Assembly (NCBI GenBank): GCA_963842525.1
Contig: CAWJGT010000003.1
Location: 352,001 to 416,000, forward strand
Source: an uncultured Holophagales bacterium
GTDB lineage: Bacteria; Acidobacteriota; Thermoanaerobaculia; Multivoradales; UBA5704
Length of the DNA stretch: 64,000 bases
Reading direction: 5' to 3'
Shown piece by piece: positions 1 to 64,000 of this stretch. Below the pieces are notes generated by a model that worked only from the letters and a program-made list of their open reading frames with translations, did not search any database and was not told the origin of the DNA. How positions within the stretch are numbered: position 1 is the stretch's first letter; each line of letters opens with the position of its first letter. The translations under genes and the position numbers were made by a program.

Positions 1-528
1 CGCTCGCCCCAGGGCGGCGTCTCCAGGCTCGAGCTGCTCTACAAGCTGGCCATTGCCACGGCCCAGAAAGAGCTGCTCATCCAGAATCCCTACTTCATCC
101 CGGACGGCGAGGTCGTCGGCCTCCTCGAGGGTGCGGTCCGCCGCGGCGTGGACGTCCGGGTCATGCTGCCCGGCGTGGTCACCGACAGCTCTGTCGTCCT
201 CCACGCCGGGCATTACCATTACGAGGAGCTGCTGGGCAATGGGATCAAGATCTACGAGCATCAGAAGACCCTGACCCATCAGAAAGTGATGGTGATCGAC
301 GGGATCTGGTCCCACGTCGGCTCCTCCAACTTCGACGACAGGTCGCTCGACATCAACGACGAAGCGAGCCTCGGGATGATCGACCCATCGGTGGCGGCGC
401 AGCTCCAGCAGGCCTTCAAGCGGGACCTCGCCCACTGCCGTCCGGTGACGCTCCAGGAGTGGCAGGAGCGGTCGCTCTGGCACCGGCTCGTCGACCGTGT
501 CTCCTACACGGTCAACGAGCAGCTTTGA
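1..528 (+). CDS. cls: Cardiolipin synthase / phospholipase D family, C-terminal part (5' end outside window)
   Basis: Frame 1 is open from base 1 (RSPQGG...LLIQNPYFIP). Second HKD motif HQKVMVIDG...GSSNFDDRS. Closely similar to 2267..3538. Confidence 0.9.
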   Translation, partial: RSPQGGVSRLELLYKLAIATAQKELLIQNPYFIPDGEVVGLLEGAVRRGVDVRVMLPGVVTDSSVVLHAGHYHYEELLGNGIKIYEHQKTLTHQKVMVIDGIWSHVGSSNFDDRSLDINDEASLGMIDPSVAAQLQQAFKRDLAHCRPVTLQEWQERSLWHRLVDRVSYTVNEQL

Positions 529-757
529 AGCTTAATTTAACCAAGACGAAGTAAGAAGGCCACATTGACGATCTGAAGCTGATCCCCGGCGAAGCGGCCG
601 CTGGTCACCGTGCCGGTCAGCCCTGCGGCCCCGGCGGCGCTGGTGAAGCCGAGCAACAGGTTCGTGAGCTCGACATGGCTCTCGCTGTCGTCCGCCCACA
701 CGATATCGAGCGTGTAACGTCCCCGGCCAGCGCTGGCGGATCACCAAGGAGACGCCC

Positions 758-940
758 GTGGGGCCGGTGCCGTCCGCCCTGCGCCTCGCCCCCTTCTACA
801 AGAAGTACCTGGACGGCGACGGCATCCCCATCGTGAGCTCCGACAAGGTGTCCGACCGGGCGTTGCTCCAGGCGAGGTTCCTCGCCCGGCAGATGCTGGT
901 CCGCCTGCCCGCCGTGCGCGAAGAGCTGAAAAACAGAGAG
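758..940 (+). pseudogene. Gene fragment (FYKKYLDGDGIPIVSSDKVSDRAL...), probably the N-terminal piece of a larger protein
   Basis: Protein-like segment with strong GC3 codon bias that decays after about 60 codons into the convergent gene. Confidence 0.35.
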
Positions 941-999
941 CTGACGAAGGGTCGTAGCATCTCCACCCTAGAGATGATGCGCACGGCGTTGCGGGTTTG

Positions 1000-1578
1000 C
1001 TATGGTGGGAACGGCTGCTCGATCCCCTCGACCTTCTCATAGAGGACGAACAGGTCGGCCCTCGGTCCAACCGCGCCGACCAGCTCCCGGCCCAGCCGCT
1101 CGCGGGTCACGACACGGTAGCCGCCTTCGACCATGCGCGACGGTGGGAGCTCGTCGACCAGGCAGGCGAGCAAGCGGGTTGGGCCGGGCCAGGGGCGCAC
1201 GAGAGTAGAGTCGAAGTAGGCCTCTGCGGAGATGAGGCCCGCCGCAGTGAGCCGGTCGAGCGGCTCCGCCCCGGCGAGATAGGCCTGGACCTCATGGCTG
1301 GCCAGGAATCCGGCCCCGTGCGCGAGACGCATCGCCGTATCGACTGCGAAGACAGCGTCGGCCCTTAGAGCCTCGATCACGGCCTCGCGGGAGGCAAGGA
1401 GCACTCGCGCGACGAGTCGGCCCTGCTCTTGGAAGCTCAGAGGGACGACTCGCACCATGCGGTGCCAGACGGGGCCGGCCACCTCGCGGATCATCCGTTC
1501 CCGCCGCAGCGTCTTCTGGTCCCGCCGCAACTCCTTCAGGCGCTCGTCTGCGGTGAGGAACCTCCGGGTGTCAGGCAT
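1000..1578 (-). CDS. Hypothetical protein (192 aa)
   Basis: ORF with plausible composition; its start overlaps the stop of the upstream ORF. Confidence 0.55.
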   Translation of the reverse strand: MPDTRRFLTADERLKELRRDQKTLRRERMIREVAGPVWHRMVRVVPLSFQEQGRLVARVLLASREAVIEALRADAVFAVDTAMRLAHGAGFLASHEVQAYLAGAEPLDRLTAAGLISAEAYFDSTLVRPWPGPTRLLACLVDELPPSRMVEGGYRVVTRERLGRELVGAVGPRADLFVLYEKVEGIEQPFPP

Positions 1579-2001
1579 CGAGCCGCTCCAGAAGGGTGCT
1601 CAGCCGCTCGAGCCCGGCCTCGACCTGATGCCTCAGGGACGCATATCCCTGAGCACCGGCATCGGAAAAGGCCGGATCTCTCTGGAGAGAGAAGACGGCG
1701 GCCTGAGCGGCGGCGCGAACTTCGGCGAGCCGTTCGGGATCCACGGCGGCGAGGAGATCGCAAACCTCCGCCTCGAAGGCCGCGTCCTCGACTCGCTCGG
1801 CGAGGACGAGAAGGGCTTGGAGCTTGTCCTTGGCACCCTTGTGAGCCCGCTCCGTGAGGAGCTTGACGATCACGAAGCTGGCCGGCCTCAAGGCGCGGCC
1901 TCCGGAAGGAAGCTCCATCGTCGCCCGGGGAGTCGCCAGGAGCCGGGAGAGGTCTTCCGGAGAGCTTCGAGGATACGAAGGGCTGTCTTCCGGTCAATCA
2001 C
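1571..2001 (-). pseudogene. Internally deleted nucleotidyltransferase-fold protein (GSU2403/AbiEii-like C-terminus)
   Basis: RPASFVIVKL...KGAKDKLQA resembles the C-terminal motif of these NTases. A GTG start with RBS (VIDRKTALRILEALR, 2001) lies out of frame just upstream. Confidence 0.4.
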
Positions 2002-2266
2002 TCCCCGATTGTAGCGGGCGGGGCGGCCTGGTCAAATGCCAAGGAGAAATTCAGCCGAGCCCTTGCATCCGAGATCCATTGGCTTCGCCCATAAGCCTCG
2101 CTTCCCCCGCTCAATACAACATCGAGAAAGAAGGGGGTAAGCTCGAGGTCAGCATGGGCGGCGCAGTGGCGCGATCCAGATCCTGGAGGAAAAGCTGGGC
2201 AAAGCCATAGAGGAGTGACGAAGGGCGGCACGAGGTCTGCAAGCAGGTTGGCGGGGGGAGGGGTGT

Positions 2267-3538
2267 ATGGTCGAGATTCCCGTCTGGCTGCTCGTCGTCA
2301 TGGCCTCTTTGATCCTCTTGCTGGGGTTGATGCTCTTCAACAACCTGCGGGAGCGGAATTTCCACGTCAAGGTACCCGACATCGACTCCTTCGAGGAGGC
2401 TCTCCCTTCGATCGCCGGCATGACGCGGGCGGTCCTCCTGGACGGCAACAGCGCGGAGGTCCTGCAGAACGGCGACGAGTTTTTCCCCGCCCTGCTCGAA
2501 TCGATCCGCACGGCCGAGAAAACGGTCCACCTCGAGACCTACGTCTGGTGGAAGGGCAAGATCTGCGAAGAGGTCGCGGAGGCCTTTGCCGAGCGCGCCC
2601 GCGCCGGCGTCGAGGTACGGGTCATGATCGACGCGATCGGTGGCTGGCAGATGAAGCGCCGCCTGCGGAAGCTGATGGAAGAGTCGGGCGTCAAGCTGCG
2701 CCGCTACCACCCGATCCGCTGGAATGACATCGGGCAGCTCAACAAGAGGAGCCACCGCAAGCTGTCGATCTTCGACGGCCGCCACGGCTACGTCTGCGGC
2801 CACGGGATCTCCAAGAAGTGGGTCGGCCACGGCCAGGACAAGGACCACTGGCGCGACACCGCGGTGCGCCTGCGGGGGCCGATCGTCAACGCCCTGCAGT
2901 CGGCCTTCTCCCAGCACTGGGTGGAGGAGACGGGAGAAGTCTTCGTGGAGGAGAAATACTTCCCGGACCTCGAGCCCGCCGGCAACCTCCGGATGCACAT
3001 GATGTCCGGGGCCCCCCTGGGTGGCGTCTCGGACCTGGAAATGCTGTTCAAGATGTCCCTCGCCGCGGCCCAGAAGGAGCTGATCATCCAGGACCCGTAC
3101 TTCATCGCGGATCCGGAGACGGTGGATCTCCTCAAGCGGGCGGTCCGGCGCGGCGTCGACGTCAAGATCATGGTGCCCGGCTCGGTCACCGACAGCCCCT
3201 TCGTCAGCCACGCCGGCCACCGTCATTTCTCGGAGATGCTGAACAGCGGGGTGCGGCTCTTCTGCTTCGAGAGAACCCTGATCCACCAGAAGATCATGAT
3301 CATCGACGGCGTCTGGTCGCACGTCGGCTCGACCAACCTCGACGACCGTTCCTTCGACATCAACGAGGAGGCCGGCGTGGGCATCATCGACGAAGGGATC
3401 GCCAGCCAGCTCAAGGCCGCCTTCGAAGAAGACCGCAAGGCCAGCATCGAGCTGAAGGCGGAAGAGTGGGACCGCGCCTACAACCTCCGCCACCGCGCCT
3501 TCGACCGGCTCTGCTACCTGCTCAGCGGCCAGCTCTGA
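2267..3538 (+). CDS. cls: Cardiolipin synthase
   Basis: N-terminal TM helix and two HKD motifs (HRKLSIFDG, HQKIMIIDG). Confidence 0.93.
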   Translation: MVEIPVWLLVVMASLILLLGLMLFNNLRERNFHVKVPDIDSFEEALPSIAGMTRAVLLDGNSAEVLQNGDEFFPALLESIRTAEKTVHLETYVWWKGKICEEVAEAFAERARAGVEVRVMIDAIGGWQMKRRLRKLMEESGVKLRRYHPIRWNDIGQLNKRSHRKLSIFDGRHGYVCGHGISKKWVGHGQDKDHWRDTAVRLRGPIVNALQSAFSQHWVEETGEVFVEEKYFPDLEPAGNLRMHMMSGAPLGGVSDLEMLFKMSLAAAQKELIIQDPYFIADPETVDLLKRAVRRGVDVKIMVPGSVTDSPFVSHAGHRHFSEMLNSGVRLFCFERTLIHQKIMIIDGVWSHVGSTNLDDRSFDINEEAGVGIIDEGIASQLKAAFEEDRKASIELKAEEWDRAYNLRHRAFDRLCYLLSGQL

Positions 3539-3589
3539 GCGGCGATCCACTCTGCGACCAGACTGGCTGCGGCTCATCTCTCCTCCCTG

Positions 3590-4205
3590 AGAGTTGTCGC
3601 GACGTCGCTGTGCTCGCACTTGGGGTAACCCGCGGTGTCGCAACGAACGGCGACCACGTCTCTGCGAAGCTCGCTCTGTCGCAGGTCATCCTACGCTGCG
3701 ACAGTGTCCCTTTGCACGGAAAGCCCGCCGATAGCCGCCAGCGAGCCGTGCCCCGGCTTTGTCGCGCCGTCAGCCCGCGAACGCCCAGCGGCGAGAAGGC
3801 CGCGACAGTGTCTCCTAGCGCTGCGACAAGACTACCACACAATATGACAGAGCCGGGAAGCTTTAAAACAGAGTCCGCCGAGCTGCGACAAGGCAAGGAC
3901 GCTACGCGACAGATCTCGATGACTCTGAGACATTGTCCGGGCATGCCGCGACGAATCGTTGAGCCGCTGCGACAGAACGCCGAAACACTGAAACGGAATC
4001 TCGGGACTCTGTGGTGAACAATCGACATATTGCGACAATGCAAGCAGCCTCCAAGCTTTTGCCAGGAGACATGCGACGATGTAAGCTCACTCTGTCGCAG
4101 AGGAAGGAGACCGTGCGACAATGCGAGCTTGCACTGCGACAGCGTGAGGTGACGCTGCGACATTGCCCGAAGATCTGCGACGCATCGCCGAGATGACGCG
4201 ACAAA
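3590..4205. repeat. Degenerate 21-bp-period array with GCGACA/TGTCGC core
   Basis: GAC(A/G) cores at 3804, 3825, 3846, 3887, 3908, 3929, 3950, 3971, 4034, 4075, 4117, 4138, 4159, 4179, 4200; inverted TGTCGC copies at 3595, 3636, 3677, 3760. Confidence 0.75.
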
Positions 4206-4528
4206 GAGAGCAGCGCTGCGAGCGCGGGCGTCCCGCCCGCCTTCACCAGGGCGTGGGGCCGAGATCAAGCCCTGCACGACCCAAGGCGAAGAAGTACCTC
4301 GACCTCGCGAGTGCTGCTCGCCTTCCGGAGCGCAGACTCGAGACTGGGTACGCCGGGAGTGCATATCGCGACGTAGAAGACGCCGGAGATCCTCCGCCCA
4401 GGTGCTCCGATCTCACGGAAGGAAATAGGGATAGGCCCCCTCTTGCGTGAAGGCGTTCGGAACCTTATCTGGTCGCCAGAGACGTCTAAGCGCGATCCGG
4501 GATGCCTTATCGTCCTTCGCAGGTCGCG

Positions 4529-4558
4529 TTGACTCCTGCCGGAGGGAGGGGGTATGCT
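4529..4558 (+). promoter_or_regulatory. Sigma70-type promoter upstream of the cassette array (Pc-like)
   Basis: TTGACT-18 bp-TATGCT, about 105 bp before the first GTTRRRY core at 4663. Confidence 0.55.
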
Positions 4559-4795
4559 CTCTAAGTTGAGGAAGAAGAACACGTTGAAGGGAAGACGCGA
4601 GGAACGGCGCCCCGTCTTATACGGCGCGTAGAAGCCCATAAAGAGAATCGCTGAGTAAGGCGGTTGAACTAAACCGCTACGCGGCGGTGCCCTCCGAGCC
4701 GAATTTCGCTTTTTTTAGCCGATTTCTTCTCCAAGACGACAAACGTTTCTGATCGGTCTACCTTTCGGGCTGTACTTTCCCGAAAGGAGGACCCC

Positions 4796-5650
4796 ATGAC
4801 AGAGATGCGTCGACGGATGGAAGAGGAGTTGAAGCTGCGGGGCTACAGCCCGCGCACACATGAGGCGTACATCCACTGGGTACGCCAGTTTGCCGCGCAC
4901 TATCGTCGGCCGCCCGAGCAGATGGGAGCTGAAGAGGTTCGCGCCTACCTGGTCGATCTTCTCGAAAATCGTAAGCTGGCGCGGTCGTCGTTGGTTCAGG
5001 CCTTGTGCGCTTTGAAGTTTTTCTACAGCCAGGTGCTGCATCGGCCCTGCGAGGTGGAGAATCTACGCTTTCCCCGGCAAAAGAGGAAGTTGCCAACGGT
5101 TTTGAGCGAGCCGGAGGTGAGGCGGTTGTTGGAGGCGGCCGAGGACCTGCGGGAGCAGGCGATCCTGATGACGCTGTATTCGGCGGGCCTGCGCCTGGGC
5201 GAATTGCTGCACCTGCAGGTTAAAGACATCGACAGCACGAAGATGCAGATTCGAGTTCGTCAGGGCAAGGGTTCCAAGGATCGCAACGTCGTGCTGTCGC
5301 GGACTCTGCTGGAAGTACTGCGACGCTACTTCCTGCAGTACAGGCCCGAGGTTTGGCTGTTTTATGGCGAGACGCCGCAGCGGCCACTCAATGAACGGAC
5401 TGTCCAGCGGATGGTGCGTCGGCTCAGTGAAAAAGCTGGCCTGCGCCAGGGAGTCAGCACCCACACGCTGAGGCATAGCTTCGCCACCCATCTTTTGGAG
5501 CGTGGCACGGAGGTACCGTATATCCAGGAGCTTCTCGGGCATCGCAGCGTGCGCACCACGATGCTGTATACGCGGGTCAGTCCGCGAGCGCTGAGCAAGG
5601 TGATCAGTCCCTTGGACCGGCTGGACTGGAGACCTCGCGAGTTGACATAG
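4796..5650 (+). CDS. Tyrosine recombinase (IntI-related N-terminal SAM domain; lacks the IntI-specific insertion)
   Basis: Catalytic R (GLRLGE), K (GKGSKDR), HTLRH, LGH and Y (TMLYT); 284 aa. Confidence 0.93.
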   Translation: MTEMRRRMEEELKLRGYSPRTHEAYIHWVRQFAAHYRRPPEQMGAEEVRAYLVDLLENRKLARSSLVQALCALKFFYSQVLHRPCEVENLRFPRQKRKLPTVLSEPEVRRLLEAAEDLREQAILMTLYSAGLRLGELLHLQVKDIDSTKMQIRVRQGKGSKDRNVVLSRTLLEVLRRYFLQYRPEVWLFYGETPQRPLNERTVQRMVRRLSEKAGLRQGVSTHTLRHSFATHLLERGTEVPYIQELLGHRSVRTTMLYTRVSPRALSKVISPLDRLDWRPRELT

Positions 5651-5659
5651 GACGGTGCC

Positions 5660-6856
5660 GTGTCGGGCACCTCCCGCTTGGAGGTGGCCCACATCTTCCG
5701 TCTCTATGGTGAGGAGTATCGGCAAGGACACCGACTCTCCCGGCCGCAGTTGCGGGCCATGCGGGCCATCGAGATCTGCCGCACCGCCTCTCTGGGCGGG
5801 CATGTGGACGAGTGTGACCAGTGCGGTGTACGCACAATCAGCTACAACTCCTGTCGCAACCGACACTGCCCGAAATGCCAGGGCCTGGACAGGGATCTCT
5901 GGTTGGAGCAGCGCTGTGGCGAGTTGCTGCCGGTGCCGTACTTCCATGTCGTATTCACAGTTCCAGAAGAGCTCAACCCCCTGGCGCTTGCCAACCCCAA
6001 GTGGTTTTACGACCTGCTCTTCGACTGTGCCGCCAAGGCGCTGCTGGAGATCGCTGCCGATGCCAAGCACCTCGGAGCGCGCATCGGGGTGCTGGCAGTG
6101 CTGCACACCTGGAGCCAGACGCTGCTGCTGCATCCGCATCTGCATTGCATCGTACCGGGAGGAGGCCTGTCGCCGGACGGGCAGAGGTGGATCGCCAGCC
6201 GGCCCAACTACTTCCTGCCGGTCCAGGTGTTGTCGCGGCTGTTCCGCGGCAAGTTTCTGGCCCAGGTCAAGGCGGCTTGGAAGTCCGGCCAGTTGCGCCT
6301 ACCAGAGACTCTGCGCGATCCGTTCACCTTCCAGAACCTGCTCGACCGGCTCTACCGCAAGACCTGGGTGGTTTACAGCAAACCCCCCTTCGGAGGCCCG
6401 GAGCAGGTGCTGGCCTATCTGGCCCGCTACACTCACCGGGTGGCGATCTCCAATCATCGCCTCCTCCGTCTGAAAGATGACCAAGTCACCTTCACCTACA
6501 AGGACTATACCCAGGGCGGCCGGGTGCGAGAAATGACGCTGCCGGTGGATGAGTTCATCCGCCGCTTCCTGCTGCACGTGCTTCCTGAGCGCTTCGTGCG
6601 CATCCGCTACTACGGCCTGTTGTCCAACCGCCAACGTGCGGGCAACCTGGCCCGGTGCCGCGAGTTGCTCGGTGCCCCTCCGTCGGAGCTGTCAGTTGCC
6701 GAGCCACCGGCCGGCGAGGGCTGGCAAGCCAGGCTGGTCCGGCTGACAGGCAAGGATCCGACCCTTTGTCCACAGTGCGGGCGGGGCCACCTGCGGCGGG
6801 TCGAGGAATTGCCTCCCGCTTGCTCGGCGGCCCGGCCTGGGAGGTCGCCGCCGTGA
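5660..6856 (+). CDS. IS91-family rolling-circle (HUH, Y2) transposase with Zn-binding N-terminus
   Basis: CRNRHCPKC zinc motif, HPHLH HUH motif, YLARY Y2 motif. Confidence 0.93.
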   Translation: MSGTSRLEVAHIFRLYGEEYRQGHRLSRPQLRAMRAIEICRTASLGGHVDECDQCGVRTISYNSCRNRHCPKCQGLDRDLWLEQRCGELLPVPYFHVVFTVPEELNPLALANPKWFYDLLFDCAAKALLEIAADAKHLGARIGVLAVLHTWSQTLLLHPHLHCIVPGGGLSPDGQRWIASRPNYFLPVQVLSRLFRGKFLAQVKAAWKSGQLRLPETLRDPFTFQNLLDRLYRKTWVVYSKPPFGGPEQVLAYLARYTHRVAISNHRLLRLKDDQVTFTYKDYTQGGRVREMTLPVDEFIRRFLLHVLPERFVRIRYYGLLSNRQRAGNLARCRELLGAPPSELSVAEPPAGEGWQARLVRLTGKDPTLCPQCGRGHLRRVEELPPACSAARPGRSPP

Positions 6857-7119
6857 GACCTGCGCAGGTCCCTGTGGCGTTGCGACTCTCCCAGAGAGTA
6901 TTGGAGGAGGTGTATCCTCCCGCGATTCTGCGGTACAATGGTGCAAACGAAATCGCTGTGGGAGGAGCCCTTGGCCGGCCACCAACTCCAGGACGAGGCA
7001 TTCCGGTACCGCCAGCATCGCATCGCGGGGCTTTCCCGGAGGTGTGGGCGGTCGAGGCGCGGCTTTCGCCTGCGAATTGATTTGCCATAGCCCGGCAGGT
7101 CGGACTCCCCCGCGGTTTC

Positions 7120-7216
7120 GCTCAACCGGCGTCTATCCGCGGTCCTCCCCTGAGCAGGCGGTGGACTCCGGAGCTGTGTTGTGGGAGGACCCCGGATAGA
7201 CGCTTACACGTTGTGC
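7120..7216 (+). other. Atypical attC-like recombination site (no extrahelical bases)
   Basis: R'' GCTCAAC; 21-bp arms GCGTCTATCCGCGGTCCTCCC / GGGAGGACCCCGGATAGACGC with one mismatch; R' GTTGTGC. Confidence 0.65.
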
Positions 7217-7254
7217 GACAGAAAGATAGAGCTGGTAACCTCCAAGAGTGACGC

Positions 7255-7821
7255 ATGACAGGCAATCGAGCACTTCGGAACCTTACGGATGACCTCACTG
7301 CCAAGCTCGAGGACGTGGAATTCCTCGCCTGCTACTCAGCAGCTATAGCACGCGTCGTTCGGCAGCGCGAGAGATGGGCCAAGTGGCTGGTCGCTGTCGC
7401 CGCATGCGTACCATTCCTTGCTCGTCTCCGGGCAATCTCAGGACCTACCGTCGACTGGCTGGTGGCGATCGTACCTCTGTTGGCGATTGGACTTCCCATT
7501 TGGAATCCAGAGAAAACTATTGAAGCTGCTTCCACACTTCACGGCCGTTATCTTCAGGCGCTCCCGCCACTTCGAGCGCTTTGGCGCAGACTACGAGACT
7601 TCGAGGGCCCGAGCGAGGCGACCGGCACCCTTGTTAGCGAGGTCGCGGGTGAACTGAAGACTTTGGAACAGGAACTTGCGTCGATGAAATCGGAGGCATC
7701 AACCCTGCCGGACATCCGCAAGCTCAAACTGCGGTGCAAGTCTTCAGTTCCCAAGTACAGCCTTCTCCAAACAGAACCACCCCGGGGGCCTGAGGATGTT
7801 GGATACAAGATGGGCAACTGA
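7255..7821 (+). CDS. Cassette gene: two-TM membrane protein (SLATT-like architecture)
   Basis: Two hydrophobic helices followed by a coiled coil. The cassette starts G/TTGTGC (7210) and ends with the complementary GCACAAC (7834). Confidence 0.6.
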   Translation: MTGNRALRNLTDDLTAKLEDVEFLACYSAAIARVVRQRERWAKWLVAVAACVPFLARLRAISGPTVDWLVAIVPLLAIGLPIWNPEKTIEAASTLHGRYLQALPPLRALWRRLRDFEGPSEATGTLVSEVAGELKTLEQELASMKSEASTLPDIRKLKLRCKSSVPKYSLLQTEPPRGPEDVGYKMGN

Positions 7822-7833
7822 GGCGGTATGGTC

Positions 7834-7895
7834 GCACAACCCAGCTCCTCCAGCGGACGGCTAACGCCGCACGCTGAGGCGCGGCAGCGTTGGGC
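7834..7895 (+). other. attC site
   Basis: GCACAAC...CCT(C)CAGCG...CGCTGAGG...GTTGGGC with an extrahelical C in L''. Confidence 0.85.
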
Positions 7896-8020
7896 GCAAG
7901 GATAGCGCTGAATTTCGGCCTTACGGAAGAAGTCCTGTTGTTGGCCTCAAAGCGAAGGTACCTCGTCGCATCACCGTCCACCCGAATCGGCGGGATGGGC
8001 ACCTACCGAGGAGGAATGCC

Positions 8021-8395
8021 ATGTCACACCGGATTAGCCGTTCCTCAGTTCTGATCTGTCTCACTCTGCTGGTTCTCTCGCCACTCAAGGGTAACGCTGT
8101 CTCAGCTACCGCGGACGACCCGCCGGAATCAGTTACGGCCGTGGTGACTCCGACGGTGTCGCCGGACTCTGAGAACCTGGTCGAGGGCTTGCCCGGCCTG
8201 TTCGAGAGAGGGGTGTGCCCCAAGGACGGCCTGGGAGTCCCAGCGCCGATCCAGACGGTGGACCAATGCGCCACCTGTACTCCCTCTATTCCCTGCCCTC
8301 CTGGGATGTGTAGGTACTGCGCTGGTGGACCTTACTGCAATTCATCAACCCAGTGCACGTGCCAGTGCATTCCACCATGCTTCGAACCTTTGTGA
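8021..8395 (+). CDS. Cassette gene: secreted protein with Cys-rich C-terminal domain
   Basis: Signal-peptide-like N-terminus, RBS GAGGAGG, 10 Cys in the last ~43 aa. Cassette bounded by GTTGGGC (7889) and GCCCAAC (8398). Confidence 0.7.
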   Translation: MSHRISRSSVLICLTLLVLSPLKGNAVSATADDPPESVTAVVTPTVSPDSENLVEGLPGLFERGVCPKDGLGVPAPIQTVDQCATCTPSIPCPPGMCRYCAGGPYCNSSTQCTCQCIPPCFEPL

Positions 8396-8397
8396 GC

Positions 8398-8451
8398 GCC
8401 CAACCCCGCCGATCGAGCGGACGGCAAGCCGCCGCTCATCGGCATAAGCGT
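8398..8451 (+). other. attC site interrupted in its R' core (GT^T) by a group II intron; continues at 10488
   Basis: GCCCAAC...GCCGAT(C)GAGCGG(A)CGGC / GCCGCCGCTCATCGGC with both extrahelical bases, then GT|intron|TGAGA. Confidence 0.8.
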
Positions 8452-10487
8452 GTGCGCCAAGACAAGCTTGGCGCTTCTTGCAGGGTGTAAGTCCCTGCCG
8501 GGTAAGGTCTAACCAACCACCCGTACCGAGTGTTGCAGATCTGGCGGAGGAGAGTCGACGTCGACGAACCGAACAAGAGGTCTGGAGCGTACACAGGGAA
8601 CCATGTAGGCCGTAAGGGAGACCGCACCTCCCCCAGGTCTGGTACAGCCCCGAAAGCGCCGATTACAGATGCAGGCGGCGATCGTTTACGTTTGCGAGAA
8701 GCCCACGCGAAGGAATCGCTTTGGTGAGATTCTGGAAGCCTGCCGGGGTCATCAGGACATGGCATGCATGGAGAGGAGCGTCGAAGAACTTGGGAGACCC
8801 CATTGATTCCTGCACTCTTAGAGAGGCAATCTGCAAGGCGCGAGGCTGGCTAGGCACAGAAGGGGAAACCCGGACCCAGAGAGAATGCCTGGCGCCTAAA
8901 CGGAGGATCGACGAGAGATGACAGGTAGGCGACCTGAACCGAAAAGGCAAGGGAGACTGAAGATCATTGGGGAGTCGGATCAGCCCATAGTACTCCGAGA
9001 ACGGGAGAGCCGTTCACATGGGGAAGGAGCTGACGGGAACCCGTAGCCCGCAAAGGAAACATGACCCAGATGCGACAGGCTGGACAACTCATGCCAACCT
9101 CCCTGCGGGGAATAGCGAACAAGGCAAGCTCTGACAAGAACCACCGTTTCGGCAATCTCTTTGGTCTGCTGACCATGACGTTCCTTCTGTCCTGCTGGGA
9201 GCGAGTCAACAAGAAAGCTGCCAGCGGCGTGGATCGGGTTTCGGCCCGGGCTTACGCGAAGGATCTGGCGGGAAACGTAAGAGACCTTTGGGAGCGTGTG
9301 AAGCGGGGTAGTTACCGGGCGAAGCTGGTCCGGCGACGTCACATTCCGAAGGAAGGGAGTACAGCGACTCGGCCACTGGGGATCCCGGCGGTGGAGGACA
9401 AGCTGCTCCAGATCGCAGTCTCCCGCATTCTCAATGCCATCTACGAGCCGATCTTTCTGCCGTGCAGTTGGGCATACAGGCTCGGCCGTAATGCGCGGGA
9501 AGCAGTGCGGACGCTGAAACAGGAGCTTCAGTTTGGTTGCTACGGTTACGTTGTGGAGATTGACATCAAGGGGTTCTTCGACCGGATCGACCATGAGAAG
9601 CTCATGGAGATGCTCGAGCTGAGAATCAACGATCGGCCGTTCCTGCGGCTGATCTGGAAATGGCTCAAGGCGGGAGTATTGGAAGAGGGTGGGAAGGTGA
9701 TCCACCCGGACACGGGCTGTCCGCAAGGTAGTGGGATATCACCCGTGCTTGCCAATATCTACCTTCACTACGTTCTGGACCTTTGGTTCACGGAGGTGGT
9801 GAAGCCCCGGTGTAAAGCGCGGGCCTTCATGTGCCGGTTTGCGGACGATGTGGTGTTCGCCTTCCAGTGGCATGAGGAGGCCGAGCGGTTCTTCCGGGTC
9901 CTGCCGAAACGGCTGGCGAAGTACGGGTTGGAGCTTTCGGCGGAGAAGAGCCGGATGGTGCGGTTCAGCCGGTTCCAACTGGGCAAGAGCTCGGAGAGGT
10001 TCGACTTCCTCGGGTTCGAGTTCCGCTGGGTGAAGGACCACAAGGGAGTGGCCCGGGTGACGTGCCGGACATCGCGCAAGCGGCTTCGGGCGTCGTTGAC
10101 CAGGGTGACCGAGTGGATCAAGGCCGAGCGGCACCTGCCGGTACGCCAGTTGGTGGGGGCGTTGAACGCGAGGCTTCGTGGGCACTATAATTACTACGGG
10201 GTGATCGGCAACTACGCAAGCCTATGCTCATACTTCAATCAAGCGAAACGGCTGCTGATGAAGTGGTTGGGGAGGCGGAGTCAAAAGAGCCGGATGAGCT
10301 GGGTGAAGTTCAGCGCCCTGCTGAAGCGATTTCCACTGGAGGAACCCTGGATCGCGGAGAGTCGGCATCGGCAGATGGTTCTTGTCTGAGTTGCTGAGTG
10401 CGGAAGCGAGGGTAACCGAAGAGCCCGGTGCGGAAAAACCGCACGCCGGGATCTGTGCGGGGGGCGCTTCGGCGTCCCTACCGCGAC
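8452..10487 (+). mobile_element. Group II intron
   Basis: 5' GTGCG; domain V GAGCCCGGTGCGG...CGCACGCCGGGATC; domain VI ending CCCTACCGCGAC; internal RT ORF. Confidence 0.9.
9061..10389 (+). CDS. ltrA: Group II intron reverse transcriptase/maturase (no endonuclease domain)
   Basis: RPLGIP, DIKGFFD, PQGSGISP and RFADD motifs; X domain LRGHYNYY. Confidence 0.93.
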   Translation: MTQMRQAGQLMPTSLRGIANKASSDKNHRFGNLFGLLTMTFLLSCWERVNKKAASGVDRVSARAYAKDLAGNVRDLWERVKRGSYRAKLVRRRHIPKEGSTATRPLGIPAVEDKLLQIAVSRILNAIYEPIFLPCSWAYRLGRNAREAVRTLKQELQFGCYGYVVEIDIKGFFDRIDHEKLMEMLELRINDRPFLRLIWKWLKAGVLEEGGKVIHPDTGCPQGSGISPVLANIYLHYVLDLWFTEVVKPRCKARAFMCRFADDVVFAFQWHEEAERFFRVLPKRLAKYGLELSAEKSRMVRFSRFQLGKSSERFDFLGFEFRWVKDHKGVARVTCRTSRKRLRASLTRVTEWIKAERHLPVRQLVGALNARLRGHYNYYGVIGNYASLCSYFNQAKRLLMKWLGRRSQKSRMSWVKFSALLKRFPLEEPWIAESRHRQMVLV

Positions 10488-10722
10488 TGAGAGCACGAGA
10501 TGGATCCCCGAGGTTCTATTCAACACGGCTAAAGCAATCCTTCGGGAAGCTCAGCGGGCGCTGGATGCTCCGCGGCCAGAACATGTGATGTGGGACAGCA
10601 CCAGCCCGCCGGCACCAGTCGCTCGACCAATTCGGCCTACAACTCGTCTGCTCCGCTATGCTCTCCAGGCCAAGCTGCCTGTTGCGGAGGACCTCTACCT
10701 GGAGCTGTGGTAGACTCTGGTT

Positions 10723-11034
10723 ATGGTCGAGGTTCTCGTCCGAATCAAGCGTGCGGTCCTTTCAGGGCATTATGCCTTCAGCGAGAAGGCGCGAATTGAG
10801 ATGGAGGTCGACGGCCTCACTGACCTCGATGTCGCTGAATCCATCCTCAACGCAGTCGCCATCTACAAACGCCTGCGGTCGCGAAGTCCCCTTCATCGTG
10901 GCCAATTAGAGTACCTCTACGTGATCCAGTCCACAAACCTCGAAGGTATGATGATATACTCGAAGGGCAAGCTCGTTCGCGAGCATGGCGAAGATCATTT
11001 CTACTTCCTAATTTCCTCGAAGAGAGCTCTATGA
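10723..11034 (+). CDS. DUF4258-like putative toxin
   Basis: 103 aa with a FSEKARIEM...DVAESILN pattern; overlaps the downstream zinc-finger gene. Confidence 0.6.
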   Translation: MVEVLVRIKRAVLSGHYAFSEKARIEMEVDGLTDLDVAESILNAVAIYKRLRSRSPLHRGQLEYLYVIQSTNLEGMMIYSKGKLVREHGEDHFYFLISSKRAL

Positions 11035-11312
11035 GAACACCGCTGAGTAACGAAGGATTTTCAGTTTCCGTATGCCCGACGTGCGGTAGCTCGGCTATTC
11101 GGAAGATTTCTGGAAGCTGGTCCGGAAACTATAAAGGCGAGACCTATAGCGTGAAGGCGCTAGAGTATTACGCCTGCCCAAATTGTGACGAGAAGGTCTA
11201 TCCGCCTGAGGCGATGCGACGGATTCAACACGCTTCTCCAGCTTACCGGAAATCGGCTGCTCGGCGAGCAGCGCGGAGGGCGCCCAACCCGGGGCCTCAA
11301 GCGGACGCCTGA
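11031..11312 (+). CDS. YgiT/MqsA-type zinc-finger protein
   Basis: CPTCG...CPNCDE; the reading frame runs into the attC. Confidence 0.75.
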   Translation: MRTPLSNEGFSVSVCPTCGSSAIRKISGSWSGNYKGETYSVKALEYYACPNCDEKVYPPEAMRRIQHASPAYRKSAARRAARRAPNPGPQADA

Positions 11313-11342
11313 CGGCGCCGCTTATGCCCGATCCCGTTGTGC
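11282..11342 (+). other. attC site
   Basis: GCCCAAC...GCCT(C)AAGCGG(A)CGCC / GGCGCCGCTTATGC...GTTGTGC. Confidence 0.85.
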
Positions 11343-11541
11343 GCCAAGGTCAGGATTGCACTGGGGACGAGTGGCCCCGTCGTCCCGACACCCTGTTCCG
11401 GCACCGGCATGTGGTTACGGCACCCCCGAGAATGACCGGCTACCCGACAAGGGGCGCCGAAATTCCGGTGGTGATGTCCTCGATGGCCCTCGATGGCCCA
11501 AGGGCTTGCCAAGCTCTCCTTCAGTGGCGTATAGTCAGGTC

Positions 11542-11860
11542 GTGTGGTTCGTAGAGACCTCTGTCTTTTCTGGCCAGCTCTATGAGCAACTCCCTGATGA
11601 CGACTACCGCTCTCTTCAACTGGCTCTTACTTTGCGGCCCGAGCAAGGAAAGCTGATCCCAGGCAGTGGCGGGTCTTCGCAAGATTCGTTGGGCTCTTCG
11701 TGGCAAAGGGAAGCGGGGTGGCCTCCGATTGATCTACTACTGGGATGCGGGCGAGGATGTGATCTACTTCCTCTACCTTTATCCGAAGAACCAGCAGGCG
11801 AACCTCAGGCCCAATCAGCTCAAGCAACTGAAGAAGGTCATCGAGGAGGATTTAAAGTGA
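11542..11860 (+). CDS. RelE/HigB-family toxin (apparent +1 frameshift near 11672)
   Basis: VWFVETSVF...LIPGSG joins GLRKIRW...GKRGGLRLIYY...YPKN in the next frame. Confidence 0.8.
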
Positions 11861-12195
11861 AGGACTCTGATTTTCAGCAGATGCTTGCCAGTGTCAAGGA
11901 GGCAGGACGTATCAAGCGCGGGGAACAGAAGCCTGCGCGTAAGTTCGAGGTAAGAGCGGAAGACGTGAAGGCAATTAGAGCTATGCTCAACAAGTCGCAG
12001 TCTGAGTTTGCTCTTATGATCGGTGTGAGCGTATCTACTCTCCAGAATTGGGAACAAGGGCGGCGACAGCCGGAGGGTCCAGCGCGAGCCCTCCTGAAGG
12101 TGGCTTCCGTGAATCCGCGAGCTGTTGCATCCGCACTGGATCCGAGCCAGGCGCCCAACCCGGGGCCTGCAGCGGACGCCTTGCGGCGGCGCTGA
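11857..12195 (+). CDS. HigA/NadS-like XRE helix-turn-helix antitoxin
   Basis: SQSEFALMIGVSVSTLQNWEQGRRQPEGPA; GTG start overlaps the toxin stop; C-terminus reads into the attC. Confidence 0.85.
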   Translation: MKDSDFQQMLASVKEAGRIKRGEQKPARKFEVRAEDVKAIRAMLNKSQSEFALMIGVSVSTLQNWEQGRRQPEGPARALLKVASVNPRAVASALDPSQAPNPGPAADALRRR

Positions 12196-12214
12196 GGCCC
12201 ATCGCCCGTTAGGC
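12153..12214 (+). other. attC site
   Basis: GCCCAAC...GCCT(G)CAGCG...CGCTGAGGC...GTTAGGC. Confidence 0.85.
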
Positions 12215-12235
12215 CTCACGACGACGGTAACTACT

Positions 12236-12724
12236 ATGGCGCTTGAGTACAGAGCAGCCCTCCCGGACGATGTGGCCGAGTGCCTCGATGTGCGCGGCAG
12301 AACGCGCGAGAACGCGATCTCTGCGGAGGGTCTCAGGGCCAGGGGCATCACCCTGCAGTCTTGGGCCGAAGACATTCGCCAGGGCGCTCTCCCAGGCCAT
12401 GTGTGTCTTGCGGACGGCAAGATCATTGGGTTCTGCTTTGGAGTCAGAGAGTCTGGGGAAGTCGCTGTGCTGGCACTCCTACCGGTGTTCGAGAATCAAG
12501 GCATCGGCAGGTCTCTCCTGAATCGAGTAGTTCAGGAGCTCAGGACGTTCGGATTCAACAGGTTGTTCCTTGGCTGCTCTGCAGACCCTTCGATGCGATC
12601 GTACGGCTTCTATCGTCATCTCGGCTGGCGCTCCACCGGCACGTTTGACGCTGCGGGGGACGAGGTTCTTGAATACTTCCTCGAGGAGCACGGGCCGCAG
12701 GTTTATCGTGCCGGAGTTGCGTAA
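12236..12724 (+). CDS. GNAT family N-acetyltransferase (cassette)
   Basis: ENQGIGRSLL acetyl-CoA motif; GFYRHLGW. Confidence 0.88.
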   Translation: MALEYRAALPDDVAECLDVRGRTRENAISAEGLRARGITLQSWAEDIRQGALPGHVCLADGKIIGFCFGVRESGEVAVLALLPVFENQGIGRSLLNRVVQELRTFGFNRLFLGCSADPSMRSYGFYRHLGWRSTGTFDAAGDEVLEYFLEEHGPQVYRAGVA

Positions 12725-12757
12725 AGCTGGGGCAGTCCGGTGAGGCCTATTCGAGCT

Positions 12758-13243
12758 ATGAAGCTTCTAGGTGTCCTGATCCGGGCAGTGACGTACTCAA
12801 CGCTTTTCATTGGTGTACTGCTCATCTACTTGCCAGCGCAAGCGCTGTCTTGGGCTGGCGTCGCCAGGCCTGCCCGGCTCGGGCTTCCAGAGATCCTTGG
12901 AGGTATGGTCAGCGCCAGTGGGGCGGCGCTCGCCGTGTGGTGCATCCTGAGCTTCGCCTTGATCGGCCGTGGGACTCCGGCGCCCTTTGACCCACCGCGT
13001 CGTCTCGTGGTGCGGGGACCTTACCGGTACGTGCGAAATCCGATGTATTTGGGCGCCGGCCTGGCGCTCGCCGGTGCCGCGTTGTTCTACAGGTCGAGCG
13101 TGCTCCTCGCGTATGCCGGATTGTTCCTTCTGCTCATGCACCTGGCTGTAGTGTTGTATGAGGAACCAACTCTCCGGCAGACCTTCGGCGAGGACTACGA
13201 AGCGTACTGCAAGCGGGTTCGCCGATGGTGGCCTACGCTGTGA
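12758..13243 (+). CDS. Isoprenylcysteine carboxyl methyltransferase / PEMT family membrane protein
   Basis: GTPAPFDPP...GPYRYVRNPMY...EEPTL...FGEDY motifs. Confidence 0.85.
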   Translation: MKLLGVLIRAVTYSTLFIGVLLIYLPAQALSWAGVARPARLGLPEILGGMVSASGAALAVWCILSFALIGRGTPAPFDPPRRLVVRGPYRYVRNPMYLGAGLALAGAALFYRSSVLLAYAGLFLLLMHLAVVLYEEPTLRQTFGEDYEAYCKRVRRWWPTL

Positions 13244-13287
13244 TGAAGGTTTGAAGGGGTGTCTGGAGAGTCCTGCGCGAGCCCTGG

Positions 13288-13398
13288 CCCCTCACCCCCG
13301 GCCCCTCTCCCATCCGCACTCCCTTCCCCCGGGAGAGGGGGGAAATACACGATCAGGAAGGTGTGAGTGCTGATGGGAGAGGGGCCCGGGGTGAGGGC
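13288..13398. repeat. REP-like palindromic element (CCTCACCCCC..GCCCCTCTCCCATC...GGGAGAGGGG)
   Basis: Inverted pair between convergent genes; the same family recurs at 26255, 27989, 29193 and 30533. Confidence 0.75.
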
Positions 13399-13457
13399 TT
13401 TCCTGGGACCGCCTCAACCTTTCCAGACACTCTCTGAGAGGCTCGTGCTGACTGACC

Positions 13458-15140
13458 CTACGGCACGATCCAGTCGCCGACCGCCTCCACCCCTCCCGGC
13501 GCTCCCGGGGCGAGGCGAACGAGATAGCAGCCTTTGGAGGCAAAGCGCTGGCCGGGGCCGAGGCTCAGGCGGGGGTAGACGCCGGGATTCGGCATTCTTT
13601 CGGTTTCTCGCTCGACGGATTCGAGGAAGAGATCGCGGGAGAAGCGGTCCGCCAGGTGCATGAGGGCCGTGTCGGCCAGGGAGAGGGCGAGCCAGGTGTC
13701 GAGTTGGAGGCGCTCCGGTCCTGGCTTGAGGCCGCGCGCCCGCAGCCAGGCCCTGACCCGGTAGGCGTGCGGCCCCTCCTTCCCCGGGAGGCTCCAGCGC
13801 CAAGTCAGGAGGGCCTGTTCGCGCCACATTGCGGGCAGGCGGGACAGGTCGCCGACGAGAGTGGAGGAGAGATAGAGCCGCGGGTGCGGGCCGGGCGTGG
13901 CCGGCAGGCTGGCCAGGTCTTGGCCGGAGAGCCAGAGGACGAGCGCGGTTGGTCGTTTCTTCCCGAGCAGGTCGGTCCAGAAGGCCGGGCCCGGTGCGAA
14001 GACCCGGTCTTCGAGGTGCGCCGTCCCGGCGAGGGATTGGCGGAGAGCCCGGGCCGCAGCTTTCCCGGCCTCGTCGCGGTAGACCTGGACGATCTTGCCC
14101 TTGCTATCCCGCAGGTGCTGCGCCACGGTCGCGGCCTCGACGGCGAGGCCGGGGGAGAGGTAGACCGTCCAATCCCCGGGCGGCACGGTCACGGGCAGGT
14201 CGGTCGTGGGGAAGAGGCACGGCACGGCGGCCTGCTCACAGAAGGTATGGACCGGCTTCCAGTCCCCCTCTCCCAGCCCGCCGAGCATGGCGAAGACGGG
14301 CTGTTCCCGATAGCGTGCCGTGAGCTGGGCGGTCCAGGTGGATGCCGGTCCCGTGAGCTCCCAGAGGTGGAGCTCCCAACGACGGTAACCTCCGGCGAAG
14401 GCCTCCTCTTCGCCTGCCGGCGGCCAGGGGCGCTGGAGACGCCGCTCGACGTCGGCGCTTTTCCAGCGGACGTAGGCCTCCATGACGTCGAGCATGGCCC
14501 GGCGATGGCCCGAGTCGGCTCCTGCCGTGACTACTGTTGCGAAGTGGATGGTGGTCTCATCCACCCCTGGATCAGGAGCGGCGGAGAGGGCCTTCAGGTA
14601 GGCGATGAGGTGCCCCATCGCCTCCGGGCCCAGCCGGTAGCGCGGCATCAGGGGATCGAGCTCGTGCCCCTCGCGCAGAGTCGCGGCCAGGGTCGCGTCC
14701 GTGTAGGGAGGACGGGTCCGTGGGCCCCGGACGGTCGCCCAGGAGCGAGCAGAAAGGTTTTCCTGGAACAGCTTGCGGAACAGGTCGGCCCGCTGTGCAG
14801 GATCGCTTCCGAACAGTGCGGGCGCGGTGATCGGCGGTACGACCGTGGTGCCCTCGACGCTGCCGTAGCCGCTCCGGCGATGGCAGGAGGCGCAGCTTGC
14901 GGCGGCGCCTTCGAGCGGGATGCCACCCTGGACGATGCCGCGCAGCGGCTGTCCCGAGGGGAGGATGCCGTCGCGGTAGAGGCGCCGGCCGGCCTCACCC
15001 CGGGATTGAAATCCCGGGCTAATTCCTGCCACCCCTGCGGGTTTGGATTCGAGAGCCCGGAGGGCGCCATTCGGTAGCCCAGGGTGTAAACCCTGGGCGA
15101 GCAGGAAAATCAGCAGCAGTGTGGCGATACGAACGGTCAC
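13458..15140 (-). CDS. Exported cytochrome c fused to a periplasmic-binding-protein-like domain
   Basis: CASCH heme motif and signal peptide; GTG start overlaps the SCO stop (GTGA). Confidence 0.75.
   Translation of the reverse strand: MTVRIATLLLIFLLAQGLHPGLPNGALRALESKPAGVAGISPGFQSRGEAGRRLYRDGILPSGQPLRGIVQGGIPLEGAAASCASCHRRSGYGSVEGTTVVPPITAPALFGSDPAQRADLFRKLFQENLSARSWATVRGPRTRPPYTDATLAATLREGHELDPLMPRYRLGPEAMGHLIAYLKALSAAPDPGVDETTIHFATVVTAGADSGHRRAMLDVMEAYVRWKSADVERRLQRPWPPAGEEEAFAGGYRRWELHLWELTGPASTWTAQLTARYREQPVFAMLGGLGEGDWKPVHTFCEQAAVPCLFPTTDLPVTVPPGDWTVYLSPGLAVEAATVAQHLRDSKGKIVQVYRDEAGKAAARALRQSLAGTAHLEDRVFAPGPAFWTDLLGKKRPTALVLWLSGQDLASLPATPGPHPRLYLSSTLVGDLSRLPAMWREQALLTWRWSLPGKEGPHAYRVRAWLRARGLKPGPERLQLDTWLALSLADTALMHLADRFSRDLFLESVERETERMPNPGVYPRLSLGPGQRFASKGCYLVRLAPGAPGGVEAVGDWIVP
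14999..15098. repeat. REP-type doublet inserted in frame in the cytochrome c gene
   Basis: CCCGGGATTGAAATCCCGGG and GCCCAGGGTGTAAACCCTGGGC hairpins. Confidence 0.6.
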
Positions 15141-15724
15141 GGGGCCAGGATACGCCGGACCTCGGCATCCAGCTCGGCTGCGCTTGGGAAGCCGGTGAGC
15201 TGTACCCAGGGCTCTCGCGGCGCGGCGCGCAGGAAGGTGAGCGGCTCGTGCCGCATCTTGTCGCCCCGGAAGGCGCCGAAGGCTTTCTGAACAGTCACGA
15301 CGTCGTCGATCCTGCCGGTCAGGAAGCGCCAATGGCCTCCGGCGCGCCCGGCATGGAAGCGTGCGGCGTACTCCCGCAGGCGGGCCGGCGTGTCCTCTTC
15401 CGGATCGATCGAGATCGAGACCAGGCGGACGCCCGGCCATTTTTCCTGGGACGCCGCGAGCGTGCCGGTGAGCACCGGGCAGACGGTCGAGCAGGTGGTG
15501 AAGATGAATTGCAGGACGACCGGGCCTTCCCGGTCGAGCTCCGCGGCGAGCGGGACCGGCGCGCCGTCCAGGTCCACCAGCGTGACGTCGGGGATCCGGG
15601 TTTCGATCACCGAGCGGCTGTAGCGCGCGGGGTCCGCGACCGGCGCGTGGTGGTTGTGCTCTTGCGCAGCTCCCCCCGCAGCCAGGGCGCTGAGGAGGAC
15701 GGCGAGAGGAGCGGCAAGGGCCAT
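15137..15724 (-). CDS. SCO family copper chaperone
   Basis: FTTCSTVCP (CxxxC), ISIDPEEDTP and distal His. Confidence 0.88.
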   Translation of the reverse strand: MALAAPLAVLLSALAAGGAAQEHNHHAPVADPARYSRSVIETRIPDVTLVDLDGAPVPLAAELDREGPVVLQFIFTTCSTVCPVLTGTLAASQEKWPGVRLVSISIDPEEDTPARLREYAARFHAGRAGGHWRFLTGRIDDVVTVQKAFGAFRGDKMRHEPLTFLRAAPREPWVQLTGFPSAAELDAEVRRILAP

Positions 15725-17454
15725 CAGTGCACCGAGAAAATGGCCACGTCGTGGTGCATCGGATCGAATTGGTAGAACCGCAGCCGGCGCGACGGGTCGT
15801 AGTTGAACTGCATCCGCACCTTCTGCAGACCAGGAGGCCCATAGGGGCTCGCGGCCGGCACCGTTACCGGGGTCTTCAGGTTGGCCCACCAGTAGTTGCG
15901 GCCGAAGGTGAACCAGCAGCCGGAGCCGCCGTATTTGACCGACGATTTGAACTGGTTTTCCCAACCCCGGTTGCCGCCGAAATCCACGCTCTGATAGCCG
16001 TGGTCGAAGTAGTCGCCGTTGTAAAGGGTCGCCTTCATCCAGGTCCCGCGGGTCTGCCAGTTGGGAAACTGGGTGAGGGTGCCGGCGGTGAGCTCGCCGT
16101 AGATCGTGTTGTTGACGTAGAGCAGGGTGATGTCCGAGTCGGGGTCGGGCGTCACGCCGGTCGGGAGCTGGGTGCGGTCCTTCCAGTCGAGGAACGCCTC
16201 GCGTCCTTCCGCGAGCAGGGCGCGGACGCGCTTCCAGTCCCCCTTATCGGCCGCCGGGCGCGCCTCGCGGAACGCCTTCCACATCCGTTTGGAGGGAGCG
16301 AGGTCGCCGATCTTGGCGATGGCCGCCAGCTTCGCCTGCTCGCTGGAGGTCGGCGCCGGCCCGAAGACCGAAGCCTCGATCTGCGGCAGGGTCATGCCGT
16401 TGATCGTCTTGCTCGCGTCCTCCATCACCTGGGCGCGCGGCGGATGGACGCGCCAGCCCCAGGTGTAGACCAGGCTGTAGTACCTGCCGGGGGCCATCTT
16501 GACCTTGAGGAGGGTCCGCGTCCCGTCCTCCAAGGGGAAGAAGCTCTGGTCCATGCCGGCGAGCGGTGGGGACCCTTTGCCCTGCTGGATCTCGGAGGAC
16601 GGATCGGCCGTGGCGGACTTCGGGACGTCGAAGTACATGACGTAGGGCGAGAAGTCGTCCTCGCCGCGGTTGAGCACGTCGAGCGTGTAGGTGACGGTCC
16701 AGGGCACGTCGGGCACCTGGCTCACGTCGAGGAAGGCGGTGTCGGCCTCGATGCGGCCGTCGTACCAGATCTGGTGGACGTCCACGTTGCCGCCGATCAC
16801 CTTGCCACCCTGGTCCACGATGGGGACCACCGTCTTCACTTTTTCCGGCCCGGTGTAGTGGAGCAGCGGGAAACCGCTGTAGGCGCGGTTGCGGACCGGG
16901 TTCCCTTCCAGGATGTCGACCCCGAGATCGAGAAGCCGGCGCACGGCGGTCTCGTCATAGGGGTCGCGCGGGGCGCGGTCGAGGATCTGCGGCACCGTGG
17001 TGAAGATGCGCTGCAGGTCGTCCGTGGGCGATGTCGGGTTGATATCGCTCACCACCGGGTTGCCGTCGTGCAGGTTGTAGGGCACGGTGGGCGTCGAGGG
17101 CAGGGTGTTCGGGACCTCGGCGCCGCTGCTGTCGAAGAGGTTGGTGTAGACCGTGGGCAGGAGGTTCGTGCCCGGCGGGTCCAGGAACGGCCGGCTCGGT
17201 GCGAAGCAGCTCGCGCAGGTGATGACGGTCGTCGTGTCCCCCTGCGTGCTCTGGCAGGACGCCATGGGCAGGGGCTGCGGGTGGGGATGGTTGGGCTCCG
17301 GGCACGGCTTGGGGTCCAGGCACCCCGGAGGTGGTTGCACGCAATTCGTGCTCTGCGGCACGCTCACGGCCGCAACGAGCGCCAACGCTACACAGAGGCC
17401 TGCAATTTTCCAGCGGCTGGACCGGGGGGGACAGAAGGGGGCGAGGTCCTTCAT
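15724..17454 (-). CDS. Exported hypothetical protein (576 aa) with Cys/Pro/His-rich N-terminus
   Basis: Signal peptide; ATGA overlaps with both neighbours; strong codon bias. Confidence 0.75.
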   Translation of the reverse strand: MKDLAPFCPPRSSRWKIAGLCVALALVAAVSVPQSTNCVQPPPGCLDPKPCPEPNHPHPQPLPMASCQSTQGDTTTVITCASCFAPSRPFLDPPGTNLLPTVYTNLFDSSGAEVPNTLPSTPTVPYNLHDGNPVVSDINPTSPTDDLQRIFTTVPQILDRAPRDPYDETAVRRLLDLGVDILEGNPVRNRAYSGFPLLHYTGPEKVKTVVPIVDQGGKVIGGNVDVHQIWYDGRIEADTAFLDVSQVPDVPWTVTYTLDVLNRGEDDFSPYVMYFDVPKSATADPSSEIQQGKGSPPLAGMDQSFFPLEDGTRTLLKVKMAPGRYYSLVYTWGWRVHPPRAQVMEDASKTINGMTLPQIEASVFGPAPTSSEQAKLAAIAKIGDLAPSKRMWKAFREARPAADKGDWKRVRALLAEGREAFLDWKDRTQLPTGVTPDPDSDITLLYVNNTIYGELTAGTLTQFPNWQTRGTWMKATLYNGDYFDHGYQSVDFGGNRGWENQFKSSVKYGGSGCWFTFGRNYWWANLKTPVTVPAASPYGPPGLQKVRMQFNYDPSRRLRFYQFDPMHHDVAIFSVH

Positions 17455-18191
17455 GACCGCTCCTCCCTCTTGGTCCACCACGCCTGTTCGGTCAGGGGCA
17501 CCGGCCCGCGTCGGCGCGGCAGTCCGGAAGCCGGCTGCCGCGCCTGCACCCAGGAGAGGCGGGCGGCGATCCACTGCGGATCGGCCTTGGCCGGGACGGA
17601 GCCCCAGAGCCCCGCGGCTGCGTTGCCGTACCGCATCAGCCCCCGCGAGCAGTCCTCGACCGGAGCGCCGGCGTGCTGGTGGGTGGTGTCATGCACGAAG
17701 AGCCGCGCGCGGAGAAGCTCGACGGCGGCGGGCTCGCCGGTGAGGAAGAGCCAGCCCGGACCGGCGCCGTGCCGTGCAGCGAGGTCCTGGAGGACACGGG
17801 GCGTGTCGCTCTCCGGGTCGACGGTGATCGAGTAGAGGAAGACGTCGCGCCCCAGCCGGTCCCCCAGCAGCGGCTGCAGGCTTTGATAGGCCTTCGCCAC
17901 GTTGGCGATCACGGGGTAGACCGCGTCGTTCGCGATCGAGAAGAAATGGAGAAGCACCGTCCGATCGCGGATCAGGTCGTCCCAGAACCGCGCCCGGCGG
18001 CCGTCATGGGCCTGAATGATCACGTTGGGGAAGTGCTCCGGAGACAGTGCGCAGGAGGGCCCCTCCGGATCGCTGGGCTTCACAACCGCTGGCGCGGCCA
18101 GGGAGATCCCGGGCAGAGCGGCTGCTGCGGCGCCTGCCGCGAGGCCTGCGAGGACCGTCCTCCGGTCTTTCATCTCGGGCATGTCGGGCAT
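17451..18191 (-). CDS. SCO-like protein with Tat signal, lacking CxxxC
   Basis: DRRTVL Tat motif; YSITVDPESDTP...GWLFLTG. Confidence 0.8.
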   Translation of the reverse strand: MPDMPEMKDRRTVLAGLAAGAAAAALPGISLAAPAVVKPSDPEGPSCALSPEHFPNVIIQAHDGRRARFWDDLIRDRTVLLHFFSIANDAVYPVIANVAKAYQSLQPLLGDRLGRDVFLYSITVDPESDTPRVLQDLAARHGAGPGWLFLTGEPAAVELLRARLFVHDTTHQHAGAPVEDCSRGLMRYGNAAAGLWGSVPAKADPQWIAARLSWVQARQPASGLPRRRGPVPLTEQAWWTKREERS

Positions 18192-18192
18192 C

Positions 18193-20070
18193 TCAGATGT
18201 CCTCCCTCTCGTCCGGAGGTGGGCCCTGCTGGTCGTCCTGGCTCGTGCCGTCGGCCGGCCGCGGCTCCAGGTGGGGCGGCACCGGCGGCGTGCCGTAGAA
18301 CTCGGAGGCCGAGCGCGATCCGGAGAAGCCCTTGCCGGGCTCGACGATGTCCCAGCGGACCATCATCGAGTGGTCCTCGTGGACCACGTTGTGGCAGTGC
18401 ATGACGTGGCGGCCGAGGAAGTCGCACCAGCGCATCACGACCTTGATCTCGTCGCCGGGCAGGAGCGTGGCCACGTCGCGGCGGGGTCCGCCCATGAAGC
18501 GCCGGATCGGCGGGTTGCCCGGCGTCCCTTCCAGGGCCTCGACGAACCTATGCTCCCCCTGCGCCGTGTCCTGCACCCAGCTCCGCAGGTAGGGGACGCC
18601 GTTGACCTCCAGGAGCAGGAACTCCGTGAAGTGGCTGTGGATGGGGTGCGCCCAGGTGTTTCCGGCGTTGCGGAAGGTCCAGATCTCGGCCGAGCCCTGC
18701 TCGATGCCGGCGTCGATCCGGTTCGGGTCGAAAACCTTGCCGTTGACCGTCCAGAGGCCGCCGTCGTAGTCGAAGACCCAGGTCCGCTCACGCCGGACGT
18801 CCGCCGGATCGATGCGCGGCAGGTCGCGCAGCCGGTCGGGGATGCGGCTCGGATCGGGCCCGGTCGCCTCGACCACCTGGAACTGGAGGATACCGTCTCC
18901 CGGGTCGAGGATCCGCCCGGACGGGCCTTTGCCGTTCGTCTGCTCGAGCCGGTTGAGGACCGTGACCGTGTCGCCCACCTTGTACTGCGAGAAGTCGATG
19001 ATCACGTCCACCCGCTGGGCCACGCTGAGGTAGATGCTCTGGGCGGTCACGGGCTCGGGCAGGAAGTTGCCGTCGCCGGTGATGATCGTCCACGGCTTCC
19101 CGGAGCTCAAGAAGAGCTGGTAGAAGCGGGACGGCCCGCCGTTCAGGATGCGGAAGCGGTACTTGCGGCGCTCGACCTGGAAGAACGGCTGGATGATGCG
19201 GTTGACCGTGTAGCGGTCGCCCAGGATGCCGTCGGTGTTGAACGGGTTCCAGCGCACCTGGCCGTTCTCGTCGAACATGATGTCGTGCAGGAGCAGGGGG
19301 ACGTCGTACTTGCCGCTGGGCAGCCGCCACGCCGCCGGGTTGGGATCGTTCTCGTTGCCCGAGTCCTGCTCGTCGAAGAGGAGATAGAAGCCCGCCAGGC
19401 CCGCGTAGACGTTGGCCGCCGTGAAGTCGAGGCGGTGGTCGTGGTACCAGAGGGTGGTGAGCTTCTCGCGCGGGTCGTGGCAGGCCGGGAAGTTGGCGTA
19501 GTGGTGGTCCCAGAACTCCCCGGTGTCGATCCAGTCCTGCGGGTTGCCGTCGCTCTCCGAGGCGGTGTGCCCGTTGTGGAGATGGCTGGTGGTCGACGGC
19601 AGCGCGAAGCTGACGCGGCTCACGCCGATCGGCGGCAGCGTGTTGTGCCGGCGCACCAGCACAGGCTCGCCATAACGCGCGTGATAGGTGGGGCCGGGCG
19701 TCGTGCCGTCGAACCCCCACGAATAGCTCCCGCTGCCATAGGGCGCGTCCGGGTGGTAGGTCCAGAGGAGCTCCTGCTCGTGGATCTCATAGAGCTTCCT
19801 GGGGAGGTGCTCGTCATAGAGCTGGTGAGCGCGCGGATCGGGCGGCGGATCGAGGCTCGCCACAGGCTGCTTGATCGGCGGCACGAACAGCGGCGCCACG
19901 AAAGGCCGCACCGGCGGGCTCGGCGTCGCCAGGTCCGGCGGCTCGCCGTCGGGCGGGCAAAGGAACTTGAGCATCTCCTTCGGGTCGGCGGCACGCGCAC
20001 CGTGGGCCGCCAGGAGGCCGCTGCCGCCGGCCGCGAGGCCGAGCTTGAGCACATCTCTTCTCTGGATCAT
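18193..20070 (-). CDS. Tat-exported three-domain multicopper oxidase (CotA/bilirubin oxidase type)
   Basis: QRRDVLK Tat signal; HLHNG, WYHDH, HPIHSH and HCHNVVHEDHSMM copper motifs. Confidence 0.93.
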   Translation of the reverse strand: MIQRRDVLKLGLAAGGSGLLAAHGARAADPKEMLKFLCPPDGEPPDLATPSPPVRPFVAPLFVPPIKQPVASLDPPPDPRAHQLYDEHLPRKLYEIHEQELLWTYHPDAPYGSGSYSWGFDGTTPGPTYHARYGEPVLVRRHNTLPPIGVSRVSFALPSTTSHLHNGHTASESDGNPQDWIDTGEFWDHHYANFPACHDPREKLTTLWYHDHRLDFTAANVYAGLAGFYLLFDEQDSGNENDPNPAAWRLPSGKYDVPLLLHDIMFDENGQVRWNPFNTDGILGDRYTVNRIIQPFFQVERRKYRFRILNGGPSRFYQLFLSSGKPWTIITGDGNFLPEPVTAQSIYLSVAQRVDVIIDFSQYKVGDTVTVLNRLEQTNGKGPSGRILDPGDGILQFQVVEATGPDPSRIPDRLRDLPRIDPADVRRERTWVFDYDGGLWTVNGKVFDPNRIDAGIEQGSAEIWTFRNAGNTWAHPIHSHFTEFLLLEVNGVPYLRSWVQDTAQGEHRFVEALEGTPGNPPIRRFMGGPRRDVATLLPGDEIKVVMRWCDFLGRHVMHCHNVVHEDHSMMVRWDIVEPGKGFSGSRSASEFYGTPPVPPHLEPRPADGTSQDDQQGPPPDEREDI

Positions 20071-20193
20071 CGATCTCTCCGAGCTGGCGAGAACAGGTGC
20101 GCCGACAGTAGCCGAGGCGCCGGGGTGCGTCAAACACCCCGCGGGTCTATTTCGGATCTAAGGAGGCCCTGCTGTCCTTGGAAGACCCACGCT

Positions 20194-20754
20194 TCACGCC
20201 TCGGGCCACAGCAGCCGGAAGACCAGGCCGGTCACCGCCGCGTAGATCACGGCGTCGAGGAGGCCGCGCAGCGAGTTGGACCAGGGGATGGCCTTCCAGA
20301 TCGAATCCTGGAGATAACCGAAGCCATACCCCAGGAAGGCGATGGTGCCGGTGATCTGGAGCACCGTCAGGCCGTCGGTGGTGAACGTGAGGGTGTGGCG
20401 CGCCACGTAGGCGGTGACGAAGCTCACGAGGAAGCAGAAGAGGAACCACTGGACGAGGTATTTCCCCATGGCGGGAGTGCCGTTGCGCAGGACGGTGATC
20501 ATGGCGACGGGGCCGTCCTCGTAGCGCTTCTGCATCGCGGGGTCCTTCATCTGGGACTGCTCGAGGCAGTAGGGGATGGTGTAGACGCCGGGGGACTTGG
20601 CCGCCGCGCGCAGCGCCTGGGCGACGGACGCCTCGTCGGCGAGCGCCTTGTAGTCGGCCCGGTGGTACTTGAGGACCATGTGGAGGATCGCGCTCACGAG
20701 CCATACTGCGACAGCCGAGACGACGACGGGCAGCCACAAGCTTCCGAAAGGCAT
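20194..20754 (-). CDS. Hypothetical membrane protein (about 4 TM)
   Basis: Hydrophobic helices; RBS GAGAGGAGG. Confidence 0.75.
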   Translation of the reverse strand: MPFGSLWLPVVVSAVAVWLVSAILHMVLKYHRADYKALADEASVAQALRAAAKSPGVYTIPYCLEQSQMKDPAMQKRYEDGPVAMITVLRNGTPAMGKYLVQWFLFCFLVSFVTAYVARHTLTFTTDGLTVLQITGTIAFLGYGFGYLQDSIWKAIPWSNSLRGLLDAVIYAAVTGLVFRLLWPEA

Positions 20755-20835
20755 AATTTCCTCCTCTCTAGAGGTTCGGCCAGGGATTCTATACCAAAGC
20801 GTCAGCCAGCCCTCCCCCTGCTACAATCCACCCCG

Positions 20836-21831
20836 ATGAGCCAGCCCGTCCCGCTCTCCCGCCCCGCTCCCGCCCCGCCGGTCCCCGAACCCGCGCCCGA
20901 GGTGGAGGTGAGCGTGCTCGTGCCGGTGCTCGACGAGGCCGAGAGCGTGCGGGAGCTCGCGTCGCGGGTGGCCGCGGTGCTCGACGCGACAGGCCGAACG
21001 TTCGAGATCATCTTCGTCGACGACGGGTCGCGCGACGGCACGCCGCAGCGGGTGCGCGAGGCGCGGGAGGCCGACCCCCGGGTCAAGCTGGTGCGGCTGC
21101 GGCGCAACTTCGGCAAGGCCGCGGCCCTGTCCGCGGGCTTCGACGTGGCCCGCGGCAACATCCTCATCACCATGGACGGCGACCTCCAGGATGACCCGGA
21201 GGAGATCCCGCGGTTCCTGGAGGCGATGGAGACGCGCGATCTCGACCTGGTGTCGGGCTGGAAGCGCCAGCGCCGCGACCCCGTCTCGAAGCGCCTCCCC
21301 TCGCTGCTCTACAACTGGGTGACCCGCCAGCTCGCGCAGGTCGACCTTCACGATTTCAACTGCGGCTTCAAGGCCTACCGGCGGGAGGTGCTGGAGCAGA
21401 TCTCCGTCTATGGCGAGCTGCACCGCTACATCCCGGTGCTGGCCAGCCGGCGCGGCTTCACGGTGGGCGAGATCCCGGTCAACCACCACCCGCGGCGGCA
21501 CGGCAAGAGCAAGTATGGCTGGGACCGCTTGTACAAGGGGCTGCTGGACTTGATCACGGTCCTCTTCATCACGCGCTACACGCGCCGTCCCCTCCATCTG
21601 TTCGGCGCCTTCGGGCTGCTCTTCCTGATCGGCGGCTTCGGCATTAATCTCTACTTGGCCATCCTCTGGTTCAACGGCCAGTTCCTGTCCAACCGTCCCC
21701 TGCTCCTGCTGGGCGTCCTGCTGATGCTGCTGGGCATCCAGGTGCTGACCACGGGCCTGCTCGGCGAGATGATCACCTTCAAGAACTTCCGGCGCCCCGA
21801 CAGCTACTCGGTCAAAGAGCGGCTGGATTGA
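20836..21831 (+). CDS. GT2 polyprenyl-phosphate glycosyltransferase (ArnC/GtrB-like)
   Basis: VDDGSRD, RNFGKAAA, MDGDLQDDP and two C-terminal TM helices. Confidence 0.9.
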   Translation: MSQPVPLSRPAPAPPVPEPAPEVEVSVLVPVLDEAESVRELASRVAAVLDATGRTFEIIFVDDGSRDGTPQRVREAREADPRVKLVRLRRNFGKAAALSAGFDVARGNILITMDGDLQDDPEEIPRFLEAMETRDLDLVSGWKRQRRDPVSKRLPSLLYNWVTRQLAQVDLHDFNCGFKAYRREVLEQISVYGELHRYIPVLASRRGFTVGEIPVNHHPRRHGKSKYGWDRLYKGLLDLITVLFITRYTRRPLHLFGAFGLLFLIGGFGINLYLAILWFNGQFLSNRPLLLLGVLLMLLGIQVLTTGLLGEMITFKNFRRPDSYSVKERLD

Positions 21832-23049
21832 ACCTCCTCTTCCTGACCCAGACCTATCCTCGTTTTCCGGGGGACCTGTCGGGTCCCTTCATCCGGGACC
21901 TCGCGCTCGGATTGGCGCGGCAAGGGGACCGGGTGACCGTGCTGGCGCCCCATGCCGAGGGGCTGGCCGGGGGGTGGACGGAGGAAGGGGGAGGCGTCGA
22001 GGTCGTCACCTTCCGCTATGCGCCGGAGCGCTCGGAGGTCCTCGGCTACGGCCGGACGCTCGAAGCGGACGAGAAGGTCCGGTCGCGCGCCGCCCTGGTG
22101 ACGCCGCTCTTCCTGCTCGGCCTGCGGCGGGCCGTCCGCCGCATGGTCCGCGGCCGGCGGTTCGACCTGGTCCATGCCCACTGGATCGTTCCCAATGGGG
22201 TCGTGGCCGCCGCGGCCTGCGGCAGGGTGCCGCTCGCCATCGGGCTCCACGGCAGCGACGTGTTCCTGGCGGAGAAGCCGGGAGTACGCCGCCTCGCCGG
22301 CTGGGCCCTGTCCCGCGCGCGGCTGCTCACCGGCTGCTCGCCCGAGCTGGTCGACCGGGTGCGGGCTCTGGGTTTCCCGGCGGAGCGCTCGCGGGTGATC
22401 CCCTACGGCGTGGACGTATCGACCTTCTCGCCGGATCGGCAGCGGCGGCGGATCTGGCGCGAGCGGCTCGGCATCCCGGACGCGGCGCCGCTCCTCCTCG
22501 GCGTCGGCCGAATGGCGACCAAGAAGGGGTTCCAGGTGCTTTTGGAAACGCTGCCGGATCTCCTGTCCGCCGCGCCGGAGGCGCACGTGGTGCTGGCCGG
22601 CGGGGGCGACCTGTGGGACCGGTTCGCGGCGGTCGCTGCGCGGTGGCCCGGCCGGGTCCATCTCCCCGGCCCGGTGCTGCGCGACACCCTGCCGGACCTC
22701 TTCCGCGCCGCCGACCTGTTCGTCCTGCCGGCGGTGCATGACGCCAAGGGGAACGTGGATGGCCTCCCCAACGTCATCCTGGAGGCCATGGCGAGCGGCC
22801 TGCCGGTGGTGGCCTCGGGGATCTCCGGCATCCCGCTGGCGGTGGAGGACGGCGCGACCGGCCTGCTGGTGCCGGAGCGCGACCCGGCGGGCCTGCTCCG
22901 CGCCCTCTCCAGGCTGCTCGCGGACCGCGACCTGGCGCGCGGGATGGGAGAAAGGGGCCGGCGGAAGGCGGAGACGGGAGCTGACCTGGGACGCGGTGGC
23001 GGCGCGCTACCGGGAGGGGTACGAGGCGGCCTTGTCCATGCCGGTCTGA
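21828..23049 (+). CDS. GT4 glycosyltransferase (apparent +1 frameshift near 22977)
   Basis: HAHW, KKGF, DGLPNVILEAMASGLPVV; the natural C-terminus LTWDAVAARY is in the next frame. Confidence 0.85.
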
Positions 23050-23136
23050 TTCCATATACTTCAAGCACTTCTTCAGCCTTTGGGGCTGCACGAGAGGACG
23101 ATTCTTTTCCTTCTTTCCGATATCGAGGCCCATCTC

Positions 23137-23478
23137 ATGGCCAGCAAGAAGAGCGAGATCGATCGTTCCGGCAAGACCAAGGCAGACCTCGTCGACGTGG
23201 TCTACGACCGCCACGGCGGGCTCACCAAGGACGAGGCGGCCGAGGTCGTCGACGCGATCTTCAAGACCGTGAAGAGGTCGCTGGGTCGCGGCCGGACGGT
23301 CCGCATCAAGAACTTCGGCACCTTCGAGATCACCGACCGGCCCGGCCGGATCGGGGTCAATCCGGTCAACGGGGAGAGGATCTTCATCCGGCCGCACAAG
23401 GGCCTGAGCTTTCGGCCCGCCCGCCGTCTGAAGGACGAGGTGACCCCGTCTCGCCCTGCGCCGCGGGGGCGCGAGTAA
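23137..23478 (+). CDS. ihfA: Integration host factor / HU family DNA-binding protein
   Basis: TKADLV...IKNFGTF...GVNPVNGE...FRP; conserved IHF-MerR-tRNA-Pro order. Confidence 0.8.
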   Translation: MASKKSEIDRSGKTKADLVDVVYDRHGGLTKDEAAEVVDAIFKTVKRSLGRGRTVRIKNFGTFEITDRPGRIGVNPVNGERIFIRPHKGLSFRPARRLKDEVTPSRPAPRGRE

Positions 23479-23484
23479 GTCCGC

Positions 23485-23994
23485 ATGGTGGGCAAGGCCC
23501 GGGTCCAGAAGCGGCTCTACTACAAGATCGGGGAGGCCTGCAAGGCGCTCGGCATCCAGCCGTACGTGCTGCGGTACTGGGAGACCGAGTTCCCCGCCCT
23601 CGCCCCGAGCAAGAGCCGCTCGGGGCAGCGCGTCTACAGCGAGAAGGAGCTGGAGATCATCCGGCGGATCAAGGAGCTCCTCTACGACGAGGGCTACACG
23701 ATCGCCGGGGCCAAGAAGAAGCTGGAGACCGAGCTCGCCAGCGGTGCCCTGGAGGAGACACGGGACGGTGGGCCTGAGCCAGCCGAGGAGGCGCCACCCC
23801 CGGCTCCGCCGGCCGCCGCTCGGACCAGGTCCCGCAAGGCCGTGCCGGATGAGCCGGGTGATCCAAGGCAGGCGCCGGAGCCCGCGGCGCTTGACACGGA
23901 CGCCGCCGAGCGGATACAAAGTCTGCGCTCGGGGATTGAAAAGGCCCTTCGGGAAGCCCGCGAGATAATCGCCCTCCTCGATTCCAACCGCTGA
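23485..23994 (+). CDS. MerR family transcriptional regulator
   Basis: YYKIGE...VLRYWETEF...LLYDEGYTIAGA. Confidence 0.9.
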   Translation: MVGKARVQKRLYYKIGEACKALGIQPYVLRYWETEFPALAPSKSRSGQRVYSEKELEIIRRIKELLYDEGYTIAGAKKKLETELASGALEETRDGGPEPAEEAPPPAPPAAARTRSRKAVPDEPGDPRQAPEPAALDTDAAERIQSLRSGIEKALREAREIIALLDSNR

Positions 23995-24009
23995 GAAACA
24001 CCTTCCGGT

Positions 24010-24086
24010 CGGGACGTGGCGCAGCCTGGTAGCGTACCTGAATGGGGTTCAGGGGGTCCCGGGTTCAAATCCCGGCGTCCCGACCA
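24010..24086 (+). tRNA. tRNA-Pro(GGG)
   Basis: Cloverleaf CGGGACG...CGTCCCG-ACCA; anticodon loop ATGGGGT; T-loop TTCAAAT. Confidence 0.95.
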
Positions 24087-24175
24087 ATATTTCCCTTGTA
24101 AACCCCTGATTTCAAACAACTTAGATGGGCCACTGGTCTCTGTTTGCATCTGCGACAAAGCTCCTTTCTGAGGGG

Positions 24176-24197
24176 GTCGTACGAAAGTCGTACGAAA
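24176..24197. repeat. Putative integrase arm-type sites, left end
   Basis: GTCGTACGAAA x2; shares the TCGTACG core with the right-end repeats. Confidence 0.6.
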
Positions 24198-24497
24198 TCA
24201 ATACAGAATTTTGTGCCTCTCGATCGTCCTGGTCATGGTCGTCCGCTCGCGCCAGTCGAGGTAACCACAGAGAGGGTAGCGCCGGGGGGCGGTTTTTCGC
24301 CCTGCTTTGCGGTAGGGTGGGCCGTCGCCTCGCTCAGCCCAGTCTTCGAGGGTTCGGACGGATACCTGCTCCAGGTGCGCCAGCTCGCGCGAGGTGAGGT
24401 CTCGGTAGTCGAAGATCGCGTCCAGGCACTGGCGCCGCGGTAGGCCCTCCGCCAGCCGCCGCAGCAGCTCGTTGAGGCCGGGTCGAAGCTCAGTCAA
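24198..24497 (-). CDS. Excisionase-like helix-turn-helix protein
   Basis: LTSRELAHLEQVSVRTLEDWAERGDGPPYRK; adjacent to att. Confidence 0.7.
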   Translation of the reverse strand: MTELRPGLNELLRRLAEGLPRRQCLDAIFDYRDLTSRELAHLEQVSVRTLEDWAERGDGPPYRKAGRKTAPRRYPLCGYLDWRERTTMTRTIERHKILY

Positions 24498-24879
24498 GAT
24501 CTGGCCCTCCTTCACAGCGGCGGCGCTCGAGGATTCTGTAGATGCACTTGGGCGTGATCGGCCCCTTGGGCCGGATAAAAACGGGCTTGGCGGAGGCCCA
24601 GAGGCGACGCTCTGAGAGCCAGGCGAGGAGCCGGCCGCCGAGGTCGGCTGGCAGCTCGGCATGCCAGGTGACGCCGTTGCGTTGGACGGTGACCCAGAGG
24701 ATGCCCCGAGCCATGGTGATCGCCGTGGCTTGCAGTCTGGCGATTTCCCCCGCGCTCAACCCTGCGGCGGCCAGAGCCATGATGGCGCCATCGCGCAGCC
24801 CCACGGGCCAGCCGGCCCGCAGGCGGGCCGGATCGACCCCGGGAAGAAGGATGCGCGCCTGCTCGGGGCTCAGGATCAT
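24490..24879 (-). CDS. Truncated/degenerate tyrosine-recombinase-like protein
   Basis: LRDGAIMALAAAGLSAGEIARL box-I-like motif without the catalytic Arg; no HxxR or Tyr. Confidence 0.5.
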   Translation of the reverse strand: MILSPEQARILLPGVDPARLRAGWPVGLRDGAIMALAAAGLSAGEIARLQATAITMARGILWVTVQRNGVTWHAELPADLGGRLLAWLSERRLWASAKPVFIRPKGPITPKCIYRILERRRCEGGPDLD

Positions 24880-25592
24880 CAGAAGGGATCCGGGCCGGCG
24901 GGGACCAGAGTCACTCGGTTGCGGAAGGAGGTGGTGGAGCCGGACCAGGCCAGCTCGACGGTGCCGGTCTGCCCGTGCCGGTGCTTTGCCACGATCACTT
25001 CCGCCAGTCCTCGCAGGGCCTCGTTGTCGGGTTCGTAGACCTCGGGCCGGTGGATGAAGGCGACCTGGTCGGCTGCCTGCTCGATGGCACCGGATTCAGC
25101 CAGGTCGGCGAGCTGCGGGCGCGGGTCGCTCCGGCGCGTCAGCTCGCGGTTGAGCTGGGAGAGGACGAGCACCACCACGCCCAGCTCGCCGGCCAGCTCT
25201 TTGAGGCGGCGGGTGATGTGGGCGATCTCCAGCCGGCGCTGCTCGAAACGAATGCCGGTGTTGACGAGCTGAAGGTAGTCCACGACCAGGAGGGCGAGGT
25301 CGGGATGGCGGGCTTTGAGCCACCAAGCCCTTGCTTCGAGGTCGCGCAGGACGAGCCCTGGAGTGTCGTCGAGGTAGAGGGGGGCGGCGAGCATGCGGCG
25401 GGTTGCTGCGTAGAGGTCTTGCCATTGCCGGCCGGAGAGGTGGCCGGCTCTCATGCGATGGCGCTCGAGGAACCAGTCGCGGGGCTCCAGGCGGGTGCGG
25501 ACCTGGGCGATGCGCATGGGCTCCAGGAGGAGGGCGCCGAGGACGGCTTTTTCGGCTTCTTCGCTGTGGGGCAGGACGAGCTTGCGTTTCAT
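24879..25592 (-). pseudogene. dnaB: DnaB-type replicative helicase with large in-frame internal deletion
   Basis: PHSEEAEKAVLG N-terminus fused after ~46 aa to the C-terminal half (VVDYLQL, LSQLNR, SGAIEQAAD, KHRHG); Walker A is missing. Confidence 0.8.
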
Positions 25593-26473
25593 CGGGTTGC
25601 CTTTCTCAGGCGAACGTCGGTGCCGCCGGTGCGGACGTGGAGGCCGGAGAGCCAGCGCGAGAGCAGGGACGGGGGCATGGCGGCGTTGGGGTTGCGCAGG
25701 AGCTCGGGAAGAACCTGGCTGGTGATGACGGTGGGCAGACAGCTTTCGTCGCGGGTGCGTGTGATGAGGATCAGCCGCTCCATGTACCAGTCGGCGGCAG
25801 CGCCGGAGAGGGGCTCGTCGAGGACGAGCAGCGGGGTGACGAGGAGGGGGGCGATGACCTCTTCGCTGACGATGAGGTCGCGCTGGATGCGCCTCGCCAG
25901 CTCGGGGCCGGAGATCCAGCGTCCGCGCCGGCCGGTGCGCAGGTGCTCGGCGAGGAGGATGGTGGCGATGCCGGTCTTGCCGGTGCCGGTGGGACCCCAC
26001 ATGGCAACCCAGCGGGGGGTGCCGGTCCAGTGCTCCAAGGCTTGGGGCCAGGGGCGCTCGAAGTGGGTGGACCAGCTCTCGCGGGTGAGGCCGCGCAGGA
26101 GCTTGGGGATGCCGGCGTCGGCTTCGGTGAAGGCGGTCGCGGCTCTCTGGGCGTCGTGGCAGGTGTGGCAGAGGAGGTCGGCGGGAATGGCGCCGAAAGC
26201 GACCTGGTCTTCGTGGCACTGACGGCAGATCCAGGGCCGGCCCCCGAACGAGCCCTCTCCCCCTGGCCCCCTCTCCCGTGCGGCCGCCGGTCCTCCGCCC
26301 CGAACGGGAGAGGGGGAAGGCAAACCCTCACCCCCCTGGCCCCCCTCTCCCATCCGCACTCCCTCCGCCCGGGCGAGGGGGGAATGGGTCCTCACCCCCT
26401 GGCCCCCTCTCCCATCTTCCGACCGCCCCCCGCCGGGAGAGGGGGGACGCATGCCGATCGTTTCGTGGGTCAT
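25589..26473 (-). CDS. DnaC/IstB-like AAA+ ATPase (helicase loader); N-terminus contains in-frame REP repeats
   Basis: CRQC..CHTC zinc motif; GPTGTGKT Walker A; LLVLDE Walker B. Confidence 0.75.
   Translation of the reverse strand: MTHETIGMRPPSPGGGRSEDGRGGQGVRTHSPLARAEGVRMGEGGQGGEGLPSPSPVRGGGPAAARERGPGGEGSFGGRPWICRQCHEDQVAFGAIPADLLCHTCHDAQRAATAFTEADAGIPKLLRGLTRESWSTHFERPWPQALEHWTGTPRWVAMWGPTGTGKTGIATILLAEHLRTGRRGRWISGPELARRIQRDLIVSEEVIAPLLVTPLLVLDEPLSGAAADWYMERLILITRTRDESCLPTVITSQVLPELLRNPNAAMPPSLLSRWLSGLHVRTGGTDVRLRKATR
26255..26447. repeat. Three tandem REP-like palindromes
   Basis: CCCCCTGGCCCCCTCTCCC...GGGAGAGGGGG units. Confidence 0.75.
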
Positions 26474-27331
26474 GACTCCTCCGTGTTGTTGATGATTTCG
26501 AGGGCTTGCTGCCAGCGGGTCTCGTCGGCACCTGCGGCTCTCAGGAGCTCGCGGCCGGCCCGGGCATCCATCGGCCTGGCCGGCTCGCGCCGGACGGCTT
26601 GCTCCATGACCACGCGGTGGATGTAGGCGGCGGGCTCGCGCTTGTTGGCGAGGCCGGCCTGGACCAGCCGGCCCAGCAGGACGAGGAGAGGCTCGACTCC
26701 ACCAAGGGTCTTCGACCAGACGCCGATCTGGCCAGGGCTCGGCAGCGGGACGCCCGCTTCGGCGAGCAGAAAATTCACTCGAGAGACCGCGGATTGCGGT
26801 CCCGACAGGGGCCGGAGACCGAAGGTCTCCTGATTTTTTTCTTTCTGTTTTTCTTCTTCTGGGGGGTTAGGGGGGATATGGGGGTTTGGGGGAAAAGGGG
26901 GGACCGGGGGGAGAGAAAACTGGCAGTCGGCTTCCAGTTTTTCGCCAGAAAACTGGCTCGGGCTTCCAGTTTCTCGCCGGAAAACTGGCAGTCGGCTTCC
27001 AGTTTCTTCGGAAAACTGGCAGCGGGCTTCCTCTTTTGGTCGGAAAACTGGCAGTCGGCTTCCAGTTTTCCTTCCCGAGCAGAAGGCGGTAGGTGGAAAG
27101 CTTGCCGCGGCCGTGGTGGCTGGTGATGGCGAGCTCGCCGGCGGTGACCAGCTCCGCAAGGATCTGCCGGACGCGGCGATTGCCGAGGCGGGCGCGGCGC
27201 TGCAGCGTAGCCTGGTCGATGGTCCACTCGCCGTTGTGGTCGGAGTAGCTGGCGACGGCGACGAGGACGATGAGGTGGGACCCGCTCTGGCGGGAGTGCT
27301 CCCAGACGGCGGCGAGGTGCTCAAGCCCCAA
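26470..27331 (-). CDS. Phage replication initiator (wHTH N-terminus, lambda O-like layout); frameshift within iteron block
   Basis: N-terminal ORF 26867..27331 (LIVLVAVASYSD...LAELVTAGEL) and C-terminal frame ending 26470; lies upstream of the loader and helicase. Confidence 0.65.
26915..27068. repeat. Five iterons, putative replication origin
   Basis: GAAAACTGGCAGTCGGCTTCCAGTTT-like units at 26915, 26948, 26980, 27011, 27043, next to a purine/pyrimidine-skewed tract. Confidence 0.8.
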
Positions 27332-27986
27332 AGGTGGCCCCCAGCTTGGAGAGAGCGCTCCGGAGGACGGGACGCGGGTCGTAGGCGGCGGCTGGATCGG
27401 CCCAGAGGCGCCACTCGGTGTGGCCCTTGAGACAGCTCACGAGGCGGCCTGCGTGGAAGGCTTCGAGCAGCTCGCGGCGGTACGCTTCGTCGTCGCAGGC
27501 GGCGAACGATGGGGCGAGCGGCGACGAGGCCCCCGGCGAGATGTCCATCGCGCCGGGTGCCTCGCGCGCCGCGACGAAGCGGATGGCGATGCCTTGCAGG
27601 GGCGCGGCGGCTTGATGTGCCGGCGCGGTGCGTTGGGGCGAGCTGCTGGCTGGCGAGGTCAGGCGCCAGAGCCAGGAGGCGGAGGCCGGGGTGTCGTCGT
27701 CCGCTGCGAAGCGCTGGCTCTCGATCGCGACGCCTTCTTCGCGCAGGTCGCGCAGGCGGCGGTCCCCGGCGGCTCCCCCGGCCCAGGGCTCTCGCAGGAC
27801 CCAGGTGGGCACCCAGCCCGCAGGAGCGAGATGCCGGCCGACTTTCCAATGGTAGGAGCGCCGGCTTGTCTCGACGAGGAGGTTGTATACGCGGGCGGCC
27901 GTGCCGGTGAGGGAACGGCCGCCTGGGAGCGTGGCCTCGTCGGCGAGGTGCCATCCGGGCGGGAGGGCGGCTTGGTGGTGGGTCAT
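27321..27986 (-). CDS. Hypothetical phage protein
   Basis: ATG at 27986 within the long ORF; part of the early operon. Confidence 0.55.
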   Translation of the reverse strand: MTHHQAALPPGWHLADEATLPGGRSLTGTAARVYNLLVETSRRSYHWKVGRHLAPAGWVPTWVLREPWAGGAAGDRRLRDLREEGVAIESQRFAADDDTPASASWLWRLTSPASSSPQRTAPAHQAAAPLQGIAIRFVAAREAPGAMDISPGASSPLAPSFAACDDEAYRRELLEAFHAGRLVSCLKGHTEWRLWADPAAAYDPRPVLRSALSKLGATFGA

Positions 27987-27988
27987 GA

Positions 27989-28046
27989 CCTCACCCCCCT
28001 GGCCCCCTCTCCCATCTCCCACCCGCCCTTCCCCGGGAGAGGGGGA
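27989..28046. repeat. REP-like palindrome followed by 9-10 bp GGAC-containing microrepeats (to ~28135)
   Basis: CCTCACCCCCCTGGCCCCCTCTCCCATC...GGGAGAGGGGG. Confidence 0.7.
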
Positions 28047-28146
28047 ACAAGCGCCCGAAAGGACAGCAGGGACAGCAAGGACGGCAGGGACACGGACAAA
28101 CACGGACGGACACGGACTGGCACAAACGGACGGAGGCCTCGCCCGA

Positions 28147-28460
28147 TCATGCGGTGGCTCCTGCGGCGGCAGCCACAGCGGATTCGAAGGCTTCAGCTTC
28201 AGCGAGGCGCTGCTCCCAGGTGGCTCGCCGTTGCTTGTCGAGTTCCTCGACGACTTGAGGTAGAAGGGCTGACAGATGCGGTCCGGGGTGTACTGGACCA
28301 GGGCGCAGTGCATGGTCTCGGCGCCGGCGAGGATGCCGAGCTGGCCCTGGTAGTGCGGGCACCAGTCCTTCGCGCAGAAGTAGAGGACTCCAGAACCTTC
28401 GACGTGGCGGGCTTCGGCGATGGCTTCGCCGTGGCGGAGGGGGAGGTGGATCAGGTTCAT
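28147..28460 (-). CDS. Hypothetical phage protein (apparent frameshift near 28262)
   Basis: MNLIHLPL...QPFYL continues as VVEELDKQRRATWEQRL in another frame. Confidence 0.45.
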
Positions 28461-28708
28461 GAGGGGGACCGCTCCTGGCCGGCTACGCCCAGGGCGAGGT
28501 GGGCGGGAATGCCGGTAAGGGTGACGATCTGGCGGAGGAACCGCCGCGAGGGGTGGCGGTGGCCTTGCTCCCAGCAGCTCACCGTGGAGTGCCGGACCAT
28601 CGGGTCGAGGAGGCTGCCGAGGGCTTCCTGGCTGAGGCCCCGGGCCAGGCGCCAGCTCCGCAGCCGCTCGCCAAAGGTTGGTTGGTGGACGGGGCAACTG
28701 GATGTCAT
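28457..28708 (-). CDS. Cro-like XRE helix-turn-helix regulator
   Basis: FGERLRSWRLARGLSQEALG...VSCWEQG; divergent from the repressor. Confidence 0.8.
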   Translation of the reverse strand: MTSSCPVHQPTFGERLRSWRLARGLSQEALGSLLDPMVRHSTVSCWEQGHRHPSRRFLRQIVTLTGIPAHLALGVAGQERSPS

Positions 28709-28813
28709 GAGAAACAAGGTATGACCATTCCGGCAACAGTGTCAAGAGGGAAATTGTGTTCCCGATCATCTCAGGGGCTTGATTTTGCATCCTGCAACAT
28801 CTATGATGCCGCC

Positions 28814-29191
28814 ATGGCTGGTACAGATCCGTTCGAAGGACTGGGAAAAGCTCTGGCCCAGCTCCGGGAGCGGGCAGGCTTTGCCACGCAGACGGAGGCG
28901 GCTGAGGCCCTGCGGTTTGACAAAGGACAGATGTCGCGATGGGAACATGACAACCCCCGCCCGACGCTGGATAATCTGGGGCGCTTGCTGGCAGGCTACG
29001 GGGCTACAGTGCAGGATCTGGCAGCCGCCCTCGGTGGCGCTGCGGAAGCCAAGGCCGTGGAGCGGAGCCCTTCCGACGAGGAGCTGCTCAGGTCACTGAC
29101 GGAGGCGATCCGCCGCGTCGAGGGGCGCCAGACCGAGACGGAGAGCCGCGTCGAGCGGCTGGAGAAGGATCTCGAGCGGGACACGGGGTAG
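28814..29191 (+). CDS. CI-like XRE repressor
   Basis: LGKALAQLRERAG...QMSRWE...PTLDNL; C-terminal coiled coil. Confidence 0.8.
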   Translation: MAGTDPFEGLGKALAQLRERAGFATQTEAAEALRFDKGQMSRWEHDNPRPTLDNLGRLLAGYGATVQDLAAALGGAAEAKAVERSPSDEELLRSLTEAIRRVEGRQTETESRVERLEKDLERDTG

Positions 29192-29192
29192 A

Positions 29193-29248
29193 CCTCACCC
29201 CCCTGGCCCCCTCTCCCATCGCTCTCCCCCCTACCGGGAGAGGGGGGA
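29193..29248. repeat. REP-like palindrome (possible bidirectional terminator)
   Basis: Same repeat family, between convergent genes. Confidence 0.7.
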
Positions 29249-29280
29249 CGGTGTTCCAGGCTTCAGAAGCGAGATCGGGC

Positions 29281-30096
29281 TCAGAGCGGCGGATCGGAGG
29301 TGGATGGCAGTTTCGCCATTTCCTTGACCAGCTCGGCGAAGTCGTGGGAGTGCGGCTCAGTGCACAGAATGTCATAGGCCCGCTCGTAGGCAAGGCGGGC
29401 GGCTGAGAACTGCTGAAGCTCACGACATAGACGGGCGTGCAGCCACTCGGTTTTGGCAGTCAACCGCCCAGGAGGAAAGCGGCGGAAATAAGGTTCCAGA
29501 ATGGCCAACGCTGATGCTGCTGCGGTGAATCGACCGTCTGCGATCAGAGTCTCCACAAAATTGTGACCGGTCGTGGCGAGAAGTTCGATGGGCGTGCCGT
29601 GACCGAGCAGGCCGAGTGCTGAGCGGTATGCATTAAGTGCGCGTTGCCGCTCACCCCAATCGAAACAGACAAGCCCGAGAAGGTTGTAAGTGCGCGCCTC
29701 GGCGAGTGAGTCGCCGATCGTTTTATGCACCTCGATAGCGATGGTTAGAACATCCGCTGCGCTTTCGAATCTCTTCGTGTCACGATGAAGGCTGGCTGTA
29801 ATTTCGAGCAGATGAACTCTGGTCGGGAGGTCGGACGTCGGCCGTGAGGCTGCCCGTTCCAGTGCCCGCTCCGACTCCTTGTAGCGACCGGCGATGCGAA
29901 GGGCATTCCCGTATTGCGTCCAAGCAGCGACGATGAGGTCCTCTGGCAGCTCGTGACTCTTCTCTTCCGCGAGAGCAACGGCCTCGCTTGAGAGCTTGAG
30001 CATCCCGGTCAGGTCTTCATAGCGAGCTGCAAACGCTGCATCAATGAGCTCTTTCACTCTTACAGCGTTCGCAACTCGCTTGCGTTGCAAGACCAT
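29281..30096 (-). CDS. Tetratricopeptide-repeat protein (pair 1)
   Basis: AWTQYGNALRIAGRY, ARTYNLLGLVCFDWG helical repeats; no signal peptide. Confidence 0.8.
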   Translation of the reverse strand: MVLQRKRVANAVRVKELIDAAFAARYEDLTGMLKLSSEAVALAEEKSHELPEDLIVAAWTQYGNALRIAGRYKESERALERAASRPTSDLPTRVHLLEITASLHRDTKRFESAADVLTIAIEVHKTIGDSLAEARTYNLLGLVCFDWGERQRALNAYRSALGLLGHGTPIELLATTGHNFVETLIADGRFTAAASALAILEPYFRRFPPGRLTAKTEWLHARLCRELQQFSAARLAYERAYDILCTEPHSHDFAELVKEMAKLPSTSDPPL

Positions 30097-30156
30097 TAGC
30101 GCTCCTTCCTGCCCGGGGACTTCGGCGTAAGTATACGCGGAAGGAGCTGGCGATGT

Positions 30157-30366
30157 TCAACCCCCCGGGCAACCCCAGGGATCTATGGAGCAACCACTCT
30201 GAGTGGTCGAGCTGTCCGGCGGAGGGGGAGGAGTCGGACGTTCAACGGCGGCAGGTGCGTAGAGGCCGAACGCTGCGGCTGTGGCGCGCATGATATCGCC
30301 CCACCAACCTGAGGAGAGAGACAGTGTAACAACGAAAACAGGGACCAGACGAGAGAACATGGTCAT
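30157..30366 (-). CDS. Small secreted peptide with C-terminal GCSIDPWG motif (pair 1)
   Basis: Hydrophobic N-terminus, WW-containing amphipathic helix, Pro-rich linker, IDPWG; purine-rich RBS. Confidence 0.7.
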   Translation of the reverse strand: MTMFSRLVPVFVVTLSLSSGWWGDIMRATAAAFGLYAPAAVERPTPPPPPDSSTTQSGCSIDPWGCPGG

Positions 30367-30532
30367 TGGACACCCCCCTTTGGATCGGATTCGTATTTAT
30401 TGCGAACCCGGAAAATATATTACGGCAACCGGAGACCGCGTACAACGCGATCAAACTCGGTATGGTACGCCTGATTGGCGACTTGAAAAAGACTTGAGTC
30501 GGTCGTAGGCCGTGGTGGTGGCCGGGGCGAGT

Positions 30533-30590
30533 CCTCACCCCCTGGCCCCCTCTCCCATCGTCCAGCCGCACTTCCCCGGGAGAGGGGGGA
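30533..30590. repeat. REP-like palindrome
   Basis: Same repeat family, downstream of the pair 2 TPR gene. Confidence 0.7.
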
Positions 30591-30607
30591 TGTAGACCAG
30601 GTCGAAG

Positions 30608-31903
30608 TCACGCACGCGCCCGTGCGAGGGTTGCGGCGACTTCGCGGGCGAGGTCGGCAGTGGCGGTTTCGCGGCGGGCGGCTTCCTGGAAGACCAGGAG
30701 GGCGGCCATGGCTTCTCGGGAGATGTCCAGGTCTCGGAAGACGGTCACCATCTCGTCGGCCAGGTCACGGACTTCGGCGGCCCTCCCCTCCCCCATGTAG
30801 GAGATCGCCAGATCCAGGCCGGCGAGGCCGGCGTCGAACGCGTTGCCGTCGTCGAGGAACTTCTGGCGGACCTCGGTCAGGAGCTCGCGGGCCCGGGCCT
30901 GATCTCCCAGCCCGGCGGCGATGCGGCCCTCTACCCAATCCAGGCGAACTCGGTCGAGAGCGCTCCCGTGGGCTGCGGCGACTGCCTTCAGCTCTGGGAG
31001 AAGGTCGGCTGCCTCGCGGTGGCGGCCAGTCCTGGAGAAGTTGTCTACCAGGTTGTGCCGGACGCAGAGAACGAGGCGCGGGTCACGCTTGGGGTCGATC
31101 AGGCCGTTCGCTTTCTTCAGGATCTGGATGGCGGGCTCCGATTCACCTGTCTCGATGAGGGCAAAAGCTTTCGAGATGAGGCTCCGGCCGGCGAGGTGTG
31201 GGTCTCGGTGCTCGGGTTGTCCATCCAGAAAGAGCGACACGGCTCGCTCAAGCAGCTCGAGGGCCTCGGGGAAGCGCCGCTGCGCCATCCGAAGCGAGGC
31301 CTTCAGATCCAGCAGGACGGGCTCGTAGCCTAGGGCGTCCTCGGAGCTCTCGGTCCCCGCCTCCCACCAGGAGTCCGACATCTCGAAGGACCGCTCGGCC
31401 GCGGGCAGGCCGCCCTGCACCCGACGCGCGTTGCCGAGCCCGGCCCAGGCAAGGCTGCGGAGCTGATAGACCCAGGGTTCCTCGAACGGTTCGCCACCAG
31501 GAATCGTGTCGGCCACATGGACGGCGAGGTCGGCAAGGTGGACGGCCTCGGCCGGCTGCTCCGGCGCGGTCTGGCAGCTTGTGCGGACCAGCAGCTCGCA
31601 GAGGCCCCAGCTTACGAAGCGCGGGTCAGCACGGAGGCGGGCCAGGCGCTCTTCCGGATCCAGGGGCGCGAGCTCCTGCAGGAGACGGGGGGCCTCGGCG
31701 CGGGACCGGGCGAGAGCAGCGTCGATCGGGCCGAAGACCTCGGGGAGGGCATTGCCCTGGTGCAGCTCGAGGAGCCAGCCGCCGACCTCTCGGCATTGGG
31801 GGCAGACGGCCAGCAGGTGGAAGAGGTGCTCGTTCTGCTCGGCTGTGCGATCCATGGCGAGCAGACGCTCCAGCGCGGTGGCATCGAGGTGCTTGTGCTC
31901 CAT
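30608..31903 (-). CDS. TPR protein with N-terminal HxxxCxxC (ZAS-like) motif (pair 2)
   Basis: HLLAVCPQC; AWAGLGNARRVQG helical repeats; RBS AGGAGG. Confidence 0.82.
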   Translation of the reverse strand: MEHKHLDATALERLLAMDRTAEQNEHLFHLLAVCPQCREVGGWLLELHQGNALPEVFGPIDAALARSRAEAPRLLQELAPLDPEERLARLRADPRFVSWGLCELLVRTSCQTAPEQPAEAVHLADLAVHVADTIPGGEPFEEPWVYQLRSLAWAGLGNARRVQGGLPAAERSFEMSDSWWEAGTESSEDALGYEPVLLDLKASLRMAQRRFPEALELLERAVSLFLDGQPEHRDPHLAGRSLISKAFALIETGESEPAIQILKKANGLIDPKRDPRLVLCVRHNLVDNFSRTGRHREAADLLPELKAVAAAHGSALDRVRLDWVEGRIAAGLGDQARARELLTEVRQKFLDDGNAFDAGLAGLDLAISYMGEGRAAEVRDLADEMVTVFRDLDISREAMAALLVFQEAARRETATADLAREVAATLARARA

Positions 31904-32016
31904 GCGTTCCTCCTGAGAGTTTCTTCGGCGGAGGAATAGTATCGCATGTCAGGAATCTCGGGGAGGCTGGTAACGAAAATGCGGGCCGGGATTGGAAGCC
32001 CGGCCCGCGAGGTCGC

Positions 32017-32295
32017 TCAGGGACGGCCGTTGGGATCGAGGAGGGAGCCGTTCTCGCCGGGCTCGGAGCCCGCGCTGGCGCTGTTCGGATCGAGGCCGGA
32101 GCCGTTCTCGCCCCAGATGGCGGAGAGGAAGCTCCAGAACTGGGCGAAGAGGCCCTGGGCGGACTGGTGATGCTCGGGGGCCGAGTGGATGGTGTGGCCC
32201 TGGGGCAGGGCCTTGGCGTGGGTGGGGCCGAGGAGGACCAGGGCTAGCAGGGCGAGGGTGAGGATGAATGGGGGGCGGGTGGGGTGTCGGGGCAT
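32017..32295 (-). CDS. Small secreted peptide with two GENGSxLDPN cores (pair 2)
   Basis: Signal peptide ...PTHAKA, FWSFLSAIW helix, duplicated core; RBS AGGAGG. Confidence 0.75.
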   Translation of the reverse strand: MPRHPTRPPFILTLALLALVLLGPTHAKALPQGHTIHSAPEHHQSAQGLFAQFWSFLSAIWGENGSGLDPNSASAGSEPGENGSLLDPNGRP

Positions 32296-32392
32296 GAGAC
32301 CTCCTGAGGGCCGCCTCGGCTCGGGCCGTCATGGCCGGAGGGGGCGTGGCCTTCAGGAGGAAGTGTGCGCGCGAGAGTGGCCGAGGGGCCGT

Positions 32393-32611
32393 TCAGCGAC
32401 CGAAACGTGCAAGGCGCGGCTCTGGCTGCGCAGAGCCGGGTGCTGCCTCATCCTGAGTCTCCTGCGGAGTGAGCAAAGGTGACTGCTGTGGGTCTCGAGC
32501 TTCTTCTGTCCGCTTCAAGTCGGCAAAAATGGCCTTCAGGTCATAGTCGAACTTTGCCGCATGCTCTTGGCGAATTCGGCGGACTTCTTGGACGACAGGA
32601 TCTTCGATCAT
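32393..32611 (-). CDS. Small PIN-associated protein (putative antitoxin)
   Basis: DPVVQEVRRIRQEHAAKFDYDL; overlaps the PIN gene stop. Confidence 0.65.
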   Translation of the reverse strand: MIEDPVVQEVRRIRQEHAAKFDYDLKAIFADLKRTEEARDPQQSPLLTPQETQDEAAPGSAQPEPRLARFGR

Positions 32612-33087
32612 GGGTCACCTCCGAGGAGCTCTTCGGGAGTACAGATGAACGGTAGGGCAAGGCCCCTTTCAACTAGAAACCGTGCCAGCCTCTTCTGGAT
32701 TTCGGGGTTGGCGATGTGCGCACAGTTCCAGGTCATCAGATAGTCCACATCATGAAGGGTCGCGACGGCAATATGTAGACCGTCCTCGGCCGCTTTCTCC
32801 GGCAGAAGGCGCCGCTGGACAAACTCGCTCGCGAGCAGAAGCGCTTTTTCCGTCAGAGCCAGACGAGGCAGTCCGGCAAGGAGGTCGAGGCGCCGCCGGG
32901 CCATCTCTGGATCACCACCCTCGGCCTCGCGGAGCACGAGCTCGGAGACGACGAGGTCGAAGTCGTGCCTGCGCCTCTCCCACCACTCCATTGTAATCTG
33001 CTGGTGCGCGGCGGTGATCACCGTCCGGCTCGGACGGGCCGTCAGGTAGCTGATGATCGTCGTTTCCAGGTAGACGCGACGTCCCAT
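32608..33087 (-). CDS. PIN-domain (VapC-like) nuclease
   Basis: VYLETTIISYL, DGLHIAVA, TWNCAHIAN. Confidence 0.85.
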   Translation of the reverse strand: MGRRVYLETTIISYLTARPSRTVITAAHQQITMEWWERRRHDFDLVVSELVLREAEGGDPEMARRRLDLLAGLPRLALTEKALLLASEFVQRRLLPEKAAEDGLHIAVATLHDVDYLMTWNCAHIANPEIQKRLARFLVERGLALPFICTPEELLGGDP

Positions 33088-33156
33088 GGAGTGGCACCTT
33101 ACCACAGGGTGATTCTTCTATCCTTTAGCGAGAACCTGCGATCCGGCCCAACGCAA

Positions 33157-33444
33157 TCACCACCGATCGGGAGACGAGAAGCCGTACCCGGGGCGCGGCG
33201 GCACGCAGGAGCCGATGGAGGGCGGCGGAAGCTGGCGTGCCACGGCGACGGCCGCCTCCGCACAGTCGAGCATCTTGTCGGGGTCGCCGTACCGATGCTC
33301 GAAGCACTGCTCGACGAGGTGATCGACCAGCGCGGGCTCGCGATATCGACGGAGCGAGCCGGCCGCCAGGAGGCGGCGTGGACGTGGGAGCTCGAGGAGC
33401 TCTCGGGCGAGCTCGTGTGGTGGGCGGAATCGGCTTGGCAGCAC
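33157..33444 (-). pseudogene. N-terminal fragment of a third TPR-family protein (pair 3)
   Basis: LVEQCFEHRYGDPDKMLDCAEAAVAVA aligns by eye with LIDAAFAARYEDLTGMLKLSSEAVALA of pair 1; TTGACA-18-TACGTT promoter at 33500-33471. Confidence 0.6.
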
Positions 33445-33548
33445 CTTGGCATTCCTCTACGGGCTGTAATAACGTAGATGCAGATTGCCGAGGGTGTCAA
33501 GGGGCGGAGGACCACGGGCACGCGGGTCATGGCGTGCCCGTGATCACG

Positions 33549-33809
33549 CTACGAGCGGGGTTGGCAGGCCGCCGGGTTGCCCCAGGGGTCGATACAAGGT
33601 GAATTGTCGCTCTGGAGAGTGGACGGGGGGGCCGGATAGGCCGGGTCGCCGGTGGAGTCGAGCGAGTACGAAGTGTCGGGCGCGTCCAAGCCGAAGAGCG
33701 GCGCCACGAAGTTGACCACGGCAGCCCACCAACTCGTGGCCTGGCTGTCGAGGCGGCCGCCAGGCCAGGCGTGCGCCGGCGTGACGGCGAGGCTAGCCCA
33801 CCCTGCAGC
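33549..33809 (-). pseudogene. 5'-truncated secreted peptide with CIDPWG motif (pair 3; not in ORF track)
   Basis: Manual translation: ...SLAVTPAHA-WPGGRLDSQATSWWAAVVNFVAPLFGLDAP...SDNSPCIDPWGNPAACQPRS*; no start codon upstream of the signal-peptide remnant. Confidence 0.7.
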
Positions 33810-34013
33810 CCTACCTCTCCGTCCTTCAAGACACCCTCGACGTCACCGCCTGGGACAAGTGGGACGCCGACCACCGCCGCAAATTCATCGCCGACCTCGC
33901 CAGCTTCCGGCGACCGTCTCTGCACCTTCCAGAGGATCGCCGACAACGCGGTCCCCGCCGAATCGGTTGTCATCGCGATTGCCGACCGGATCCGTAAGCC
34001 ATGCTCAGCGAGC

Positions 34014-34442
34014 TTAACGCGCTTCCATCACATCCGGTTTCGCGGGGGTCAGGCGGATCACCGGGACGACGTTGGAGTAGCCGCGACCGTCCGGATGAAT
34101 GTGATCGGTATCGAAGAAGTTCTGGCCGTCGTAGGCCAGACGGTTGTGGCGAAGGACTTTGACGGCGAGCATGACCTTGCCTGCGGCAAAGCCTTCGGCG
34201 ATGGCAGCGGACTTCTGCTGGACGGTCGCGAGGGCGGTGCCCCTCTCGATGTCGTTGCGATCAACGGCGTCAGTGATCTCGTACTTCTCTCCGACAATGG
34301 TGATCGGAGTGGCGAAGGAGCGCTGGACGATACGTTCGCCGACCCACTTGTGGAGCTGCGTGAAGAGGGTGGTCCATTCGATCGTGAGGCTCTTGGCCTT
34401 CGTCGGATTGGGGACGGTCGCGGTGAGCTGCGGTAGCAGCAC
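34014..34442 (-). pseudogene. Fragment of Mu-like major head subunit gpT
   Basis: KWVGERIV...YEITDAVDRNDIE...AYDGQNFFDTDH signature. Confidence 0.7.
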
Positions 34443-35004
34443 GTTGGCCGCAGACCGGTCGTAGAGGTCGAGGGCGTAGGGGGTGACGACGCGGGCACAA
34501 CCCCAGAGGAGCAGGCCGACGATTTCGCGGCTCTTTCCCAGCGCGCCTTCGACGGAGTTCCGGGGACGCGGGTGGGTGGTGGGGACGTTGCCGTCCCTGC
34601 GGAGGGATCGACCTCGCGCGGGTGGCGGAAGCGCTTGACCCGCTCGGTCGTGGTCAGTGGACGCCCGCGATGTAGATCACGCCGAGCAGTGCCCGCCGCC
34701 ATCCAGGCAGGCGACCTCAACGGCCTGGCCGAGCTTGTGGCGACCTCCATGGCGGGCCAGCTCGCGCTTGCCCATGGCGAGCTCGCCGTCCTGATCCAGG
34801 AAGGCCTCGTCGTCCAGGTTCCCATCGTGGGCCGTAACGCCGAAGGCGAGAAGGAAAGAAAAAGAAGAAGCCCGCCCCCCGTCCTGAAAGCCAAGGTCGC
34901 CGTCCTCGCCCACCGCCGCCTAGTGACCGGAGGCCAGCCAAGCCCATCCCTGGAGACCGAATCCCAGCAAGCCCTCACCTGGCTCCGAGACGTCGTTCTC
35001 TCCC

Positions 35005-35036
35005 CTCGTACGTTTCTCGTACGTTTCTCGTACGTT
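35005..35036. repeat. Putative integrase arm-type sites, right end
   Basis: CTCGTACGTTT x3 (third copy lacks the last T). Confidence 0.6.
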
Positions 35037-35172
35037 ACCACCCCCGGTTACTGCCGGTCAAGCCCGAGAAGTTCCGGGGAGGAGACAGGTAGGTGAGTCG
35101 TGTAAGTCGATTATTTGCCGTTATTTGCCGGGATGTTCCGGGATATTCCGGGAAGTGCGTGGAACTTCACCC

Positions 35173-35224
35173 CCTGAATGGGGTTCAGGGGGTCCCGGGT
35201 TCAAATCCCGGCGTCCCGACCAAT
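35173..35224 (+). repeat. attR: duplicated 3' part of tRNA-Pro
   Basis: Identical to 24037-24088; lacks the 5' acceptor strand and D arm. Confidence 0.9.
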
Positions 35225-35670
35225 TATCTCCCGCATTTCCAACAACTTAGCCTCGCTCGTACCCCCGCGAACGGGATAGCGGACCCCGAATTCATTCCGA
35301 GGCTTTAGCCGCAGCTCATTGCCATTGATGCTGAGACCCCGGCACAGCGCGACCTCTTCAGCGCGCCACTGTCTGTATAGAATTGCTAAAAAATAGTACA
35401 ATGATGATATAGTGCCCGAGGACGATGTTTTCGGGCAGGAGGGGGGGCCCAGAAGGGCCCGCCGCAGCTCATGGCTGCACGGCCTTGCTGATGAAGGGTA
35501 GCGGGGCAAGGTGCGGGTCTCAAGGCCCCCTGATTCGGGGGAGCGTTTCTTCCTGTCCCAGGCACCTCACAACAATCCTCGCATCACTCGGGCATGCAAC
35601 TTTTCCTGCTCTCCTTCGTAGAGGCTTCACATTGTCCACCTCGTCAGGACCGTAGGGTCGATCAGATACA

Positions 35671-38600
35671 ATGTCGGCGTATTCCTTTATTGACCTCGTT
35701 CGCGTGCGAGCTGCCGACCATCCCTCGAGGTTGGCGTGCATCTACCTCCATAATGGTGAGGACGAGGCGGCAAGGCTCACGTTTGGGGAGATCGATGCTG
35801 GCGCGCGCGCCGTTGCCGCCTCCCTGCAACACTGGGCTCCGGGGGAGACCGGGCAGCAACGGGCCTTGCTGCTGTATCCGCCGGGGCTGGAGTTCCTGAC
35901 CGCCTTCTTCGGCTGTCTCTATGCCGGTGTGGTCGCGGTCCCCTGTCAGCCTCCCGGCCCCGCCAGGGCAGGGCGCGAGCAGCCGCACTCCGCGCGGCTG
36001 CGGTCGATCCTCGCGGATGCCTCGCCCTCCTTCCTCCTGACCACGGCGGCGCTTGCCGGACGCGCGCAGGGCCCCACCGCGGGCCTCGCGGCTCTCGCGC
36101 CGCCCCGGCTGCTGGTGACCGACGAGGCGCTCCCCGCAGGGGCCGACGACTGGCGCGAGACCGCTCCGCCGGGCGAGTCGCTGGCCTTCCTGCAGTACAC
36201 GTCGGGCTCCACCTCCGATCCCAAGGGGGTGATGGTCACGCACGGCAACCTGCTGCACAACCAGGAGATCATCCGCACCGCCTGCGAGCATGACGAGGAG
36301 TCGGGCTTCGTGAGCTGGTTGCCGATCTATCACGACATGGGTCTGATCGGCGCCCTGCTCCAGCCGCTCTATCTCGGGTCCTGGTGCGTCCTCATGTCGC
36401 CGGTCGCGTTTCTGCAGCGGCCGGTGCGCTGGCTGCGGGCTATCTCCCGCTATCGGGCGCACACCAGCGGCGGTCCCGATTTCGCCTACAGCCTGTGCGT
36501 CCAGAAGATCTCTGCCGAGCAGCGTGCGGAGCTCGACCTGACGAGCTGGAAGGTGGCCTTCAACGGCGCCGAGCCGGTGCGCGCTGCGACCCTGAACGCG
36601 TTTGCCGAGGCCTTTGCGCCGTTCGGCTTCCGGCGCACGGCGTTCTTCCCCTGCTATGGGCTGGCGGAGGCGACCCTGATCGTCTCGGGCGAGGTCAAGT
36701 CCGCGGCCCCGTGCATCCGTCCCTTCCGCGAGAGCGGGAGCCAGGGCGCGGCCGAGGCGCTCTCCCTGGTCGGGTGCGGTCCGGTGTGGGGAGGGCAGGA
36801 GGTCGCAATTGTCGATCCCGAGACGCTCGCGGAGCGGGAGGATGGCGAGGTGGGGGAGGTCTGGGTCTCCGGTCCGAGCGTGGCGGCGGGGTACTGGAAC
36901 CGGCCGGATGCGACGGAGAGCACGTTCCGAGCCCGGCTCGCGCGCGCCGGCGAGCAGAGGTTCCTGCGCACCGGCGATCTCGGCTTCCTGGCGGACGGGC
37001 AGCTCTTCGTCACCGGGAGGCTCAAGGACCTGCTCATCGTGCGGGGTCAGAACCACTACCCGCAGGACCTCGAGCTGACGGCCCAGGAGAGCCATCCCGC
37101 CGTGCGCGACGGGATGGGGGCGGCCTTCTCCGTCCAGGCGGAGGGTGGCGAGGGTGTCGTGCTGGTGCAGGAGGCCCATCCCCGCCGTCCGCACGACTGG
37201 TCCGCGGCTCTGGAGGCGGTGCGCCAGGCGGTGTCCGAGGAGCACGGGATCGCCCTGCACGCCGTCCTCCTCGTGAAGCCCGGCGCCGTGCCCAGGACGA
37301 CCAGCGGCAAGGTGCAGCGACAGCTCTGCCGGCGCCGGTTCCTCGAGGGGGGGCTCGAGCCGCTGGCCTCCTGGCGGCCGGCCGCCGCGGCAGCGGAGCC
37401 CGCGCCTCGTGCCGTGCCGTTTGCGAGGACCGTCCCGGAGTTCTCTGCCTGGCTGCAGGGCCTGGTGGCGCGCCGGCTGGGTCGCGCCGCTGAAGAGGTG
37501 GACGCCGCGGCGCCGCTGCTCCGTCACGGCCTCGACTCCCTGGCCTCCGTCGAGCTCCTCCACGAGATCGAGTCGGAGCTGGGCGTCGAGCTGCCGCTCG
37601 CGCTGTTGCTGGAGGGGCCGAGCCTCGATCGCCTGGCCGCGGACCTCCACGGCCGGCTCGGCCAGGAGGCCGTGTGCGCGCCCATTCCCCCTGGTCCGGA
37701 CGGAGAGGAGGGGGAGCATCCTCTCTCCCCCGGGCAGCGGGCCCTCTGGTTCCTGCAGCAGCTCGACCCGGACGATCCGGCGTACCACATCGTCGCCGCC
37801 GTCCGCCTCGACGGCGCGATCGACAGCGGCGCCCTGCACCGCGCCTTTCGGGCGCTGGCCGGCCGCCACGGCGCCCTGCGCACCACGTTCTCCCTCCGCC
37901 AGGGCGAGCCGGTGCAGCGGGTCCATGCCGACGCCGATCCGGGTTTTGCGGAGGTGGACGCCGCGGGCTGGACCGGGGAGGAGCTCGAGACGCGGCTGGT
38001 GGCGGAGGCCTTCCGCCCCTTCGATCTGGAACGGGGGCCGTTGCTGCGGCTCCATCTCTTCCTCGGAGCTTCCCGGGGGGCGGGTGCTTCTGCTCGGGGT
38101 CCATCACCTCGTCGCCGACTTCTGGTCGCTCGCCGTGCTGCTGCGCGAGCTCGGCCCACTGTACGAGGCGGAGCGTAGCGGCGAGCCGGCCCTCCTGCCT
38201 TCTCTCGAGCTGCCGTACGCCGCCTATGCCCGCTGGCAGGCCGCACTCTGGAACGATGGCGGGGGAGACGAGCGGTACTGGCAGTACTGGAGGGATTGGC
38301 ACGCGTGGTGGGAGGACGAGCCTCCCGGGATCGCGCTGCCAGCCGACCGGCCGCGGGCGGCGCAGCCGGATCACCGTTTCGCGACCTGGACGTTCCGCCT
38401 GGAGGCGCCGGAGGCGGACGGGCTGCGGTCGGCCAGCCGTGAGCTGCGGAGCGACCCTCTTCCATACGCTGCTCGCCACCTTCCAGGCGCTTCTCCACGG
38501 CCTCTGCGGCCAGCGGCGGCTCCTGGTCGGCTCGCCCGCGGCGGGGAGGAGCCGGAGCGGGCTGGCCGGACTGGTGGGCTACTTCGTCAACCCGCTTCCC

Positions 38601-41600
38601 CTGCGCTCGGAGGCGTCGGGGGACCCGCCGTTCGCCGCCTTCCTCGAGCGGTCGCGCCGCACGGTCCTGGAGGCCTTCGAGCACGAGGTCCCGTTCCCCT
38701 TGCTGGTCGAGCGCCTCCAGCCGGAGCGGGAGACGGGACGGTCGCCGCTGCTCCGGGCCGTGTTCGCGCTCCACAGATCGCCGTTCCCCGGCCAGGAGGC
38801 GCTCGCGGCCTTCGCCCTGGGCGAGCCGGGGGGACGGCTCGATCTCGGCGGCGGCCTGGTCCTCGAATCGATGCCGCTCGCCGCGCAGCCGGGCCAGTTC
38901 GATCTGACGCTCCTCGCGGCGGAGCTGGGGGACGAGATTCGGCTGTCACTCCTCTTCGACGCGGCTCTCTTCGACCGCACGACGGTCGGCCGCATGGCCG
39001 CGTGCTTCCACACCCTGGCCGGCGCCGTCGCCGCCGATCCGGAGCGGCGCCTCTCGGAGCTGCCGCTTCTTGACGAGGCGGAGCGTCGGCAGGTGCTCGG
39101 CGAATGGAACGACACGGCCCGGCGTGCAGCGGGCGCGGGCCGCATCCACGAGCGGATCGCGGCCCGGGCGGCGGACGATCCGGACGCGCCGGCGGTGGTC
39201 TGCGGCTCTCGGGTGATGACCCGGTCGGAGCTCGTGCGGCGCGCCGGCCTGCTGGCCGCGCACCTGAGGTCGATGGGCGTCGGCCCGGAAAAGGTCGTGG
39301 CGGTGCTCAGCGAGCGGCGCCCGGAGATGGTCGCCGGCCTGCTGGGGGTGTTGGCGGCGGGAGGCGCCTATCTGCCGATCGATCCCGCCCTGCCGCGGGA
39401 CCGCGTGGCCTGGCTGCTCCAGGACTCGCGAGCGGGAGTGCTGCTGGCGAGCACCGGGGCGAGGTCAGGGCTCGGCCCGCTCGGCGTGCCGACGGTCCTG
39501 CTGGATGCGCCGGCCGGGGAGGAGGGAGGGGCGGGAGAGGCTCCGGATAGCGGTGTCACCGGGGAGAGCCTCGCCTATGTGATCTACACCTCGGGATCGA
39601 CCGGCCTCCCCAAGGGCGTCGGGGTCTCCCACGCCGCGCTCGAAAACCTGATCGACTGGCATCTGGAGGCGTTCGGCCTCGCCGGTACGGATGCCGTGAG
39701 CCACGTCGCCAACCTCTCCTTCGACGCCGCGGTGTGGGAGGTCTGGCCCGCGCTCGCCGCGGGGGCGAGCGTGCACCTGCCGGACGAGGAGGCCCGCAGC
39801 TCTCCCGAGGCGCTGCGCGACTGGCTGGCGGCAGAACGCATCCGCGTCGCGTTCGTGCCGACGGCGATGGCCGAACGGCTGCTCGCCCTCGACCCGCCGC
39901 CGGGAGCCCCTCTGCGCCTCCTGCTCACCGGCGGCGACCGCCTCCGCGCCCGCCCCTCCGGCCTGCCGTTCGCGCTGCACAACAACTACGGCCCGACCGA
40001 GAACACGGTGGTGGCGACCTCGGGACCGGTCGCTGCGGCCGGCGGGGGCGGCGCGGGCGGAGAGGACGCGGGGACGCCGCCGAGCCTGGGCCGCCCGATC
40101 GCCAACGTCCGCACCTATCTGCTGGACGGCGCGCTCCGGCCTCTGCCCACGGGGTGCGCGGGCGAGCTGTACCTGGCGGGCGCCAGCCTGGCGCGCGGCT
40201 ATCTGGGGCGGCCCGGCCAGACGGCCGAGCGCTTCCTGCCCGACCCCTTCGGCGCGCCGGGCGGGCGCCTCTATCGCACCGGCGATCGGGCGCGCTGGCT
40301 GCCGGGAGGCGAGCTCGACTTCCTCGGGCGCGCCGACGATCAGGTGAAGGTGCGCGGGTTCCGTATCGAGCCGGCGGAGGTCGAGTCGGCCCTGGCGCGC
40401 CATCCCGGCGTCCACGAGGGCGTAGTGCTGGCGCTGGACGATCCCCGGCGGGGGCCGGGCCTCGTCGCCTTCGTGGCCGGGCCGGCGGTGCCGGCGGTGC
40501 GCGAGCTGCGCGCCTTCCTGAGCGGGATGCTCCCGTCCTACATGATCCCTGCCGCCTTCGTGGCGCTGGCATCGCTGCCGCTGACCGCCAATGGCAAGGT
40601 CGACCGACGGGCCCTCGCCGCGCAGGCGGCGATGCGACCGGAGACAGCGGGCCAGGAGGCGCCGCGCGGACCGGTCGAGGAGGTGATCGCCGGGCTCTTT
40701 GCGGAGGCCCTGGGACTGGACAGCGTGGGGAGCGAAGACGATTTCTTCGCGCTCGGCGGCCATTCGCTGCTCGCCTCCCGCCTGGTCTCCCAGGCGCGCG
40801 AGATCTTCCAAGCCGACCTGACGCTGCGGCGGTTCTTCGCGGCGCCGACGGTCGCCGGGCTCGCCGCCGCGGTCGATGAAGTCCTGGACGGGGCCGAGCG
40901 CCTCGCATCGTCTCTGGAGCCGGCGCCGCGCGGACCGGCACCGCCGCTCTCCTCGGCGCAGCGAAGGCTCTGGCTGCTCGGCCGGATTTGGCCGGGGAGC
41001 CCCACCTATAACATCCCTGCCGTCCTCCATTGCGCCGGCCGTCTGGAGACGGGCGCCCTGGCGGCGGCTCTCGACGGACTGCGGAGCCGCCATGAGGCGC
41101 TGCGCACCACCTTCCCCGAGGAGGCCGGCGGGCCCATCCAGCGCATCTCGCCGGCCGCCGCCCTGCCGCTGCCGCTCGTCGACCTCGCCGCGCTCGGCCC
41201 CTCCCGCGGCCCGGCCGAGGCGGAACGGCTGGCCGCCGCCGAGGCGCGCCGCCCGTTCGACCTCGCCGCCGGACCCCTGCTGCGCGCTCTGCTCCTGCGG
41301 CTCGGTGCCGGAGAGTATGGCGAGCACCGGCTGGCGCTGACGGTGCACCACATCGTGGCCGACGGCTGGTCGATGGGGGTCCTGCTGCGCGATCTGGCGG
41401 CCCTCTATGAGGCGGCCGTGACGGGCCGGCCCGCGCCGCTCCCGGCCCTCCCTGTCCAGCCTGCCGACGTCGCCTGGCTGGAGCGGGCCCGGCTGGCGGA
41501 CGAGCGCTTCGCTGCACGCGATCGCCTGGTGGGAGAGGCAGCTCGCGGGTGCGCCGGTGCTCCAGGTCCCCGCCGACCGGCCCCGCCCGGCCGTGCGCAG

Positions 41601-44223
41601 CCTGCAGGGGAGGACCTCGGTCCTGAACCTTCCGTCCGATCTCGTCGCGGCCGTCGCGGCGCTCGCCCGCCGGGAGCGTGCGACGCCCTTCGTGATCCTC
41701 CTCGCGGCGTTCCAGGCTTTGCTCTTCCGCACGACCGGCGAGGAGGACCTCGCGCTCGGCTCGGCCGTGGCGCAACGCGGGCGCGCCGAGCTCGAGCCCC
41801 TGGTCGGCCTGTTCCTGGAGACCGTGGTGCTGCGCACCGCCGTGGCCGGCGACCTGACCTTCCGCGAGCTGCTGGGCCGGGCGCGCCGTTGTGTCCTCGA
41901 CGCGTTCCACTATGCCGACGTCCCTTTCGAAAAGGTCGTCGATCGCCTGCGGCCTGAGCGCGGCCTCGGCCACAACCCGCTTTTCGAGGTCAGCTTCGCT
42001 GTGGAGCCGGATGTGCCGGACCGCCTGGACCTGCCGGGGCTGGTCCTCACGGCGCGGGGGAGCGAGACCGGGACGGCGAAGTTCGAGCTCGGCCTTTTCA
42101 TCCGCGAGTCGGCGGGACGGCTCACCGCCGCGCTGGAGCACAGCTCCGACCTCTTCGATGCGCCGACCGCTCTGCGGAAGCTGCGCCACTTCGTCCGCCT
42201 GCTCGCCGGTGCGGTCGCGGCGCCGGACGCGCGGCTCTCGGCCTTGCCGCTGCTCGACGAGGCCGAGCGCTTCCAGCTCCTGGCCGAATGGAACGACGTG
42301 CCGGGGGAGGCCTCGTCCGCCGGCTCCTGCCTGCACGAGGTGTTCGCGGCGCAGGCGGCGCGCACGCCCGACGCGCTGGCCGTGGTCGGCGGGACGGCAA
42401 GCCTGAGCTACGGTGAGCTCGCCGTGCGGTCCCGCGGGCTGGCGCGCTGCCTCCTCGCCCATGGCGCCGGCCCCGGAGCGCGCGTGGGCCTCTGGGCGGA
42501 GCGCTCCGTCGGGACGATCGTGGGCATCCTGGCGGCGCTGGAGGCAGGTGCGGCCTACGTCCCTCTCGACCCGGCCCATCCGACCGAGCGCCTCGCGCAC
42601 ATGGTCCGGGACAGCGGCCTGGCGGTGCTGCTGGCCCCGGAGGGCGCGGCGGAGGGGCTGCCCGATCTCGGGCTGGAGAGGATCTCCTTCCGCGGCTCCC
42701 CCGCCGCAGCCGGAGCCGCCCCTCCCATCCCCCGCGTCTGCCCGCAAAGCCCGGCCTACGTGCTCTATACGTCGGGCTCGACCGGCCGGCCGAAAGGGGT
42801 CTGCTGCCAGCACGCGGCGGTGGCCAGCCTGTTGCGCGACATGGAGCTCCGGCAGCCGCTGCGGCCGGGGGTCGCGTGCTCGCTGTTCACGAGCCTCTCC
42901 TTCGACGTCTCGGTCTACGAAATCTTTTCGGCCCTCCTCGCCGGCGGCCGGCTGGAGATTGTGCCGGATGCCGTGCGCGCCAGCGGCCATGCGGTCGCCG
43001 GCTGGCTGGCGGAACGCGCCGTCGAGAGCGCCTTCGTCCCGCCCACGCTGCTAGGCGACCTGGCGCGCGGGCTCGAGAACACTCCGGTCCCGTTGCGCCG
43101 CCTGCTCGTCGGCGTCGAGCCGATCCACGAGCCGCTGCTGGCCACCCTCGCCGATCACGTCCCGGAGCTGCGTATCTTCAACGGATACGGACCCACCGAG
43201 GCCACGATCTATGTCACCCTACACGAGGTCGGCAGCCGCCCGGTCCGCGACCGTCCGGCTCCCGTCGGCCGGCCGGTGCGCGGCAATCGGGTCTATCTGC
43301 TGGACCGCGGCCTGGAGCCGGTTCCAGTCGGTGTGCCGGGGAAGCTCTATGCGGCCGGCGCGGGCCTCGCCCAGGGCTACCTCGGGAAGCCGGAGCTGAC
43401 CGCCGAGCGGTTCCTCCCCGATCCCTTCCACGCCGCGGAAGGGGAGCGGATGTACCGCACTGGAGACCTGGCGCGCCGCCTGCCGGAGGGGGACGTCGAG
43501 ATCCTGGGCCGTCTCGACTTCCAAATCAAGATCCGCGGCGTGCGGGTCGAGCTCGGCGAGATCGAAGCGGCGTTGCACACGCACCCGGCGGTCGCGGAGG
43601 CCGTGGTCGCGACCCACGAGGCCGCGGCGGGCGGTCGCCGCCTGGCCGCCTACCTGGTTCCCGCGGCCGGGGCCGCGGACCGCGATCTCACCGCGGGCGA
43701 GCTGCGGCGATACCTGGCCGAGCGCCTGCCGGAGGCGATGGTCCCCGCCGCCTTCGTGACGCTGGCCGCCCTGCCGCTCACCCGCAACGGCAAGGTCGAC
43801 CGGCGCGCCCTGCCCGCTCCGGGCGCGGAGCGGCCGCACCTGGAGAGCGCCTACGTGGCGCCGCGGACGCCGGGCGAGCGGGCGATCGGCGCGGTCTGGC
43901 AGGCGGTGCTCGGACAGGAGCGCATCGGCATCCACGACAACTTCTTCGACCTGGGCGGCAACTCGCTGTTGCTCGTAGACATCGAGGGGCGCCTGCGGGA
44001 GGCGCTCGGCCGCGAGGTTCCCATCGCCGAGATCTTTCGCAACCCCACCATCCACGGCCTGGCGCGGGCGCTGGCGATCCAGGAGCGCGAGCCGGCCGGG
44101 ACGGTGGAGGCCGCGCCGCCGCGCACCGCCGAGGCCCGGGCCGACGGGAGCGCCGTCGACCGCCAGCGGCAGTTCCTGGAAGACATGAAGCGGCGGCGCG
44201 CGCAGCGGCGCGCCGGACGCTGA
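35671..44223 (+). CDS. NRPS: FAAL-ACP-C-A(Leu)-T-C-A(?)-T, with three apparent +1 frameshifts (~38061, ~38447, ~41510)
   Basis: LQYTSGST/WLPIYHDMGLIG FAAL; GLDSL ACP; HHLVADFWS and HHIVADGWS C domains; GGHSL and GGNSL PCPs. Confidence 0.9.
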
Positions 44224-44247
44224 GTTGGAGAACGGACGAAGAAGGCA

Positions 44248-47200
44248 GTGCAGGAAGATCCAGAGAGCGCGGTCGAAGGGATCGCCGTCGTCGGCCTCGC
44301 GGGGCGCTTCCCGGGCGCGGACGATCCGGCCGAGCTGTGGCGCAACCTGTGCGGCGGCGTCGAGTCGATCACCTTCTACGCGCGCGAGGAGCTGGAGGCG
44401 GCGGGCGTCGATCCGGCGCTGCTCGACGATCCCCGCTACGTGCGGGCGAGCGGCGTCCTGCGCGACGTGCGGGGCTTCGACGCGGCCTTCTTCGGCTTCA
44501 GCCCGCGCGAGGCGGAGCTGATGGATCCGCAGATCCGCCTGTTCCTGGAGTGCTGCTGGGAAGCCTTGGAGGACGCGGGCTACGACACCGAGAGCTATGA
44601 CGGCAGCATCGGCGTCTTCGCCGGCATGGGGATGACCTCCTACCTGCTCCAGAACCTCCTCTCCCACCGCGACCGGATCGACGCCGCGGGGCCGCTCCAG
44701 GTCCGCATCCTGAACGACAGCAGCTTCCTGACGTCGCTGGCCGCCTTCAAGCTGGACCTGCGGGGGCCGAGCATCACGGTGCAGACCGCCTGCTCGAGCT
44801 CGCTGGTGGCGACCTGCCTCGCCAGCCAGAGCCTGCTGCATTTCCAGTGCGACGTGGCCCTGGCCGGCGGGGTCACCGTGGTCGTGCCGCATGCCGTGGG
44901 CTATCTGCCGCAGGAGAGCGTGATGTCGCCGGACGGCCACTGCCGCGCCTTCGACGCCGAGGCCCGCGGCACCGTGGAGGGGAGCGGCGCCGGCGTGGTG
45001 GTCCTGAAGCGGCTCTCCAACGCCCTGGCCGACGGCGACACCATCCACGCCGTCCTGCGCGGCTTTGCGACCAACAACGACGGCGCCGCCAGGGCGAGCT
45101 TCTCGGCGCCGAGCCTGGCCGGCCAGGCCGAGACCATCGCCATGGCGCAGGCGGTGGCCGGGCTCCCGGTCGAATCGATCACCTATGTCGAGGCGCACGG
45201 CACCGGCACGCCGCTCGGCGATCCGGTCGAGGTAGCCGCCCTCGCGGAGGTCTTCGCGGCCGCCACCGACCGCCGGGGCTTTTGCGCCCTGGGCTCGATC
45301 AAGACCAACATCGGCCATCTCGACACCGCTGCCGGGGTTGCGGGTCTGATCAAGACCGTCCTGGCGGTGGAGCACGGGGTGTTGCCTCCCAGCCTGCACT
45401 TCCGGACGCCCAACCCGCGCATCGACTTCGCCCGCAGCGCCTTCTACGTCAACACCGAGTGCCGGGAGTGGCGCCCGCAGGGCTGGCCGCGGCGCGCCGG
45501 GGTCAGCTCGTTCGGGATGGGCGGCGTCAACGCCCACGTCATCCTGGAGGAGCCGCCCGCATCGGAGCCCGGCGACCCGGCCCCGTCGAGCCAGCTTCTG
45601 GTGCTGTCGGCCCGCACGGAGACGGCGCTGGAGGTGGTCACCGAGCGCCTGCTCGGCCGCCTGCGGGAGCCCCTGCAGGCGATGAACATCGCGAACATCG
45701 CGGACATCGCATACACCCTGCAGGTGGGGCGTCGCGCCTTCCGCCATCGCCGCACCCTCGTCTGCCGCGACCGTGAGGAGGCGATCGCCATCCTGGAGTC
45801 GCGCGATCCGCGCCGGTTGCTCGGCGGCCGGGCCTCCGCCGACGCGCCGCAGGTCGCCTTCCTGTTCCCGGGCCTGGGCAATCAGTACGCCGGCATGGCG
45901 CGCGACCTCTACCGCGAAGACGCCGGGTTTCGCGAGCGGATCGACGACAGCGCGTCGCGCCTCCTGCCGCTCCTGGGCCTCGATCTGCGGCAGGAGCTGT
46001 ACCCGGAGGGAGACGAGGAGGAAAGGACGGCTCCCGGGATCGACCTGCGCGGCCTGCTCGGCCGGTCCGGGGATACGGAGGCAGCGGGGCGGCTGCGGCG
46101 GACCGCTCTCTCCCAGCCCGCGGTCTTCGTCGTCGAGCACGCGCTGGCCTGCCGTCTCATGGACTGGGGGATCGTGCCCCAGGCGATGCTCGGCTTCAGC
46201 CTCGGCGAGTACGTCGCGGCCTGCCTCGCAGGTGTACTGTCGCTCGATGACGCCCTGCGCCTGGTCGCCGGGAGGGCGCGGCTGATCGACGAGCTGCCGC
46301 CCGGGGCGATGCTGGCCGTGCCCGCCGGCCCGGAGGGCATCGCGCCCTGGCTCGCCGGCGGGCTCTCGCTCGCCGCGGTCGCCGGGCCGGCGCTCTCGGT
46401 GCTCGCGGGTCCTGAGGCGGCGATCGCCGCATTGGAAGGACAACTGGCCGCCGCGGGGCAGGTCTGCCGCCGCCTCCAGACCTCCCACGCCTTCCATTCG
46501 ACCCTGATGCAGCCGATCGCCGGCCGCTTCCGCGACCTCTTCGCGTTCGCAAACATCGAGCTCAAGCCGCCGCAGATCCCCTACCTCTCCAACGTCACCG
46601 GAACCTGGATCACGGACGAGCAGGCGACCGACCCCGGCTATTGGGTGGAGCACCTGCTTGGCACGGTGCGCTTCGCGGACGCCGTCGACGAGCTGTGGCG
46701 CGAGCCCGGCCGCACCCTGCTGGAGGTTGGCCCGGGACAGACCCTGGGCTCCTGGGCGCTCCAGCACCCGGCCGCCGCCGCAGTGACCGATCCGGTGGCG
46801 CTGCCGACCCTGCGGCACGCCTTCGAGCGCCAGGACGATTTTGCCTTCCTCCTCCAGACCCTGGGACGGCTGTGGCTCACCGGCGTGCGCGTCGACTGGC
46901 CGGCGCTGTGGGCAGGGCAGAGGCGGCGCCGCGTACCGCTGCCGACCTATCCGTTCGAGCGCCAGCCCTACTGGATCGCGCCGCGCGACGGAAGGATCGC
47001 GCCGGCTCTCGCACCCCAGGCACCCCAGGCACCCCTGGAACCCCTGACAGTCACTGCGCCGCGTCCGGACGAGCGCGGCGGTCCGGCCGTCCGGCCGCCG
47101 GCCGCACAGCGCTCCGGCAGCTATCCCCGGCCGAGCCTCCACGTGCCGTACGCGCCGCCGCGCTCGGAGACGGAGCGGCGGCTGGTGGAGGCCCTGGGCG

Positions 47201-50200
47201 AGGTCCTCCGCGTCGAGCCGGTGGGCCTGCACGACAGCTTTTTCGACCTTGGCGGCGACTCCCTCCTGGCTTCGACCCTGGTGGCCCGCCTGGGGCGGGC
47301 CTTCGGCGTCGAGCTGACGTTGCGCACCGTCTTCGAGGCGCCGACCGCCGCGGAGCTGGCCGCGGCGATCACGGCGCGCCGGGACGGAGGAGAAGCGCCG
47401 ATCCTCCCGGTGCCGCGCACCGGCGAGGCGCCGCTCTCCTTCGCCCAGCAGCGGCTCTGGTTCCTCGCCCAGCTCGAGCCGGAGAGCGCGGCCTACAACG
47501 TCCCTCTCGCCGTGCGGCTGGACGGTGCTCTGGACCGGGCCGCCTTCGCCGCCGCCCTCGGCGGCCTCGTGGAGCGTCACGAGGTGCTGCGCACGACGTT
47601 CCCGGCCGTGGCGGGCGAGCCGGTGCAGAGGATCGCCCCGAGGTCGACCAGCGGTGGCCCCCTGGAGCCGCCGCTGGTCGACCTCGGGGCGCTGCCGGCG
47701 CCCGAGGCGGAGGCCCGCCGGCTGTCCGTGGAGGAAGCGCTGCGCCCGTTCGACGTGGCGTGCGGGCCGCTCCTGCGCACCACGCTGCTGCGGCTGGGAG
47801 CGGACGCCCACATCGTGCTGTTCTCCAGGCACCACATCATCTCCGACGGGTGGTCGAGCGGCGTGCTGGTCCGCGAGCTGGCGGCCCTCTATGCGGCCGC
47901 CCGCGAGGGGCGTCCCTCGCCCCTGCCGCCCCTGCCTGTGCAGTACGCCGACTTCGCGGTCTGGCAGCGGCAGTGGATGGCCGGCGAAGCCCTGGAGCCT
48001 CTGCTCGCCTTCTGGCGGCAGCGGCTGGCCGGCGCGCCGGCCGTCCTGGAGCTGCCGGCGGACCGTCCGCGGCCGGCGGTCGCCACCGGCCGGGGCGGCC
48101 TGCGCACGGGGCGTATCCCGGGCGGGCTCGCCGAGGCTCTCGCGGCGCTCGGCCGGCGCCAGGGGCTCACCCTGTTCATGACCCTGCTCGCCGTCTGGGA
48201 CGCCCTGCTCTACCGGCTGACCGGCCAGACGGACCTGGTCGTCGGAATACCGATCGCCAACCGTACCCGGGTGGAGATCCAGGGGCTGATCGGCTTCTTC
48301 ACCAACACCCTGGCTCTGCGCACGCGGCTGTCGCCCGGCGCGGGATTCCTGGAGCTGGCCCCGGGGGTGCGCGAGGAGGCGCTGGAGGCGTTCGCCCACC
48401 AGGACCTGCCGTTCGAGCGGCTGGTCGAGGAGCTCGCTCCGCAGCGGAGCCTGGCGCACACCCCCCTGTTCCAGGTGATGTTCGCATTGCAGAACCTGCC
48501 CTTCGGGGGGCTTGCCATGCCGGGCCTCTCGCTGACTCTCCTGGCGCCGGAGCAGGGGACCAGCAAGTTCGACCTCAGCCTGTTCCTGGTCGAGGAGGAC
48601 GGCGGCCTGTTCGCGACCCTCGAATTCGCCTCCGACCTCTTCGACGCGACGACCGCGGAGAGGATCCTGGAGCGCTTCCGGGCTTTACTGGAGGAGGTGG
48701 AGGCCGCTCCGGAGCGGAGCCTGGACGATCTGTCCCTGCTGCTGCCGGCCGAGCGGCATCAGATCCTCGCCGAATGGAACGACGTCCCCGCCTGGGACGG
48801 CTCCCCGTGTGTCCACCGCCTGGTCGAGGCGCAGGCGCGGCGGACGCCGGACGCCACCGCCGTTCTGGCGGCGGACGGGACGGAGCTCTCCTACCGGGAG
48901 CTCGACCGGCTGGCCGACCGGCTGGCGCGCCGGTTGCGGGAGCTGGGTGTGCGGCCGGACGACCGCGTCGGCGTCTGCCTGGAGCGGAGCTGGGAGGGGG
49001 TGGCGGCGCTGCTCGCCGTGCTCAAGGCCGGGGGCTGCTACCTGCCGCTCGATCCGGCCTATCCCGAGGAGCGACTGGCCTTCATGCGTGCCGACGCCGC
49101 GGCGCGGGTGATCGTTACGCGCGAGTCCCTCGATGGAGCGTGGCCGGATGGGGAGAGCGGAGGAGATCTTCCCGTGGTCGGCCCCGACCACCTGTGCTAC
49201 GTCATCTACACCTCCGGCTCGACCGGCCGGCCCAAAGGGGTCGCCCTGCCGCACCGCACGCTGGCGAACCTGATCGCCTGGCAGATCGGCGCCTCGGCCG
49301 TGCCGGCCGGCCGGACCCTGCAGTTCGCCTCGCCGAGCTTCGACGTGTCGGTCCAGGAGGTCTTCGCCACCTGGGCCGCGGGGGGCACGCTGGTCCTGGT
49401 GCCCGAAGAGGTGCGCAGCGACGCCGAGGCCCTGCTGCGCCGGCTGCGCGAGGCCCGCGTCGAGCGCCTGTTCCTGCCGTTCGTGGCGCTCCAGCAGCTC
49501 GCCGAGGCTGCCGCCGGCGATAGTGGCGAGCTGCCCCTGCGGGAGGTCGTCGCGGCCGGCGAGCAGCTCCAGATCACCCCCGAGGTGAGGGCGCTCTTCG
49601 CGCGCCTGCCCGGCTGCGTGCTGCGCAACCAGTACGGCCCCTCCGAGACCCACGTGGTCACCGAGGCCTCGCTGTGGAACGACCGGCCTGGCGCGGTGGC
49701 AGCGTGGCCGGCCCTGCCGGCGATCGGACGGCCGATCGCCGCCACCGCGGTGCGGCTCCTCGACCCGCGCGACGAGCCGGTGCCGATCGGCGTCCCGGGA
49801 GAGGTCTGCCTCGGCGGTGCCGGTGTCGCGCGCGGCTACCTGGGCCGCCCCGACCTGACGGCCGAGCGGTTCGTCCCCGATCCATGGCAACGTGGCGGCC
49901 GGCTCTACCGGACGGGGGACCTGGGGCGCTTCCGGCCGGATGGCGAGGTCGAGCTCCTGGGCCGGATCGATTACCAGGTGAAGATCCGCGGCTACCGCGT
50001 GGAGCTCGGGGAGATCGAGGCCGCGCTCGCAGCGCACCCGGCCGTGCGAGAGGCCGTGGTGGTGGCCCGCGGCGACGGCGCCGGGAAGCGCCTGGTGGCC
50101 TGCATCGTGGCGGACGCCGGGGTGCAGGCCCTGCGCGACCCGCTGCGGGAGCATCTGCGGCAGCGTCTGCCGGACTACATGGTGCCGGCGGCCTTCGTGG

Positions 50201-53200
50201 CGGTCGAGAGCTTCCCGCTGACGCCGAGCGGCAAGGTCGACCGGCAGGCCCTGGCCCTGGGCGGCGAAGAGCCGGGGGACGCCACAGCCGGAGCCGACGC
50301 CCCGCGCACGCCCGTGGAGGAGCTGCTGGCCGGGATCTGGGCCGAGGTCCTGGGGCTCGCCGCCGTGGGTGTGCGCGACAGCTTCTTCGAGCTCGGCGGC
50401 CACTCGCTGCTGGCCACCCGGGTGGTCTCCCGGGTGCGGTCCGCGTGCGGCGTCGAGCTGCCGTTGCGGGCCCTGTTCGAGAGCCCGACCGTCGAACGGC
50501 TCGCCCGGACAGTCGAGGCCGCTCTGGGCTCCGCTGCGGCCCCGGCGCCGCCGATCGTGCCGGTCTCGCGGGGCGTTGATCCGCCGCTGTCGTTCGCGCA
50601 GCAGCGCCTCTGGTTCCTCGACCAGCTCGAGCCTGGCAGCGCGGCGTACAACATCGCCGGCGCGGTGCGCCTGCGCGGCGCACTCGAGGTGCCGGCCTTC
50701 GCCGCGAGCCTCGCCGCGGTGGCGGATCGCCACGAGGTGCTGCGCACCACCTTCGCGGCCGAGGCGGGGGAGCCCTTCCAACGCATCTGCCCGAGCGGCT
50801 CCTGGCCCCTGGTGGTGGTCGACCTGACCGGCCTGCCGGAGGCCGGATGCGCGGAGGCGGTCAGCCGCCTGGCAGCGGCGGAGGCGCTACGCCCGTTCGA
50901 CCTGGCCGCCGGGCCGCTCGTCCGCGCCACCCTGCTGCGCCTCGGCGCCGGAGAGCACCTGGTGCTCCTCACGATGCACCATATCGTCTCCGACGGCTGG
51001 TCCATCGGCGTCCTGGTCCGCGAGCTCTCGGCGCTCTATGGGGTGTTCACAGCCGGCCTCGCCCATCCGTTGCCGCCGCTGCCGGTCCAGTACGCCGACT
51101 TCGCGGTCTGGCAGCGGGGCTGGCTCCGCGGCGAGGCCCTGGAGACCCAGCTCGCCTTCTGGCGGCAGCGGCTGGCCGGCGCTCCGCACCTCCTGGAGCT
51201 GCCGGCCGACCGGCCGCGGCCGGCGGTGCCCGGCACGCGGTCCGGTGTCCGCCTGGGCCGCCTGCCCGGCCAGCTCACCGCCTCCCTCGCGGCGCTCGAC
51301 CGCAGCGAGCAAGCGACCGTCTTCATGGGCCTGTTCGCCGCCTGGGGCTCCCTGCTCTCCCGGTGGACGGGACAGGAGGACCTGGTCGTCGGCACCCCCA
51401 TCGCCAACCGCAACCGGGCGGAGATCGAGCACCTGATCGGTTTCTTCGTCAACACGCTCGCTCTGCGCGTCGACCTGTCGGGAGATCCAGGCTTCGCCGA
51501 GCTGCTCGGCCGGGTTCGCGAGACGACGCTCGCCGCTTATGCGCACCAGGACCTGCCGTTCGAGAGGCTGGTCGAGGAGCTCGCACCGGAACGGGCGCTC
51601 GGCCACACACCCCTGTTCCAGGTGATGCTGGTACTGCAGAACGCGCCCGCGCCGGAACTGGACCTGCCTTGGCTGACGCTCGAGCCACTCCGCGAGCTGC
51701 CGGGCGGGGAAGGCGCGGCCAAGCTCGACCTGACGCTGTCGCTCGCGCCGGCCGGAGACGAGCTGGCCGTCTCTCTCGTCTTCCGGCGCGAGCTGTTCGA
51801 CGGCACAACGGCCGAGCGGCTGCTGGGACACTTCGGCAACCTGCTGGCGGCCGCAGCTCTCGATCCGTCGCGGCCCGTCGCGGAGTTACCTCTCGTCTCC
51901 GCGGCCGAGGGCGCGCAGGTGCTCTGGGAATGGAACGACACCGGCGTTTCGCGGTCCGGGCTCTGCCTGCACGAGCTGTTCACGGCCCAGGCCGCGCGGA
52001 CGCCGGACGCCGTGGCGGTGGAGAGCGACGGAGAGAGCCTGAGCTACGGCGAGCTGGCGGACCGGGCTGGCCGGCTGGCCGGCCGCCTCCGCGCCCTGGG
52101 GGTCGGAACGGACGTGCCGGTCGGCGTCTGTGTCCACAGGTCCGGCGCGATGGTGACCGCCCTGCTCGCCGTGCTGAAGGCCGGCGGCGCCTACGTGCCC
52201 CTCGATCCCGAGTTGCCGCGGGAACGGCTCGCCTGGCTCCTCGCCGACAGCCGCGCGCCGGTCGTCCTGACGCGCGCCGCGCTCGCCGGACACCTGGAGG
52301 CCGTCGGGGCGGGCCGTGTGCTCGGCCTCGACGACCTGGAGCCGGCCGCGACGCCGGAGGAAGTTTCCGGCCGCACGGGAGATCCGGAGAGCCTGGCCTG
52401 CATCCTCTACACCTCCGGGTCGACGGGCCGCCCCAAGGGTGTCATGGCCCCGCACGCGGGCCTGGTCAACCGTCTGCTCTGGGCCCAGGAGGAATATCCG
52501 CTCGGCCCTGGCGACCGGGTGCTGCAGAGCGCCGCCTTCGGCTTCGACTTTGCCCTGTGGGAGATCTTCGCTCCTCTCCTCGCCGGCGCCCGCGTGGTGC
52601 TGGCGCGCCCGGGCGGGCACCGGGACAGCGCCTACCTGGTGGATCTCATCGCCCGCCGGGACGTCACCGTGGCGCACTTCGTCCCCTCCATGCTGCGCGT
52701 CGTCCTGGACGAGGAGGAGGTCAAGGGCTGCCGCGCCCTGCGACTGGCCTTCTCGGGCGGCGAGCCTCTGCCCTTAGAGCTGCGGGAGCGTTTCTTCCAC
52801 CGCCTGCCCGCTGCCGAGCTGCACAACCAGTACGGCCCGACCGAGGCCTCGATCGACGTCACCCACTGGCTCTGCCGCCCGGGCGAAGGTCCGGGAGCGG
52901 TGCCCATCGGCCGGCCGGTCGACAACACCCGGATCCTGCTGCTGGACCGCCGATTGCGGCCGGTCCCCGGCGGCGTCGCCGGCGAGCTGTGCGTCGGCGG
53001 CATGAGCCTGGCGCGCGGCTATCTGGACCGACCCGGGCTGACGGCCGAGCGGTTCGTACCCGATCCGTGGAGCCCGCAGCCAGGCGGCCGCCTGTACCGG
53101 ACGGGCGATCTGGCGCGCTTCCGGGCCGACGGCGCCCTGGAGCACCTGGGCCGTCTCGACCACCAGGTCAAGGTGCGCGGCATCCGCGTCGAGCCGGGAG

Positions 53201-56200
53201 AGATCGAGGCGGTACTCGGCGCCTTGCCGGGCGTGCGCGCGGCTGTTGTGGAGGCCCGCGGCGAGGGTGCCGCGCGCCGGCTGGTGGCCTGGGTGGCTCT
53301 CCGCGAGGAGCGCCCGGGCCTGACGCCTGCCGCGCTGCGCGAGGCGCTCCAGGAGCTGCTGCCGGAGCCGATGATCCCGGCCTCCTGGGTGCTGCTGCCC
53401 GAGCTGCCTGTCACTCCGAGCGGCAAGCTGGACCGCCGTGCCCTGCCGGAGCCCGAGGCGCCGGTGGGCGGTGCGGAGGTCTCGCCGCGCACGCCCACCG
53501 AGGAGCTGATCGCCGGCGTCTGGGCCGACCTGCTGGAGCGCCCGCGGATCGGCATCCACGACGACTTCTTCGACCTCGGCGGGCACTCCCTGCTCGCCAC
53601 CCGGGTGCTGTCGCGCCTCCGCAAGGTCTTCCAGTTCGACCTCCCTCTGCGCGCCCTGTTCGAGGCGCCGACGGTGGCGGGGCTCTCCCGCGCCGTCGAT
53701 GCAGCCGTCCGGGCCGGTGCGCCGGCGTCAGCGCCGCCCATCGTTCCGGTGCCCCGCGGCGGCGACCTGCCGCTCTCTTTCGCCCAGCAGAGGCTCTGGT
53801 TCCTCTCCCGGCTCGAGCCGGGGAGCGCGGCCTACAACGTCCCGGTCGCCGTGCGGCTGACCGGCACGCTGCACGGCGCCGCCCTGGCCGCCGCCCTGGG
53901 CGAGATCGTGGCGCGGCACGAGGCGTTGCGCACCACCTTCGCCACCGTTGACGGCAGCGCGGTGCAGCGGATCGCGCCGGCGGCAGGCGCCTTCGAGCTG
54001 CCGCTCGTGGACCTCGGCGCTCTGGCACAGCCCGAGGACGAGGCGCGCCGCCTGGCCGCGGAGGAGGCGTTGCGCCCCTTCGACCTGGCGCGCGGGCCGC
54101 TGCTGCGCGGGGCCCTGCTGCGGTGGGTACCGGGCGAGCACGTCGCGCTGCTCACCCTGCACCACATCGTGTCGGACGGCTGGTCGAGCGGCGTGCTGAT
54201 CCGCGAGCTGGCGGCCCTCTACGCCGCCGCCCTTGCGGGCCGCCCCTCGCCGCTCGCGCCGTTGCCGGTGCAGTACGCGGACTTCGCGGTCTGGCAGCGC
54301 ATGTGGTTGCGCGGCGAGGTGCTCGCGGCGCAGCTCGGCTGGTGGCGCGAGCGCCTGGCGGGGGCGCCGCCCGTGCTGGAGCTGCCGGTCGACCGGCCGC
54401 GGCCCCCAGTGATGGGCGGGCGCGGCGGGCTGTGCCAGGCCGAGCTCGGCGCGGAGCTGACGGCCGGCCTCCATGCGCTCGGCCGCCGGGAAGGGGCCAC
54501 CCTGTTCATGATCCTCCTCGCCGCGTTCACGGCGCTGCTCTGCCGGCATACCGGACAGGAGGACCTGCTCGTCGGCACGCCGATCGCGAACCGCAACCGG
54601 GCGGAGATCGAGGATCTGATCGGGTTCTTCGTCAACACCCTCGTCCTGCGCAGCGACCTCTCCGGAGATCCAACGTTCCTGGAGGTGGCCGGCCGCGTCC
54701 GCGCCGGGGCGCTCGCGGCCTATGCCCATCAGGACCTGCCGTTCGAGCGGCTGGTCGAGGAGTTGGCGCCCGAGCGGAGCCTCGCGTACACGCCCCTTTT
54801 CCAGGTGATGCTCACGTTGCAGAACGCCCCCCTGGGAGCGCTGGAGCTGCCGGGGCTGACCCTCGAGCCACTCGATTCCTCCGGCGCCGCTGCGAAATTC
54901 GACCTGGCGCTCACGCTGGCCGAGAGCGGAGGCGGTATCGCGGCCGGCCTCGAATTCAGGAGCGACCTGTTCGACGCCACCACGGCGCAGCGGATTCTGG
55001 ACCGTTTCGCGATCCTGCTCGGCGCGATCGTGGTGGCGCCGGACCGCCGCATCGCGGACCTGCCGCTGCTGAGCGACGCCGAGCGCCACCAGGCGCTGCG
55101 CGAGTGGAACGCGACCGGCGAGCACCTGCGGGGAGGTGGCTGTCTGCACGAGCTGGTGGCGGCGCAGGCGGCGCGCAGCCCTGAGGCGGTGGCGGTGGTC
55201 TGCGGAGACACCATCCTGACCTACGCCGGGCTGGACGCCCTGGGGAGCCGCATGGCGTGCGGGCTGCGCAGCCGCGGGGTGGGCGCCGATGTGATCGTCG
55301 GCCTGCTGGCCGAGCGCTCGGTTGAGATGGTCGTGGGCCTTCTCGCCATCCTCAAGGCCGGGGGAGCATACCTGCCCCTGGATCCGTCCTATCCGCCCGA
55401 CCGCCTGGGCTACATGGTCGCGGACGCCGGCGCGTCGCTGGTCCTCGCCCAGGAGAGCCTGTGCAAACGCGCGGCCGGATGGCTGGGCGAGGGAGTGGAC
55501 CTCCTGCCGCTGGGCGCCGGCGGCGCCGTCGCCTGGAGCGAGGGGGGTGAAGCCCTCTTCGCGGAGAGCGATCCGCGGAACCTGGCCTACGTGATCTACA
55601 CCTCCGGCTCGACCGGCCGCCCCAAGGGTGTCATGGTGCCCCACCGCGGGGTCTGGAACCGGCTGCTCTGGGCGCAGCGGGTCTACCGGCTGGGACCTGG
55701 CGATGCGGTCCTGCAGAAGGCCGCCTTCAGCTTCGACTTCTCGGTGTGGGAGATCTTCGCGCCGCTGCTGGCCGGAGCCCGGCTGGTGCTGGCCCGGCCG
55801 GACGGGCATCGCAACAGCGCCTATCTGGTGCGCACCCTCGCCGAGCAAGGGATCACCTTCGTCCACTTCGTGCCGTCGATGTTGGGGGCCTTCCTGGACG
55901 AGAGGGACGTGGAGCACTGCACCTCTCTGCGCCAGGCCTTCTCCGGCGGCGAAGCCCTGTCGACCGAGCTGCGGGACCGTTTCTTCACCCGTCTCCGGAT
56001 CCCTCTGGACAACCAGTACGGTCCGACCGAGGCCTCCATCGATATCACGCGCTGGGCCTGCGTACCCGGCCGGGATCCGCACCGCGTGCCGATCGGCGGC
56101 CCGATCGACAACGCGCGGCTGTACGTGGTGGACCGGCGGCTCGGCGTGGTCCCGACCGGCGTGCCAGGTGAGCTGCTGCTGGGGGGGCCGGGCGTGGTCC

Positions 56201-59200
56201 GCGGCTACCTCGGCCGCCCGGACCTGACCGCGGAACGGTTCGTTCCGGACGCCTGGAGCGGCGTCCCGGGAGAGCGGCTGTACCGGACCGGAGACCTGGC
56301 CCGTTCCCGGCCGGACGGCACGCTCGAGCTCCTGGGCCGGATCGACCATCAGGTCAAGGTGCGGGGCTTCCGGATCGAGCTGGGAGAGATCGAAACAGTC
56401 CTCGCCGTACAGCCCGGCGTCCGCGAGGCCGTTGCGGCGGTCCGGGAGGATGCGGCCCTCGGACCACGGCTGGTGGCCTACGTGGTGCCGCAGCCTGGAG
56501 AGGCCCTGGACGTCGAGGTGCTGCGCCGGGCTCTGGCCGGGAACCTGCCGGATCACATGATCCCCTCGGCGTTCCTGATGCTCGAAGCGCTGCCGTTGAC
56601 GCCGAGCGGCAAGCTGGACCGCCGCGCCCTGCCGGAGCCTGGGCTGGCCGCCGGTGAGACCTCCGAGGCACCGCGCACCCCGGTCGAGGAGCTGCTCGCC
56701 GGCCTCTGGGCCGATGTCCTGGGCCGCGAGCGGATCGGGGTGCACGAGGACTTCTTTGCTCTTGGCGGACACTCCCTGCTCGCCACCCGTGTGATCTCGC
56801 GGGCGAGCCAGGTCTTCGGCATCGAGCTGCCGCTGCGCACCCTGTTCGAGGCGCCGACGGTGGCCGGGCTCGCGGCGGCCGTCGAAGCCGCGGACCCGGC
56901 CGGCAGGATCGCCGCCGCACCCATCCTTTCGCGGCCGCAGGGCGGGGATGCGCCGCTCTCCTTCGCCCAGCAGCGGCTTTGGTTCCTGGCGCAGCTCGAG
57001 CCGGAGAGCGCGGCCTACAACGTCCCCACGGCCGTGCGGCTGACCGGCGACCTGGACCTCGCCGCCATCGCCGCAGCCCTCGGCGGGATCGTGGCGCGCC
57101 ACGAAGCGCTGCGGACCACCTTCCCGGCCGTCGCGGGGGAGCCGGTCCAGGCGATCGCCCCGGCCGGAGGCCCCCTGGAGCTGCCTCTGGTCGATCTCGG
57201 CGCGCTGCCGGAGCCCGCGGTGGAGGCGCGCCGGCTGGCTGCGGCGGAGGCGCTACGCCCGTTCGACCTGGTGCATGGGCCCCTCCTGCGCGGCGCTCTG
57301 CTGCGTCTCGGCGCCGCGGAGCACATCGCCCTGGTCTCGATGCACCACATCGTCTCCGACGCCTGGTCGAGCGGCGTGCTGATCCGCGAGCTGGCGGCCC
57401 TCTATGCGGCCTCCCGCGAGGGGCGTCCCTCGCCGCTGCCGCCCCTGCCGGTGCAGTACGCCGACTTCGCGGTCTGGCAGCGGGGCTGGATGGAGGGCGA
57501 GGCCCTGGAATCGCAGCTCGCCTTCTGGCGGCAACGGCTGGCCGGCGCGCCGGCCGTGCTGGAGCTTCCCACGGACCGCCCGCGGCCGGCGGTCCCCACC
57601 GGCCGGGGCGGGCTGCGGACCGCCCGTATCTCCGGCGGCCTCGCCGCAACTCTCGCAGCACTCGGCCGCCGCGAGGGGCTCACCCTCTTCATGGTCCTGC
57701 TCGCCGCCTGGGACGCCCTGCTCTTCCGGCTGACCGGACAGACCGACCTGGTCGTCGGCGCTCCGATCGCCAACCGCACGCGGGCGGAGATCGAAGGCCT
57801 GATCGGCTTCTTCACCAACACCCTGGCCCTGCGCACCCGGCTTGCCCCTGACGCGAGCTTCCGGGAGCTGGCCCTGCGGGTCCGCGAGGAGGCGCTCCTG
57901 GCCTTCTCGCACCAGGACCTGCCGTTCGAACGGCTGGTCGAGGACCTGTCTCCGGAGCGGTCCCTCGCCCATACGCCGCTCTTCCAGGTGCTGTTCACCC
58001 TGCTGAACGTGCCCCTTGGCGACCTCGCCATGCCGGGTCTCACCCTGTCGCCCCTGGAGCTCGGAGGGCGGACGGCGAAGTTCGACCTCACCCTGTTCCT
58101 GGTCGAGGCGGACGGCGGGCTGCTCGCCCGTCTCGAATACGCCTCTGACCTGTTCGACGCGACGACCGCGGACCGGATCCTGGAGCGTTTCCGCACCCTG
58201 CTGGAAGGGGCGGCGGCCGATCCGGAGCGGAGCCTGGCGGAGCTGCCCCTGCTGCCTGCGGCCGAGCGCCAGGAGATCCTCACGGAATGGAACGATGTCC
58301 ACGCCTGGGACGGCTCGCCCTGTGTCCATCGCCTCGTCGAGGAACAGGCGCAGCGGACCCCGGAGGCGACCGCCGTCCTGGCCCCCGACGGCACTGCGCT
58401 GTCCTACGAAGACCTCGACCGGCTGGCGGACCTGCTGGCGCGCCGGCTGTGGGGGCTGGGCGTGCGGCCGGACGACCGCGTCGGCGTCTGCCTGGAGCGA
58501 AGCTGGGAGGGCGTGGCGGCCCTGCTCGCCGTGCTCAAGGCTGGGGGCTGCTATCTGCCGCTCGATCCGGCCTACCCTCAGGAACGGCTGGCCTTCATGC
58601 TGGCCGACGCTGCGGCGCCCGTGATCGTCACCCGCGACCGGCTGGCCGCGGCGCTGCCGCCGCACGGCGCTCACGTGCTGTCTCTCGATGGCGGCTGGCC
58701 TGAGGAGCAGGGCACAGATCTCCCTACGGTCGGCCCCGACCATCTGTCCTACGTCATCTACACCTCCGGATCAACGGGCAAGCCGAAGGGTGTGGCCCTG
58801 CCGCACCGCACGCTGGCCAACCTGATCACCTGGCAGATCGGCGCCTCGGCGGCTCCGGCCGGAAGGACCCTCCAGTTCGCCTCGCCGAGCTTCGACGTGT
58901 CCGTGCAGGAGGTCTTCTCCACCTGGGCCGCGGGGGGCACCCTGGTGCTGGTGCCCGACGAGATCCGCAGCGACGCCGTGGCCCTGCTGCGCCACCTGGT
59001 CGAGGCCCGTGTCGAGCGCCTGTTCCTGCCGTTCGTCGCCCTGCAGCAGCTCGCCGAGGCGGCGGCCGGAAGCAGTGGGGAGCTGGCGCTGCGCGAGGTC
59101 GTCACCGCCGGCGAGCAGCTCCAGGTCACCCCCGAGGTGAGGGCCCTCTTTTCGCGCCTTCCCGGCTGCGTGCTGCGCAACCAGTACGGGCCTTCCGAGA

Positions 59201-62200
59201 CCCACGTGGTCACTGAAGCCTCGCTGCGGCCGGGCTCTGTGGAGGAGTGGCCGGCCCTGCCGCCCATCGGCCGGCCGATCGCCGCGACGGCGGTCCACCT
59301 CCTGGACCCGCGCGGCCTGCCGGTGCCGGTCGGCGTCCCCGGAGAGGTCTGCCTTGGCGGCGCCGGACTGGCGCGCGGCTATCTGGGCCGTCCGGACCTG
59401 ACCGCTGAGCGATTCGTGCCTGATCCCTGGGGCTGGGGCACCCGGCTCTACCGCACCGGGGACCTGGCCCGCCGGCGTCCGGACGGCGAGATCGACTTCC
59501 TCGGCCGCATCGACCATCAGGTCAAGGTCCGCGGCTTCCGTGTCGAGCTGGGGGAGATCGAGGCCGCGCTCGCGGCGCACCCCGCCGTGCGCGAGGCCGT
59601 GGTCGTGGCGCAGGGCGATGGGGCGGGGAGGCGTCTGGCGGCCTTCGTCGTGCCGGCCGGTGGGGAGAGTGAGCTGCGCGGGCCGCTGCGGGCGCATCTG
59701 CGAGACCGGCTGCCGGACTACATGGTGCCGGCTGCCTTCGTGGCGGTCGACGGCTTCCCGCTGACGCCGAGCGGCAAGGTGGACCGGCGCGCCCTGGCGG
59801 CGCGCGGGCCGGAGCCCGGGGAGACCGCAGCCGCCGCCGGCGAGTCCCCACGGAGCCCGGTGGAGGAGCTGCTGGCCGGGATCTGGGCCGACGTCCTCGG
59901 GCTGCCCGCCGTCGGCGTGCGCGCCAGCTTCTTCGACCTCGGCGGTCATTCGCTCCTCGCGACGCGCGTCGTCTCCCGGGTGCGCGAGGCCTTCGGGGTC
60001 GAGCTGCCGCTGCGCCGGCTCTTCGAAACTCCGACCGTCGCGGGCCTGGCGGCGCGGATCGAGGCCCTCCGCGGCGCGCCCGGGGATCTGCCGGCACCGC
60101 CGATCGCTCCGGCGCCGCGCGAGGGTGCGCTGCCGCTCTCCTTCGCGCAGGAGCGGCTCTGGTTCCTGGCGCAGCTCGAGCCCGGGGCGGCGCCCTACAA
60201 CCTCGCCTCCGCGGTGCTCCTGCGCGGCCGGCTCGATACCCGCGCCCTGGCGGCCAGTCTGGCGGCCCTGGTGCGCCGCCACGAGTCGCTGCGGACGACC
60301 TTCGCGGTGGCCGGGGGGCGGCCGGTGCAGGTGGTCGCGCCGGAGTTGGAGCTGCGGCTCCCGCTGGTGGATCTCTCGGGTCTCCCGGGCGCGAGCGGCG
60401 CGGACGCGCTCGCGCGGCTGGCCGAGGCCGAGAGCCTGCGGCCCTTCGACTTGGCGGCGGGGCCTCTGCTGCGAGCCCTGCTGGTGCAGTCGGCGGAGGA
60501 GGAGCATGCGCTCCTCCTCACCATGCACCACATCGTCTCCGACGGCTGGTCGATGGGGGTGTTGATCGGCGATCTGGCGGCTCTCTACGTCGCCGCCGTC
60601 GCCGGGACCCCAGCGGCCCTGCGCGACCTCCCAATCCAGTACGCGGACTTCGCCGTCTGGCAGCGTCGCTGGCTGGCCGGCGAGGTGCTGGAGCGCCAAC
60701 TGGCCTACTGGCGTCAGGGTCTGGCCGGTCTCCCGGTGCTGGACCTGCCGGCCGATCGGCCGCGCCCGGCGGCGCGCAGCGCGCGCGGCGCCACGCAGGA
60801 GGTCGCGCTGTCCGCGGAGCTCTCGGCGGCGCTGGCGAGCCTTGCCCGCCGCCTGGGCGCGACCTCCTTCATGCTATTGCTCGCGGCATTCGACGCCCTG
60901 CTCGCGCGCCTCACCGGGCAGCTCGACGTACCGGTGGGCTCTCCCGTCGCCAACCGCAACCGTCTGGAGACTGAGGGGCTGATCGGTTTCTTCGTCAATA
61001 CCCTGGTTCTGCGTACGGACCTCGGGGGCGACCCGGGCTTCCGCGAGTTGGTGGCGCGGGTGCGCGAGGTCACCCTGGAGGCCTACGCCCACCAGGATCT
61101 GCCGTTCGAACGGCTGGTCCAGGAGCTGCAGCCCGGCCGCAGCCTGAGCACGACGCCGCTGTTCCAGGTGATGCTGGTGCTCCAGAACGCGCCCCAGGGC
61201 AGGCTCGAGCTTCCCGGGCCTCGTGATGGATCCCCTGGACGTCGAGACCTCGACGGCGAGCTTCGATCTGACCCTGGCTCTGGCCGAGACGGCGCGCGGC
61301 CTCCGCGGCGGGCTGCGCTACAGCCGCGACCTGTTCGACCCCGGCACCATGCGGCGGCTCGCCGAGCGTTTCGCGGGGCTGCTGGCGGCGGCGTTGGCCG
61401 CGCCGGAGCGCCGGCTGTCGGACCTGCCGCTCCTCGCGGACGACGAGCTCGAGCAGGTGCTGGCGGCGCCGAACCGGACCGCGGTCCCCTATCCGCGCAC
61501 GGCGACCGTCCACGGCCTGTTCGCCGCGGTGGCCGCGGCCACGCCCGACGCGGTGGCATTGGCGGCGGATGGCGAGCAGGTGACCTATGGCGAGCTGCAC
61601 CGCCGCTCAGGCCGGCTTGCCTCCCATCTGCGCCGTCTGGGAGTGGGGCCCGAGGTGCCGGTCGGCCTCTGCCTCGAACGTTCGCCCGCGCTGGTGGCCG
61701 GCATGCTCGGCATCCTGCAGGCGGGAGGGCATTACGTTCCTCTCGACCCCGGCTCGCCGCGGGAGCGGCTGCGCTTCCTGCTGCGCGATCTTGCGCTGCC
61801 GGTGGTGGTGACCGAGGAGCGGCTCGCCGCGTCGCTGCCGGCCGGCGAGGCCGCGGTCGTCCGGCTGGACCGGCTCAAGCCGGCGCAGGCCCCGGAGGCC
61901 GGCGCCCCAGAGCTTCCCACGAGCCTCGCCTATGTGATGTACACCTCCGGATCGACCGGCCGGCCCAAGGGGGTCGCGGTCCCGCACCGCGCGGTGGTCC
62001 GGCTGGTCCACGGCGCCGGCTACGCCCGCTTCGGCGCCGGCGAGGTCTTCCTGCACCTCGCTTCCCCCTCGTTCGACGCCGCCACCCTCGAGGTCTGGGG
62101 TGCGCTCCTGCACGGCGCCCGGCTCGCCGTCATGACCGAACGGGCCCCCTCCCTGGACCGGTTGGAGAGCGCGCTCGCCGTGCATCAGGTCACGACGCTC

Positions 62201-64000
62201 TGGCTGACCGCCGGCCTCTTCCACCAGGTGATCGACGAGCGGCCGGCCGTCCTCCGCCCTGTATCGCAACTGCTGGCGGGCGGCGATGCGCTGTCGCTGC
62301 CGCACGTGCGCAAGGCGCTCGCGGAGCTGCCCGGCTGCATACTGGTGAACGGCTACGGGCCGACCGAGAACACCACCTTCACCTGCTGCCACCGGTGGTC
62401 GGAGCCCGGCGAGGTCGGCCCGGTTGTGCCCATCGGCCGCCCCATCTCGAACACGCGGGTCTATCTGCTGGACCGCTGGCTGCGGCCGGTGCCTCCGGGA
62501 ATCCCGGGCGAGATCTTCGCGGGCGGCGACGGACTGGCCCGCGGCTATGCCGGTCTCGCCGGGCTGACCGCCGAGCGCTTCATCCCGGATCCGGTCGGCG
62601 GCGAGCCCGGCGCGCGGCTCTACCAAACCGGCGACCTCGCCCGCTGGCTCCCCGACGGCACGCTCGAGTTCCTTGGCCGCAGGGACCAGCAGGTGAAGAT
62701 CCGCGGCTTCCGCGTGGAGCCGGCGGAGATCGAGGCCGCGCTCGCCGGCCATCCGGGCGTCGCGGCCGTTGTGGTCGTACCGCGCGACGACCTGCCGGGC
62801 GGGCGAGCCCTGGTCGCCTATGTGGTTGCCGAGGAGCGCGACGGCCGCCGGGCCGACCTCTCTCCGGATGCCCTGCGGACCGCCCTGCGCGAGCGCCTGC
62901 CGGAGCACCTGGTGCCGGGCTTCTTCGTGCTGCTCGACGCCCTGCCTCTCACCCCGAACGGCAAGGTGGACCGGCGCGCCCTGCCGGCTCCGCGCCGCGG
63001 CGAGCGGCCGCACGATGGCGCGGCGTTGCCTCGCGATCCGGTCGAAGAGGTGATCGCGCAGGTCTGGGCCGAGGTCCTCGCCGTCCCCGCGGTCGGGATC
63101 GAGGACGACTTCTTCGGGCTGGGCGGGCACTCGCTGCTCGCCACCCAGGTGGTGTCGCGTTTGCGCAGCGCCCTGGGAGTCGAGCTCTCGGTGCGGACGC
63201 TCTTCGAAGCGCCCACGGTCGCGGAGCTGGCCGGCCGGGTGGCGGAGACGCTGCGGGAGGGGCGGCAGGAGCGGCCGCCGGCGATCGAGCCGCTGCCGCG
63301 CCATCGCGACCTGCCCCTATCCTTCGCCCAGGAGCGCCTCTGGTTCCTCCACCAGCTCGAGCCCGCGAGCCCGGCCTACAACATCCCGATCGCCCTGTGG
63401 CTCAGCGGCGGGTTGGAAATCCCGGCGCTGGCCGCGGCGCTGCGCGAGATCGTCCGCCGCCACGAGGTCCTGCGGACGACCTTCCCGGCTGCCGGCGGGG
63501 TCGCGGTCCAGCTCATCGCGGCGGAGCCGGCCCTCGATCTGCCGGTGGTCGACCTCTCCGGCCTGGTTGCGGACGAGCGGGATCGCGCCGCCCGCGGCCT
63601 CGCGACCCGCGAGGCCCGGCGGCCGTTCGATCTGGCGGCCGGCCCCCTGGTGCGCGTGGTCCTCCTGCGGCTGGCCGGCGACGATCACATCGGGCTCCTG
63701 ACCTGCCACCACATCGTCTCCGACGGCTGGTCGATGAGCGTGCTGACGCGCGAGCTGGGGGCGCTCTACGAGGCCTTCACCGGGGGGCGGCCGTCGCCGC
63801 TGCCCGGGCTCGCGGTCCAGTACGCGGACTACGCGTGTTGGCAGCGCCGGTGGCTGAGCGGCGAGGTGCTGGAGGCGCAGATCGCACGCTGGCGGCAGCG
63901 GCTGGCGGACAGCCCCGAGCTGCTCGAGCTGCCCACGGACCGGCCGCGACCGGCCGTGCAGAGCTTCCGCGGCGGTGCCCTGCCGGTGGCGCTGCCCGGG
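44248..64000 (+). CDS. Giant hybrid PKS-NRPS: KS-AT-ACP-[C-A-T]x5-C... (runs off window; apparent +1 frameshift near 61218)
   Basis: Read manually in frame 1 from GTG 44248: VQTACSSSL KS, GFSLG/HAFHS AT, GGDSL ACP, then repeated HHxxxD, YTSGSTG, YGPxE, YxTGDL and GGHSL motifs. Confidence 0.9.
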   Translation, partial: MQEDPESAVEGIAVVGLAGRFPGADDPAELWRNLCGGVESITFYAREELEAAGVDPALLDDPRYVRASGVLRDVRGFDAAFFGFSPREAELMDPQIRLFLECCWEALEDAGYDTESYDGSIGVFAGMGMTSYLLQNLLSHRDRIDAAGPLQVRILNDSSFLTSLAAFKLDLRGPSITVQTACSSSLVATCLASQSLLHFQCDVALAGGVTVVVPHAVGYLPQESVMSPDGHCRAFDAEARGTVEGSGAGVVVLKRLSNALADGDTIHAVLRGFATNNDGAARASFSAPSLAGQAETIAMAQAVAGLPVESITYVEAHGTGTPLGDPVEVAALAEVFAAATDRRGFCALGSIKTNIGHLDTAAGVAGLIKTVLAVEHGVLPPSLHFRTPNPRIDFARSAFYVNTECREWRPQGWPRRAGVSSFGMGGVNAHVILEEPPASEPGDPAPSSQLLVLSARTETALEVVTERLLGRLREPLQAMNIANIADIAYTLQVGRRAFRHRRTLVCRDREEAIAILESRDPRRLLGGRASADAPQVAFLFPGLGNQYAGMARDLYREDAGFRERIDDSASRLLPLLGLDLRQELYPEGDEEERTAPGIDLRGLLGRSGDTEAAGRLRRTALSQPAVFVVEHALACRLMDWGIVPQAMLGFSLGEYVAACLAGVLSLDDALRLVAGRARLIDELPPGAMLAVPAGPEGIAPWLAGGLSLAAVAGPALSVLAGPEAAIAALEGQLAAAGQVCRRLQTSHAFHSTLMQPIAGRFRDLFAFANIELKPPQIPYLSNVTGTWITDEQATDPGYWVEHLLGTVRFADAVDELWREPGRTLLEVGPGQTLGSWALQHPAAAAVTDPVALPTLRHAFERQDDFAFLLQTLGRLWLTGVRVDWPALWAGQRRRRVPLPTYPFERQPYWIAPRDGRIAPALAPQAPQAPLEPLTVTAPRPDERGGPAVRPPAAQRSGSYPRPSLHVPYAPPRSETERRLVEALGEVLRVEPVGLHDSFFDLGGDSLLASTLVARLGRAFGVELTLRTVFEAPTAAELAAAITARRDGGEAPILPVPRTGEAPLSFAQQRLWFLAQLEPESAAYNVPLAVRLDGALDRAAFAAALGGLVERHEVLRTTFPAVAGEPVQRIAPRSTSGGPLEPPLVDLGALPAPEAEARRLSVEEALRPFDVACGPLLRTTLLRLGADAHIVLFSRHHIISDGWSSGVLVRELAALYAAAREGRPSPLPPLPVQYADFAVWQRQWMAGEALEPLLAFWRQRLAGAPAVLELPADRPRPAVATGRGGLRTGRIPGGLAEALAALGRRQGLTLFMTLLAVWDALLYRLTGQTDLVVGIPIANRTRVEIQGLIGFFTNTLALRTRLSPGAGFLELAPGVREEALEAFAHQDLPFERLVEELAPQRSLAHTPLFQVMFALQNLPFGGLAMPGLSLTLLAPEQGTSKFDLSLFLVEEDGGLFATLEFASDLFDATTAERILERFRALLEEVEAAPERSLDDLSLLLPAERHQILAEWNDVPAWDGSPCVHRLVEAQARRTPDATAVLAADGTELSYRELDRLADRLARRLRELGVRPDDRVGVCLERSWEGVAALLAVLKAGGCYLPLDPAYPEERLAFMRADAAARVIVTRESLDGAWPDGESGGDLPVVGPDHLCYVIYTSGSTGRPKGVALPHRTLANLIAWQIGASAVPAGRTLQFASPSFDVSVQEVFATWAAGGTLVLVPEEVRSDAEALLRRLREARVERLFLPFVALQQLAEAAAGDSGELPLREVVAAGEQLQITPEVRALFARLPGCVLRNQYGPSETHVVTEASLWNDRPGAVAAWPALPAIGRPIAATAVRLLDPRDEPVPIGVPGEVCLGGAGVARGYLGRPDLTAERFVPDPWQRGGRLYRTGDLGRFRPDGEVELLGRIDYQVKIRGYRVELGEIEAALAAHPAVREAVVVARGDGAGKRLVACIVADAGVQALRDPLREHLRQRLPDYMVPAAFVAVESFPLTPSGKVDRQALALGGEEPGDATAGADAPRTPVEELLAGIWAEVLGLAAVGVRDSFFELGGHSLLATRVVSRVRSACGVELPLRALFESPTVERLARTVEAALGSAAAPAPPIVPVSRGVDPPLSFAQQRLWFLDQLEPGSAAYNIAGAVRLRGALEVPAFAASLAAVADRHEVLRTTFAAEAGEPFQRICPSGSWPLVVVDLTGLPEAGCAEAVSRLAAAEALRPFDLAAGPLVRATLLRLGAGEHLVLLTMHHIVSDGWSIGVLVRELSALYGVFTAGLAHPLPPLPVQYADFAVWQRGWLRGEALETQLAFWRQRLAGAPHLLELPADRPRPAVPGTRSGVRLGRLPGQLTASLAALDRSEQATVFMGLFAAWGSLLSRWTGQEDLVVGTPIANRNRAEIEHLIGFFVNTLALRVDLSGDPGFAELLGRVRETTLAAYAHQDLPFERLVEELAPERALGHTPLFQVMLVLQNAPAPELDLPWLTLEPLRELPGGEGAAKLDLTLSLAPAGDELAVSLVFRRELFDGTTAERLLGHFGNLLAAAALDPSRPVAELPLVSAAEGAQVLWEWNDTGVSRSGLCLHELFTAQAARTPDAVAVESDGESLSYGELADRAGRLAGRLRALGVGTDVPVGVCVHRSGAMVTALLAVLKAGGAYVPLDPELPRERLAWLLADSRAPVVLTRAALAGHLEAVGAGRVLGLDDLEPAATPEEVSGRTGDPESLACILYTSGSTGRPKGVMAPHAGLVNRLLWAQEEYPLGPGDRVLQSAAFGFDFALWEIFAPLLAGARVVLARPGGHRDSAYLVDLIARRDVTVAHFVPSMLRVVLDEEEVKGCRALRLAFSGGEPLPLELRERFFHRLPAAELHNQYGPTEASIDVTHWLCRPGEGPGAVPIGRPVDNTRILLLDRRLRPVPGGVAGELCVGGMSLARGYLDRPGLTAERFVPDPWSPQPGGRLYRTGDLARFRADGALEHLGRLDHQVKVRGIRVEPGEIEAVLGALPGVRAAVVEARGEGAARRLVAWVALREERPGLTPAALREALQELLPEPMIPASWVLLPELPVTPSGKLDRRALPEPEAPVGGAEVSPRTPTEELIAGVWADLLERPRIGIHDDFFDLGGHSLLATRVLSRLRKVFQFDLPLRALFEAPTVAGLSRAVDAAVRAGAPASAPPIVPVPRGGDLPLSFAQQRLWFLSRLEPGSAAYNVPVAVRLTGTLHGAALAAALGEIVARHEALRTTFATVDGSAVQRIAPAAGAFELPLVDLGALAQPEDEARRLAAEEALRPFDLARGPLLRGALLRWVPGEHVALLTLHHIVSDGWSSGVLIRELAALYAAALAGRPSPLAPLPVQYADFAVWQRMWLRGEVLAAQLGWWRERLAGAPPVLELPVDRPRPPVMGGRGGLCQAELGAELTAGLHALGRREGATLFMILLAAFTALLCRHTGQEDLLVGTPIANRNRAEIEDLIGFFVNTLVLRSDLSGDPTFLEVAGRVRAGALAAYAHQDLPFERLVEELAPERSLAYTPLFQVMLTLQNAPLGALELPGLTLEPLDSSGAAAKFDLALTLAESGGGIAAGLEFRSDLFDATTAQRILDRFAILLGAIVVAPDRRIADLPLLSDAERHQALREWNATGEHLRGGGCLHELVAAQAARSPEAVAVVCGDTILTYAGLDALGSRMACGLRSRGVGADVIVGLLAERSVEMVVGLLAILKAGGAYLPLDPSYPPDRLGYMVADAGASLVLAQESLCKRAAGWLGEGVDLLPLGAGGAVAWSEGGEALFAESDPRNLAYVIYTSGSTGRPKGVMVPHRGVWNRLLWAQRVYRLGPGDAVLQKAAFSFDFSVWEIFAPLLAGARLVLARPDGHRNSAYLVRTLAEQGITFVHFVPSMLGAFLDERDVEHCTSLRQAFSGGEALSTELRDRFFTRLRIPLDNQYGPTEASIDITRWACVPGRDPHRVPIGGPIDNARLYVVDRRLGVVPTGVPGELLLGGPGVVRGYLGRPDLTAERFVPDAWSGVPGERLYRTGDLARSRPDGTLELLGRIDHQVKVRGFRIELGEIETVLAVQPGVREAVAAVREDAALGPRLVAYVVPQPGEALDVEVLRRALAGNLPDHMIPSAFLMLEALPLTPSGKLDRRALPEPGLAAGETSEAPRTPVEELLAGLWADVLGRERIGVHEDFFALGGHSLLATRVISRASQVFGIELPLRTLFEAPTVAGLAAAVEAADPAGRIAAAPILSRPQGGDAPLSFAQQRLWFLAQLEPESAAYNVPTAVRLTGDLDLAAIAAALGGIVARHEALRTTFPAVAGEPVQAIAPAGGPLELPLVDLGALPEPAVEARRLAAAEALRPFDLVHGPLLRGALLRLGAAEHIALVSMHHIVSDAWSSGVLIRELAALYAASREGRPSPLPPLPVQYADFAVWQRGWMEGEALESQLAFWRQRLAGAPAVLELPTDRPRPAVPTGRGGLRTARISGGLAATLAALGRREGLTLFMVLLAAWDALLFRLTGQTDLVVGAPIANRTRAEIEGLIGFFTNTLALRTRLAPDASFRELALRVREEALLAFSHQDLPFERLVEDLSPERSLAHTPLFQVLFTLLNVPLGDLAMPGLTLSPLELGGRTAKFDLTLFLVEADGGLLARLEYASDLFDATTADRILERFRTLLEGAAADPERSLAELPLLPAAERQEILTEWNDVHAWDGSPCVHRLVEEQAQRTPEATAVLAPDGTALSYEDLDRLADLLARRLWGLGVRPDDRVGVCLERSWEGVAALLAVLKAGGCYLPLDPAYPQERLAFMLADAAAPVIVTRDRLAAALPPHGAHVLSLDGGWPEEQGTDLPTVGPDHLSYVIYTSGSTGKPKGVALPHRTLANLITWQIGASAAPAGRTLQFASPSFDVSVQEVFSTWAAGGTLVLVPDEIRSDAVALLRHLVEARVERLFLPFVALQQLAEAAAGSSGELALREVVTAGEQLQVTPEVRALFSRLPGCVLRNQYGPSETHVVTEASLRPGSVEEWPALPPIGRPIAATAVHLLDPRGLPVPVGVPGEVCLGGAGLARGYLGRPDLTAERFVPDPWGWGTRLYRTGDLARRRPDGEIDFLGRIDHQVKVRGFRVELGEIEAALAAHPAVREAVVVAQGDGAGRRLAAFVVPAGGESELRGPLRAHLRDRLPDYMVPAAFVAVDGFPLTPSGKVDRRALAARGPEPGETAAAAGESPRSPVEELLAGIWADVLGLPAVGVRASFFDLGGHSLLATRVVSRVREAFGVELPLRRLFETPTVAGLAARIEALRGAPGDLPAPPIAPAPREGALPLSFAQERLWFLAQLEPGAAPYNLASAVLLRGRLDTRALAASLAALVRRHESLRTTFAVAGGRPVQVVAPELELRLPLVDLSGLPGASGADALARLAEAESLRPFDLAAGPLLRALLVQSAEEEHALLLTMHHIVSDGWSMGVLIGDLAALYVAAVAGTPAALRDLPIQYADFAVWQRRWLAGEVLERQLAYWRQGLAGLPVLDLPADRPRPAARSARGATQEVALSAELSAALASLARRLGATSFMLLLAAFDALLARLTGQLDVPVGSPVANRNRLETEGLIGFFVNTLVLRTDLGGDPGFRELVARVREVTLEAYAHQDLPFERLVQELQPGRSLSTTPLFQVMLVLQNAPQGRLELPGPRDGSPGRRDLDGELRSDPGSGRDGARPPRRAALQPRPVRPRHHAAARRAFRGAAGGGVGRAGAPAVGPAAPRGRRARAGAGGAEPDRGPLSAHGDRPRPVRRGGRGHARRGGIGGGWRAGDLWRAAPPLRPACLPSAPSGSGARGAGRPLPRTFARAGGRHARHPAGGRALRSSRPRLAAGAAALPAARSCAAGGGDRGAARRVAAGRRGRGRPAGPAQAGAGPGGRRPRASHEPRLCDVHLRIDRPAQGGRGPAPRGGPAGPRRRLRPLRRRRGLPAPRFPLVRRRHPRGLGCAPARRPARRHDRTGPLPGPVGERARRASGHDALADRRPLPPGDRRAAGRPPPCIATAGGRRCAVAAARAQGARGAARLHTGERLRADREHHLHLLPPVVGARRGRPGCAHRPPHLEHAGLSAGPLAAAGASGNPGRDLRGRRRTGPRLCRSRRADRRALHPGSGRRRARRAALPNRRPRPLAPRRHARVPWPQGPAGEDPRLPRGAGGDRGRARRPSGRRGRCGRTARRPAGRASPGRLCGCRGARRPPGRPLSGCPADRPARAPAGAPGAGLLRAARRPASHPERQGGPARPAGSAPRRAAARWRGVASRSGRRGDRAGLGRGPRRPRGRDRGRLLRAGRALAARHPGGVAFAQRPGSRALGADALRSAHGRGAGRPGGGDAAGGAAGAAAGDRAAAAPSRPAPILRPGAPLVPPPARAREPGLQHPDRPVAQRRVGNPGAGRGAARDRPPPRGPADDLPGCRRGRGPAHRGGAGPRSAGGRPLRPGCGRAGSRRPRPRDPRGPAAVRSGGRPPGARGPPAAGRRRSHRAPDLPPHRLRRLVDERADARAGGALRGLHRGAAVAAARARGPVRGLRVLAAPVAERRGAGGADRTLAAAAGGQPRAARAAHGPAATGRAELPRRCPAGGAAR

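What the first reader, a model, noticed from the sequence alone, without database searches (positions are those of the whole stretch)
4529..13243. Integron-like array headed by a self-cassetted tyrosine recombinase + rolling-circle HUH transposase instead of IntI
Seen: a sigma70 promoter (4529-4558), then a GTTRRRY core at 4663, the recombinase + IS91-type Y2 transposase, an attC-like hairpin (7120-7216), and co-oriented cassettes with four canonical attC sites. The module obeys the cassette rule: its left end GTTGAACTAAACCGC is complementary (13/15) to GCGGTTTCGCTCAAC at its right end. The next two cassettes follow the same rule (GTTGTGC/GCACAAC, GTTGGGC/GCCCAAC). Established: attC recombines as folded ssDNA, HUH transposases generate ssDNA, and IntI carries an extra insertion that reads extrahelical bases, which this 284-aa recombinase lacks. 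Inference: either a selfish element that moves as a cassette through attC arrays, or a non-canonical integron in which the HUH enzyme supplies ssDNA and the recombinase shuffles cassettes.
Basis: partly seen in the sequence, partly recalled or inferred. Interest (0 to 1): 0.82.

Follow-up and report, generated by a model that had tools for sequence, protein, structure and literature searches.

The report
Cassette-mimicking IS91 element in integron array
A small jumping gene that carries both a rolling-circle transposase and an integron-integrase-like recombinase has landed exactly at the entry point of an integrase-less gene-cassette array, and its ends look like those of an integron cassette.

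Summary
Window 4664-7213 is a discrete 2.55-kb insertion sequence. It has 3 copies at 98-100% identity in this genome plus one truncated copy. It encodes an intact IntI-like tyrosine recombinase (YR) that lacks the IntI-specific insertion, and an IS91-family Y2 HUH transposase.

It does not replace IntI as head of the array. It is inserted at the GTT core that ends a ~315-bp promoter-bearing, attI-like repeat (12 copies found; 6 head attC arrays). All 4 assembled insertions use that spot.

Downstream lie four covariation-supported attC sites. A degraded canonical intI lies on another contig.

The YR+Y2 pair is widespread: 39 of 401 genomes sampled from the phylum, and alphaproteobacterial plasmids. 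Its left end (GTTGAACTAAACCGC plus a small hairpin) is conserved. Insertions sit at GTT(A/G) cores, and several abut attC hairpins in either polarity.

GTT at both ends plus end palindromes is also the standard IS91 layout, so sequence cannot tell which enzyme integrates the element.

Verdict: a new variant of a known kind, an IS91-YR element that targets integron recombination sites. The "non-canonical integron" reading is not supported.

The parts
4345..4663 (+). attI-like, promoter-bearing repeat ('up-family') that ends in the GTT core. It is the target of the insertion, not part of the mobile element.
   Evidence: nhmmer finds 18 hits in the genome, of which about 9 are full or nearly full length. 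In an alignment of 12 copies the -35/-10 hexamers, the GCGTAGAAGCCC and TCGCT blocks and the terminal GTT are conserved. Downstream sequence differs from copy to copy from the GTT onward. No conserved hairpin was found, no Rfam match, and no match in 200 other genomes of the class.
4529..4558 (+). sigma70-like promoter TTGACT-18-TATGCT inside the repeat, reading toward the GTT core
4664..7213 (+). IS91-family insertion sequence of the YR-carrying subgroup. The boundaries lie within the shared GTT(G), so they are uncertain by 1-4 nt.
   Evidence: Three copies at 98-100% identity plus one truncated copy at 92%. Identity begins at GTTGAAC and ends at ...CACGTTG in all three full copies. In run X1, Logan contigs break at 4662/4663 and 7216, with depth ~9.5 inside against ~3.1 in the left flank.
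4663..4690 (+). Left (terIS-like) end: GTTGAACTAAACCGC plus a small CCGC/GCGG hairpin
   Evidence: The identical 16 nt occur in G393, where the proteins are only 47-53% identical. The motif is found by regex in 14 of 29 loci from other genomes and in variant form, by eye, in 11 more, with compensatory stem changes.
4796..5650 (+). IntI-like tyrosine recombinase, 284 aa, lacking the IntI-specific insertion
   Evidence: TIGR02249 scores 238.9 bits (cut-off 265) over model positions 4-177 and 236-315 only. The best PDB match is VchIntIA 2a3v, in two stretches that skip chain residues 180-239. The R, K, HxxR, H and Y catalytic residues were read directly from the translation.
5660..6856 (+). IS91-family Y2 HUH transposase, 398 aa
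   Evidence: PF04986 and PF14319; NF033538 at 464.5 bits. The HPHLH and YLARY motifs were read from the translation.
7112..7126 (+). Subterminal right arm GCGGTTTCGCTCAAC, complementary to the left end at 13 of 15 positions
   Evidence: Sequence. Equivalent arms occur in G393 and in two plasmid copies. The simulated junction folds better as the bottom strand.
7120..7216 (+). Right-end hairpin (oriIS-like and attC-like) followed by the right-junction core GTTGTGC
   Evidence: 17.6 bits with the same box spacing as local attCs but without their bulged column. A solo copy of the hairpin lies at C3:183075-183163.
7214..7895 (+). Cassette 1: ORF 7255-7821 (no Pfam or NCBIfam hit) and attC 7834-7895
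   Evidence: attC at 74.4 bits.
7893..8451 (+). Cassette 2: ORF 8021-8395 (Cys-rich, apparent signal peptide, no family hit) and the 5' part of its attC, from 8398
   Evidence: 53.1 bits.
8452..10487 (+). Group II intron with an RT/maturase ORF (9061-10389), inserted between GT and TG of the attC R' core, on the same strand as the cassettes
   Evidence: Rfam RF02005 and RF00029; RVT_1 and GIIM. Three genomic copies aligned with flanks; joining the exons restores GTTGAGA, GTTGGGC and GTTGGCC.
10488..11342 (+). Cassette 3: ORFs 10723-11034 and 11031-11312 (MqsA-like antitoxin) and attC 11282-11342
   Evidence: 71.9 bits.
11340..12214 (+). Cassette 4: RelE/HigB-like toxin, apparently frameshifted near 11660 (C-terminal part at 11666-11860), an HTH antitoxin ending at 12195, and attC 12153-12214
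   Evidence: 68.2 bits.
12237..13243 (+). GNAT acetyltransferase and PEMT/ICMT-like methyltransferase, with no attC behind them. This marks the end of the array.

Best explanation
Window 4664-7213 is an intact, recently active insertion sequence of the IS91 family. It belongs to the subgroup that carries a tyrosine recombinase gene directly upstream of the Y2 HUH transposase.

It has inserted at the GTT core between an attI-like, promoter-bearing repeat and the first cassette of a pre-existing cassette array that has no integrase gene. It is a parasite of that platform, not its integrase.

Shown:
- the element's boundaries, copy number and both intact enzymes;
- conservation of the gene pair and of the end sequences across distant genomes;
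- repeated use of the same attI-like core in this genome, and of GTT(A/G) cores, some at the foot of attC hairpins, elsewhere.

Inferred mechanism:
- The HUH transposase nicks at the foot of the right-end hairpin and at the left GTT, and releases a single-stranded circle, as shown for IS91.
- In that circle the 15-nt left end pairs with the subterminal right arm. Together with the long hairpin, this gives an attC-shaped fold without extrahelical bases, more stable in the bottom strand.
- The IntI-like recombinase, which lacks the domain that reads extrahelical bases, then helps to pair or exchange this fold with GTT cores of attI-like and attC sites. The element lands behind the platform promoter, as a cassette would.

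I put about 0.9 on 'IS91-YR element inserted at an attI-like core' and about 0.4 on the recombinase being the integrating enzyme.
For: - Copies and boundaries.
- Enzymes.
- Site use: all 4 assembled insertions (3 full, 1 truncated) sit at the same core of the repeat, whose empty copies end in GTT(A/G/C) followed by unrelated sequence. Run X1 holds a further junction to a C1-type repeat that is not in the assembly.
- The repeat heads attC arrays: 6 of 12 copies have an attC model hit within 5 kb downstream on the same strand, against 52 hits in 9.95 Mb overall.
- attC family: 89% of cells paired against 76% when shuffled, 15 of 21 pairs with changes on both sides, 0 of 500 shuffles as high.
- Distribution: the pair occurs in 39 of 401 genomes, several with multiple copies. 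Seventeen of 20 fetched copies have the transposase next to the recombinase. The same pair is annotated on alphaproteobacterial plasmids.
- Left end conserved.
- Targets in G393: GTTAG in 5 of 6 and GTTAT in 1 of 6.
- attC-like hits that share their core with the element's left end: L026, L024, L041, L045 and L056.
- Simulated junction fold: bottom strand -39.6 against top -33.1 kcal/mol here, and -28.1 against -21.0 in G393.
- IS91 precedent: only the bottom-strand circle is inserted (PMC13181058, introduction read).
Against: - Canonical IS91, IS801 and IS1294 have the same layout without any recombinase: a terIS palindrome next to a cleavage tetranucleotide, oriIS palindromes, and a GTTC/CTTG target (PMC13181058). 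The HUH enzyme alone could therefore explain the GTT at both ends and the target choice.
- Four of the five attC-abutting insertions in other genomes lie at the R'' side in inverted polarity. IntI-type cassette insertion does not do this.
- Most insertions in G393 (4 of 6) and all fetched copies in G279 and G258 have no attC-like hit nearby. The model is tuned to this genome's attCs, so this is a weak negative.
- The right-end hairpins of elements from other genomes did not score with the attC model at E <= 1. The window's hairpin reaches only 17.6 bits against 53-74 for real attCs.
- No circle or empty-site read was seen, and contigs cannot show rare forms.
- That the repeat is an attI is inferred from its behaviour only.
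Confidence: 0.6

Rival explanations
1. This is ordinary IS91-type rolling-circle transposition. The Y2 transposase alone excises and inserts the element next to a GTT(A/G) target. The hairpin is simply oriIS and the left GTT is the terIS cleavage site. The recombinase is an accessory factor, for example a regulator of end cleavage like Orf121 of IS91, or a resolvase of multimers. The likeness to a cassette is convergence, because both systems act on single-stranded hairpins with a cleavage site at the foot.
For: - The IS91 family layout and target tetranucleotides match, with T always in second position, and an upstream accessory gene in IS91 tunes terIS cleavage and insertion (PMC13181058; passages and introduction read).
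- Many insertion sites share only a GTTAG-like core.
- Insertions at attC feet occur in both polarities.
- The attC model scores the hairpin weakly here and not at all in other genomes.
Against: - A 4-5 nt target cannot explain 4 of 4 assembled insertions falling at one position of a 12-copy repeat in a 9.95-Mb genome.
- That repeat end shows no conserved hairpin, whereas about 50 attC hairpins with GTT feet were not used.
- The recombinase is intact and kept next to the transposase across phyla, and is closest to the one recombinase family known to act on folded single strands.
Confidence: 0.3
2. This is a non-canonical integron. The element's recombinase, fed with single strands by the HUH enzyme, is the enzyme that inserts and shuffles the cassettes of this and the other arrays, using the repeat as its attI.
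For: - No protein in the assembly reaches the IntI cut-off; the best IntI-model matches are the element's own recombinase, and the only canonical intI is a wreck.
- The element occupies the first position of 3 of the 6 repeat-headed arrays.
- The hairpin has the box spacing of local attCs.
Against: - The local attCs keep a bulged column, the feature read by the IntI insertion that this recombinase lacks.
- Arrays and repeats are older and more diverged than the 98-100% identical element copies.
- The decayed intI sits beside an array of the same attC family.
- Near-identical attCs in different arrays share only ~140 nt, not whole cassettes, so there is no sign of recent cassette movement.
- Homologous elements thrive in genomes and plasmids with no attC array at hand.
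Confidence: 0.06
3. The module is a passive cassette. A canonical IntI once captured the module as a cassette through its attC-like hairpin, and the copies were spread by that IntI.
For: The cassette-like boundaries, the position directly behind the attI-like core, and the orientation shared with the cassettes.
Against: - The copies are nearly identical and so recent, while the only intI is heavily decayed.
- The hairpin lacks the bulged base.
- The same family is multi-copy in genomes at non-attC sites.
Confidence: 0.04

Closest known systems
IS91 family insertion sequences (IS91, IS801, IS1294)
   Same: A Y2 HUH transposase with an N-terminal zinc-binding domain; two unlike ends; a small palindrome at the upstream (terIS) end next to a cleavage tetranucleotide; palindrome(s) at the downstream (oriIS) end, flanked by a T-at-position-2 target tetranucleotide; no obvious target duplication (PMC13181058).
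   Different: It carries an IntI-like tyrosine recombinase upstream of tnpA, where canonical members have nothing or orf121. Its 15-nt left end is complementary to a subterminal right arm. It shows strong preference for one attI-like core here and for attC feet in several other genomes. I could not obtain the canonical IS91, IS801 or IS1294 end sequences, so the ends were not compared base by base.
IS91-family elements with an upstream integrase/XerD gene (ISWz1 and others listed in ISfinder)
   Same: The same two-gene architecture. The list of ISfinder names is recalled and comes from no call. ISWz1 as an IS91-family member (PMC11322121, passages) and an 'IS91 + XerD' pair beside tet(X) (PMC11194056, passages) were seen.
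   Different: Those papers treat the two genes as separate mobile elements. They describe no end structure, no IntI-likeness and no attI/attC targeting. I could not test whether this element is a close relative of ISWz1.
Integron gene cassettes and IntI
   Same: GTT cores at both boundaries, an imperfect hairpin with R''/R'-like boxes at the 3' end, a position directly behind an attI-like core and promoter, and a recombinase whose best solved relative is VchIntIA.
   Different: The recombinase lacks the IntI insertion and falls below the IntI cut-off. The hairpin has no bulged bases. The unit encodes its own enzymes. Relatives insert at the R'' side and at non-attC sites.
Other attC-targeting mobile elements: group IIC-attC introns and IS1111-attC elements
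   Same: Mobile elements that home to attC sites. Two group II introns in this same genome do so at the R' core. Intron behaviour is taken from PMC7923331 (passages). IS1111-attC is recalled only.
   Different: The enzymes differ (reverse transcriptase/ribozyme, DEDD transposase). No IS91-type element was linked to attC or attI targeting in the papers returned by my searches.
CALIN (cluster of attC sites lacking an integron integrase)
   Same: Four attCs with no intI within the window, and many small attC clusters across the genome.
   Different: Here, and at five other loci, the cluster is headed by a conserved promoter-bearing module ending in the recombination core. That module is not part of the CALIN definition.

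Membership tests
IS91 family | Y2 HUH transposase (Y2_Tnp domain plus zinc-binding N-terminus) | tested here: met
   PF04986 at 3.8e-67 and PF14319 at 1.2e-32. NF033538 at 464.5 bits, cut-off 125. HPHLH and YLARY were read from the translation.
IS91 family | Two unlike ends: a terIS palindrome next to a cleavage tetranucleotide, and oriIS palindrome(s) downstream of tnpA flanked by a target tetranucleotide | tested here: met
   Left end GTTG followed by a CCGC/GCGG hairpin. Right end a ~21-bp stem hairpin, a 9-nt spacer and GTTG. The family definition is taken from PMC13181058.
IS91 family | No target-site duplication | tested here: inconclusive
   GTT(G) stands at both junctions. It may be the terIS site plus the target, or a shared crossover core. 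Sequence cannot tell.
IS91 family | Mobility: several copies with different flanks | tested here: met
   Three full copies at 98-100% identity with different right flanks. Relatives are multi-copy in G393, G250, G279 and G258.
Integron integrase (IntI) | Score above the curated IntI model cut-off | tested here: not met
   TIGR02249 at 238.9 bits against a cut-off of 265; NF011946 at 166.8 against 435.
Integron integrase (IntI) | IntI-specific insertion between patches II and III, which reads extrahelical bases | tested here: not met
   Model positions 178-235 are unmatched. The alignment to VchIntIA skips chain residues 180-239, where the query has 18 residues.
Integron integrase (IntI) | Tyrosine-recombinase catalytic residues | tested here: met
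   GLRLGE, GKGSKDR, HTLRHSFAT, LLGH and MLYTRV were read from the translation and align with VchIntIA.
attC site (for the hairpin 7120-7216) | R''/R' boxes (RYYYAAC ... GTTRRRY) that pair, with an L-box stem at the usual spacing | tested here: met
   GCTCAAC ... GTTGTGC. The full-length model alignment shows the same spacing.
attC site (for the hairpin 7120-7216) | Extrahelical (bulged) bases in the stem | tested here: not met
   The bulged model column is deleted in the alignment. The stem has one mismatch and no bulge.
attC site (for the hairpin 7120-7216) | Score comparable to the genome's own attC family | tested here: not met
   17.6 bits against 53-74 bits for the four window attCs.
Integron / CALIN (for the array 7214-12214) | Two or more attC sites in one orientation, each behind an ORF | tested here: met
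   Four sites at 53-74 bits. The structure is supported by covariation.
Integron / CALIN (for the array 7214-12214) | Adjacent functional intI | tested here: not met
   No match over the cut-off in the 96%-complete assembly. The only canonical intI, at C9:1070.9-1073.95 kb, is split by an IS21-like insertion and lacks both termini.
attI site (for 4345-4663) | An unstructured site ending in GTTRRRY at which cassettes join, next to a cassette promoter | tested here: inconclusive
   Twelve copies end in GTT with unrelated sequence behind, and 6 are followed by attCs. There is no conserved hairpin and a conserved promoter. No intI is adjacent and no binding or recombination was tested.

The most novel reading that the evidence does not exclude
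IS91-YR elements are autonomous 'selfish cassettes'. The HUH transposase makes a single-stranded circle whose joined ends fold into an attC-like site without extrahelical bases. An IntI-like recombinase without the extrahelical-base reader then recombines that site with the GTT cores of attI and attC sites, and with secondary GTTRR sites. This would be a second, independent single-strand hairpin recombination system that parasitises integrons, and a candidate relative or precursor of the IntI/attC pair.
Probability: 0.3. Interest if true: 0.8.

Novelty: new variant of a known kind. Interest (0 to 1): 0.62.

Why it matters
The role of the tyrosine recombinase carried by one branch of the IS91 family appears to be unknown; none of the papers my searches returned addresses it. 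Here that recombinase turns out to be closest to integron integrases but without their hallmark insertion. The element's joined ends fold like an attC without bulged bases. The element lands again and again on the entry core of integrase-less cassette platforms and, in other genomes, at the feet of attC hairpins.

If the recombinase does the integrating, this is a natural experiment on what the IntI insertion and the extrahelical bases are for. It also bears on where the integron system came from.

On a practical level, relatives of this pair sit beside tet(X) and other resistance genes in Bacteroidota, so their target rules matter for tracing gene spread.

Even under the ordinary reading, integron recombination sites gain a third class of homing mobile element.

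Tried and rejected
- Is the module the array's own integrase? Rejected: repeat-headed arrays occur without it, it is younger than the repeats, and there is a decayed intI elsewhere.
- Is the ~315-bp repeat part of the element? Rejected: empty copies exist with unrelated downstream genes, and the repeat is far more diverged than the element.
- Is the repeat a known RNA? No Rfam match at E <= 0.1, and no conserved fold on either strand.
- Is the repeat an attC, or a cassette with an attC on its left? No attC model hit near 4300.
- Is the repeat a leftover 3' end of intI? No IntI motif in the translations of 4163-4639.
- Does the repeat occur in relatives? Not found in the 200 other genomes of the class that were searched.
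- Has there been recent cassette movement between arrays? Near-identical attCs share only ~140 nt, not whole cassettes.
- Circle or empty-site forms in public runs: only Logan contigs were on hand, and no joint between 7213 and 4664 was seen. Contigs cannot show rare forms. No RNA holder was listed.
- Does the TGCGACA/TGTCGCA motif cluster (window 3636-4156) belong to the platform? It is not consistently linked to the repeat: 5 clusters genome-wide, only this one beside a repeat copy.
- Literature: searches returned no paper that links IS91-type elements with attC or attI targeting, or that describes the recombinase's role. The reviews I remember as listing the integrase-bearing IS91 subgroup are not held, so that listing is recall. 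Supplementary files were not opened.
- Not attempted: a phylogeny of the recombinase with IntI and Xer, and a base-by-base comparison with the ends of IS91, IS801 and IS1294, because I had no reference sequences from a tool.
- Limits of the attC model: R1 is built from this genome's attCs, so blanks in other genomes are weak.

Full report
**What is at 4529-13243**

The ORF list and family scans show, all on the + strand:
- a 284-aa tyrosine recombinase (4796-5650; PF00589 and PF13495);
- nine bases later, a 398-aa IS91-family transposase (5660-6856; Y2_Tnp and Zn_Tnp_IS91; NF033538 at 464.5 bits, cut-off 125);
- two ORFs without family hits (7255-7821 and 8021-8395);
- a group II intron with its reverse transcriptase (Rfam RF02005 at 8488-8759 and RF00029 at 10419-10487; RT at 9061-10389);
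- two toxin-antitoxin-like pairs;
- a GNAT acetyltransferase and a PEMT-like methyltransferase.

**The module is a discrete, multi-copy mobile element**

- A DNA search of the window's own genome (9.95 Mb, 34 contigs, 96% complete) finds three copies at 98-100% identity and a truncated one at 92%.
- Aligned with flanks, the three full copies are identical from GTTGAAC (4663) to ...CACGTTG (7213/7214) and unrelated to the right of that.
- The element is therefore about 2,550 bp. Its boundaries lie inside a GTT(G) that stands at both junctions.
- Logan contigs of a soil metagenome run that holds 87% of the stretch break at 4662/4663 and 7216. They show about three times the flank depth inside the element.

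**What it is inserted into**

To the left, the copies are not unrelated. They share a more diverged ~315-bp sequence, window 4345-4663.
- A profile of it finds 18 hits in the genome, about nine of them full or nearly full length.
The sequence behind the GTT differs from copy to copy.
- Copies without the element run straight from GTT(A/G/C) into other genes, twice into TIR-domain proteins.
- All four assembled insertions of the element, and a further junction seen only in run X1, sit at this same core.
- Six of the 12 copies have an attC hit within 5 kb downstream on the same strand, against 52 hits in the whole genome.
- The repeat has no conserved hairpin and no Rfam match. It was not found in 200 other genomes of the class.
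- By its behaviour it is an attI-plus-promoter module. No intI lies beside any copy, and I could not test binding.

**The array**

- I collected attC candidates with a small profile and aligned 23 of them.
- The R-box, L-box and inner stem are strongly supported. 89% of cells pair, against 76% in shuffles; 15 of 21 pairs change on both sides; none of 500 shuffles reaches the observed values; slid controls drop to 29-41%.
- The covariance model built from them finds four sites in the window at 53-74 bits and nothing comparable elsewhere in the 64 kb.
- The second site is split. Aligning the three genomic copies of the group II intron shows that it runs from 8452 to 10487. Joining the exons restores GTTGAGA, GTTGGGC or GTTGGCC, so the intron sits between GT and TG of the R' core, on the same strand as the cassettes.
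- Typical IIC-attC introns sit at R'' on the bottom strand, opposite to the cassettes (PMC7923331, passages).

**Is there an IntI?**

- No match in the genome reaches the IntI cut-off. The best matches are the element's own recombinase.
- One canonical intI remnant exists at C9:1070.9-1073.95 kb. Its translation reads like IntI across the central region, and behind an IS21-like insertion it includes the IntI-specific ...ERKYP... stretch. The first ~93 and last ~100 residues are missing.
- Four attCs of the same family follow it.
- The arrays therefore have a conventional likely origin and no working integrase in the assembly.

**The recombinase**

- It scores 238.9 bits on the IntI model (cut-off 265), matching positions 4-177 and 236-315 only. 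It scores lower on XerC (194) and XerD (185).
- Its best solved relative is the Vibrio cholerae integron integrase (2a3v, 177 bits), ahead of archaeal XerA-type proteins (155 and 143 bits) and E. coli XerD (93 bits).
- The alignment to 2a3v skips chain residues 180-239, where the query has 18 residues.
- The catalytic residues are all present.

**The right-end hairpin**

- With filters off, 7120-7216 is the fifth best attC-model hit in the window (17.6 bits, E 0.01, and the model's E-values are rough).
- The alignment uses the whole model. The R'' box, spacer, stem, spacer and R' box are at the usual spacing, but the bulged column is deleted.
- So it is attC-shaped, without extrahelical bases, and far weaker than real attCs.

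**Relatives**

- The recombinase has matches at E <= 1e-40 in 39 of 401 genomes sampled from the phylum, often in several identical copies.
- Of 20 copies fetched from four genomes, 17 have the IS91 transposase directly downstream. Three copies in G250 have none within the 8 kb fetched.
- The same annotated pair stands on alphaproteobacterial plasmids.
- In G393, where the proteins are only 47-53% identical to the window's, the first 16 nt of the element are identical to the window's. The right end again has a complementary arm, a long hairpin, a short spacer and GTT.
- Across one locus each from 29 other genomes, the left-end motif with its small hairpin is found by regex in 14 and by eye in variant form in 11 more, with compensatory stem changes. 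Four have none.
- More distant members use related cores: ATT in G258, and GT followed by CA or TT in G279.

**Targets elsewhere**

- The six G393 insertions lie before GTTAG (5) or GTTAT (1). Only one has an attC-like left flank, and one more has an attC 2.5 kb downstream.
- Six of the 29 single loci have an attC-model hit at E < 1e-3 within the ~3.8 kb held. In four of them (L024, L026, L041, L045) the hit shares its core with the element's left terminus.
- Counting L056 of G393, five insertions abut an attC-like hairpin. One is at R' in cassette orientation and four are at the R'' side in inverted orientation.
- Nothing was found around the copies of G279 and G258 or the two plasmid copies.
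- The model is tuned to one genome's attCs, so these blanks are weak.
- The association with attC sites is real and far above background, but it is neither universal nor cassette-like in polarity.

**What is ordinary about it**

The 2026 study of IS91 (PMC13181058; introduction and passages read) describes the family as follows:
- it has two unlike ends;
- terIS has one subterminal palindrome next to a cleavage tetranucleotide (GTTC in IS801 and IS1294);
- oriIS has one or two palindromes, flanked by the target tetranucleotide (GTTC, CTTG or GTCC, always with T second);
- there is no target duplication;
- both single- and double-stranded circles form, and only the bottom-strand circle is inserted;
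- an upstream accessory ORF in IS91 tunes terIS cleavage and insertion.

The window's element fits this layout point by point. The 'cassette rule' is therefore not evidence for integron-type recombination.

**What is not ordinary**

- A tetranucleotide cannot explain four of four assembled insertions at one position of a 12-copy repeat.
- That position is an unstructured attI-like end, while some 50 attC hairpins with GTT feet went unused in this genome. Integration at attI is what an IntI-type enzyme prefers for a folded attC partner.
- The simulated circle junction folds into one long imperfect hairpin in which the GTT lies inside a 15-bp stem. It is more stable as the bottom strand (-39.6 against -33.1 kcal/mol here; -28.1 against -21.0 in G393), because several mismatches become G-T pairs.
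- These points favour a role for the recombinase. The inverted insertions and the many plain GTTAG targets favour the transposase. Sequence cannot decide.

**Verdict**

- The module is an IS91-family element of the recombinase-bearing branch, inserted into, not heading, an integrase-less integron platform.
- The two-gene pair has been noticed before (ISWz1; 'IS91 + XerD'). The ISfinder listing of the subgroup is recalled, not seen.
- None of the papers returned by my searches describes the IntI-likeness of its recombinase, the attC-like fold of its joined ends, or its homing to attI-like and attC cores.
- I rate it a new variant of a known kind, of moderate to high interest.
- The decisive experiment is a pair of catalytic mutants in a transposition assay with attI-like and attC targets.

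Noticed in passing
window 4345-4663; also G000 C1:382-696, C1:1080-1392, C3:1117204-1117507, C6:253988-254299, C9:136349-136660, C25:236178-236409 and others: A ~315-bp repeat family with a conserved sigma70-like promoter, ending in GTT. It stands at the head of attC arrays with no intI beside it, and several first cassettes encode TIR-domain proteins. Multiple integrase-less 'attI plus promoter' modules in one genome are unusual in themselves.
   Followed up: partly
window 8452-10487 (+); copies behind attCs at G000 C11:179877 and C25:512276: A group II intron with an RT/maturase is inserted between GT and TG of the attC R' core, on the same strand as the cassettes, in all three copies. Described IIC-attC introns sit at R'' on the bottom strand in the opposite orientation (PMC7923331).
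   Followed up: partly
G000 C22:19420 (+), C22:2745 (-), C13:6067 (-), C9:380392 (-); locus L097: An ORF-less group II intron of about 0.8 kb (Rfam RF02012 and RF00029), in four copies. Three start right after the GTT(A/G) of an attC R' core.
   Followed up: partly
G000 C9:1070900-1073950, with attCs at 1074623-1077562: A decayed canonical intI on the same strand as its cassettes. It is split by an IS21-like element with an IstB-type ATPase and lacks both termini.
   Followed up: partly
G000 C3:183075-183437 (-); locus L098: A copy of the repeat is followed by the element's right-end hairpin alone (93% identical), without the recombinase, the transposase or the R''-like arm. It may be a remnant or a mini-element; its origin is unexplained.
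   Followed up: partly
window 3636-4156: A dense cluster of the 7-mer TGCGACA/TGTCGCA: 11 copies in 520 bp, against a genome mean of 0.084 per kb. It lies just upstream of the repeat. Only five such clusters exist in the genome.
   Followed up: partly
window about 11540-11860: The RelE/HigB-like toxin gene of cassette 4 appears frameshifted near 11660. The N-terminal and C-terminal parts read in different frames, while the HTH antitoxin behind it is intact.
   Followed up: no
loci L058, L059, L060 (genome G250): Three copies of a related element keep the left end and the recombinase but show no Y2 transposase within the 8 kb fetched.
   Followed up: no
run X1, laid on window 4622-7216: Contigs join the element to a C1-type copy of the repeat and to a downstream sequence that is absent from the assembly. 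This points to a further insertion, or a strain variant, in the sample.
   Followed up: partly
window 14999-15097: Two adjacent Acido-Lenti-1 RNA matches on opposite strands (42.1 and 40.7 bits, gathering score 37).
   Followed up: no
window about 13270-13400: A long G+C-rich inverted repeat directly after the PEMT-like gene, seen by eye. It is not an attC by the model.
   Followed up: no
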